A stretch of DNA of 64,000 bases, from assembly GCA_951406725.2 (NCBI GenBank), contig OX597816.1, positions 160,766,001-160,830,000 on the forward strand, in the 5' to 3' direction. Shown here in pieces: positions 1 to 64,000 of this stretch. The position numbers were made by a program, and so were the translations under genes. The notes below the pieces were generated by a model. That model was not told where the DNA came from. It ran no database searches and saw only the letters and a program-made list of their open reading frames with translations. Positions within the stretch are counted from its first letter, which is position 1. Each line of letters begins with the position of its first letter. The stretch comes from Octopus vulgaris (Eukaryota).

Positions 1-739
1 ACACACACACACGCACATACATACATACATACATACATACATACATACATACATACATACATACATACATACATGTGTTCTGCAAATTCTATTTGTAAGT
101 GGAACACTGAAAAAAAACGCAATGCATTTCTAAAATTCAGAATGTAATTCACTCAATGTTTCGCTTGGGTAAAAATTTCAATGATGGGGCTTTTTGTTTC
201 TTTGTTAAATACAACATCATTTATCCCGAAAGAATTCAAAGAATTAAAAAAGGAAAAAAATAGGCATTTATTCATATGAGTTAGTTGGTGCGTTGGTTCT
301 GTTAGTGATATAAGATGAAAATCGCCAAGGAGCCACTTAACAGACAATGTAATTCTATGCTTGAGCTGGAAAAGAAAGAAAAGAAGGCAGCCAGTTGTGT
401 AAAAATTGTTATAGCTGTGTATTTCGACTCGAGAAACACGGTCCTGTTTTTTCTTTTTTTTTTGTATGTGGGTGGCTGGCTGTTCGTCATTATGTTTATT
501 CGAATAGTTTTGTTTAAAAATCCATACGGTAGCATATGTGTTTGTGCATGTGTATGTTCCCGCATTATGTATATACCCTTGCGTGTGTGTGTGTGTCTGT
601 GTAGGTGTGCGTATGTGTAAACAACTAAGACACCAGTAAAAGAAATTTTCGTTTTCAACGAAATCAAATCATTTATTGTATTCAGATTTAAATATAAAAT
701 AGAATGTATTCATTCCTAATCAACATTAATAATCAATGT

Positions 740-1160
740 TTTTGGCATAATTATTTTGTAGCTTTTTTTTTGTCCTTAGTATTTTTTCGGTTGGAGGAGG
801 GGCGTTTAATCGAACTTTAAGCAATCTTTTTTTCAATAATACTGTCTCTAATTTCTCATGCTCATATTGAACTATCTCACAAAATTATTGAATTCCACTT
901 TGATTTGATTTAATTATCTGTCATAATTTTTCAATAGCGTATTCTCGTCTGGAGACTGTCCAGGATAGAATGAAAATTTCAATATCATTATCTTTAAGAA
1001 AGTTTTTCTCTAAATTGGCAGAATATTCAAGTGTAAAGCATTATCATTTTGGAACTTTGCCAAAATGGTATAGATAGGGTGTTGTTTAACTCCTTGCCTG
1101 TCAAAAGCATTTTCATAAGTTTGTCCAAAATATCCACGCTTGTTTTCAGACTTCGAGTTA
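740..1160 (-). pseudogene. Tc1/mariner transposase relic
   Basis: Minus-strand translation gives KFQNDNALH (1037-1057) and PGQSPDEN..IEKL*QIIK (~905-964), matching the FQQDNA(P)xH and WPxQSPDLNPIENLW DDE motifs, with stops and frameshifts. Confidence 0.65.
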
Positions 1161-1539
1161 AACCTTATTTCATATACATCATTTACATTATTTACATTAT
1201 TTACAGTTTACGGATATCTGTCCTCATCTTGTTTATTGTTAACATATCCGTTAAATGTAAATAATGTAAATAATGTACATAATTCCTCATCTCTTAAATA
1301 TAGAACTGTCTTATTTCATATGCTCTGAGTAATATAAAGCTCTCCTTTCATAAGTCTCAAGTTATTTTGGTGGTTTATAAAAAATTGTGAATGTGTATCA
1401 TTTATGATGAAACACGAACGCCAGGGAAATATATGCTGTGTGTCACATGTGATGTAAAACACAGCACACAGACAAAGGGTTAAAATGAAACCAAATATAT
1501 AATACATTTTAATAAAATATTTTCTGCATTTCCTGTAGG

Positions 1540-1846
<307 letters not shown>

Positions 1847-1900
1847 TATTGAGAACAAAAAATACATACGCCTCTCTCTCTCCCTCACACACAGACACAC

Positions 1901-1951
1901 TGAGTGGATTTGGTAGACGGAAACTGAAAGAAGCCCGTCGTATATGTATAC

Positions 1952-2008
<57 letters not shown>

Positions 2009-2326
2009 TAACAGAATGTGATAAAAAATGCAAGGCTGTGAAAGATTTCAGAACATTTATAAATAGGTCTTACAGCTGTTTCCGGGATATTCTTTATATC
2101 CCGGAAACAGCTGTAAGACCTATTTATAAATGTTCTGAAATCTTTCACAGCCTTGCATTTTTATCGCATTCTTTTATTTTTTTATATATACACATGCTGA
2201 TATATGACTTACGTTGCACACCTCATTCACTGAACCTCTGGAGCTTAACTATAAGTCTGTCCATAGCACTTACTCAGTATTACCTGACACCTTTGGGTCT
2301 TATTGACACCATTACCTCTCATAACC

Positions 2327-2425
<99 letters not shown>

Positions 2426-2640
2426 CCGTGTGTGTGTTTGTGTTTGTCCCCCCACCATCGCTTGACAACCGATACTGTTGGGTTTACGTCCTCATAACTT
2501 AGCGGTTCAGCAAAAGCCACACTGATAGAATAAGTACTAGGCATACAAACATTAAGTGCTGGGGTCGATTTGCTCGACTAAAGGCGGTGCTCCAGCATGG
2601 TCGCAGTCAAATGACTGAAGCAAGTAAAAGAATAAAAGAA
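1901..2640 (+). mobile_element. SINE family A, split at its internal microsatellite
   Basis: Body at 1901-1945 and tail at 2430-2640 (ggcggtgctccagcatgg..cagtcaaatgactga..), separated by a fold-back insert. Confidence 0.85.
2013..2172. repeat. Near-perfect fold-back, probably Penelope-tail derived
   Basis: Arms 2013-2090 and 2096-2172 with a 5-nt loop; GAAACAGCTGTA directly after the apical stem; embedded in (TA)n. Confidence 0.85.
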
Positions 2641-2799
2641 TACTTACATCTTTCTATGTTGTAGATTGGCGAAAACTTCACACTCGCGCGTGTCGTTCCT
2701 TCTTAAGAGTATAGGGTATGTCTGAGGTAGATTTAACTGCTAGCTCTATCGGGATGAGGCTCCCAGCATCAAGAACTGTGTAGCTAACGATAAAATATA

Positions 2800-3375
2800 T
2801 AACCTTTCTACTATAGGCACAAAATTTAGAGGAGGGGATAATGATTACATCGACCCCCATTGTGTAACTGGTACTTAATTTATCGACCCCGAAAGGATGA
2901 AAACAAAGTCGACTTCAGCGGAATTTGAACTCAGAAAGTAGCGACGGGCGAAATACTGCTAAGCATTTCCCCAGCGTGCTAACGATTATGCCACGATAAA
3001 ATGTATAACTATTACATATTCTTTTCTACTCTAGACACAAGGCCTGAAATTTTGGGGGAGGAGCCAGTTAATTAGATCGACCCCAGTACACAACTGGTAC
3101 TTAATTTATTGACCCCGCCCCCGAAAGGATGAAAGGTAAAGTCGACCTCGGCGGAATTTGAACTCAGAACGTAGCAGACGAAATACCTATTTCTTTACTA
3201 CCCACAAGGAGCTAAACACAGAGAAGACAAACAAGGACGAACAAACGGATTAAGTCGATTATATCGACCCCAGTGCGTAACTGGTACTTATTTAATCGAC
3301 CCTGAAAAGATGAAAGGCAAATTCAACCTCGGCGGCATTTGAACTCAGAACGCAAGGCATTTCGCGCGGCGTAGC
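2800..3375 (-). mobile_element. SINE family B tandem cluster
   Basis: Three units of gagttcaaattccgccgaggtcgactttgcctttcatcctttcggggtcgataaattaagtaccagtt (B box plus a central domain resembling Nin/Deu-type SINE domains). Confidence 0.9.
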
Positions 3376-3424
3376 ACAAGAACACAGCTTTGAATTTACG
3401 ACCCAACAAGGCAGTGTTTATATA

Positions 3425-3670
3425 AGTGATTCTCAACCATTTTTCACCTATGGCCCTCTTTAATTCCCATTTTACTCGGGTGGATCCTCATAGCCATTCC
3501 ATGTTTAAAAGTTCCAATTGTATTTTTAGAATTAAATCTTATTAGGAATTGTATTAAAATTTGCTAAAATATTTTGTGTATTGTAGATGTATAACCAGTT
3601 TATTGCACATAGTTTTTAACAGCAAAATCATAATGTGGATACCCAAGTGTCATAGGAGCCCAGTTGAAAA
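3425..3670. mobile_element. hAT-like MITE (copies at 7877-8178 and 52845-53000)
   Basis: Terminus agtgattctcaacc resembles CAGTGGTTCTCAACC TIRs; internal AT-rich body is shared among three copies. Confidence 0.6.
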
Positions 3671-3998
3671 GAGAAGCATTGGTTATGTGGTTACTAGAAA
3701 GAGCAGTTGAATCTCTTCTTAACTCTTATAAAGGAAAAGATAAATTGGTCAATTTAATCCTGGATATAAGATTGGATGGTAATAGTTGACCTAGATTAAA
3801 CAGCCTTTTACAGTTCATACGAGTCTGTGCACCGTCGATCGATTTGCGAGAAGTAGCAGCCAAATCTCCATAAAGTGATATTTTACTGTCTTAAAGAAAC
3901 GAAGGCTGTATTGGACACTATAGCCCTAGATATACTTTAATAATGGGATGATCATGATTGGAATGTTTTCTATCATATGTATGCAAAATATGACCAAC

Positions 3999-4128
3999 CT
4001 GAAATAAACGGAAGCGTAGTGTTGTCGTGTTCATAGTTGTCCGATCCATAAGTGGCACAAGGGGTGTGGAACAGCTCCAAGCGGAGATTGAAACCAGGTT
4101 TCTGTTCACTTTCAGAAGGAGCTCAAAT
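3999..4128 (-). CDS. Candidate exon (FELLLKVNRNLVSISAWSCSTPLVPLMDRTTMNTTTLRFRLFQ)
   Basis: Non-repetitive, AG/GT bounded, open in one frame, phase 2 to 0. No homology recognised. Confidence 0.25.
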
Positions 4129-4183
4129 CTATAAGCAATTCTGCAGTATATTCACATGTCAATATAAATATACAAAAATGCAA

Positions 4184-4815
4184 GGCGGCAAACTGGCAGA
4201 AACGTTAGCACACTGGGCAAAATGCCTAGCGATATTTTGTATCTTTGTGTTCTTAGTTCGAATTCCGTCGAGGTCGACTTTGCCTTTCATCCTTTTGGGG
4301 TTTATAAATTAAGTATTAGCTGCGTATTGGGCTCAATCGACTGGCTGCCTCCCGCAAAATTTCGGGCCTTGTGCCTAGAGTAGAAAAGAATATAAATATA
4401 CAAATATGCGTCGAGCTGGCACAATCGTGAGCATGGACAAAATGCTTGACGGCGTTTCTTTCAGCTCTCTACACGCTTAGTTCAAATCGCGCCGAGGTCA
4501 GCTTTGCGTTTCATCCCTTCGGAATTGGTAAAATACCGTACGAGTGAGTACTTAGATCGATGTACAGTAATCCCTCGATTATCGCGGATGTTACGTTCCA
4601 AAAACTCCCACAGAAATAATTGAAATCTAAAAAAAAAGTAAATACCTACCGGCCGCAGAAACATGTAATACACTGAGTATTCTGCGATATAAATTTACAT
4701 ATATTAGCTTGAAAAATCCGCGATGTACTGAGTGCGCGATAGGTGAACTGCGATATGGCGAAGGATTACTGTAGCTGACTTGTCCCCTGTCCCTTTCAAA
4801 ATTGCTGGCCTTGAA
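4184..4815 (+). mobile_element. Two SINE family B copies
   Basis: Copies at 4184-4390 and ~4410-4815; the second is interrupted by a MITE. Confidence 0.8.
4565..4771. mobile_element. pogo/Tigger-type MITE with TA target duplication
   Basis: TIRs cagtaatccctcg / cgaaggattactg, TA on both sides, and the host SINE resumes across it. Confidence 0.85.
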
Positions 4816-4944
4816 TTCTGCAACGGACTCCACTCCCACTACCACCACCACCACTTGAAAGGAAATGTGATCCCCTTTCATTTATTCATCATAGAAATCT
4901 TGTAACTGGCATTATGAATCCTAGGGCTCAAGAAAAAAATTTAA

Positions 4945-5320
4945 AGCATGGCTGTGTGGTAAGTAGTTTGCTTCCCAACCACATGGTTCCGGGTTCGGTC
5001 CCACTCCATGGCACCTAGGGCAGGTATCTTCTACGATAGCTTCGAGCCGACCAAAACCTTGTGAGTGGGTTTGGTAGACGGAAACTGAAAGAAGCCCGTC
5101 GTGTGTGTGTGTGTGTGTGTTTTCCCACCGCCGCTTGACAACCGTTATTTGCGTGTTTACGTCCGCGTGACCTAGCTGTTCGGCAAAAAAATGACCGATA
5201 GAATAAATACCAGGCTTAAGAAAAAGATAAACACTGGGGTCAATTCATTCGACTAAAATTCTTCAAAACGGTGCCCCAGCATGGCCGGATCTGACGACTG
5301 AAACAAATGAAAGACAAAAG
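4945..5320 (+). mobile_element. SINE family A, near full length
   Basis: A box tggctgtgtgg, B box ggttcggtccc, (TG)n, tail ggtgccccagcatggcc..gactgaaac. Confidence 0.9.
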
Positions 5321-6204
5321 ATACAAATATAGAATTGACTGGAAAATGCTCAACAGATACCGTTATGTTTGTAAAAATTCCTTTGGAAATTAGTTAGATT
5401 CTTGAAATTAAGAAGGAAACTATTTGCCAATTCCTTTCACCCCATAAAATAATTTCTCACAATGCTCCTTTGTAATAGAATATGTTAAAATAAATGAAGG
5501 TTTAGTTACAAATACTTCAGAAATACCTTTGCTAGTGATGAAACGAAGGGAAGAGAGAGATAGGCAATAGGGATTATTATTCTTTTTCTTCTTTTTTCTA
5601 GAAAATTCACTTTTACAACATCGTCTATCGAAAGGTTAAACTTGATATATTTTACACTTTGTTTAAAATATTTCAAATTTGTGGAAATCGCACCGACATT
5701 GTGTGAAACAAGCTTTCGTTTGGCAGATTGTAAAAACGACACACTGTAAAAATAATTTACGATCTGTCATTCCAGATGTATTGCAGTCTAAATTACAAGA
5801 CTTTTATAAGAGAAGTTTGTTTCTCTGATATTGGTGTGAGTCTCCACAACACGTAAAATGTTGTTGTATTGTAAATTAGACTGCACGAAGCTTGGAAATG
5901 ACAGCAGTAATTACTGGCTCGAAATGGTGTTAAGTGCTCTGTTCACATGGCTTTTAAAATAGCTATTTTAAGTTGATACACTTAACTGTAGTATCTGTTG
6001 AGCACTTGCACCTCTCCCTCCCTTGTACTACTTTTCGTCAGAAACAGCCACGAAAAAGGTTTCTCAAGAAGGGTCTCCACAGATAATACATATCTCGAAC
6101 CAGTGAATAACTCCAGTTGGCTGCTCTGTTAGCTAGTTTATGATCTTAGTAGACTTTATTTTCTTCTTCGTTAACGGTACTTAACGAGTCTGAAATTTTG
6201 ACTT

Positions 6205-6727
6205 GGATATTACTTACATTATTTACATTTGACGGATATTGTTGTTTGTTGTTAACAAACAACAATATCCGTCAAATGTAAAGGTGTCTTGGGGAAATTT
6301 CGATGTTGTTGTTATAATTATTATTCAGGTCACCGCTTGGAATCGAACTCGGAATCTTGGAGTTAGTAGCTCTTAACCGCTACGCCATATGCCCGTAGGC
6401 AATTATGGAGTGAATTTTAGGGCTTATAAATCTAATATTTTCCTATTCTTCTTTCATACCGGTTCCCATATGCTACTCATATCTACACTCGGTCTGCTTT
6501 GACGGTTGTTGTGTCCAAGCATATGTACCGCTTCTTTTAGTTTTCCAGTTGTGTTCTCTTAGAAATGAGAACCCAGGTTCGAAATTTCCACAAGACATCT
6601 GATGAAGGCTGGAGAGTATATCAGCCGAAACGTTGTGTTAACAACAAACAAGATGAGGACAAATATCCGTCAAATGTAAATAACGTGAATAATGTACATA
6701 ATTCCTCATCTCTCAAATATAGAATTG
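6205..6727. mobile_element. Penelope-like element 3' end with inverted pLTR copy
   Basis: Minus 6455-6560 encodes LKEAVHMLGHNN..SRPSVDMSSIWEP (GIY-YIG C-terminus-like), followed by a tRNA-like segment (6325-6394), (AAT)n and tail. An inverted plus-strand tail lies at 6560-6727. Related pieces at 1170-1310. Confidence 0.75.
6594..6640 (+). ncRNA. Type I minimal hammerhead ribozyme motif
   Basis: CTGATGA 6599-6605, extra A, stem II ggctg/cagcc, GAAAC 6627-6631, palindromic stem III aacgtt, stem I gacat/gtgtt. Confidence 0.8.
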
Positions 6728-9193
6728 TTCCAACTTGGATGTTTACAATTGTCAGTCACAACCTTGTTTTCGTCTTTATCTTCGTAAGCAAAATTGTCAA
6801 AAAGAAAACTATTAAAGTCAATCAGATGAATAATTCTCCAAAACCCTCCACCAATATTCGAAGAGTTTGATCTACCCTTGGTATTTCTATACACCTAAAA
6901 CTAGCGTCGAATATTGCGTGAGCTTCTGCATAAACGCTTAACCTGCTGAAAATAGCAACCAAATCTCTCTTATACCCAGTCACCTTAAACAAAGAAAGAA
7001 TACATTATATAATGTAATCCGTGACTTCTAAACTGTGGGAATGGTTACGACTGTAATGATGGATCAGGATTGATTTGAGCCAAACGAGAACGACGATTCT
7101 TTTCCGAGAAACAAATCTCTCATTTCATATTAGCGACTCATTTTTGTTGCCTCTTCTAAACTCTAAATTTTACTTTGTTTCCTTGAGATATTTCTGGCTT
7201 ATATAATCCATCCTTTTGCTCACCACTTGGATATTTTCAGTTATTCCGCCTAAAAGTCTCTTTTCCCTATATCTCTAAATTCAACCACTGTCTAAATCAC
7301 TTTTCCAAACTTCTCAAGCCATCACTACTGTCTGACTTACTTCGTCTCATAATCTCGTCTCTCTCTGAAACCACTAATCTCAATGACTTCAATACATACA
7401 TCTCGTTTTAGCAGTTGCCATTTATTTCACACAGACACTATTGATATAAAGATTCTGAGTTTGCCAGCAAGGTCCAATTAGTCTCTTTGCTCAGTCTTCA
7501 AACATCTTGACATTTGTCTCACCTCCACTGCCTGTATTTACCTATCAAAGTTTCTCTCATTAAGATCACTACAATTTTCGAAACTATCGAAGTTTATCTC
7601 ATTAAGATCACTACAAAATCGAAACTACTCACTTACATCATTCTGCTGCTCAACAAGTTCTGGCCGAAAAACCCACGAATATTTCAAGTCAGCTCACTTG
7701 TTAGACATCTGCTTATTTGGAATCAAATGTACTTAACGCCTGACCCATCCGAGACAAGCAAGTGATAGAAACTCTCCTTCGTAAAACCGAACTACACTCC
7801 GCCCAACTTCCAACTGTTACACACGCAGCTACACTGCATCACTACAGACAAACAATATAACTTTCAGTATCTAGGGTAATGGTTCTAACCTAGGGCCCAT
7901 TTGGTTCTTGAGGGTCCATATAAGATTTTATTGCTAAAATTTATCTGCAATAAATTGGTTATACTTCTATGTGACACAAAATATTTCAACAATTTTTTTA
8001 TACAACGGTGGTGCATCAGCAAACGACGGTGCACCAGCATGGCCGCAGCTCTGAGCTGAAACTGAAAAAAAAAATTCCAAATAATATTTAATAATAAAAT
8101 ATATGATTTTTAAAAAATATCGAATGGCTAAGAGAGTCCACCTGAGTAAAATAAGAATGAAAAGGGTTGAGAGACATGATCTTGAATGACCGAGAAACAC
8201 TGATCAAGGGGAAGTCACCTCCAGTCATCAACTGGGAGATGTTCTTCGTACACCATTTCAACTTCTGCAACAGAAATTATTAAGAAAGCAAAGCATTCTG
8301 TCGTGCACCACATCGCTTGTAAGTTCTTAGTCAAAAACACAACCAAGCCCTTCTAGTTTTTCTCCAAGAGGATTCTTTACTAACTTTACCAAATACTCGC
8401 CCCTCTTCAAAAGACACATCACTCATCAATCAAAATGTCGCTGCAGGAAGCACTCCTGCTTATGAAGCTGCAACATTTGCTGTTAGCTTTGATTCGAACT
8501 TCACGCGGTACAAAGACAACAGGATACCTCCCACATTTCCTTGTCGTACGTCCATGGACGAACTCTTTCTACAACCTAACTTGGTGACAGGTTCAGGCAG
8601 TAACCTTTTTTAACAATCAAAAAGTTCACACACGAGCTATCTTCTGCCCTCAATACACACACACACACATACACACACTCTCTCTCTCTCACTCTCCCTT
8701 TCTCTCTCACTGTGTATAAAGTTGGCTACGTAGTGAATTTTGATTAAAGTTTACACCAGTTGCTTTCTAAAACTAATATGTAGCACTATGGTCGAGAACT
8801 TAATAACAGTCTCTATTTACGAATTGCATCAAGTTTTAGGCAAAGATTCATTACGGCGCCGACATCATATAGAGAGGCAGGGAGAGTGGGGAGGGGAAGA
8901 ACTTAGTAATGTGCAAATAGCCGAGTCGACATGATATCATACGACTAGCTACAAGATCGGCTGGATGGTATTCTGTCACAAGCATTACCTTGTGTCTTTG
9001 GTTCGGTAAACACTGAAATAAGTGAGTACACATGAGTGGAAATAGGTGTCACGAACAAAGAACAATTTCTCTACTGCAAAAAGCGGTAGCACTGGAAACA
9101 TACCGAATGTTTTGTGAGTTTGCGACGCTAAGTTCAATTCCTGCTTAAGTCGTCGCCTAGATGATGACATCTCCACCACAAGCAGCTTTTATT

Positions 9194-9495
9194 CTACCCC
9201 TTTGTCAGAATCGAGATATCAACGTCCATAACCTTTACCGAGGCTTCTGCGGTTGGGGTAATTCTTATCCAATGACCGGAGATCCGATCTGAATGCCAGC
9301 AATATAACTGGATGATGGTCATTTTATCTGGGCAATGGATCACATCGTTTACCAAAATCGAAGAATGGCGAGCGTCTGTGCAGTTTTTGTCAGCCAAATT
9401 TTCATGCGTCAGAGTTTGGTCGATCTGGCAGTGAACTTGAACTCGAAGCCATGTAGATTCAAAGTGAAACACCTTATCGACATGGCCATGGAGGC
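9194..9495 (-). CDS. Candidate coding exon (LHGHVDKVFHFESTWLRV...GHWIRITPTAEASVKVMDVDISILTKG)
   Basis: About 100 open codons of non-repetitive sequence starting at an acceptor-like tttatctag; no family securely recognised. Confidence 0.3.
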
Positions 9496-10668
9496 CTAGA
9501 TAAATTATTATCTTAAGGTAAAAATAAATCTGTAGTTGTTACTCTGCCTCTAAATCGATTATGCGTCTCAGTGCAAAAGCTTCAAGTGTTTTATATTATG
9601 TTTCAACACAGTTTTCTCGGTACAAGGGAGAATTTTATACGTGTATGTATATATATATATAATGTCTATACATACATATACATATATATGTGTATGTATA
9701 TATATGAATATACATACTTATATACATATACATATATATACATATATATACATGTGTGTGTACTGATATATGCACATATACACGTTTGTGTGTGCACGCG
9801 TGCCTGCGTGTGCAGCCGTACAGGCGTGTGCGCTAGTATCTCCCACCAATGGAGAACGTGGTAATTTGTTATGTTGATATTAACGATAAAATATCTCCTC
9901 ATCAAACTTACTCCATTTCAAACACATCTAATAGACTTTATCTTAACGTGTGCAATCATGCATTACAGCCGAGGGAAGATACAGACATTCACATCTAGGA
10001 TGAAGGTGGTGTAGTGTGGGGAAGGGGTGGCGGTAAAAGAAAAAAAACGATGAGAGGCGAGAAGAACAAGGAAGAGGAAAAAACACGAATGAAAAATTTT
10101 TAAATACCAAAAACAAAACAAATAAAGACGTGCGTGTAGATGATTTGTTTGCTTTTTAATTCCTTCATTCGCTCATTCTTACATTCTTAGAATATCATGT
10201 TCTGTTGAAATATAATGCAACGGATGCAAATTTTAGCCGCGATCAATATTTTGTGTGCACATAACGAAAGTTTTTTTTTCCTTTTTTTTTCCATTTTATC
10301 AGATATAAATCTCGCAATCACGCACCAATGTTAAATTTTCACGTGTTATGGCATCGCTTTTCGTATAAATAGATGAAATAAATATAAAGATATTTTATGA
10401 TACGAAATGTCTAAATCGTTCCTTCCTTACGTTGGTAACTCTAATACTGTCAGTTAATACGTTCGTATTTAGTATTTTCCCGGGTAATAAATATATCCTG
10501 AGCATTGATATGGGATAATGGTAATGATTATAGCATTAAGGGTGGTGGTGGCTGTAGTTAGCAGAATATGGGATAGGCATACACGCATGTATGTATGTAT
10601 TTATGTATCTCATTCTCTCGTTCTCTCCCTCTCTCTATCTGTCTATCCTATCTGTCTAATCATTGTAT

Positions 10669-10729
<61 letters not shown>

Positions 10730-10764
10730 TACATATATGTTTATATATATGCATATATTTTATT

Positions 10765-10798
<34 letters not shown>

Positions 10799-10871
10799 TT
10801 TAAGAGACAGAATCACCATCAAGCGACTCAATCATCATTGAACGACATTATCCACGATAGGAGGTACATAT

Positions 10872-12141
10872 ATTTTTTTTTTTATTTCATTTATCTAGTT
10901 TAAGCTCACAAGCTGTGGCCATGCTGGGGCACCGCCATTTGGTGTTGCTACATGATTTTACTTCACGAATGCTTTTTAGCAATTGCCATTTGGTGCATGA
11001 GAGAGTTCGATGCAGCTGCCCTCATCTGCACCTCCTGCCGTGAAGTTGGTTCATCTGGGATACCTGGCAAGAAGAGATCCAGTTTCATTTTAAAGACATC
11101 TGCATCCACCCCATGCAGGTCTCTTAGGTTCTTCGGAGGATATTGAAGAGCTGTGGGCCTCGGAAGCCCAGGCTATCACAGTATCTTGTCCTACATCTTG
11201 ATGGCAAATTTGGAGTCCTTGGCACTATGCAGTGACGCCCAGTTCTGGCATTTGTGTAACTCTCGATGCCAAAGTTTGGGACAATCCTTCTAGGATCTTC
11301 CAGATGTATATTATGGCATATCTTTCTCGCCTACGCTCTAAGGAATAGAGTCTCAATCTCTTGAGTCTTTCCCAATAGCTCATATGCTGCATAGAGGCTA
11401 TCTTCTTCGTGTAGCTTCGTTGGATCACCTCAAGTTCTATGATTAACTTGACACTGGATGGTGACCATAGCTGAGAGCAATAGTCAAAGTGGCTTAGGAC
11501 AAGTGTCCTCCAGAGGACCATCATGGTTTCCTGGTCTCTTGTTCTGAAGGTTCTAAGAATCCATTCAGTCAGCCGCCTACATTTCATTGCCAATTTAGCA
11601 ACATGCACATGAAAGGTTGCATCATCATTCATGTAAATACCCAGGTCTCGCACTGATTGTGCCTCTGGGATTGCAGTCCCTCCAGGTCCAGTGTATTTAT
11701 TGGGTATTGCATTTAGTTTTGCGTGCTGATAGCATAGAGCTTGAAACTTTTCAGCATTGAACTGCATGCTATTCTTTTCAGCCCACTTGTATAATTTGTC
11801 CAGCTCACATTGCAGGTGCATAGTGTCTTCAGGGTTCTGTATTGCCTGTGAAACTTTTGTATCATCTGCATAACTTGTGATCGTGGCTCTCTGCGTGGCT
11901 GAGAGCATGTCTGAGAGGACCATTATGAACAGTAGTGGTCAAAAACAGTACCCTGCGGAACACCGCTCACTATTTGCGTGTTAGTGGAAGTGGCCCCATT
12001 GGCTACTACCACCTGACTTCTATCCTTCAGAAAGTCATGAAGCCATTCTCCCAATTTTCCAACTATGCCAAGATCACGCAGTTTGTGACATATCATTCCA
12101 TGATCGACTTTATCAAAGACCTGTAAAATCCTGGTCCACAT
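10872..12141 (-). mobile_element. CR1-like LINE, 5'-truncated, RT C-half and 3' UTR
   Basis: FDKVDH, SGVPQGTV, YADDTK, DLGI, DYCSQLWSP, LYSLERRRER motifs with frameshifts; A-rich tail. Confidence 0.93.
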
Positions 12142-12299
12142 TCTGACGAAGTGTGTCAGAAAGGTGGAATTTTCTCCTGTATGGTTTTTGTTACATATGT
12201 TCTACCTGAGAGAGTGGAAACGTTGAAGGAAGCAACTCTTAAAAGTGTTTGTTGTTTGACTTGCCAAATTATTCCAGACATAAGATTCCTCAACATAAG

Positions 12300-13200
12300 A
12301 TTACAGCTTGTAAGGCTTTCTAGAGGGTTAGTGTTTGCCTATCTTAAAGATTAATGTTATGACAAGGAAGTTAGGATTTTGCTAGTAGCTATGACTTGGT
12401 TAAACTCTATAAATTTCCATAGAAATTTTCCTTGTATTTATCCGTTTTGTGGTTATGCATGTTATATGATTGTGCTAAGCCATCATCTCTGAACAATCCA
12501 AAGCTGATGTAATATTCTCGAATCATTCATAGTATCTTCATTTTTTCATTAGTGCTTAGGCATTTGTGGCATTCTTTGTGTGGAACTGGGGAGATACAGA
12601 AACCGTTGACGCATAAGTTTGGGGTTTGGGAGATTCATTCTCCCCGTTTGGCAATTAGGTACAAACATTTCTTTTGACCAAAGCCCATTCCTATCACAGC
12701 TGGAAATATTTTAATTGGCACCAGCTGCTATTTTGGCATTGTTAACATTCTTAACGTAAATCTTCAGGACATTCAGGAAGAAATTATGAATTTTACTGGT
12801 ACCTTTAGCATTTGCAGACCCTAACATGTAGCCGGTGGATTTTTGTAATGGAAATAATTACAGGTTTGATGCCAAAACAAACAGAATTTCAGAGAGGTGA
12901 TCTTGAAATATTCTCTTTGAAATACTTTTTACTTCAGAGACGATCGTTCCGCTTTCATTCTGGGTGAGACTTGTTGCACAGGTCTTTGTGAACCTCTCAA
13001 TGGCAGCATCTAAGGTAGTAGGTACTTCTGTTACATGCTGAGCCTTCAGCAGGTATAAACAGGGAATATAGTCGAACGCTTTCCGATAATTGGGTCATAC
13101 TGTCACAAAGAATCCGTAGGGATTTCTTACTTTGGACGGTACAACATCGTTTTTCAAAAGTTATTCAGCATCTTCACACACCTTTCTTCCCATCTGCCTA
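12300..13200 (-). pseudogene. Old Dong/R4-like reverse transcriptase relic
   Basis: Degenerate motifs in the correct order: NYRKAFDYIP, RIFQD..LFVLA, FFLNVLKIY, IGMGFGQKKC..KRG. Confidence 0.7.
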
Positions 13201-13224
13201 CTCATCAATCACTATGTTATTCCA

Positions 13225-13378
13225 CCGAGGGCGACTTTTTTTTTCATCTTTTCGGGGTCGATTAAATAAATACCAGTTACGCACTGGGGTCGATGTAATC
13301 GACTTAATCCCTTTGTCTGTCCTTGTTTGGCTCCTCTATGTTTAGTCCCCTGCGGGCAATAAAGAAAGAAATAAAGAA
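13225..13378 (+). mobile_element. SINE family B 3' part
   Basis: Central domain plus tail ..ccctttgtctgtccttgttt..gggcaataaagaaa. Confidence 0.8.
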
Positions 13379-13564
13379 AGAAAGAAATATACATATTAAT
13401 GGCTTTCTGTAAAAATGTCAGCCTCTTGTACCAGTATCCAGCTGTTAGTTCTCTTCCAGATACCTTCCTATTGTACAGTTTGCTTACAACTGTGGTGAAC
13501 ATTTCGGGGTTGATTGTATGTTTTACAGTCAATATGAGCGTAGGTATACTGTATGTATGTATGC

Positions 13565-13637
<73 letters not shown>

Positions 13638-14267
13638 TGTTTGTGAGTATGTGCGCGCGCATACGTAGTATTACGACTTTATTAGAAGAATTATATACAC
13701 ACACACAAACGTATAAATACAAACACACTCGCGCACGTACACACACACATACATTTATATACGTGCGTGTGCGCATACACACATGCATAAGCACACACAC
13801 ATATAATTTACTGCTTCCTGTAAATATGTTAAATGCATTATTCATGGAATGCATAGAAGAAGCAACGCTTGTTGTACCGAGTACAGTCTGATTATATAAT
13901 TATATCCTCCAGCTCCTATAGTATTGAAATTGCCCGTATGAAAGACGAATGATGCTTTATTTATCCTGGAGCTCATCTAACAGAAAATATAAATAAATCG
14001 TTCAGGAAAGGAAGCCATATTTACTTCAGCTCAAAAGTTGAGAATCAGTACTGGAGTAGAGCATTATTGCTGTTTTGTGTTGTTGTTTTGAGTCCCAGGT
14101 TAGCGCTCTTTGAACAGACCTCTTTGAACCGAACCATGGTCAACTTCTGGGTGGGATGGATAATGCTTTTCATTTATATTTTCTTTCGAGATGGTGGGGT
14201 GCGGTTTAAGGGAGATTTGGCTGTTAGTAGCTCGGCCAGCGATTTAGAGAAGGGTTCCTTTATAGCT

Positions 14268-14480
14268 ATAGTGTTTCAGCCCAAAGGCTGTGGCCATACT
14301 GGGGCACCACCATTTCCATCACCTTTTCAATATCCATTCTCGTGTGGTTTGATGAATGAATGAGTTTGATATTGCTACCCTCAGTTAAGTTTCTTGTCGT
14401 TTTATAGGCTCATTTAGGATCTTGGATGGCAGAATAGTGAGGTGCTTTTTGAAAACATTTACCCCCATCACTATATGTAG
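14268..14480 (-). mobile_element. CR1-like LINE 3' fragment
   Basis: GVNVFKKHL..KILNEP remnant, then ggtggtgccccagtatggccacagcctttgggctgaaac tail. Confidence 0.65.
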
Positions 14481-14499
14481 ATTCAAATATAGTTACAAA

Positions 14500-14703
14500 T
14501 TTTGGTAAAAGGCCATTAAGATCGGAGTTGGGGAGTTAAGTTGATTGCATCAACCCCAGTACTCAACTGGTATTTATCTTATCGATCCCGAAATGATGAA
14601 ACGCATTGTCTACCACGGCGGAATTTGAACTCTGAACGTAAAGACGGACGAAATGCCACTAAGCATTTTCCCACTGCGCAAATGGTCCTGCTAGCTCGCC
14701 ACC
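14500..14703 (-). mobile_element. SINE family B
   Basis: Head ggcgagctagcag, B box, central domain. Confidence 0.8.
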
Positions 14704-14784
14704 TTATTCACAGCTGATATTAAAAGGTTTGATCCTCAAACAAGAAAAAAAAAAGATAGGGTGTAAAAGTAAAAGTTGTAGAGT

Positions 14785-14825
14785 GAAAATATAACGTTTC
14801 GGATATAGTCCTTCATCGGAGGCAA
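14785..14825 (-). ncRNA. Hammerhead variant (CCGATGA core) on a Penelope-like tail
   Basis: Reverse complement ccgatga a gga ctata tcc gaaac gtta. Confidence 0.5.
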
Positions 14826-15473
14826 AATGATATCCAGGGAGGGAAAGAAGGGAAAGAGGAAAAGAGATAAGGCACAGAAGAGCGAGGTGGTGGGGGCTGA
14901 TAAATGCACATGGTAACTCACAATCTGCATCTCTGGTTAAACGGAAGTGTGAGGAGTTATTGTTATTTTTAATGGTAACAGAGTGCCTACTGGTGTGTCT
15001 ATGCGTGTGAATAAATGTGTGTGTGAGTGTGATGGTACCTGTGTATATAGTGTGTATATGTTTATATATTTTCTTGTGTATCCATGTGTGCCCGTGTGTG
15101 TGTGAGTATAGGAGATATGAGCAGTATGTTCGTGTATGAGAGTGCTTGGTTGATAATATCAGCAGTGTTTGTGCGTGTGTTTCTGTGTGAGTGAGTGTAT
15201 GTAACTCTGCGTACACGTATATATGTGAGTGTGTGTGTGTGTGTGTGGCTTAGTTTGTGGTGCGTGTGTGTGCATGTTTAGGTACGACAACTCGGTAGTA
15301 GTGGTACGGTAGCAGTTAAAAGAATTGGGTCAAGAGGCCGAATGATGTGTGTGGACTTGCGCGTGTGTGTGTGTTCAGGTATGTGTAGGTGATATTTATA
15401 GTGTGTGCGCGTACGGACGGGGTGCATGTAAGTGCGAGTGTTAGACAAGTGGCATTGGTTGTATGCATGTGTG

Positions 15474-15521
<48 letters not shown>

Positions 15522-15767
15522 CGTGTCTTCGTGTCCTTGCGTATATGCGTACAGGCAAGCGCACACACACAAATATAAATAGATACATACATATGATTAT
15601 ACCCATATGAAAATGTAGTAAAAAGTGCATATAAAATTTTATATAAAAGTGTGTATGTGTGTGCGTGTGGACGTGTATGCGTGTGTGTCTGTATGTGTGT
15701 GTTTGAATGTGTGTGCGTTTGTGTGTCTGTGTGTGTGTCTATATAATGTATGTATGCACGCATATAT

Positions 15768-15928
15768 ATGTGGTAAGTAGCTTGCTTACCAACCACATGG
15801 TGCCGGATGCAGCCCCACTGCGTGGCACCTTGGGCAAGTGTCTTTTACTATAGTCTCGGGCTGACCAAAACCTTGCGAGTAGATTTGGTAGACGGAACTG
15901 AAAGAAGTCCGTTGTATATATGTATACA

Positions 15929-15984
<56 letters not shown>

Positions 15985-16190
15985 GGTGTGTGTGTCGGTG
16001 TTTGTGTTTGTCCCCCCCATCATCGTTTGACAACCGATGTTGGTGTGTTTACGCCCCCCGTAACTTAGCAGTTCAGCAAAAAAGACCGATAGGATAAATA
16101 CTAGGCTTACAAAGAATAAGTCCTAGGATCGACTTGTTGGACTAAAGGCGGTGCTTCAGCATGGCCGCATCTAAACGACTGAAGCATATT
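15768..16190 (+). mobile_element. SINE family A
   Basis: Head, body, (TG)n and tail all present. Confidence 0.9.
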
Positions 16191-16212
16191 TAAAGAAGTA
16201 TATATATATATA

Positions 16213-16246
<34 letters not shown>

Positions 16247-16314
16247 CTTACATACATATATACATACATACAAACACACACACACATATATATACACACA
16301 CACATATATATATT

Positions 16315-16551
16315 ATCTTTTACTTGTTTCAGGCATTAGACTACAACCATGCTGGGCCACCGCCTTGACGAATTTTTGAAGTCGAACGAATGAATCGCCC
16401 CCACCCAAATACTTTTTTTTTTTTTTTTTGAAAGCCTATACTTATCCTTTCTATCTCTCAGACCGAACCGCTAGGTTATGGAGAAGCAAACGCACCAACA
16501 CCGATTGTCAAGCGGTGTTGATAGAACAAACACAGGCACAATGACATACAC

Positions 16552-16600
<49 letters not shown>

Positions 16601-16944
16601 TTTAATGTAGGATAAAATTTTTTTCAAAAAAAATTTTATCAATGGCCAGCATATAAAAAAATACCTTTAAAGGTTAAAATTATAAACAACTTATAAATAA
16701 GGGCAAACGGGTATGAGTATCTCATTTATTTCTTTGCCACATTTATCACTGACGAAGGGAGGGTTCTCACGAACTAACCCTGAAATCGGTCCGATGTGGT
16801 AATAATAGAATTTTTTAGAAATTTCTGTTGGGTTTTTTTCGAGTAGCGTGCGTATTGTGAAAAATTATATGGTAATGGACAATATGTCCAATTTTCGGCA
16901 TATTTGGCATTAGAAATTTTTCGTTTGCCCTTATTTATAAGTTG

Positions 16945-17020
<76 letters not shown>

Positions 17021-17462
17021 TCATTTGCAAGGTAAGGGGTCATCGCTCCTATCTCTAGCCTTACGTGATACCTGTCCTCAGTGTGAGACAACCAGAAGCT
17101 AGTGACGAAAGCTCTCTTCGCTCGCAAATACTACACAATATAATGCATACACTACATATTTAATCGACACACAGTCGCTGATCTCGTTGTCTTAGCCCTA
17201 GGAAAGCATCTTTTCCAGCTGGCTATCGGCACACAGTAACATTGTCCTTTATAGGACTGTCACATTCTGTTGGCATATAAATTTTGCTATTCAGTACATA
17301 TATACACAACGGGCTTCTTTCAGTTTCCGTCTACCAAATCCCCTCACAAGGCTTTGGTCAGCCCGAGGCTATAGGAGAAGTCCCTTGCCCAAGGTGCTAT
17401 GCAGTGGGACTGAACCCAGAACCATGTAGTTGGGAAGCAAGCTTGTTACCACACAGCCACGT
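16315..17462 (-). mobile_element. SINE family A split by Penelope-like inserts
   Basis: Tail at 16315-16550 and head at 17300-17462; the insert has inverted arms 16687-16709 / 16922-16945. Confidence 0.7.
16737..16800 (+). ncRNA. Type I hammerhead ribozyme motif
   Basis: CTGACGA 16749-16755, stem II aggg/ccct, GAAA 16782-16785, GTC site 16789-16791, flanks ccacat/atgtgg. Confidence 0.7.
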
Positions 17463-17629
17463 CTAAGCTGTAGAGTAAAATGTCCGATAAGTACTGAGCA
17501 TTACATGAATTAATGAATGACAAAAGAACAGGGGGTACGTAGTCACTTTCATTAGCTTACAATGTTTCTGCTATAAGATGTCGTACGAGCACTCGGCTCT
17601 GAGTGCAATTATTCTTATATATTCTTATC

Positions 17630-17812
17630 TCAGGGAGATTCAGCGTAAAACAGAATGGGACATGGCTGGTCCTTTGAAATACACGTACAACACATTTTTA
17701 CCAGCTGGCGGGGTCTGGAGCAACGTGAAATAAAGTGTTTTGCTGAAGCACACAACACGCTGCCAGTGATCGAACTCACGGACTTACGACCGAGAGCCGG
17801 ATACCTAATTAC
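17630..17812 (-). mobile_element. Mosaic SINE (family D head, family C 3' part)
   Basis: 17715-17812 matches 45030-45117 and 54060-54170; 17630-17690 matches 52118-52178. Confidence 0.7.
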
Positions 17813-18227
17813 TACACACACACACACACTATATATACACATGTACTCTTACACATAAACGCACACTCGTACACACATATTCATATTCATGCACACACTT
17901 ATAGCAGTAGGCACTCTCTTGCCATGTAAAATAACATTCCCCACCTCCTACACTTCTGTTTAGTCAGAGATCGAGATTGTGAGTTACCTATGCACATTCG
18001 TCACCGGCTCCTGTTTTTTTTTTTTTTTTTTTTGTCTCTTACCTTTTTTTTTTCTCTCTTTCCGTTCTTCTCCTCTCTGGCATCCGTTTGTCCGAAACGT
18101 AACACTTTCTCTCTACAACTTATGCTGCGTATTGCTTTTTCCTTCTTCGAGTATCAACTTGTCACTACCAAGACATACACAAACAACTAAGCCACGCGCC
18201 TTCACATACATATCTGCATGCACACAC

Positions 18228-18286
<59 letters not shown>

Positions 18287-18889
18287 AAGCAAAATACCGC
18301 CATATTTCAAACCATAAATACATATATTGATTTCCGTTTTTCTTTTATCTCACCAACATTTCCCTTTCACACTATGCGTGTGACCCAAGAGTGCTCTATT
18401 TTCCTGAACATATTACATTATTATACCTTTACAGCACGTTTAGCTTAAGCTTGTTTCTTATGAACGTTAACACTGAACACTGCCACTATTCTTATCACTC
18501 TAGCTTATTGTCACGTGCTGTTTTGACCATATTGAATAATCGTATCACTTAGATCAATAGAGGTTTGCACTTCTGTTAATGGAAGTACGTAGAAAATATG
18601 AGATTTATTTACATTATTCATGATAGTAGTATTGCTTTTACATTTTAAAAACTCTAAACGTTTTTTTTTTATCTTTGCCGAACTCTCTGCTATACGCTTT
18701 GCACAAAATAATTTATGGGGTATTAACGATGAGCCAAAAGTGACAAAGTACAAAGAATGTAGTTGGTACAATAGCTGAAACCAACAGATTGTGCCAATAG
18801 ATCGCAATATGGTGTCAGACTTCGTGACTTTTGGTCCAACCTGCACACATACATACATACATACATACATAAATGCAGTTCTCTATTTA

Positions 18890-19069
18890 ATTAATGTACA
18901 TTATTTGCATTATGTACAATTGACGGATATTTTTCCTCGTGTTGTTTTTGTTAACACAACGTATCGGCTGATATACCCTCTAGCTTCCATCAGGTGTCTT
19001 AGGGAAATTTCGAACCTGGGCTCTCATTCCTTAGGTATTTTTCGATATTATTATTATTAGAGTAAAAGA

Positions 19070-19140
<71 letters not shown>

Positions 19141-19207
19141 TGTCACTGCCTGGAATCAAACTCGGAATCTTGGGGATGTAGCCCCCGCTCTCAACCACTA
19201 CGCCATA
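18890..19207 (-). mobile_element. tRNA-headed Penelope-tail element with decayed hammerhead
   Basis: A box tggcgtagtgg, B box gagtttgattcc, (AAT)n, ctgatggaagctag..cagccgatac, and a tail matching 6560-6727. Confidence 0.8.
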
Positions 19208-19555
19208 AGCGACATTGGGGCGACTGTCCACAGACGACGCTATGGTGACCAGAGCTCGCTCTGGGCGACATTGGGGCGACTGTCCACAGCTACCGGCCCA
19301 CAGTCGACGCTTTGGCGACCCCCACTCCAAGTGATCAACTGGTACTTATTTTATCGACACCGAAAGGAAGAAAGGCAAAGTAGACCTCGGTGGAATTTGA
19401 ACTCAGAACATAAAGACATGAAATGCTGGTATATATATATGTTTATATATATATGTATGTATGTATGTGTGTTTATATATATATGTTTATATATATATAT
19501 ATATATATAAACTTAGATATGTTTCGACCAATGATTGGTCCAGTCCATGTCTAAC

Positions 19556-19604
<49 letters not shown>

Positions 19605-19750
19605 TTATATATGTATGTATATATATATGAATGTATGTTTATATATGTATGTATATATATATGTTTATATATATATATATGTTTTTATATATATATGCAT
19701 ATGTATATATATGTATGTTTTTATATATATATATGTTATATATATGTATG

Positions 19751-19801
<51 letters not shown>

Positions 19802-19816
19802 TATATATATATGTAT

Positions 19817-19856
<40 letters not shown>

Positions 19857-19857
19857 C

Positions 19858-20007
19858 TTTTATGGGTTACAGTCAGAGGCTGAGGCCATGCTGGTGCACT
19901 GCCATTACTGCATCCGGGGATTTTTCCAGTATTGCTTCTGCTGAAGTAGCGTGTTGGACGTTGCCGCTCTTCTTTGTGCCTCCTGCCGCGATGTGGGTTC
20001 ATCCGGT
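19858..20007 (-). mobile_element. CR1-like LINE 3' fragment
   Basis: [17 protein letters not shown] matches the C-terminus of the 10872 LINE; tail ggcagtgcaccagcatggcctcagcc. Confidence 0.8.
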
Positions 20008-20008
20008 A

Positions 20009-24604
<4,596 letters not shown>

Positions 24605-24621
24605 TGTGTGTGTGTGTGTGC

Positions 24622-24674
<53 letters not shown>

Positions 24675-25278
24675 TCTGCTGCTTCACCAGCAGTGATAAG
24701 TTACAGGACTCAGTACAAATGTAGACTATTCATTAATACATTATAACTGGAAGGCTTCGATTTCCAGTACTCCGAGTTGCTCATTTCCGATCAACAGCTG
24801 GTGAACAGAGCCTGGTTTTCTTTTAAATATTCATTGACTATTTTTTGAAATATGAAATGAAAGCTTGAAGGAAACGGTTATCCTTATGTTCTTTCGTTTA
24901 GAAATGTTTGTGAGGAACACGTGCAAAAAACGGTTGCTTTAAGCTCATGTTTTTGATTTCATTTCTGGTTCTCGCGGTAATATTTATTATAAACATCATA
25001 AACTTCATACAATCGAAGTCATGAAATCGCATTACTGTTTAAGCAATGTTCTAAAATAATGCTTCGAGTTTTACTTTTAATTAATATTTTTAATTAATGA
25101 TTTAAAAAATAATGAGTGCATGCGGATGTTCATTTTGCATGCGCCTCTTCAGACGCATGCGTAGAGACATATGTACACTCATAGACACATATATATACAC
25201 AGAATTGTATATTTATGTATACATATATACATACATGTATACATATACACATATGCCTCAATTCATATAGTCACATAT

Positions 25279-25316
<38 letters not shown>

Positions 25317-25378
25317 TAAAACTTAAATCAATAGATCTTATTAATTCAGCAAATACATGTATGCATGTATATACATAC

Positions 25379-25443
<65 letters not shown>

Positions 25444-25448
25444 CATAC

Positions 25449-25539
<91 letters not shown>

Positions 25540-25622
25540 AATATTAGGGAATAAACCCAAATTTACAGGGAAAAAATCAGATTTAGGATTAAATCCAATT
25601 TTATAGTAAAATTTTATAGTAA

Positions 25623-25755
<133 letters not shown>

Positions 25756-25848
25756 CATATACATATATATAAATATATAAAAATTAGAAAAAAAAACGCC
25801 TTTTATCAATTCAAAATGAACGATTAAATTACACCATCTAGAAAATTA

Positions 25849-26040
25849 CCTCTTCGAAGGCTTTAACAAGCCAAATTATATGTAAATCATTCCATGTAAA
25901 CCGCAAGGTAATTGGTTAAAATAAAGGCTGGTTCTATGCCAGTAATATCGGTACGCCTGGTAAACCGTGATGTTTAAGTGGCATGCGGATTGGTCAAAAC
26001 TGTATTCCAAAAATTCGGCTTGTTGAAGCCTTCTAAGAGG
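25849..26040. mobile_element. MITE with ~30-bp TIRs and TA duplication
   Basis: cctcttcgaaggctttaacaagccaaatt / aattcggcttgttgaagccttctaagagg, with TA on both sides. Confidence 0.75.
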
Positions 26041-26326
26041 TACAAAAAGGAAGAGGTCAGTCATTTTACTACAGTTGTCAAGAACTCAACTGTCAGTTAA
26101 ATATATTTTGAAATCTGATGAATACTACGAACGTATGAAAGCGCTAATTGAACTTTATGAACATTACTAAATATTTTTTAATGTTTAACACACTTCAACA
26201 TTGTAAAAGAATGTTTTTTAAATATCATAATAAAAAACGTGAAAACCAGACTATGTCTTAACTTTATCCAACAAATTCGGCAAAAAATATATATGTATAC
26301 AGACACGCACACATACACACACATAC

Positions 26327-26367
<41 letters not shown>

Positions 26368-26562
26368 CACACATACATATATCGAACACACACAATGTAT
26401 GTGTTTTGTTAGTTCGTGTACAGGCTGCGATTTTAGGCGTAAGAGAATATATTCTCATGAATTCGCCTGGCGTTAAAACACCTAGAAGTCATAGACAAGC
26501 GAGATAACTCGTATCATGTCCCGTCACAGGAACGATAAGCGCTAATGTTTAATACTACGTAC

Positions 26563-26670
26563 CTGAAACGAGGCCAGATGCAAGCTAACTCTCCTTCTAT
26601 GACTATATACAAAATTGTGTAAGAACCATCTACTGGCATGTCCCAACGTTTCATTCCACGGGTAAAAAAA
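26563..26670 (-). CDS. Candidate 108-nt exon (FFTRGMKRWDMPVDGSYTILYIVIEGELACIWPRF)
   Basis: Acceptor atatttcag, donor ag|gtacgt, open frame, phase 2-2. Confidence 0.35.
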
Positions 26671-26724
26671 CTGAAATATGACTTAAAAGCAGCCCGGGTG
26701 ATATAAACAACAACGAAAACACTC

Positions 26725-27303
<579 letters not shown>

Positions 27304-27439
27304 TGTGACTTGCCAATACTGTGTACCAGCTAGACCATCCTCGGATCTCAAATTTAACCAACGAAAATGTTGCTACAACACATCTCCAACAACCGAATTA
27401 TCATTCAACAGTATGATACCCAAAAATTTTTTAACTTAC

Positions 27440-27527
27440 CAAGGATTATATAAAACCAAGATGTACTGACAGATACCATAGTCCAATGGTGGTCTACTTG
27501 GCCGAAACTTCGAAGTCATTATCAATA
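27440..27527 (-). CDS. Candidate exon (LIMTSKFRPSRPPLDYGICQYILVLYNP)
   Basis: Strong donor tg|gtaagt and phase-2 end that joins the 26670 exon in frame; acceptor is weak. Confidence 0.3.
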
Positions 27528-28137
27528 CTATTCTTGTTACAGAATTTTGTGCGTGCGCGTTTATGTGTATGTGTATGTGTGAGTGCGTCTCTGTGTGTAT
27601 GTGTGCGTGTGTGTGTCAGTGTGTGTATGTGTGTGTGTGTATATGTGTGTATATGTGTGTGTATGTGTGCGTATGAGTGTATATTTGTGTGTGTATGTGT
27701 GCATGTTTGTGTGTTTGTGTGTGCACGTGTGTGTGTATGTGTGCGTGTAAGTGTGTGTCTCTGCGTGTGTATGAGTGTGTGTGCGTGTGTGTGTATGTGT
27801 GCGTCCGTGTAGGTGTGTGTGTGTGCTACTGAGTGATCAAAAAGAAAGAAAGTAGCACTCAACTCATTTTGGCTGGGGTTACATGTATTTGCTAACAACT
27901 TGACTCAGTTCCTACTTAGAGTTTCGTGGGCGTAGGACACGTTCATTTCTCAGCAGATGTTCGGAGACAGAATTCTACGCCCACGAAACCTTAAGTAATG
28001 TAACGCCGACTCAAACTGTTACTAAATATACATACACACCTATACACACACGCACACACGTATGTGCACATGAGTATATCTATATCAATCTTTCTATGTG
28101 TGCGTGTGTATGTATAGATAGATAGATAAATTGCTAG

Positions 28138-28669
<532 letters not shown>

Positions 28670-29499
28670 GCCATTACAAATAGCATGGCTTCAGTATTAT
28701 ATATTAATGCAATTCTGCTCTTTAACTGTGTTTTGCTCTTAACTCAGCACCTGGTCTGTCTGTTTTCTGCTGTGTCTACCTACCATCAGCCAATATTCTT
28801 ACACTATAAGATATTAACATCACCAACACCTGGTTTGTCTATTATTGCTGTCTTTACAAACACTCTGTATTCATGCAGTATGAAGATAACTAACATATCC
28901 ATCACCTAGTTACTGCGTTTTTATTTTGCTTCCCGTTTCCTCATATTTTTTTAGCCATAAAACAAATAAACTATTTATTATGCTTGTTTTATTTTATTGT
29001 GGTTTAGTCTACTTTATTTTATTTTCCCACACAGGTGAAATAATTAGAAAATTTGCAGTTGGTTAGGTATATTAATGCTGTACCGACTGGAGAGCAGACA
29101 TTTTATAATAACCTCGTCGTTGACTTTTTGCTACATACTTCACACGGGAGTACCTTTATGCTGACTGTCGGCTTGCTAGAAATAACAACCTAATCTCCAT
29201 TAAATCCCTATATCACAATCTATCGTTTAAAAAATAAAGAACAATGTAGTCCCCCCCTCTCTCTCTCTCTCTGTTTAGGACATTTTCTTTTCTGTGTTCA
29301 TCCGTTAAGCTTTTGCTAAAGATTGGATCAAATATTTATATTTTGACTATTTACATAATGGATCGGGCGAGGCATGCACTGACTTTAGCCTTGACAGGAA
29401 GGTGGACTGGATTATTGATGATTAAATGTCTTTAGTCATTTAGTCTTAGAGATACGAACCAATAACCATTTGGCTCGTATTCCGATACTTTATCTACTC

Positions 29500-29682
29500 C
29501 AGTGGTTTTTAAAATCCAGCCCAGATCTCAAACTTGGATTTTTATGGAAGGCCAACAAAAAAAGTAAAATATAAGTCAATTAAAGAAAAAAATATTTTAT
29601 TTTTAGAGGAAAGAACATCAGAGGCCGCCCGAGGGATGCTTGGGGCCTCATGCACCCTGGGAGCCGCGGTTGAGAACGGCTA
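29500..29682. mobile_element. hAT-like MITE
   Basis: Termini cagtggtttttaaa / ggttgagaacggct. Confidence 0.45.
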
Positions 29683-29714
29683 TTCTGCTCAGTTGTTACC
29701 ACCTTTCCTTTCAG

Positions 29715-30390
29715 CTTTGTAACTGGTCAACTTCAAATGGGGATCCACAGAACACATATTAAGATCTGCTGCTCTGACTTTGTGCTGTTCCTCGACGGAG
29801 TATGCATATCATGTCAGGGAGAAATCAACTCATACCAAGAAACTTGACTCGGTTTTGAACATGCTTGCTGCCTGATCATTGATTGTATGAACCCCACCAA
29901 CACAAACAACACGCATCTTCTCGTCGGTATTGTCCCTGCTATCTCGAATCGAGATAAGAAAGGCTACAATGGATGAACGTCAACCCACGACCCATCAGTT
30001 GAAATCATGAAGAAACATTCTCAGCTGATGTCCAGCTTCTAGCAACATCTCGGGAAGAACCCAGGTTGCTCTCAAGTTCTGAATGTGGAAGCTTAAGAAC
30101 GACCCTCCTCCAACTGACATGGGAACCTCTCCTTGCTAGAGATCTAACCCCTGACTCAGAAGCACCATAGATTCACTAGATGACACTCAACCACTCGAAA
30201 ATAAGAATGGGATGATCAAAAGTTGCTTTAGTTAGACGGCGCAACCACCTGAGAATGTGATGAAACAGACCATACTGTGGAGCAATGCCATGTCTGCCCT
30301 CTCCTGCCCAACTTCTGTAGTTCAAAAGATCTCACAGAGCTGAACACAAATGCAAAGAACTATGTAAAGAAATGGGAACTGTCATAACCA
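29715..30390 (+). pseudogene. Vingi/Ingi-like LINE relic
   Basis: [45 protein letters not shown] matches the post-RT WGA..LR..AL.L..S.AEY pattern. Confidence 0.65.
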
Positions 30391-30814
30391 TTATGCTTCG
30401 AACAATCGAAAGAAGAAAATTACTTTTCCTATGCCTAATAAACCGAAGTGAGCGTTGTTAAAATATATGAATATTGACTTTATATGTTGAGGAAATCTAT
30501 ATCTTTGACTGCTACGATAATAAATACTTGTATAAATAAACATTTGTCTTTGGTGTTGCTGACAGTGTTGCCAATGTTGCAAAGGTATTCAGTTTATTAA
30601 TCTCTGTCAGTGGAGGTGGGGTAGAGTTCTACGTTGTAAACAGCCAGTGACTAAAGCAACTGGTTTCTTCTGTGAAACAGTGCAGGATCCTCAAGGAGAG
30701 GAATAAAATTGAATGACGTTCCCACTTGTCTCGAGGAGAGTAGAGGCTACATTTGTTAAGGCACTTACTCCATTGACCAAAGGCTCTGGTGTTTGATAAT
30801 AATAATAGTAATAA

Positions 30815-30930
30815 TTATGCTGTGATGCCATAAGAGCATCACAGCAAAACACAGCATATACCCAAGGCACACAAAGCTGCGCTCGGTAGTGAAGTGAAAG
30901 CACGCTATAAAACTAAAACTACTGAATAAT
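30815..30930 (+). mobile_element. Dong/R4-like 3' end in (AAT)n
   Basis: caaggcacacaaagctgcgctcggtagtgaagtgaaagcac is the inverse of 32010-32055, which is attached to REL coding sequence. Confidence 0.7.
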
Positions 30931-30937
30931 AATGATG

Positions 30938-31037
<100 letters not shown>

Positions 31038-31081
31038 GAGGAGGAGGAAAGATTATCAGATTATTATTATTAATATTATTA

Positions 31082-31935
31082 TTTTTTTTCCTCTTTCAAA
31101 TTTGCTTCCATTTCTTGCCGAGTGTCTTCCCGACTCCTAGGGCAAAGAAACTCATAGTATACATTGGTAGGCCATTAAACTAAACTCACTAGTTCGTTCA
31201 TTTTTTTTTTTAAGATAAATTAAAATACATGGGTAGTAATAGTTCTCACATCGACAATGCTCTTCTCAATACGTGTGATGTACCAGTTAAGACAATCTTT
31301 TGCACTTCTTGCAGGGATGGTAAGCCAGGGATCATTCTCATATAATTTTCGGTTCCCTTCTTGATCATTCCTAGTGTTCCTACGATCACTGGTATTGTAA
31401 CCGCCTTGAGATGCCACATTTTCTCAATTTCAATGAGCAGGTCTTTATATTTTCTGAGCTTGTCAAACTCTTTCCTCACATTTGCCAATTTGTTCTCGTC
31501 CAAATAGGGCCTACTGTCTTGATTCCGTGTTCTCCATATACTGTAAGAGTTTGCGGTGTGTCTCTCTTGAGATGGCCTACCTAATGCATAGTAATAAGCG
31601 TATATTACTTCTTTATACTCTTCTCGGGTCCATTTGTTCCGCTTACATTTTTCTTTCTGTGGTGGTTGTGGTGGTGAACTTGGAGGGCTCGAGTTGGGGA
31701 ATTTCCCGTTCAAGTGACCATCCATGTCCGTATTCGGAGAAGAGTTTGTGTCAGTTGATGACTTTTCGATCCCAGGCTGGCTCTTCCCTGGGGGACGAGC
31801 TTCCAGATTAACCATAGGACAAGCGATTTGTTTCCAAAAACATTTTGGTGCTACGATAATGTTATCATTTTTTAGCTTTGATTGGCTTGTGAGGAGACGG
31901 CCATCATTGCCGTTACAATTATAATCGTCTGCCGT
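31082..31935 (-). mobile_element. Internally deleted Dong/R4-like element with fused 189-aa ORF (31246-31815)
   Basis: N-terminal KWTREEYKEVIYAYY block joined in frame to the REL C-terminus KLRKYKDLLIEIEKMW..IPVIVGTLG..QKIVLTGTSHVLR; TAA repeats on both sides. Confidence 0.85.
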
Positions 31936-31940
31936 TATTA

Positions 31941-32004
<64 letters not shown>

Positions 32005-32009
32005 CATCA

Positions 32010-32638
32010 AGTGCTTTCACTGCGCTACCGAGCGCAGCTCTGTGTGCCTTGAGTATGTACTGTGATTTGTTGTGATTGAAAGTGTTTTACATAGGATGTG
32101 TGCGATCCCTATCTGGCCTATTGGCCTTAATTTCTTTGTCTATGTGTATTGGCATATCCCAGAATATGGTTGCTTTCTCACTTTCTGTAACCTTTTCTGG
32201 ACAAAAACTGGCCCGAGAGAAAGCTATCCATGAAACGTCGGGCAGAGGTGGCTAACGCGTGTATTGCGTCCGTCATCTACTATCGCTTGAGCCTCGTGCC
32301 TTGTCCTGGCCTCCGTCTGATGAAGCTGGAGCGTATACTCTTCCGCTTTTGTGGAAGGAACGTTTCCCGATGGTCAGGCAGTTATTATTAGATAGACCTT
32401 TTTCTGTTGCTATTCCATAGTGTTGGCACAGCTTCCAGTGCATATAGGTCCCAACTCTGTCGTGTCTGTGAATATATTCCTACTTATCCAGGACTGGGCA
32501 GCCAGAGTATTGTTCCTTGTCCATCTCCACATATTCTGCAGTTAGTTGTATTTCTTTTCATTACATGTTTTTGGTAATTTCTGGTGGAGAGGCTTTGGTC
32601 TTGAGTTGCAATTAAAAATCCTTCAATCTCTGCTTTTT
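32010..32638 (-). mobile_element. Second Dong/R4-like fragment (Zn knuckle, REL start, 3' UTR)
   Basis: EGFLIATQDQSLSTRNY..CRICG..SGC..RHDRVG..HWKLC, then IFWDMPIHIDKEIKANRPD. Confidence 0.85.
32200..32382 (+). mobile_element. Tx1/L1-like LINE fragment
   Basis: RKLSMKRRAEVANACIASVIYYRLSLVPCP..LERILFRF matches the Tx1 post-RT motif. Confidence 0.7.
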
Positions 32639-32639
32639 A

Positions 32640-33246
32640 TTATTACCTCCGCCTTAGCGAAGGCGGAGGTATTGTTTTCAGTTGTATTTGTTTGTTTGTT
32701 TGTTTGATTGCTTGTCGGTGGACAAGGTATCTCAAGAACCACTGGATGGATTCGGATGAAACTTTCAGGGATGTTTGGCCTCGTGACTGGCACGAAGAGA
32801 TTAGATTTGGGGATCGTTCCGGTACTGGACAAGAATTCTGGATTATTTGTTATATCTACTTTACATGATTACGATCTTACGTTAACTTTCAAGTTTTTCT
32901 CAATTATCTCCCTTTAGGCTGTAGCTATTTTGAATTGTGAATTTGTTGACTTTGGCTTGTATTAGATAAGGATAAACTATTTATTACTGTTTCTAAATTT
33001 TCTACAGCCACCTTTACATTCCATGACTACCATTGGGATCGATCATGTACCGGACAAGGATCCTGGATTATTTTTCCGTTTTTTTTTTTAACATATATTT
33101 CGAGAGCGGTCGGGTTCATTTTTAGTATTCTCGTTTATGAGAGCAGTCGAGTTTATTTCAGATATTCTCATTTTGAAAATCATCTCCAGCAAATCATTGA
33201 GAGGACATTGGTATTGCATTGGCGGAGGTTTGCGCTCTCTGAGTGC

Positions 33247-33247
<1 letters not shown>
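32640..33247 (+). mobile_element. DINE-1/Helentron-associated non-autonomous element
   Basis: Subterminal cctccgcc with nearby inverted ggcggagg, (GTTT)n core, 3' ggcggagg then hairpin gcgctc-tct-gagtgc; T-rich insertion site. Confidence 0.8.
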
Positions 33248-33331
<84 letters not shown>

Positions 33332-33504
33332 TTTAATCAGCATCTTTGTTACAGTCATTTTCCGAGGCACACCCAGCTTCCTGGGGCGAGAGAAGGATAA
33401 GAGATGTTACAAAATGACTGAAAGCTTAGGGAGTGGAAGTAGTGAAATATCGTCATCATTATTATTATTGTTGTTGTTGCTTTGTTGTTGTTGTTATCAT
33501 CATT

Positions 33505-33539
<35 letters not shown>

Positions 33540-34262
33540 TGCCTTTGCACAGCTTCTAGCGCTGGAGATGTACTACGTTGTCAGCTGTTCACTACCAGTG
33601 AATTACGGTAAAACTCCTAATTTTTCGAGCACCTTCCAGAGTATTCGAGCGGTTCCAAGTAGTGCTGTTTTCTGCAAGTGCTCCACCCTTATTGCTACTG
33701 CTATTTTTTCATCGACCACAACTGCTTAACTTCCCAAGCTAACCTGTCATATCCATCGACTTCTCTTTCTTCCTTATCACATACCTTGTTGTCAGCTGGG
33801 CTCGATCACAACTGCTTAACTTCCCAAGCTAACCTGTCATATCCATCGACTTCTCTTTCTTCCTTATCACATACCTTGTTGTCAGCTGGGCTCGACCACA
33901 ACCGCTTAACTTCCCAAGCTAACCTGTCATATCCATCGACTTCTCTTTCTTCCTTATCACATACCTTGTTGTCAGCTGGGCTCGACCACAACCGCTTAAC
34001 TTCCCAAGCTAACCTGTCATATCTATCGACTGTTATATCTCTCTTCCTTATCGCATACCTTGTTGTCAGCTGGGCATGCTATATCTGTGATCCAACATAG
34101 TTTGCTTTTTTTCTCAATTAAGACTATGTCTGGTTTCCTATTATCTATCTCATGGTAGCACTGAATTATAAAATCCTCTTGGATCTTTGCATTATCATTT
34201 CCGATGATGCCTTCGGGTTTATGGTCGTACCACTTTTTTGCTCTGTGAAGTCCATATTTGTT
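33540..34262 (-). mobile_element. Third Dong/R4-like REL fragment
   Basis: KWYDHKPE..RKPDIVLIEKK..DIACPAD..LAWEVKQLW..LQKTALLGTARIL; flanked by trinucleotide repeats. Confidence 0.85.
33712..34074. repeat. 4 x 90-bp tandem repeat
   Basis: Units start at 33712, 33802, 33892 and 33982. Confidence 0.95.
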
Positions 34263-34289
34263 TATTATTATTATCATTATTATTATTAT

Positions 34290-34326
<37 letters not shown>

Positions 34327-34351
34327 TGTAGTAGTAGTAGTAGTGGTGGTG

Positions 34352-34470
<119 letters not shown>

Positions 34471-34813
34471 AGAAGTAGAAGTAGAAGTAGAAGGAGGAAG
34501 GAGGAGGAGGAGGAGAACAGCAACAACTACTGCTACTACAACAGCAACAACAACAACAACAACAGCAACAACAAGAGAGAAATTCAGATGAAAGTGATAT
34601 AACGTAGGGTGGAAGTGGGGGAAGGTTTAATAATAGTGACGGGGTACTTAGTTTATATAACACGAACGCAAATGCACCCGTAATAAGTGTACTGCCAGGG
34701 TGACGGCTGTGCTGTTAGGTTGTCACTTAACCTTAAACTTTTTGGTGCGGTTGACCCTTAAAACAAATTATTTGAAGGGAGAGGAGAGGAAAAGAGAAAG
34801 AAGAAGAAAGAAA

Positions 34814-34881
<68 letters not shown>

Positions 34882-34959
34882 ATATCTATATCTGTATGTA
34901 CTTCACGTATTTACTAATGTAAGGGGAACAGAATAAGTGATCAGTGAAAAGAGCCCTGT

Positions 34960-35790
34960 GTATGTTCGTGTATTTGTATGAGTGCATGTATAAGTGAGCG
35001 TCTGTGTGTATATGTGAGGGTATGTGTATATATGTGAGGGTATGTGTGTATATGTAAGGATATGTGTGTATGTGAGAGTATATGTGTGTATATGTGGGGT
35101 ATAGTGGAGGCGCAATGGCCCAGTGGTTAGGGCAGCGGACTCGCGGTCGTAGGATCGCGGTTTCGATTCCCAGACCGGGCGTTGTGAGTGTTTATTGAGT
35201 GAAAACACCTAAAGCACCACGAGGCTCCGGCAGGGGGTGGTGGTGATCCCTGCTGTACTCTTTCACCACAACTTTCTCTCACTCTTACTTCCTGTTTCTG
35301 TTGTCATGTATTTCAAAGGACCGGCCTTGTCACTCTCTGTGTCACGCTGAATATCCCCAAGAACTACGTTAAGGGTACACGTGTCTGTGGAGTGCTCAGC
35401 CACTTACACGTTAATTTCACGAGCAGGCTGTTCCGTTGATCGGATCAACCGGAACCCTCGTCATCGTAACCGACGGAGTGCTTCCATATGTGGGGTATGT
35501 GTGTATATGTAAGGATATGTGTGTATGTGAGAGTGTATGTGTGTATATGTGGGGTATGTGTGTATATGTAAGGATATGTGTGTATGTGAGAGTGTACATG
35601 TGTATATGTGGGTGTATGTGTGTATATGTTAGGCTATGTGTATATGTGAAGGTATGTGTATATATGTGAGGATATGTGTGTATATGTAAGGATATGTGTG
35701 TATTTGTGAGGGCATGGGTGTAGATGTGAGGGTATGTGTATATATGTGAGGGCATGTGTGTATATGTGAAAGTATATGTGTAGAAGAGTG
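34960..35790. repeat. ~20-bp minisatellite (tatgtgtgtatatgtgaggg)
   Basis: Degenerate tandem units, interrupted by a SINE. Confidence 0.85.
35103..35485 (+). mobile_element. tRNA(Arg)-like SINE family C, full length
   Basis: A box tggcccagtgg, B box ggtttcgattccc, possible 13-bp TSD atatgtggggtat; second copy at 51995-52345. Confidence 0.9.
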
Positions 35791-35799
35791 GATATTATT

Positions 35800-36007
35800 T
35801 TCTTTTATTCTTTTACATGTTTCAGTCACTGGACTGCGGCCATGCTGGAGCACCGCCTTTAGTCGAACAGATCGATCCCAGAACTTAATCTTTTTAAGCC
35901 TAGTACTTATTCTATCGGTCTCTTTTGCCGAACCACTAATCATCGGTGGTCAAGCGATGTTGGGAGGGGATAATCGCAGACACACATACACACACACACA
36001 CACACAA

Positions 36008-36097
<90 letters not shown>

Positions 36098-36628
36098 ATG
36101 TATGTATGTATAGTGAGAATTTGCAAAAGACGAAGACGGGTGTGTAAACAACAAACAAATGTATTAGTTTAATGCTCGGTAAGTGAGAAACTCTTTTACG
36201 TTTCGAGCCAACGCCCTTCGACAGAAAAGAACACAGAAATAAACAGGGAGATAGACAATAGAAAAGATTTAGTGGCTAGCGATCTATTATGGAGATCGAC
36301 GGGATTCTTTCAGTTTCCGTCTACCAAATCCACTCACAAGGCTTTGGTCAGCCGAGGCTATAGTAGAAGACATTTGCCCAAGGTGGCATGCAGTGGGACT
36401 GAACCCAGAACCACGTGAAACAAGCTTCTTACTACACAGCCACGTCTGCGCATATGTATGTATATGTGAGGGCATGTGCGTGTATTTGAGGGTGTGTGTG
36501 TGAATATATATATATATATATATGTGTGTACACTTTTATTCGCTTTCTTGTCTGGGTTTAGTCGAAGAAATCGACCCCAGGACTTATCTTTTGTGAGCCA
36601 TTACTCTATCGATCTCTTTTTTGCCGAA

Positions 36629-36662
<34 letters not shown>

Positions 36663-36852
36663 CAAATTTACAGAAAAACAAAAGACGAAGGCATGTGTAT
36701 GAACAACAAGCAAGTGTTTGAGGCTCGGGAAAATGAGAAAGTCTTTTACGTTTCGAGCATACGCTCTTCAGCAGAAAGGAATAAGAGAAAATAAACAGAG
36801 AGAATGAACAAATTTGTAGATTTAGCGGTCAAGCATGGCGAATGATTAGAAA

Positions 36853-36915
<63 letters not shown>

Positions 36916-37072
36916 CCTGACGGGCTTCTTTCAGTTTCCATCTACCAAATCCACTCAGAAGGCTACCATCGGCCGAGGTTATAACAGAAGACACTTCCCC
37001 AAGGTGCGACACAGTGGGAATGAACCCGGAACCATGTGGTTGAGAAGCAAACTTCTAACCACACAGCCACAT
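35800..37072 (-). mobile_element. Two SINE A copies, each split by a Penelope tail
   Basis: Tail/head pairs 35800-36000 / 36297-36450 and 36540-36630 / 36918-37072; inserts at 36110-36290 and 36660-36845. Confidence 0.8.
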
Positions 37073-38802
37073 GTTTGTATGTGTGTATGTTTGTGTATGG
37101 GAATATGTATGTGCATATGTATGTGTGTTTGTACGTGTCTGTTTGGAGGGGTGTGTTTCTGTGTATGCGTATATCCATGTGTGAATAAGTCTTCACAGCA
37201 AACTCGAACATGAAGCAGGCGAAGAGTCCGCTGGTCGGCGAAATACATACAAGATTTCTATTTAAAAAAATTCCAGGTGAGTGATTTACAGGCACCAATG
37301 CCTTAATTTCTACACGAACAGCTACATAACTTATTTATATATATATTTTTCTTTCCACTGAACTCCACAAGGACCATACTTGTAACACTTACATTGCATT
37401 AATTCAAATTCCTGTTTCTCATATTAAATTAAAATTGCTTCTGCTTGCATTCTATCAGACTCAAATGAACTGAAAATTTTACTCAAATGAACTGAACATT
37501 TTATTCATGAACGGAACATTTATTCATCACCTGAACATCTATTCATAACCTGAATTTTCGTTTCCATACCTTCTCAATTTTATTCACATTTTGCACTTCC
37601 ACTTTTTTTCAGTCGCATTGTTGCTCGTTGCATCTTGCATGCATATATTATTTTCTCGTTCACTTTGAAAATGTATTATTGCATATACACACGCACATGC
37701 ACCCTTCCTCAGCGCCTGGCCTTGCGCACGCATCTGCACACATTCATACACACATGCTAATTCTGTTACATTCATACCCCACACATGCCTTTCTCGCTTG
37801 TTTCTCATGCTCAATGCGCCCTTGTAGACACAACTCATCTCTATAAGACTCTAGGTCGGTCACTCATACATAGAGAAAGTTGTTTCTCTTTTACAATGCA
37901 CCAGCATGCCACACTTTTGTTCCTGCACGATCGAGGCATATAATACCTCATGCACTGGCTGGCATATTCAACATTGCCTTAATCACTGGCATATTCAATA
38001 ATGTACACTGTATTTGCAATCAAAGAACTTGCATATCTGCCTCAGCCTTGCAAGCCCTTTTTGCTCACATGCACATGCATCTCTATGCATCTCTATGCAC
38101 CTCAACTGCCTTAGTTTGCAACACGTCCGTGTCATTTCAATTCTTCTCCCGACTCAAAGCACGTCGGATGTTCATAAGCTCTGCGCTCATGTTTAGACAC
38201 AATTTCCCCTTATTAGACCCCCTGTTTGGTCACGTAATTAGCAGAGAAAATTATGTCTCCAGCATGCTTACAATGCCGTCCTTGCTACCTCAGCAATTAA
38301 CCACGACAACGGCACCAGACGCATTTCACTTTGTAAAAACCTTCCAGGCATTTCACACACTGCAACCCTGTAGGAAGATCTTTCATATCATAGATTGAGA
38401 ATACACTCATTCGCTCACCTGAGCTTATTTTACAGTCAATTTCGAAACGTGCACCTGCACTCGTGTATACACCCTCACGCGCACACATGCGCTCATTTGC
38501 TGTACTGCCCAGTCACTGACGGTACACATTTTGGCTCGCAAAGCGACACCGCTATTCGAACTAATCCGAATAGAAAACTGTCCCGTATACACTTCAACGA
38601 TCCTCTCTCCTGATATGCAAAATTTCTCCTCAACCATGCATTTCTTTCTCTCCTTCGATCATTCGTTTCCTTTCCCGGAACCTCACTGACGAGGAGAGAG
38701 TTGTAGGGAATCTTGCAAGCATGAAGTGGATTCGATCCACCATAGCCAAATTTAAGTTAACACATCAACAGAACTTTTCTCGAGCTAAAACAATAGTTTT
38801 TC

Positions 38803-39391
38803 TGTGACAGCAGTTTTACATTTGCCAGATTGCCTTAGCTAGGCCGAAATAATGTCTTCACCACTTGATTCTTTCTAACCCCTTCTAAATCACCAAAAGC
38901 TAGAATTAAGATAACAAGACCACCAACTAAATCTATTATTTTCAATGATATGTCCATCCTTCTGGATAGTTATAAAAGCAAGAAACCCAAGTAAAAATCA
39001 GTTAGTCACTTTGGTGACAACTCTTGAGTTAAGAGAGAACTAACATCAGTTAGTGAACCGACCACTAGAATCATAGAAGCAGGCAGACAAACGGCCAGAG
39101 AGAAAAAGAAAGACAACGTCCCACACTCTCTCACTCTCACTAGCTCTAATTCTGTTCTCTTACAACATCATCTATCTCTCTTTGCAATTACAACTAAACA
39201 ATGACGAGAATACAAACACCAACTATGCAAGGAAAATCTATATCTATCTTTACTTCGCATGCTTTACAATTTTATCACCTGCCCGTCGAGGCAAGGTATT
39301 GTATAACGTAACGTAAAAATAAACATTTCCTTATGATTTCATGCATCTTTCACATCTTACATGTCGTTACAACTTAATTCCAACCGTTACA
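38803..39391 (+). mobile_element. Possible solo LTR
   Basis: tgtgac..gttaca ends, TATAAAA near 38972, AATAAA near 39318; no TSD seen. Confidence 0.35.
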
Positions 39392-39409
39392 CAAAATTAA
39401 CTTCATTCG

Positions 39410-39458
<49 letters not shown>

Positions 39459-39459
39459 G

Positions 39460-39602
39460 TTGAAATTTACAGAAAAACAAAAAAAAAACGAAGACAGGTG
39501 TAGGAACAACAAGCAGGTGTATTACTTTGACGCTCAGAAAAAATGGAAAAGTCTTTTACGTTTCGAGCCTACGCTCTTCAACAGAAAAAGATTAAGAGGA
39601 GA
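39460..39602 (-). mobile_element. Penelope tail with CTGTTGA hammerhead variant
   Basis: Matches 43165-43320; other copies at 36110, 36660 and 51630. Confidence 0.8.
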
Positions 39603-40074
39603 AATGTATGTATGTATGTATGTATGTATGTATGTATGTATGTATGTATGTATGTATGTATGTATGTATGCATGTATGCATGTATGTATGTATGTATGGA
39701 CTCACGCACACGTACATGTATGTTTAGTTGGATGAATGCTACATAAGTGACTCAAGTCCTTAAGTCTGACTTATGTAAATAAATACACGTGTATGGGGGA
39801 GGAATAAAAGCAGGAAAAAGAACGTATGTGTGTATTAACAACAGTGAGGTAAAGGATATGAAAGTGTGTATGTAAATGTGTTTGAGCGCGTGTGCACGTG
39901 CGTGTGTGCATGTGCGTGTGTGTGAGAGAGAGAGCGTGTGTGAGTATGTGTGTGTTTGTGTGCGTGCGCGTGTATATATGCGGTGTTTATAATTGTATAA
40001 GAGGAAGTAATACATATGTAAGTAAACTTTCAAAAATGCGTCTGAGCAGGAGTACATGAATATGTGTATTATGA

Positions 40075-40142
<68 letters not shown>

Positions 40143-41904
40143 ACTTGCGGGTGGGGAAGGTCTGAGTGAGGGAGGGTACGAACGATGAGAGGAGACTTCC
40201 TACAAGTTTGTTTTGGAGTCTAATGAAAGAGGGGAAAGGTTATTTAGAAAGGAAGAAGATATATGTCAAAGATTTACATGACCACTAATTTCTATTCTTC
40301 GCTGCCTTTGTAGAATGACGGAAAACAGAACACGATGAAACATCTGTCTAGAACAGGCTTCCATTAAAGCAGATCGTATTTATATTGCTAAATCTACCGA
40401 CTTTCGTTGACAGGGAAAGACAAATAAACTGGTAGCCGTAAGAAAATATATGCACTGGTTAAACCTGTCTACCACCGCTATTTCAATGAAGGAAAAAAGG
40501 GTTTTAATGAAAGAAAATAAAACATTTTAATTAAATAAATGTGCACTAGTTTCCAAAGTAAAAAGATTTTATTTTTAAACAGAAAATTTTCTACATTTTT
40601 GAATAAGTAACAAAACAAAAAAATGCTTTTCGATTAAGTCAACATCGTAAATTATTTTGACTAAAGTTTTGCAAAAATTGTTTGATTCTAATAACATATG
40701 GTTAAAAGAACCGAAACAAAGACACAATGAACTCAGAGCAACTAAAATTTTACTATTTAACCCGTCACCCGTTTAATACGATCATTTGGTTATTGGATGC
40801 CTTCACTGGTATCCACTGAATTGTAAACATTCCGAGTAGAGGATAACGTGTACGTTTTCCTGTTACACAACTCTATGACTATGGTTTCCTCCTCCGTGTC
40901 TTCTTACCAACACTCCAATGTAACTGTATTAAAATGTTTGCTTTTCAGTCACATAGTTTCAGGTTCAATCTCTGCTATAGCCCAGGGCCAAGCAAAGCTT
41001 TGTCAGTGTTTGACTGAAAGAAGCCCGTCATATATATCTATATATTAGGATGTCTGATCAAAGAGTGACCACTTGCTTCGCACCTATAAAGCTCTTGGCA
41101 GTATAGGCAACTCGTCAGACTCAAATGACTGAAGGCGCATACCCTATCTACAACTAGAAAAAGAAAAACATAACGGTCAGATGGTTTGTAAACAAAAAAT
41201 ATACCAAAAATAAATGTCCGTGGTGCTGGCGGGACGGGGTTATCCCTCTTACTTCGGCTCCGGCTGTGGTAGTATTCGGAAGAGTTGCGGCGGGCCTACT
41301 CAACGAATGGAGAATTCCAAGTTCGTAGTAGAAAACGGTTTTAGGTGAAGGTATTGACTGAATACTTCTTTCCTGGAGTTTAAAAAGGTCCCCAAATCGA
41401 GTGAGTTTTATGTATATATCTCCATATTGTGCCTTTGTGTTTGTCCTCACACCAAACGCTTGACAACTAGTATTAATTTCTTTACGTGCCTGTAACTCAG
41501 CGGTTACAAAAGGGGCCGAGAGAATAAGTGCCAGACTTTAAAAAACAAGTACTAGGAAGATTTGTTCGACTGAACCCTTCAAATCGGTACCCCCACTTTA
41601 TTGACTTTAAAGAGTTTATCGCATAAAAAATGAAAGAATTATACGGAAAAATGTATGCTCTTTTTATTTTTTGATAATGATTTCTCAAGATAAGAAAAAC
41701 TTAGAAGACAATCTCTCCTCTTAAATAGCAATTCCCAGTAATTTCACCGCACGCACACACACACATATACTATATGCATAAACATTATGTATGTATGTAT
41801 GTATGTATGTATGTATGTATACAATTGCATGTATATACACAAATGTGTGTGTGTGTGTGTGTGTGTGATATAGCTGATTCACGATATTATCAAAAGTGTT
41901 TCAG

Positions 41905-42120
41905 GTGGCGAGCTGGCAGAATCGTTAGCACACCGGGCGAAAAGCTTAGCTGTATTTCGTCTGTCTTTACGTTCTGAGTTCAAATTCTGTCGAGGTCGAC
42001 TTTGCCTTTCATCCTTTCGGGGTCGATAAATTAAGTACCAGTGTTTCACTGGGGTCGATCTAATCGACTAACACTCCCCTCCCCCAAAATTTCAGGCCTT
42101 GTGCTTTTAGTAGAAAGGAT
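41905..42120 (+). mobile_element. SINE family B monomer
   Basis: Head, B box, central domain, tail ..ggccttgtgc..agtagaaagga. Confidence 0.9.
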
Positions 42121-43161
42121 TATCAAAAGTATTTCGCCTGTGATCATTTCCAGCGCTGGATTAAGCAGTCACCAGAGTAATCACGTGCTTAGAGTATTAA
42201 GGGAACTGGGGCCACCAGTAAATGATTTACGGCCCAAAAAGGATCACTTTAAACTTGTTAAAGTAATATTTCCAAGTGGTTTATATAATTGTAAATATAA
42301 TTTGGAGGTGTCCATGGTGTCATAATGAGAATCTCATTTCTACTCTAGGCACAAAGCCCGAAATATTTGAGTAAAGTGTTATCCAAACTGATGTTTATTG
42401 GTAATTAAACTTGATTTGTAACACCTGTGCGTATTTATCAGCTTTGTTTTTGTTGATAATTCTTATCAACAACTTTTCCTGTGATTGGGATTTGAGAAGA
42501 CATACAGCTGTATGCTAAAGATTGGACATAATCTCTTGTGGGCAAGAAATGTAAAGATAAAGTTTATTATAAACAACATAAACACTTTGTAATTTAACAG
42601 CTTTCAATGTGATACTTGTTAAAGAGAAATTATTTTTATTTAATGAAAATTTAATAATCATAAGCAAATGAAATTATACTAAATACATCTAAACTGAAAA
42701 CCTTTTTCTCCTGGCCATATTGTCAATTCTAAACACTTTTGGATGCGAATTTTACATGAAAAGCTTATCCTTTTAACAAATTTTATCCTGGAAATCACCT
42801 GCGTAAATTAAACATGTGCATGATTGATATTTCCTCCTAAGTTCTATATACTCTGGGAACGCATTAAAGCCCTTTTCAGGGCAACTTTATTCTAATTGTT
42901 ACTATCGGGTAACTAAGTTGTATGTTATTACGGAACTGACTTCACGATTTTGGTATTCATAACTTATTGGGATTTCCTAAAAACAAGATACTATGTAAGA
43001 CGGTTCGGTATTCTCTGCAAATGCACAAAAATCGTTTTAAGAGCTACATACTTTATATTGTTGCTACTGGATTAGCGAAACAATTATGAGAACGGGACCA
43101 GGGGATAAGCCCCGCTTTACCGGGAATTACCAGGTACGTCAGCTAGGATATATATATATAT

Positions 43162-44376
43162 ATAACGGGAAGCTTTATGAAAATAAACAAAAGACGAAGG
43201 CAGGTGGAGTACAAACAAACAATTGTATTAGTATGGCGCTCAGGAATAGAAATAAAACAAGTCTTTTACGTTTCGAGCCTACGTTCTTCAACAGAAAGAT
43301 ACACAGAAAAGAAACACGGAGAGAAACGAGGAGACAAAAAAAAATGCGTGCAAAAGCTAGCGATTCAACATGGCGATCTGATTCTGGCCAGAAGGCAGAG
43401 ATCAAAAGTGAGACGCAAGAGCGAAAATAGGGGAGATAACAGGGTCAATTGACTTCGCCCCAACATAAGGGTGCGTGTGTGTATGAGAGAGTATGTGGTG
43501 CGTATGAAAGGTCTGGACGTGTGTATGTATGTATGATGTGATGTGTAATGTCGTATGGTGTAGTGTAGAGAGGGGAGATGAGGGGAGAGGGGAGGAGGAG
43601 GGGACAGGGGGAGATGAGGGGAAGAGGGGAGAAGGAAAGAGGAGGGAGGAGGGAGAAGAGGAAAGGTGAGAGTGAGGAGGGGGAGAGGGGGAGAAGGAAA
43701 GAAGGAGGGGGTAAGGGTGAGATGAGATGAGAGGGGAGGGGAGGGGGAGAAGGAAAGAGGAGGGAGGAGGAGGGGGAAGGGGAGAAGGAAGTAGAGGAGA
43801 AGAGGAGGGAGATGGGAAAGCAGGGGAGAGTAGGGGGAAGGATAGGGGGGAGAGAGAAGGGGAGTGAGGGAGCAGAGAGAAAGAGAGAAGGGGAAGAGGG
43901 AAGAAGAAAGAGGAAAGAAGAGGAGGGAAGAGGAGAGAAAGAGAGTAGGGGTGAAAAGATGAAGGACCGAAGAGAAGCAGGAGTCGGGGGGGGCAGGTTA
44001 GATGAGGAGGAGGGGAGAGTTGAGACCAAATGGCGTAAAAGAGCGAAGAGAGAAGATTAATCCCTGTTCACGGCGCAAACGGGAATCCGGTTGGCCTCTG
44101 TGCGAGGACAAACCGAACACAGACAGGTGTTGCAAGGAGTGACCGGTAGAGCGGAAATGGCGTGAGACCGGTGTGTCCTTGGCAAGGCGGATGTCACGGA
44201 GGTGTTCCGCGAACCGGTAAGCCAAGCGGCGTCCCGTTTGTCCGATGTACAGGGAATGGCAGAGAGAGCAAGAGATGCAATAGATGATATTGCTGGAGGT
44301 GCAGGTGAAGGAGTTGATGTTGCGATAGGGTCGATGATGGATGCCAGTGAGGAGGGTGGTGTTGGAGAGGTAAGGG

Positions 44377-44381
<5 letters not shown>
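43162..44381 (-). mobile_element. Penelope-like element 3' end with GIY-YIG endonuclease (43998-44381)
   Basis: CPYL..FTCTSSNIIYCISCSLCHSLYIGQTGRRLAYRFAEH..VSRHF..RRE..I..L..PFGLN, then a ~430-bp polypyrimidine tract and a hammerhead tail; (TA)n on both sides. Confidence 0.93.
43260..43298 (-). ncRNA. Hammerhead variant (CTGTTGA core)
   Basis: cttt CTGTTGA a gaac gtag gctc GAAAC GTA aaag; stem II is perfect (gagc/gctc) in the 39460 and 51630 copies. Confidence 0.6.
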
Positions 44382-44440
<59 letters not shown>

Positions 44441-44445
<5 letters not shown>

Positions 44446-44578
44446 GTAAAATAATATGTGACAATTATTCAATATCCAAGATAAAACTCTGATGGTGTTG
44501 TGGATTTACACTTCGGCATCCGAAACTCAGAGTTTTATCTTGGCTATTGAATAATTGTCACATATTATTTTACAGATA
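44441..44578. repeat. Fold-back, Penelope-like
   Basis: Arms 44441-44492 / 44527-44578 with GAAAC at the right-arm junction; in (TA)n. Confidence 0.85.
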
Positions 44579-44640
44579 AATTTCCTCTATTTACATAATA
44601 TTTAGGTCTCTTTCTTTCTTTTGTTACCTTAACGTTTTTA

Positions 44641-44712
<72 letters not shown>

Positions 44713-44846
44713 GTACTGTTCCGTGATGATAAGATCAATGTGTCTTGTGTCTGATGACTGTGCCAAAACGTCGAACGTGTAATAAAACATTGTTTGGTAT
44801 GTTCTCAGCACAAGAAACATATGTGTGTGTGTATGTGTGTGTATTA

Positions 44847-45117
44847 AAGTAAGTAAAGACCCCTTTCGGTAACGTATGACCATGGGGTTGCACTCCGAGC
44901 GACAAGACCAGCAGTTGCCCATGCACACCAGCCTCCCTTCTCCACATCACTGATGTTATCCAAGGGAAAGGCAAAGGGGCCAATACAGCTTGGCACCAGT
45001 GACGTTGCAACTTACTGCTACAGTTGAGTGAACTGGAGTAACGTGATATAAAGTGTCTTGCTCAAAAACACAACCACAGCCCGATCCGGGAATCGAAATC
45101 ACAACCTCACGATTGCG
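44847..45117 (-). mobile_element. tRNA-derived SINE family D (second copy 53833-54170)
   Basis: B box atttcgattccc, ttgagcaagacactt core motif and shared 3' end ..catggtcat..gtctttac. Confidence 0.85.
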
Positions 45118-45140
45118 CTTTCATTCACACACGTGTGTGT

Positions 45141-45194
<54 letters not shown>

Positions 45195-45444
45195 AAGTAG
45201 TGTGGAAAGGCAAACAATTAGGCAAGATAAAGACATTTAATTTCATTTAATTCAGTTTGAGTTTAGCTACATAACCTTTTGAGTCATCCTGACGAAAACT
45301 CCTCATATCCCCCTTCTCTCTATGTCTTTCTCTGTCTCTCCCACTCCCTCTCTCCCCCTCTCTGTCTTCCTCCTTCTCTCCGCCTCTCTCTTTCCCTCTC
45401 TGTTTCTTTATCCATCCATCCATCTATCCATCCATCCATCCATC

Positions 45445-45516
<72 letters not shown>

Positions 45517-46629
45517 GTCTGTCTGTCTGTCTATCTATCTGTCTATCTGTCTGTCTGTATGTGTGCGTGTGTGTAAGCAGTTATGGTGTAAACATCAACG
45601 AGAAAATCGGAAAACCGGTGCTCTTTGAACGAAGTCCCCTGTTGCTATTTGTCCTGCTCTGAGGAACAAAGAAATAGTTTTATCGCTCTATCCGTCGGAA
45701 ATGCAGCGAACCAGTGATTGAATTGTTTATGATGTAGAACAAACAACTAAACAAAAAAAACAAACAAATAAATAAACAAATAAATATGTATTCTGAGATC
45801 TGAAGTTCATTGAATGCATTTTCTTCTTCATATCTATTCTCAGATTACCAATTCATCTACGAACTTGTTTTGCAAAAGGATTGTAGCCATTTTATTGTGC
45901 GGCATTATATCCTAACAATTGTTTAACCATTTTTTCTACGAGATATTTCATTTGGTTATCAGATCTGTATTAACATCATTGTAGGCCTCTGGGTAAAGCA
46001 GTGTAAGGGACAGAGCTGGAGTAGGGAGGGCATATCATTGATAAGATCGCGAATGGCGACGCAAGGTCTCTGATGGACCTAGCTGACTGATTCATTGACC
46101 GAGCGATTTATCAACCGATTGGTTAATTGGTTAAATGGTTACCTAGCTAACTAACAATGAAGAACCAGTGCGTGTGTTTATTATTGACATGATGACCCTC
46201 CCAAAATGCAAATAAAAAAACGTTTCGACATGCGAGTTCACCTCAAGAATTTCGATAACCAAATGCAAAAACGAAAGAGTAAACTTTTTCCTTTTCTTCT
46301 TTCTTTTTTTCTAATAGTTTTGTTAATTCGATTACTGTTCTGTTAATATCGATTGTTGTACCAACAACATTTTGGAATAATCTTAATCATGGAGATATGG
46401 CTATTTATCTTTCATTCTTTTATTGATTTCTGTTAGTGGACTGCTGCCATGCTGGACGCCGTCTTCGAACGTTCTGCCAATCAGATTCCAATTGCTATTC
46501 GATCTTAGATTAATTTTATCGATCTTTGTTATGAGATAAAAGTGACCAGCATAAACTGCCACACACACATACGTGTGAGTAGTTTTACGTACACACGCGC
46601 GCGCACATATGATGGACTCCTGCAGTTTC

Positions 46630-47048
46630 TTATCTCTTTATTGCCCACAAGGAGCTAAACATAGAGGGGACAAACAAGGACAGACAAAGGGATTAAGTCG
46701 ATTACATCGACCCCAGTGCGTAACTGGTACTTAATTTGTCGACCCCAAAAGGATAAAAGGCAAAGTCGACCTCTGCGGAATTTGAACTCAGAACGTAGTG
46801 GCAGACGAAATACCTATTTCTTTACTACCCACAAGGGGCTAAAAACATAGAGTGGACAAACAAGGACAGACAAACGGATTAAGTCGATTACATCGACCCA
46901 GTGCGTAGCTGGTACTTAATTTTATCGACCTCAAAAGGATGAAAGGCAAAGTCGACCTCGGCGGAATTTGAACTCACAACGTAACGGCAGAGGAAATACC
47001 GCTAGGCATTTCGCCCGGTGTGCTAACGTTTCTGCCAGCTCGCCGCCG
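46630..47048 (-). mobile_element. SINE B dimer nested in an old SINE A
   Basis: Two B units; the flanks (tctgcagttt duplicated) continue a degenerate SINE A. Confidence 0.85.
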
Positions 47049-47359
47049 TCTGCAGTTTTTGTCTGCTGAATTCCATTCGTAAGCTACAGGTCAAACCAAG
47101 GAAGACATTACTCCGAGGCGACGCGCAGTGTGATCGAACGTGGAACCACATGGATGCCGAGCGGGTTTCTTAACTTCACAACCAGCCCATCGCTTATTCT
47201 GCTTCTAATTATAAAAAAATTATTGTTATTCCGCTGGTTGCTATAGCTTCGTTTGATAGTCTTTTGCCACAGACCACACGCAGTGGGAAATGGTAAATTC
47301 CTGTTCTTAGTTTCATCCCACCAAACAGATAAATAAATGAATCATGGAATATACTTTAA

Positions 47360-47607
47360 ATATTTCGTTTTGGGATTTTGTTTGCAAGATTCTTTATGTG
47401 AGTTCGTGTGTTGAAGCATATTCTGTTGTATCTGGGGAGAGTCACTCTTTTGGTACCTTATAATTTAACACACTATTGAAAAGGTTGCAAGACGTAACGA
47501 AAATTTTAGAAAGATAAAAAAGAAATAAGTGGAAATTTTACCGATGAGTGTGTTAAATTATAAGGCACCAAAAGAGAATGACTCTCCCCAGACACAACAG
47601 AATACTT
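47360..47607. repeat. Fold-back element (family also at 58966-59123 and 63120-63220)
   Basis: Arms tctggggagagtca..ttataatttaacacac and their reverse complement. Confidence 0.8.
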
Positions 47608-47738
47608 TAAATAATCATTACAATATTGACCATTAAGCTTATAAACCTTTTAAAGAATATTCACGTTCAGATTCCCAGTTACCACAATGCCTCTTGGCAA
47701 TATGCTTTTCCATTTTTTACAATCATGGGGCAAGTAAA

Positions 47739-48550
47739 GCGGCGAGCTGGCAGAAACGTTAGCACGCTGGGCGAAATGCTTAGCGGTATTTCGTCTGCCG
47801 TTATGTTCTGAGTTCAAATTCCACCGAGATCGACTTTGCTTTTCCTCCTTTCGGGGTCGATAAATTAAATACCAGTTGTGTACTGGAGTCGATCTAATCG
47901 ATTGCCCCCCCTCCCCCAAAATTTCGGGCCTTGTGCCTAGAGTTGAAAAGAATCGTTAGCACGCCGAGCAAAACGTTCTGAATTCTGAATTCAAAACGTT
48001 CTGAGTTCTGAATTCAAAATCGTTTTGAGGTCGATAAAATAAGTACCAATTGAGTACGGGGCCGGGGTCGATTCGATCGACTTACCCGTTCCCCGAAATC
48101 GCTGGCCTTGTGCCAAAATTTGCAATCAATATTTTGGCGGGGTGTGAGGTGGCGAACTGGCAGAATCGTTAGCACGCCGGGTGAAATGCTTAGCGATATT
48201 TCGTCTGTCTTTACGTTCTGTGTTCAATTTTCGCAGAGGTCAACTTTGCCTTTCATCCTTTCGGGGTCGATGAATTAAATACCAGTTACGTACTGGGATC
48301 GATCTAATCGATTGGCCCCTCCCCCAAAATTTCGGGCCTTGTGCCTAGAGTAGAAAAGAATCGTTAGTACGCCGGGGAAAATGCTTAGCGACATTTATTC
48401 CGTCTTTACGTTTTGAATTCAAATTCCGCCGTGTTTTATTTTGCCTTTCAGCCTTCTGGGCCGGTGAAATAAATACCTCTCAAGTACTGGGGTCGCTGTA
48501 ATCGACAAGTCCCTTTCCGCAATGTTACCGGCTTTGTACTTGTAGTAAGA
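47739..48550 (+). mobile_element. Four tandem SINE B copies
   Basis: Repeated gttagcacgc..aaatgcttagc..ttcaaatt units. Confidence 0.88.
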
Positions 48551-48629
48551 AAGATTTATTTGATTTGGAGGTCAAAAAAATTAATTATTCTAATTAATTA
48601 GGATTTTCTAAAATAGAAATAATAATGTC

Positions 48630-48879
48630 AACAATTGCAGCGTGGAAGGTGTTTATAAGCCATTTAAGAAACACACAAAACCGTTAGATTCACTTCAACA
48701 TTTAAATTTAATTTGTCAAAATATTTTCGTCGCTTTGAGACCGAGCTTTGTCAGTGAACAGGTTGCGGCCTCAAAGCGACGAAAATATTTTGACAAATTA
48801 AATTTAAATGTTGAAGTGAATCTAACGGTTTTGTGTGTTTCTTAAATGGCTTATAAACACCTTCCACGCTGCAATTGTT
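48630..48879. repeat. ~114-bp-arm near-perfect inverted repeat
   Basis: Arms 48630-48743 / 48766-48879. Confidence 0.95.
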
Positions 48880-50227
48880 TTCGTTTCAGCACACGATCTC
48901 AGATCAAGTCACTCGCTATGCAAGTACATCTCCGTAAAATAATAATGTATTACTTCTTTATTCGAACATTATAATCAAAATATAAATCATTTTTCAGTTG
49001 TTTTATTTGTCCTTATATTCTTTTCTACTCTAGGTACAAGACCCGAAATTTGGGGGGCCGGAGCGATCCGATTAGGTCGACCCCTGTACGCAACTGGTAC
49101 TTAATTAATCGACTCCGAAAGGATGAAAGGCAAAGTCAACCTCGGCGGAATTTGAATTTGGTTATATATGTTCCATTAGCTCTTTTGAGGAGTTAAACAA
49201 AACAATGCCGTTAGATTTGGTAAAAAAAATAGCAGCCAAATCTCCCTAAAATTACACTGTAACGATTGGAAAGAAAGACACGTTAGAAAGTGTAATTCAC
49301 TTACTGAAAACAAAAAAGGGCGGAATGGTCATAACTGGAATGCTTCTGCTCATAGGTTTGTACGATCAAAATTGGCCTGTGGTTAAACAACAACAATAAG
49401 CAAACTGAAGATTGACTCAAAAGACTTAACCACTCAGCCAACTCTTTGTACGGTTAAAGCAACAAAGGAGCTTCTAGGTGGTAATTCAACATGCTAAAAA
49501 TAACAGTCAGATCATACTTATATCCTGTCTTGCTGCCTTGAACATGAGAATGAAGGAAACATTACACTGTGGCTGTATCAAAAAAAGGAAAAACATGATG
49601 GTCACGGATAGAACACTGATTCTATGATTTATCTCTCAACCAGGTTTGACTTGGTAATATAATTATCAATAACAAGTTTATTAAATATTTTCTGTTTTTT
49701 ATTCAAAACGCGAGTTATTTAATCGGTGTTATTTTTCATAGAATCCTCATTCTAAACATCTTCCTCCTACTTGTCTTCATCACCATCACCATCACCACCA
49801 TCTTTGTCGTCATCGTCGTCATCATCATCATCATCATCATCATCACATCATCATCATCATCATCAACTTCATCTTCTAAAAAAGGTGGTTTATTTATTTC
49901 TTTGGAGTGGTAATTCCTTCAAGTTGAGTCTAGAAGAAGAAAATTCAAGACAAGTTTATAATAAAGGTATTTAAGAGATATGCAAGCATACGTGTGTACG
50001 TGCTTGTGTGTGCACGCGTGTAGGCAACAAATAGGTGGACACATAGACGGAAGAGCTTTCCAAACAAGGGTATTTTCTGAAACTGCGAGAATTCCCCAGT
50101 TTGAATAGCTGATGAAGGGTAAATTCCACGTTTCTTCCGCCATTAACATACTTCCACGTTTGTTGTGTAAGTACTCCCGTTTATATATATCAATGATCAC
50201 AGCCCTTTTTCAAATTACATATGCATA

Positions 50228-50278
<51 letters not shown>

Positions 50279-50420
50279 GTGTGTGTGTGTGTGTGTGTAT
50301 GTGTGTGTGTATTCTATGTAACCAATGTATTGTTCAAAATGTTCACTTCTGTCTGATGATCAGTGACGTGAAACCTGCCATAACGATTTGTAAAGTCTTT
50401 TGACTTTAAGTTTCTCTCTG

Positions 50421-50493
<73 letters not shown>

Positions 50494-50498
<5 letters not shown>

Positions 50499-50956
50499 GA
50501 AAGAATGGAGTTGAACGACGAATTAACAAAATTCCATTCCTAATTTCGAAGGAATAAGGGGTGCATTATGCCGCCTTCTCATCAGGAAAAGTAAGGAACT
50601 TATCGCTATGGGCTCCGTGTGGGCAGGCATCTAAAAAATTTTGTGCATCTTGATGCTGACATAAGTTCCTTACTTTTCCTGATGAGAAGGCGGCATAATG
50701 CACCCCTTATTCCTTCGAAATTAGGAATATGCAGCCTTCGAAACATATGTCGAAAATAAAATAAAGGAATTTTGTTAATTCAACTCCATTCTTTCATTTA
50801 TTTTTATTCAAAAAAACACACAAATTTCCACACGATAGCACGTGATCTCTGCCCTAGGCATGTAGCTTCAACCGTGTTTTTCTGACGTGAATTTGCTACC
50901 CAGGTATCGGTTAACCGAATTATCCATAATAAGATAATTCCTTCAACTACTCAATT

Positions 50957-50960
<4 letters not shown>
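50494..50960. mobile_element. Penelope-like fold-back with tail (related copy 52570-52772)
   Basis: Inverted arms 50536-50603 / 50661-50728 plus outer arms; in (TA)n. Confidence 0.8.
50674..50756 (+). ncRNA. Canonical-core type I hammerhead ribozyme
   Basis: Stem I ttttc/gaaaa, CTGATGA 50679-50685, stem II gaaggc/gccttc, GAAA 50740-50743, palindromic acatatgt, GTC site 50749-50751. Confidence 0.85.
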
Positions 50961-50995
<35 letters not shown>

Positions 50996-51028
50996 ATACA
51001 TACATACATACATACATACATACATACA

Positions 51029-51059
<31 letters not shown>

Positions 51060-51061
<2 letters not shown>

Positions 51062-51385
51062 GCCCAATTCAAGATCACAGCATACGTGTACACTGCAGCA
51101 TAATTTCTTTTCCTCAATTTAACATTGTCCTATTTAACATTGTCCCGAAAGAGACCAAAGAGGAAAAGGATCCCATCAACTTTAAACGGAGTCTGGATAG
51201 ATTCCTTCAAGGAATACCAGATAAGCCACCCATAATTGGATACAACTCACCCAACAAAAACTCACTACTTGAATGGACCATAAACAAAACTTGACTTAAA
51301 CAGGATTCAAATAATCCTATCAGGTGGTGCTATTAAGTTAGACATGGACTGGACCAATCTTTGGTCGCAACATATTTAAGCTTTA
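51060..51385 (+). mobile_element. CR1-like LINE 3' end (second subfamily)
   Basis: LFNIVPKE..FKRSLDRFLQGIPDKP..NSLLEW*; its tail hairpin recurs inverted at 19510-19560. Confidence 0.75.
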
Positions 51386-51589
51386 TCTATATATATATAT
51401 CTTTCTCTCATTCTCACTCTTTCCATACGTACACGCATGTATGTATATGTATATATATATGCATATGATTATACATACGTATATATATATATATATATAT
51501 ATATATCCTTTCCTGAGCGTTCAATAACATTATACTTGTTCCACGTCCTCGCGTTGTTGTGTTTTCTCTTTGTGTTTTCATCTTTGGAT

Positions 51590-51633
<44 letters not shown>

Positions 51634-51887
51634 GAAATTTACAGAAAAACAAAAGATGAAGACGTGTATAAACAACAAGTAGGTTTATTGGTTTGACACT
51701 CGGGAAGGTGAGAAAGTCTCTTACGTTTCGAGCCTACGCTCTTCAACAGAAAGAAACACGATGAAATATGTAACTAAACAGACTAAACCTTTAAGTCATA
51801 CAAAAACTTAGTCCTACAGTCTTCCATATAATAATATAAAAGTGAAAGCTTAGTATATATATGTGTGTGTATATACATATATATACG

Positions 51888-51928
<41 letters not shown>

Positions 51929-51994
51929 GTATGTATGTATGTATGTATGTATGTATGTATGTATGTATGTATGTATGTATGTATGTATGTATGT

Positions 51995-52345
51995 AGCACT
52001 CCGTCGATTACGACGACGTGGGTTTCAGTTGATCTGATCAACGGAACAGTCTGGTCATGAAATTAACGTGCAAGTGGCTTAGCACTCCACAGACACGTCT
52101 ACTCTTAACGTAGTTCTCAGGGAGATTCAGCGTGACACAAAGTGTCACATGGCTGGCCCTTTGAAATACAGGTACAACAGAAACAGGAAGAAAGAGTGAG
52201 AGAAAGTTGTGGTGAAAGAGCATAGCAGGGTTCACCCAGTGCCGGAGCTTCGTGGTGCTTTAGGTGTTTTCGCTCAATAAACTCAACACCCGATCTAGGA
52301 ATTGAAACCGCGAGTCCGCCGCCCTAACCACTGGGTCATTGCGCC
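51995..52345 (-). mobile_element. SINE family C
   Basis: Reverse copy of 35103-35485. Confidence 0.88.
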
Positions 52346-52393
52346 TTTACATGCGCACACGCACATACACACACACTCAAACACACACGCACA

Positions 52394-52510
52394 CAGGGCG
52401 GGGCAAAATGACGTGACACATTTGTAGGTTTAATAAAAGCGAAATAGAGAAAAGAATGACAAAAATGTTATTAAACCTAGAAATGTGTCAGACCATTTTG
52501 CCCCACCCTG
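52394..52510. mobile_element. Tc1/mariner-type MITE
   Basis: ~40-bp TIRs cagggcggggcaaaatg.. / ..cattttgccccaccctg. Confidence 0.75.
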
Positions 52511-52779
52511 ATCATATATATATATATATATATATATATCTAATATATATATATATTAGATATATATAAAGGAAAATAAAGGAAATTTGTTAACAAGTCG
52601 TTCAACTCCATTCTTTCATAAACTTATATTTTTAAAATAAACATACAAATTTCCGCACGAAAGCACGAAAGGGACGTAACTTCAACCGTGTTCTTTCTGA
52701 TGTGAATTTGCTACCCAGGTATCGGTTATCTTTCGAATTATCCTTAATAAGATAATTCATTCAACTACTCAAATATATA

Positions 52780-52817
<38 letters not shown>

Positions 52818-53270
52818 TATATATACACATGTATAATCGCTATAGCAGTAGTTCTTAATTGGGGTCTATATGATCCGGATGGGACCGTATAAGATTTTGT
52901 GGCTAAAATTTATGTTCAAAACTTGCTGTTACTTCTACAATACACGGAATATTCTAACAATTTTTTAATACAATTCCTAATAATATTTAATCTAAGAATG
53001 TAGATGTTTTAGTGAACCTGGTGTTTGTAATATGTAATTATTACATAATGACGAAACAGTGTGTAGCTCATATTGTGTGTGTGTGTGTGCGCGCGCGCGC
53101 GTGCGTGCGTGTGTATAACAACTCATTTCAGTTGTTCCACTTTTCGAGAAGAAGAAGAAGGCTGAAGAAGTAAAAAGAAGGCGACTCCAACCAAGACCAC
53201 CACCAAATATTAATTATTAGCAACGGAAGCTGTATTAATGCCAAAAGGTAATCTTCATCTCAGACTTAAC

Positions 53271-53418
53271 CTAGATGTCTCGTTAGAACACTTGATACTG
53301 CGTTATTAGTCTTGAGAGATCCTCTCATAGAGGCAGTTGTAGTTTTTGCACCAATCGCCAATATGAGAAGAGCCCTGAAGACTAATGTCGCAGTATTTCG
53401 TCTTCTAAAGACATCCAT
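53271..53418 (-). CDS. Candidate first coding exon with signal-peptide-like N-terminus
   Basis: MDVFRRRNTATLVFRALLILAIGAKTTTAS.., donor ag|gttaag, phase 1. Confidence 0.2.
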
Positions 53419-53439
53419 ATTAAGTTGGATATATATATG

Positions 53440-53636
53440 TGACCGCGTGTGTACCGTTGGCGATTTTTTTCCCTCTGTCTTCCCTTCTCTGGATCTTTCC
53501 TTCTCCTATGTTTCCGACGAAGAGCTCCGCTCGAAACGTTAAACCCTCCTTCTTTCCTGAGCGTCCAATAATACTATATTTGTTCCACGTCCTCGCGTTG
53601 TTGTGTTTTTTTGTGCTTTCATGTTTGGATTAACTA
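53440..53636 (+). mobile_element. Penelope tail with CCGACGA hammerhead variant (copies 59170-59357; 51505-51595 partial)
   Basis: gttt CCGACGA a gagc tcc gctc GAAAC GTT aaac; in (TA)n. Confidence 0.75.
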
Positions 53637-53780
53637 TATATATATATATATATAAATTCAACAACAATTGAGGAACGGCCACAATAGGCCGTTCGACCCA
53701 CTAGAAAGAGCAGCCAGGACTCCAACCGCAAATAGTAGTAATTCCGAAATTTAAGGAAAATTAAAAGAACATTTACCCTA

Positions 53781-53825
<45 letters not shown>

Positions 53826-54172
53826 GTAAAGGAAAGGTAAAGACACCTTTGGTCATGAATGACCATGGGATTGCACCAAGAAAGTTACCCTCCTAGGCAG
53901 GTTGTTTTATGGAAATTCAGTAAGGTTGTTTATGGAAGACCTGCAGTCACCCATGCATACCAGCCTCTCCTCTACATGCCATTGATGTTATCCAAGGGAA
54001 AGGCAAAGGCTGATACAGCTTGGCACCAGTGACGTCACAACTCATTTCTACAGCTGAGTGAACTGGAGCAACGTGAGATAAAGTGTCTTGCTCAAGAACA
54101 CAACACACAACCCAGTCCAGGTATCGAACTCACAACCACATTATTGTAAGTCCGGTGCTCTAACGCCTGAGC

Positions 54173-54225
<53 letters not shown>

Positions 54226-54773
54226 CATATATATATATACACACACACATACATGCACACACATACACACACATATATATATACATATTTACATAATGCA
54301 TACATACATACACACACATATACACATGCACACTCATATATAAATAGATATACACATATGTACATACATATATACATACAAAGACTTGCCGTTGAGTTAA
54401 CTACATACGTGGGAGTCATCAAAGCTAATGAGACCAACGAAGTGCAACAAGGGACCTTTGGAGAAACCAAAATAGGTAATTTAGGTTAAATGATTTTTTT
54501 CTTTGTCAGCCTAATAAGTCAGTACTGAGTCAGTTGTGACTCTAGGTATATGCGAGGGGTGAGTGTGTGTATATATATATATATTTGTAAGAAATTACAC
54601 CAGTCAACTAATTAGATGACATATCAGAGCATGTGTATTGTGTGTGTGTGTTTGTGCTTAAATATCATTTGGTGTTAAAGAAAATTACTCCAGCCTAGTA
54701 ATTAGACTAAACATACTAATATCTCCATGTAATGTTCATTTCCAGATACAAGCATACTCTCAAATACACACAC

Positions 54774-54814
<41 letters not shown>

Positions 54815-55307
54815 TACAACTGTGCAATATGTACACACGTATCTACCCAATTACACATGGATATTTTCAGGTTTCTTGCTTAAGGGTCAACAGAACAACA
54901 GTAGAAGGGTCAGTCCTTAGATGATGAAAGGAGAACTTGTTGGTATTTAGAGAACAATAACCTCGGATTTAGCTTTGATAACTCTTCTAGCTGTCGAAAA
55001 CATATCAAAATGAAACAATGAAATCTGAAGAAATTAATTACGGTCTTCTGCGCTGACAAACAGGGAATACAGACAGTTCACAAGGATAGAGTATGGTACG
55101 TATTTACTCCTGCATGAGTCACATTTCTTTATACTTGCCTTTGACTGAAAAGCTGAGGGACAGACTTTTACACGGGGCAAAGTTAAAATCAAAATTTGAA
55201 TATTAACCATTATGAACCAGTAACACCGGCTTACCGGTGGATGGCTTATTTTTCTCTGTACCGTAGCACCGCTCTACCGATGGAGTGCATCTGGAAGCCA
55301 TGTATAT

Positions 55308-55723
55308 CTCTTTACTCTCTTACTTGTTTCAGTCATTACTTGTTTCACTCTCACTTGTTTCAGACTGCGGCCATGCTGGAGCACCGTCTTTAGTCGAGCA
55401 AATCGGCCACAGAACTTATTCTTTGTAAGCCTAGTAGTTATTCTATCGGTTTCTTTTTTCCGAACTGCTAAGTTACAGAGACGTAAACACACCAGCATCG
55501 GTTGTCAAGCGATGTTGGGGGTGTCAAACACAGACACACAAACACACAAACATATACATATATTCGACGGGCTTCTTTCAGTTTCGTCTACCAAATCTAC
55601 TCACAAGGCTTTGGTCGGCCCGAGGCTATAGTAGAAGACACTTACCCAAGGTGCCACGCAGTGGGACTGAACCCGAAACTATGTGGTTGGTAAGCAAGCC
55701 ACTTACCACACAGCCACTCTTGC
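55308..55723 (-). mobile_element. SINE family A, full length
   Basis: Head, body and tail all present. Confidence 0.9.
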
Positions 55724-55772
55724 AGATCAAATACTGTTCAGGACGTCAGGGCTCAAAGGTTTAAGACAATAA

Positions 55773-56948
55773 GGCGAGCGCTGGCAGAATCGTAAACACG
55801 CATTTCATCCTTTCGGGATCGATAAAAAAATGCAGTTAAGCACAGTGGCCGATTTAATCGGCTTACCTCTTCCTCCGAAATTACCGGACTTGTGCCAAAA
55901 TTTGGAATAAAGTGAGAGCCGCAGACTCATTAGCACATCGGCCAAAATGCTTAGAGGCATTTCCTCCGTCTTTATGTTCTGAGTTCGCATTCCGCTGAGG
56001 TCGACTTTGCCTTTGGTCTTTTCGGGGTCCATAAAATAAATAGCAGCTGAGCATTGGAGTCGATGTAATCAACTTAACCCCTCCCCCGAAATTGCTGATC
56101 TCGGCCAAAATTTGAAACCAAATTATACACGACTAAATACGGTAAATAACGCTCTGAGGAAGGCGGCAAGCTAGCAGAAACATTAGCACGCCGGGCGAAA
56201 TGCGTAGCCGTATTTCGTCTGCCGTTATGCTCTGAGTTCAAATTCCGTCGAGGTCGACTTTGCCTTTCATCCTTTCGGGGTCGATAAACTAAGTACCAGT
56301 TACGCATTGTGATCGATGTAATCGACTTAATCCCTTTGTCTGTCCTTGTTTGTCCCCTCTGTGTCTAGCCCCTTGTGGGTAGTAAAGAAATAGGTACTTC
56401 GTCTGTCTTTATGTTCTGAGTTCAAATTCCACAGAGGTCGACTTTGCCTTTCATCCTTTTGGGGTCGATAAATTAAGTACCAGTTTCGTACTAGAGTCGA
56501 TCTAATCGACTGGCCCCCTCCCCCAAAATTTCGGGTTCCTTGCCTAGAGTAGAAAAGAATAACTGTTACTTTTGTAAGGCATTGAGCTGGGAGAAACGTT
56601 AGCATACCGGTCGAAATGCTTAGCGGTATTTCGTCTGCCGTTACGTTCTGAATTCAAATTCCGCCGAGGTCGACTTTGCATTTCATCCTTTCGTGGTACC
56701 AGTTACGCACTGGGGTTGATGTAATCGACTTAATCCGTTTGTCTGTCCTTGTTTGTCCTCTCTGTGTTTAGCCCCTTGTGGGTAGTAAAGAAATAGGTAC
56801 TTCGTGTGTCTTTACATTCTGAGTTCAAATTCCGCCGAGGTCGACTTTGTCTTTCATCCTTTCGAGGTCGATAAATTAAGTACCAGTGAAACACTGGGAT
56901 CGATATATACAACTAACCCCTCACCTTGTGCCTATAGTAGAAAGGATA
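55773..56948 (+). mobile_element. SINE family B array (about six units)
   Basis: Old copies followed by two young dimers, 56162-56560 and 56577-56948. Confidence 0.9.
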
Positions 56949-57260
56949 ATTACTTATTGACGTAAACCGGGGCAGAAGAGAATTCAAGAGTCCAATGACC
57001 CTACTTATTCCGAAGCAAACGTGAAGATGCAATGAATGGGCTGTGTTTGATTGGGGGTGGAGCGTCAGTCACGAGGATGGGCAATATTGAAAAAAATTCA
57101 ATGTATATATTATATCTATATGCAAATGATGTACCGAATATTTTGTTTTAAAGTATTGATCGTACTACTGTAAGAAATACTCAATGTTATAATGGCGGAC
57201 CAAATATAATTGATTCGCAAACTCCAAGCAACAGGTTCAATCTGTTAGAGGCACTGTCAG

Positions 57261-57262
57261 AC

Positions 57263-57307
<45 letters not shown>

Positions 57308-57337
57308 AACGATGATGATGATGATGATGATGATAAC

Positions 57338-57387
<50 letters not shown>

Positions 57388-57478
57388 CGATGATAATAGT
57401 AACGATGATGATGGTGATGATGATGCTGGTAATGATGACAATGGTAATGATGATAATGATGATAACGATGATGATAAC

Positions 57479-57523
<45 letters not shown>

Positions 57524-57550
57524 CGTTGTTGTTATTGTCGTTGTTGTTCT
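57261..57550. repeat. (GAT)n microsatellite
   Basis: Directly visible. Confidence 0.98.
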
Positions 57551-57692
57551 TGCTGCGTTTGCTCTCCCCCCACCCTCCACACCAGGCCAATCCTGATCAA
57601 ACAACAGACTATGGTCGCAGGCGTTCCAATATTGTCTGAGAATTTCTAATAGCACGATCGATATTTTAGAACAAAATAATATTGTGTATATC

Positions 57693-57734
<42 letters not shown>

Positions 57735-57750
57735 CATACGCATATATATA

Positions 57751-57789
<39 letters not shown>

Positions 57790-58148
57790 AGTGCGCGCGC
57801 GAGTACGTGCGTAAATGCATTTCTGTAGACATATGCACATGAATACTTACATTCATACACACACACACATATATATTAGATAGATAGATAAATAGATAGA
57901 TATACAATTACATGCAGACACACACAAATACATACATGCACATACGTATACATATATGTATATATTTAAATTTAAAAAGAAAAACATTTATATAGAGATA
58001 TACATACACACACATCCATATATGCATTCAAACACACACACACCCCTACATACATGAATATATACATACATATATACACACATACATTCATACACGCATA
58101 CATAAACATACATTCATACGCACATATATAAACACACACACACACACT

Positions 58149-58185
<37 letters not shown>

Positions 58186-59351
58186 CCATACATACATACG
58201 AAAGGGCAACAAGAGAAACAATTAATTTCACAAAAATCGATATGAAAAACAGACTGTTTTTAGACTTCTACAGAATCGATGTTTTCTTTGCCTCCAACAA
58301 CGCTCACAGTTGCCTTCTGAAAGCCACACAACCAAAATATCTCTTCAAGCCATCACTGCTTATCTTATTCATTATCTAAACAATGAACTGCCGTCTTAGG
58401 TCCTTTCTCAAACGTCCCCGCTATCATCGCAAGCACCTACTACATCGTTAATACTCCCTAAACCAGTAAATCTTAGATAATGCATCAAGGCCTAATTGAT
58501 TGGAGATTAGAAAAGAGAAAATTTAACATCAATATTGAAGCTGTTTAGGACAACAGGGCTGGCGTGGGTCGATCTTTAATCGGTTGATGTTGCTGATGCC
58601 TTTTATGCTTGTTGCAAGCATGGCGCAACAACTAGGAACCCCAATTGAATCTTTTCAGTGCTGCTTGTGCTTTAAGGGTAGATGCGGTGTGAATCCCAAT
58701 GGATTCTAGTGAACAAAAGTAACCCTACGCATAAAAGGGTTTCTAACTTAAGCACAAGACTGGGTATTTTGACAGCAGGGGGAGTAATCGATTCCATTGG
58801 CCTCTGTATTTAGACTGATGCTTTACGTTGTTGACCTTCAAAGGATGAAAAGCAAAGGACCTCGGCGGGAATCGAACTCAGAACGTGAAGAGTCAGAAAA
58901 AGCATATCACGAAACATTTTTCCGACGCGCTAACGACTATTCTTCCAGCTTGCAGTACTCGAAACATATTTTGTTGTGTCTGGGGAGAGTCGTTCTCTTT
59001 TAGTGCTTTATTATTTAACACACTCACCGGTAAAGTTTCCACTCATTTACTTATTTATTTTTACCGGTAAGTGTGTTAAATAATAAGGCACTAAAAGAGA
59101 ATGACTCTCCTCAGACACAACAATATATATATATATATATATACCATGTGATCTCTTGAGCACCACCAGCTCAAATATTTTTTCCTCTGTCTTCCCTTCT
59201 TGGGATCTTTCCTTCTTGTTTCCGACGAAGAGCTCCGCTCGAAACGTTAAACCCTCCTTCCCTTCTTTCCTGAGCGTCAATAATACTTTAATTGTTCCAC
59301 GTCCTGCGTTGGTGTGTTTTTTTCTTTTTTTCTGTGTTTTCTTGTTTGGAT

Positions 59352-59418
<67 letters not shown>

Positions 59419-61408
59419 CAAATTAAATGCTGGATTAATTTCTTGCAAAGATAATTGGTTCGGGACTACTTAATAACAAAACGGTGTAGGATTAGATGAT
59501 GTTGGTAATTTGATTGCAGATTCGACTGTTAATTTTGATCGGTGGTTTGATTACTGAGTTGAGAATTTGAATAATTTAGAAACCGGAAGGGGCTGAATTA
59601 GAGTGCTAAATATTAAGTTCGCATTCTGTAGAAACAAATCACCACTATGAGCACAGCCTATTATTGCATGCAATAAGCTCCTTCCTTTACCAGCCTTCCC
59701 AATAGCCTATGCAATCATCTGCAAACGTCCAGACACATTCAAAGCACTCACTGAAAAACATTACAACACCATTCCAAGAATTCTATTTCTCGCACTCTGT
59801 TCCCACAAACATAAAAATTTATACAGGCATTAAAATAACTTCTGTTAGTCGATGACCTAAAGAGGAACTGTGTGCACGGTCACCCTTCTCGTTGGAAATG
59901 AACGCTGAATGTTCCTCTAATAACAAACTACTTCTTAAAAAGGATGTGTTGATTGATGTGGCCATGACTTCATTGTGCTCAGCCATGGAGCCATTGTATT
60001 CACGATGAAGAGGTAATGGTCACAGCACTAAGGGATTTGGTTTTTTTACGTGGCTCGGTCGGAAAAGGAAATGTCAGAACTCATGAGCCATCTCTGGGCC
60101 TCCAAGACTGACAGGAGGGAGAAAAGTTGTCCTTAAAAAGGAGACCTGGCCCAAATGCTGGGAACAGAGTGATCCTCGCTAAAAGTACCCAAGGACACGT
60201 AGAGCGGGAGTGGAAACAGAATAAGGCGGTGGTTTACATCTATTGTTCAAGGAAAGGAACGGTTTCCACGCAGTTTCCATCAACCAAATTCTGCTCTTTG
60301 GTTGACTCGATACTACGCTATAAGACACTCAACTAGAGAGTAACATAATGGGATAGGATCCCCACCAAATCAACATAACTGTGAATCAGGCGTATTAATC
60401 ACTCAGCCATGCAAACACCTTGGTCTGCTCAATCAAGATTGATTTAAAATAAAGACAAAACAGCAACAACTAAATTATGTGTGTGCGCACGCGTGCGCGC
60501 GCACGTGCACGCACGATGAAGAAAATAAACTAAGGGAAATAACTCGAAGTGGCCAGTGTCATGTATTCCAACAACAATGATAGATAATGGTATATTAAAT
60601 ACCATACAAGATATATTCTTCGTGTATTGAAATTATCTCAGATCCAAGTGATGGAAGAACAATCGCTTGATGGCAGTTTGGACCAATTCTAAACGAGAAG
60701 TGAAATAACCTCAAGAACCAAGTATTCTCCAAAATTGAAATGCCATTAAGGAAATTGTTTGGAGACAAGAGGACAGCTGTGGAAACGTGTTTCTGTTTCT
60801 ACGGGCGTCGTCAGTACAGTTGTTGCCCTGCCTTGTCTCCAGCAGAACGAGATACTTAAAGATATACAAAAAATAGTAGAACAGTGTTAAGTCTAGATAA
60901 CGAAACATTATGTAAATGAAATAACTCAGAGTGAACTGTAGCATATATTTTAACACGAAATGTATATAAAAATATATTAAATACTATACGAGACAAATTT
61001 ATTGATTTATTAAAATTATTTCCATTTCCAGGGATAGTATAACAATCGCTTGGTGGCAACTGAAATCAACACTAAATGAGGGAGAAAGATAGCCTCAAGA
61101 ACCAAGAATTCCTCAAACTCGACATGCCACTCAAAGCTAATATATTCTCTCACAGTCAGGTCATTCAAGGGTCTAGTAGTTACGCTGATGAAGTCTAATA
61201 AGACCAAAACATGTCCGGAGCTATCATCATAATTTCCAAAGATCAGACTCACTCTTCACTGCATGTTCCCATTTAATTTTTAATGAATTTATATTTCACA
61301 GTTCTCTTCCTTGCATTTCTTCACAATAATTGTCATTAATTTAAATTATTTTTTTCTCCTCATTGCAAGTGTAAATTCAATTGATTAAAAAATTTCGACT
61401 AACACACA

Positions 61409-61500
<92 letters not shown>

Positions 61501-61547
61501 TACACATATATAAATACATATGCACACACATATACACATGGGTGTGT

Positions 61548-61580
<33 letters not shown>

Positions 61581-62918
61581 CATATATATATATGTATATA
61601 TATATATGCGCGTGCATATCATAATAGATATAAATGTATAATAGATATAAATGCTTACATGCATGTATGCATGTCTGTATATACGTATGTGTAAACCTAT
61701 CTAAATAGTCATAGGGTGCGAGAGAGAAAGAGAGAGGCGAGAAGAGATATATAGATAACTATATGAATAAAAACTACGATTATTCAGTTGTCAAACGAAT
61801 GTGCTCTCTTCATACACGGAATCACTATAAAGAAAAAAACACTACATATACACCAAAGGCAACAAATGACCAACTTAAAAATATAATACGGTGTGACCCA
61901 CAGTAATAACATCGCCAGTGTAGCGAGAAACTTCCACTCTCTGATCAAAAACGATTTTCTCAGCTCCTGCAAGTTTCACAAACTTTTTGACAAAAACTAT
62001 ATAAAAGTGAGCCACAGTTGCTTTCAAAATATGTGTAGCGTTACTAAAAGCTATAACGCAAAATATTTTACCTATACAATTGTAGAATTATCGATCTCTT
62101 TCCTTTGAAAAGGAAATGCTTGGAGGCTCACTCCACCAAATCGTACTGACGTCATCAAGAAGACACATAGACAAATTATATAAGATTCATAGTGCGTTCA
62201 TTCAAAATTACCTGAACCAACACTGCCATTTGGAAAACAATACACTTCTCTCAAAGTGTATTTGGAGATATACAAATAAATGAGACGCTGGTTTTAACAA
62301 AGGTGCAAAGCTACATATTTTAAGAGAAGATGCTGTTAACTTGATCGGCCTTGCTACTTCAGGGGTTGTTTATTTAATCAACATCCTCCAAAAGGTATAA
62401 AAAAAGATAAAACTAACTAAAGAGGGATTTGAACTTAGAATATAGAACAGCAAAGCATTTTGTAAAGAGCTTTTAACAATTTTGCTATTACTGCCCCAAC
62501 TATTTCTGAAAGAGCATCAATGTTTAGAATCAGGTCAAGGCACTACGTTAGGCTTCCTGTTATACAGAATTAAAAAAAGAACTTTACATTATCCAGTTCT
62601 AAACAAAATATAAATGAATTAATTACATTCTGCTGCCATCTGCCTAAACTGCACATAAATTTCCAGAAGTTTTGCCTGATATATGTGATATGATGAACAG
62701 CACTTGACGTCATGAACCATGTCACCAGTTGATGGCATCTGGTATTTTTCATAACTTTTAAACGCTATCTGTTATTTTTCTAATTTAACGCTGAGTACAG
62801 TTGACCAGATATTAATTATAGGTTCACAATCCTAGTTACCAAATATACATACAACAAACACATTCCATACACTGCTAATACATACATACATACATACATA
62901 CATACATACATACATACA

Positions 62919-63062
<144 letters not shown>

Positions 63063-63223
63063 AGATCCAGGGATCGAGGTGTAGGAAGAAAGTTAGCTTC
63101 AAGCAATCCGTGCCTTAAATTATAAGGCACTAAAAGAGAATGACTATCCCCAGACTCAACAGAATATGCTTCAACACACGAAATCACCTAAAGAATCTTG
63201 CATACCAAATCCAGAAAAACGAA

Positions 63224-63244
<21 letters not shown>

Positions 63245-63256
<12 letters not shown>

Positions 63257-63480
63257 GAAATGAGGTACTCAGAAATCTGGATGGTTTTATATTTACAGAT
63301 ATTTATTAATATGTCACATGTTTTTATAAATCATATATTAGCGCTTGCGTCCACTCTAGTGGAGTCGCCAGAGTGGACGCAAGCACTAATATATGATTTA
63401 TAAAAACATGTGACATTAATAAATATCTGTAAATATAAAACCATCCAGATTTCTGAGTACCTCATTTCTTCTAATATATA
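63245..63480. repeat. ~110-bp-arm fold-back in (TA)n
   Basis: Arms end in ..gcgtccactct / agagtggacgc.. around a 12-nt loop. Confidence 0.93.
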
Positions 63481-63504
63481 ATACCTGTACATCATCTCCA
63501 AACC

Positions 63505-63560
<56 letters not shown>

Positions 63561-64000
63561 AGAAAGTAATGTGAGCCTCTGTGTTTTATATAAATCATAT
63601 GTGCTTGCATGTAAGAGACGTTCATGAGTAAGACATGCAAGAGTGTGTACGTCTGAATGTGCGCATGCACACGCATGTGCGTGTGTATGTGTATGTGTGT
63701 GTGCACGCATCAGAATTAAAACCAGAATTAGTATATCATCATCATCATTTAGCGTCCGTTTTCCATGCTAGCATGGGTTAAGTACAGATATATTTTAAAT
63801 GAGAAAAAAATGCGAAGAACAATGACCAACTTTAACAAAATGTAATAATCATCTGTGTTTTGTGAGTTAATTTGGTAGGCGGAAACTATGGGGAAGCCTG
63901 TCATTTAGATATAAGTGTTTGCACATGTGTATGCGTGTGCTGCTGTATGTTTGTGTGTGTTTTTTTTTCGTGTTTGTGCTGTGTTTGTCCCCCACCACTG

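Follow-up and report, generated by a model that had tools for sequence, protein, structure and literature searches.

A tRNA-like head carrying predicted Pol III promoter boxes is part of the pseudo-LTR in a hammerhead-bearing Penelope-like family of Octopus vulgaris

The locus considered here lies in a stretch of 64,000 nucleotides (64 kb) of the Octopus vulgaris genome, which was analysed as a whole and is called the window below, and it raises the question of why a Penelope-like element (PLE) carries a tRNA-like cassette (the head) between the end of its ORF and its hammerhead-bearing tail. The head may have arrived once, as a SINE, in a single copy, or it may belong to the family, and in the latter case it may drive transcription or simply be carried along. 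SINEs are described as LINE parasites. To our knowledge, there is only one PLE whose transcription has been dissected; its promoter is internal, TATA-less and LINE-like, and contains an intron (PMC2377424).

At the focal locus a high-copy Penelope-like retroelement has left an inverted copy that is now dead (Table 1). It is a single insertion, 6209-6732, whose two arms meet head to head at the joint 6557/6558. Both arms carry an identical internal deletion and thus one of them was likely copied from the other; in the minus-arm tail the stretch between two TCGAAA words is deleted. A tail present on one side only has been described for PLE insertions (PMC8557442), and the focal minus arm, falling some 40 nt short of the plus arm, bears the same signature: it stops at the equivalent of the first 3' end of the family (6683), and the plus arm at the second (6724/6728). 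The focal copy therefore has the inverted 5'-truncated arm and the one-sided tail of 30-40 bp known from EN+ PLEs, and copy 3 repeats the one-sided pattern. The miRNA-family matches that Rfam returned at 6220-6284 are far under the curated thresholds and reflect only the perfect hairpin formed there.

Table 1. Features of the focal insertion and of the two other copies in the window
Feature	Positions	Strand	Remark
8-bp target-site duplication, left copy	6201-6208		direct repeat comparison
8-bp target-site duplication, right copy	6733-6740		direct repeat comparison
Minus-arm 3' end	6209-6253	-	ends ~40 nt before plus-arm end
Perfect 29-bp fold-back in place of minus-arm hammerhead core	6222-6282		
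Damaged tail start, minus arm	6283-6304	-	stops two bases into hammerhead core
(AAT)n tract between cassette and tail	6305-6324	-	
tRNA-like head	6325-6394	-	A box 6387-6377, B box core 6348-6340, tRNA +1 = 6394
Hairpin across 5' boundary of head	6385-6408	-	loop 6394-6397
5'-truncated C-terminus of PLE GIY-YIG endonuclease	6424-6557	-	interrupted by TGA and frame change
Inverted second arm: pseudo-LTR tail, codes first 55 ORF residues	6558-6732	+	ATG 6565
Minimal type I hammerhead	6594-6639	+	descriptor match
Copy 2	18873-19210	-	starts at cassette 5' end, (AAT)23, full tail, collinear
Copy 3	1176-1309		tail-only head-to-head pair in 12-bp target duplication (1164-1175 / 1310-1321)

The minus arm, with its one TGA read as X, yields a 44-residue peptide (P0001). 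The in-frame TGA (6456-6454) is absent from about 99% of the reads, and the frame of the remnant changes near 6545. A full HMMER scan with P0001 gave 30 matches with E up to 0.001, from which several unrelated repeat proteins among the top matches (P0002, P0003, P0008, P0016 and P0019) were dropped. The best true match is an Octopus vulgaris predicted protein with 77% identity, and a protein with both reverse transcriptase (RT) and endonuclease is matched at its extreme C-terminus, with 66% identity over 29 aa. Fourteen sequences from the P0001 matches were aligned (A2), and a profile of them retrieved 21 longer proteins, most of which contain an RT domain. P0001 thus aligns with the C-termini of RT-bearing proteins, which agrees with the earlier note's assignment of a GIY-YIG-like C-terminus on the minus strand. 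Pfam gave no family for P0001 itself, and the RT is missing from the truncated focal copy; the single Atlas lead for the peptide (0.78) is to a cluster with 17% GIY-YIG, and a word-indexed search with the 44-aa peptide as query returned no match. Exact DNA patterns found no match in metagenome, genome or viral collections, and viral scans with the proteins found no PLE. The other end of the element is recognizable too, the focal tail ORF matching the N-terminus of a full-length relative, P0057, with 44% identity over 45 aa. A Zn-finger-like linker between RT and endonuclease was not seen by eye in P0064 or P0057. One annotated Octopus vulgaris 'gene' (P0006, CAI9723794.1) starts with an antisense tail translation fused to the endonuclease end; another inverted PLE insertion of this kind was likely taken for a gene there. 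The window also holds, at 43998-44380 on the minus strand beside an (AT)n tract, a GIY-YIG C-terminal remnant of a second PLE family (a weak Pfam match) with a long pyrimidine-rich 3' region; an A/B box pair was sought in this remnant and none was found.

The pseudo-LTR of the family is the 3' end of one unit together with the ORF start of the next: the open frame of the plus arm corresponds to the first 55 codons of the next unit's ORF. Within it lies the hammerhead: stem I measures 5 bp, the core is followed by a bulged A that precedes stem II (6 bp), and stem III is a palindrome that lacks a loop; the cut is predicted after 6634. This is the architecture of PLE hammerheads, which are predicted to act as dimers and cleave weakly in vitro (PMC4209133). 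The descriptor that found it also matched 6 of 60 shuffled windows, and Rfam gave no match to the hammerhead at 6594-6639. At 6598 the focal plus strand reads T, whereas C stands there in about 98% of the RNA reads (1595/1630, 1631/1653), because of which the closing pair of the focal hammerhead is a wobble. The hammerhead that the earlier note had called intact is thus minimal and nearly intact. At 50537-50727, beside a (TA)n tract, the window contains two identical hammerhead-like motifs on opposite strands that form a head-to-head inverted pair and belong to another family.

The head carries an exact A box and an exact B box core 28 nt apart, as scored with the consensus motifs of the two boxes, and an AAT-like tract follows, so that the order of A box, B box and (AAT)n proposed for the minus strand stands. 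This is the layout of a type 2 Pol III promoter, with the boxes at tRNA-like spacing. The pair is the only exact A plus core-B pair on both strands of the window, and the chance of such a pair is about 5e-5 per 123-nt spacer by Markov resampling, for a region chosen after the motif had been seen; a stricter B pattern selected an unrelated SINE head at 35116 instead. That head, at 35105-35260 on the plus strand, is tRNA-derived and has exact A and B boxes. The head is not recognized as a tRNA: ARAGORN and Rfam called neither a tRNA nor a hammerhead in the window or in either head, and the same was true of 13 of 13 related loci with ARAGORN and 12 of 13 with Rfam. The tRNA-like fold of the focal head has z-scores of 0.4 to 1.1. 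Relative to the reads, the focal head lacks 6 nt near 6368-6370, in the anticodon-stem region.

One raw RNA run (X23) and three DNA contig sets were mapped at 80% likeness on 6284-6790, which leaves the fold-back outside the mapped stretch; the right flank, 6743-6790, was covered in X2 and X4. The family is abundant, with tens of thousands of contigs per DNA run (32,477, 32,447 and 31,503, besides 10,249 reads). In the window the cassette is otherwise borne only by copy 2, and that copy, with the same head but a different upstream flank, suggests that the head is a SINE which inserted once into the focal copy. However, many contigs of the three DNA runs pass unbroken from the ORF end into the head (e.g., 6330-6511, 6317-6493, 6340-6482 and 6331-6477) and join the AAT tract to the tail, and no target duplication surrounds the head, the best match being 6 nt shared with the AAT tract. 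The idea of a one-off SINE is practically untenable, and the earlier note, which had proposed the cassette as a family trait and named a duplication of its own as the mark of a single SINE insertion, was right on the former point. In all four runs (AAT)n precedes the tail: opposite-strand joints from 6298/6312 to 6558/6564 place the AAT tract and the hammerhead tail next to each other in this order, and 567 reads and 126, 137 and 130 contigs with loose ends in front of 6558 show AAT repeats there. One contig of 2695 nt that ends in the head carries a further 2523 nt upstream, roughly the length of a unit (its letters were not displayed). Among the loose ends listed, the top six per run, the ORF end had no exit other than the head, which bounds the number of head-less copies.

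Copy 2 and the reads and contigs of the four runs thus give a collinear order of cassette, (AAT)n, start codon and hammerhead, and the order of ORF end, head, (AAT)n, ATG with hammerhead, and tail is fixed in the family; the tRNA-like head is a fixed part of its pseudo-LTR. The claim that a promoter stands upstream of the hammerhead tail accordingly fits the layout of the family, as copy 2 and the reads and contigs have it, but not the focal copy, where the fold-back replaces the minus-arm core. Copy 2 has no ORF remnant, its B box and hammerhead are mutated, and a target duplication was sought around it and not found. It starts at the head, as a tRNA-derived SINE would, and the joint cluster described below would fit such units; the focal insertion itself is no SINE. 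A GC-rich stretch of 120 nt (19209-19330), with an internal 25-nt duplication and weakly like 20844-20892, separates copy 2 from an abundant SINE. The 3' ends of the family, in four runs, fall at 6683 and 6724/6728, about 40 nt apart (1840, 695 and 1209 loose-ended reads in X23), and fit the PLE tail as it is defined by two sites at which RT starts internally (PMC11167929). From about 720 reads at the ORF end, depth climbs through about 1970 to about 5300 in the tail, a gradient that 5' truncation would produce and that has no clear step at the head.

What the earlier note missed is that the head sits in the promoter position of the tandem, between a stop codon and a start codon: the family stop lies near 6424, the next ATG about 150 nt on, and the head fills about half of the gap. 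We regard this as a promoter position, and not merely a 3' trailer, because D. virilis Penelope has its internal promoter in that region. The head may therefore serve the element itself and not only its tail.

The starts of other copies point to the same place. Same-strand joints of body to tail represent other inverted insertions, and 9 of the 12 distinct ones listed start at 6393-6400, a clustering with a scan-corrected P of about 2e-6 in an 18-nt window under a uniform null; the sample is tool-selected and comprises 15 of 386 joints, with 12 of 300 between-letter rows. The cluster surrounds the tRNA +1 given in Table 1, which is obtained by taking the first T of the A box as tRNA position 8; copy 2 also starts at this predicted head start. 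Because of the focal 6-nt deletion the mapping misses joints between about 6371 and 6390, and ends are drawn to 6396 by a mismatch at 6397; the true ones extend to 6398-6406. Contigs cannot distinguish short copies from full-length ones. The hairpin across this boundary has a predicted energy of -12.5 kcal/mol (z -3.7, equalled by 1 of 200 shuffles). The RNA run, which is in effect unstranded, has neither a sharp start nor a cleavage end. It is partly dominated by one variant, several sites standing near 40% in RNA and under 3% in DNA, and RNA depth was for that reason rejected as a measure of copy number or of Pol III output. Among the variant sites of X23, A>G changes number 31 and T>C 23, against 9-12 and 7-9 in DNA; A-to-I editing of inverted copies fits this, as do a different individual or one dominant locus. 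No run of four T occurs from the head to the tail end in either focal arm, although over 170-250 nt of an A-rich strand this absence carries little weight.

With somewhat more belief than doubt, we favour the reading that in young copies the head works as a type 2 Pol III promoter and that its transcripts are copied back by the protein of the element. TFIIIC would bind the boxes and transcription would begin near 6394-6400; the RNA, meeting no T4 terminator, would continue across the hammerhead up to the sites at which RT starts internally (the equivalents of 6683 and 6724/6728). Acting in trans, the protein could then nick AT-rich DNA and copy the RNA, which would produce SINE-like solo pseudo-LTRs of 330-350 bp such as copy 2. 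Judged from sequence, use of the head by Pol III is likely, the promoter being a predicted and the cleavage a putative one. The focal copy itself is unable to follow this route on one strand.

The joints can also be read without any promoter. A tRNA or SINE head may have entered the spacer of an ancestral master and have been amplified along with it as a passive passenger, with the hairpin stalling or redirecting RT. The hairpin loop coincides with the joint cluster, the head with its (AAT)n resembles a simple SINE, no RNA start was seen in the RNA run, and the boxes are absent from most of the PLE relatives examined. Nevertheless, decay of the cloverleaf has left both boxes exact, a state known from tRNA-derived elements that retain their promoter (PMC10886601), and with about half of a spacer of ~150 nt taken up by the head there is little space for another promoter; moreover, as described below, the layout recurs in a distant element whose flank forms no such hairpin. 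We consider this explanation unlikely but serious enough to be kept in mind.

It is also conceivable that the start is real but belongs to an internal Pol II promoter, as in D. virilis Penelope, the A and B boxes being a relic or a TFIIIC-binding boundary, and that the short copies come from reverse transcription at a 5'-proximal internal site of the full-length mRNA. The TATA-less internal promoter of D. virilis Penelope does lie in the pseudo-LTR (PMC2377424), RT starts internally on RNA that runs from the pseudo-LTR into the ORF (PMC11167929), and the protein of 850 aa requires a translatable RNA. On the other hand, the position of the 5' ends is that expected of transcripts from a type 2 Pol III promoter, and no intron-like joint is among the RNA joints listed. 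A Pol II start of this kind appears decidedly improbable to us.

The preferred reading of the head as a Pol III promoter gains from a comparison with other PLEs. Thirteen PLE loci were found when contigs of metagenomes and genomes were scanned. One of them, a 2-kb contig in a Buchnera MAG (L013), is a PLE fragment and probably host DNA contamination. Another, L003 (contig JGI1357J11328_10009043), holds at 2760-5550 an intact head-to-tail tandem, a perfect repeat of a 2791-bp unit with an intact ORF; it is about 36% identical to relatives of the focal family (36% to P0064) and at most about 42% identical to its nearest named relatives. In both repeats its spacer carries, between the stop and the hammerhead, A and B boxes that are both exact and stand 45 nt apart, with an AAT tract behind them (P about 1.5e-4 per spacer), and the flank has no comparable hairpin (z 0.95). 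The heads of L003 and of the focal family can be aligned only at the boxes and the AAT tract. L003 is the one of four families with a complete spacer that has the boxes; in L001, L006/L010 and L011 the spacer is T-rich and free of boxes, the partial spacers of L002, L005 and L009 contained no boxes, and five loci have no ORF end. In a quick tree that included no named reference, L003, L002 and the relatives of the focal family fall in an unresolved group (89 SH-aLRT). The tRNA-like layout, as far as the letters go, recurs in a distant intact element and is not confined to the focal family.

L003 also bears on the possibility that Pol III transcribes the whole protein-coding unit from the head and not only a short RNA. 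Over its 2791 bp the unit contains just two T4 runs and not a single T5, and neither run lies more than about 200 nt from the ATG. The ORF has 2 T4 runs against 7.3 expected (P 0.007) under a codon null weighted by third positions, while six other PLE ORFs have 9-28 runs, more than their nulls, and no depletion. However, codon-shuffle and Markov nulls give P of 0.19 and 0.18, the depletion concerns one element only, and the uncapped RNA of Pol III is poorly translated. The T-run depletion is a hint and no more, and Pol III transcription of the whole unit seems very doubtful. The T4 runs just after the ORF start of L003 could end a short Pol III transcript. An even broader proposal would be that in at least two distant lineages coding PLEs replaced their Pol II promoter by a captured tRNA promoter, that Pol III makes both the short ribozyme RNA and a full-length RNA depleted of T runs, and that pseudo-LTRs are the birthplace of PLE-dependent SINEs and of SMalpha-like repeats; we hold this to be improbable.

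Known systems share parts of this arrangement. The canonical EN+ PLEs of the Penelope/Poseidon type, D. virilis Penelope and anole PAc, have the RT followed by a C-terminal GIY-YIG (here seen in close relatives) and a minimal hammerhead that overlaps the start of the ORF; their copies are 5'-truncated, with inverted arms, two 3' ends and a tail at one end (PMC4209133, PMC11167929, PMC8557442); the focal family differs from them in the tRNA-like A/B-box head and AAT tract of its spacer. The schistosome SMalpha/Sj-alpha repeats are short mobile units in which a type I hammerhead comes after a Pol III promoter (PMC6765202, PMC8490949), but SMalpha is described as non-coding and tandem, whereas here the pair stands in the pseudo-LTR of a coding PLE and overlaps the ORF start. 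The non-LTR retrozymes of animals are short hammerhead units related to the pseudo-LTRs of PLEs (PMC7229834, 10.64898/2026.07.22.740005) and have been proposed to be PLE derivatives (PMC7229834). A tRNA head or Pol III promoter did not occur in the searched text of the retrozyme papers, and the focal copies are dispersed or inverted and not tandem, no tandem array of the unit being present in the 64-kb window. In the TRIMp3 elements Cassandra, Helenus and Ajax a Pol III promoter derived from a small RNA lies in the terminal repeat, with the boxes kept and the fold decayed (PMC10886601); those are, however, non-autonomous LTR elements with PBS and PPT, while the focal family is a PLE with the head on coding copies. 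Copy 2 resembles tRNA-derived SINEs (SINE2) in having a head, a simple repeat and a tail from an autonomous partner, but its partner is a PLE and not a LINE, the head is also found in the coding element, and the 3' ends are internal RT start sites in place of an A- or repeat-tail. The passages available from the curated O. vulgaris annotation list 30 Penelope families with recent activity, besides many SINE families left unclassified, and do not describe the structure reported here (PMC13282606). In the parts of the literature searched, which did not extend to Repbase or Dfam, where a family consensus may be held, there is no report of a PLE with a tRNA-derived promoter.

A tRNA-derived head in the pseudo-LTR of a coding PLE would represent a route from an autonomous PLE to short, ribozyme-bearing elements driven by Pol III. 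If this is true, it would link PLEs, SMalpha-like repeats and retrozymes, and some of the repeats that are annotated as octopus SINEs may be the ends of PLEs.
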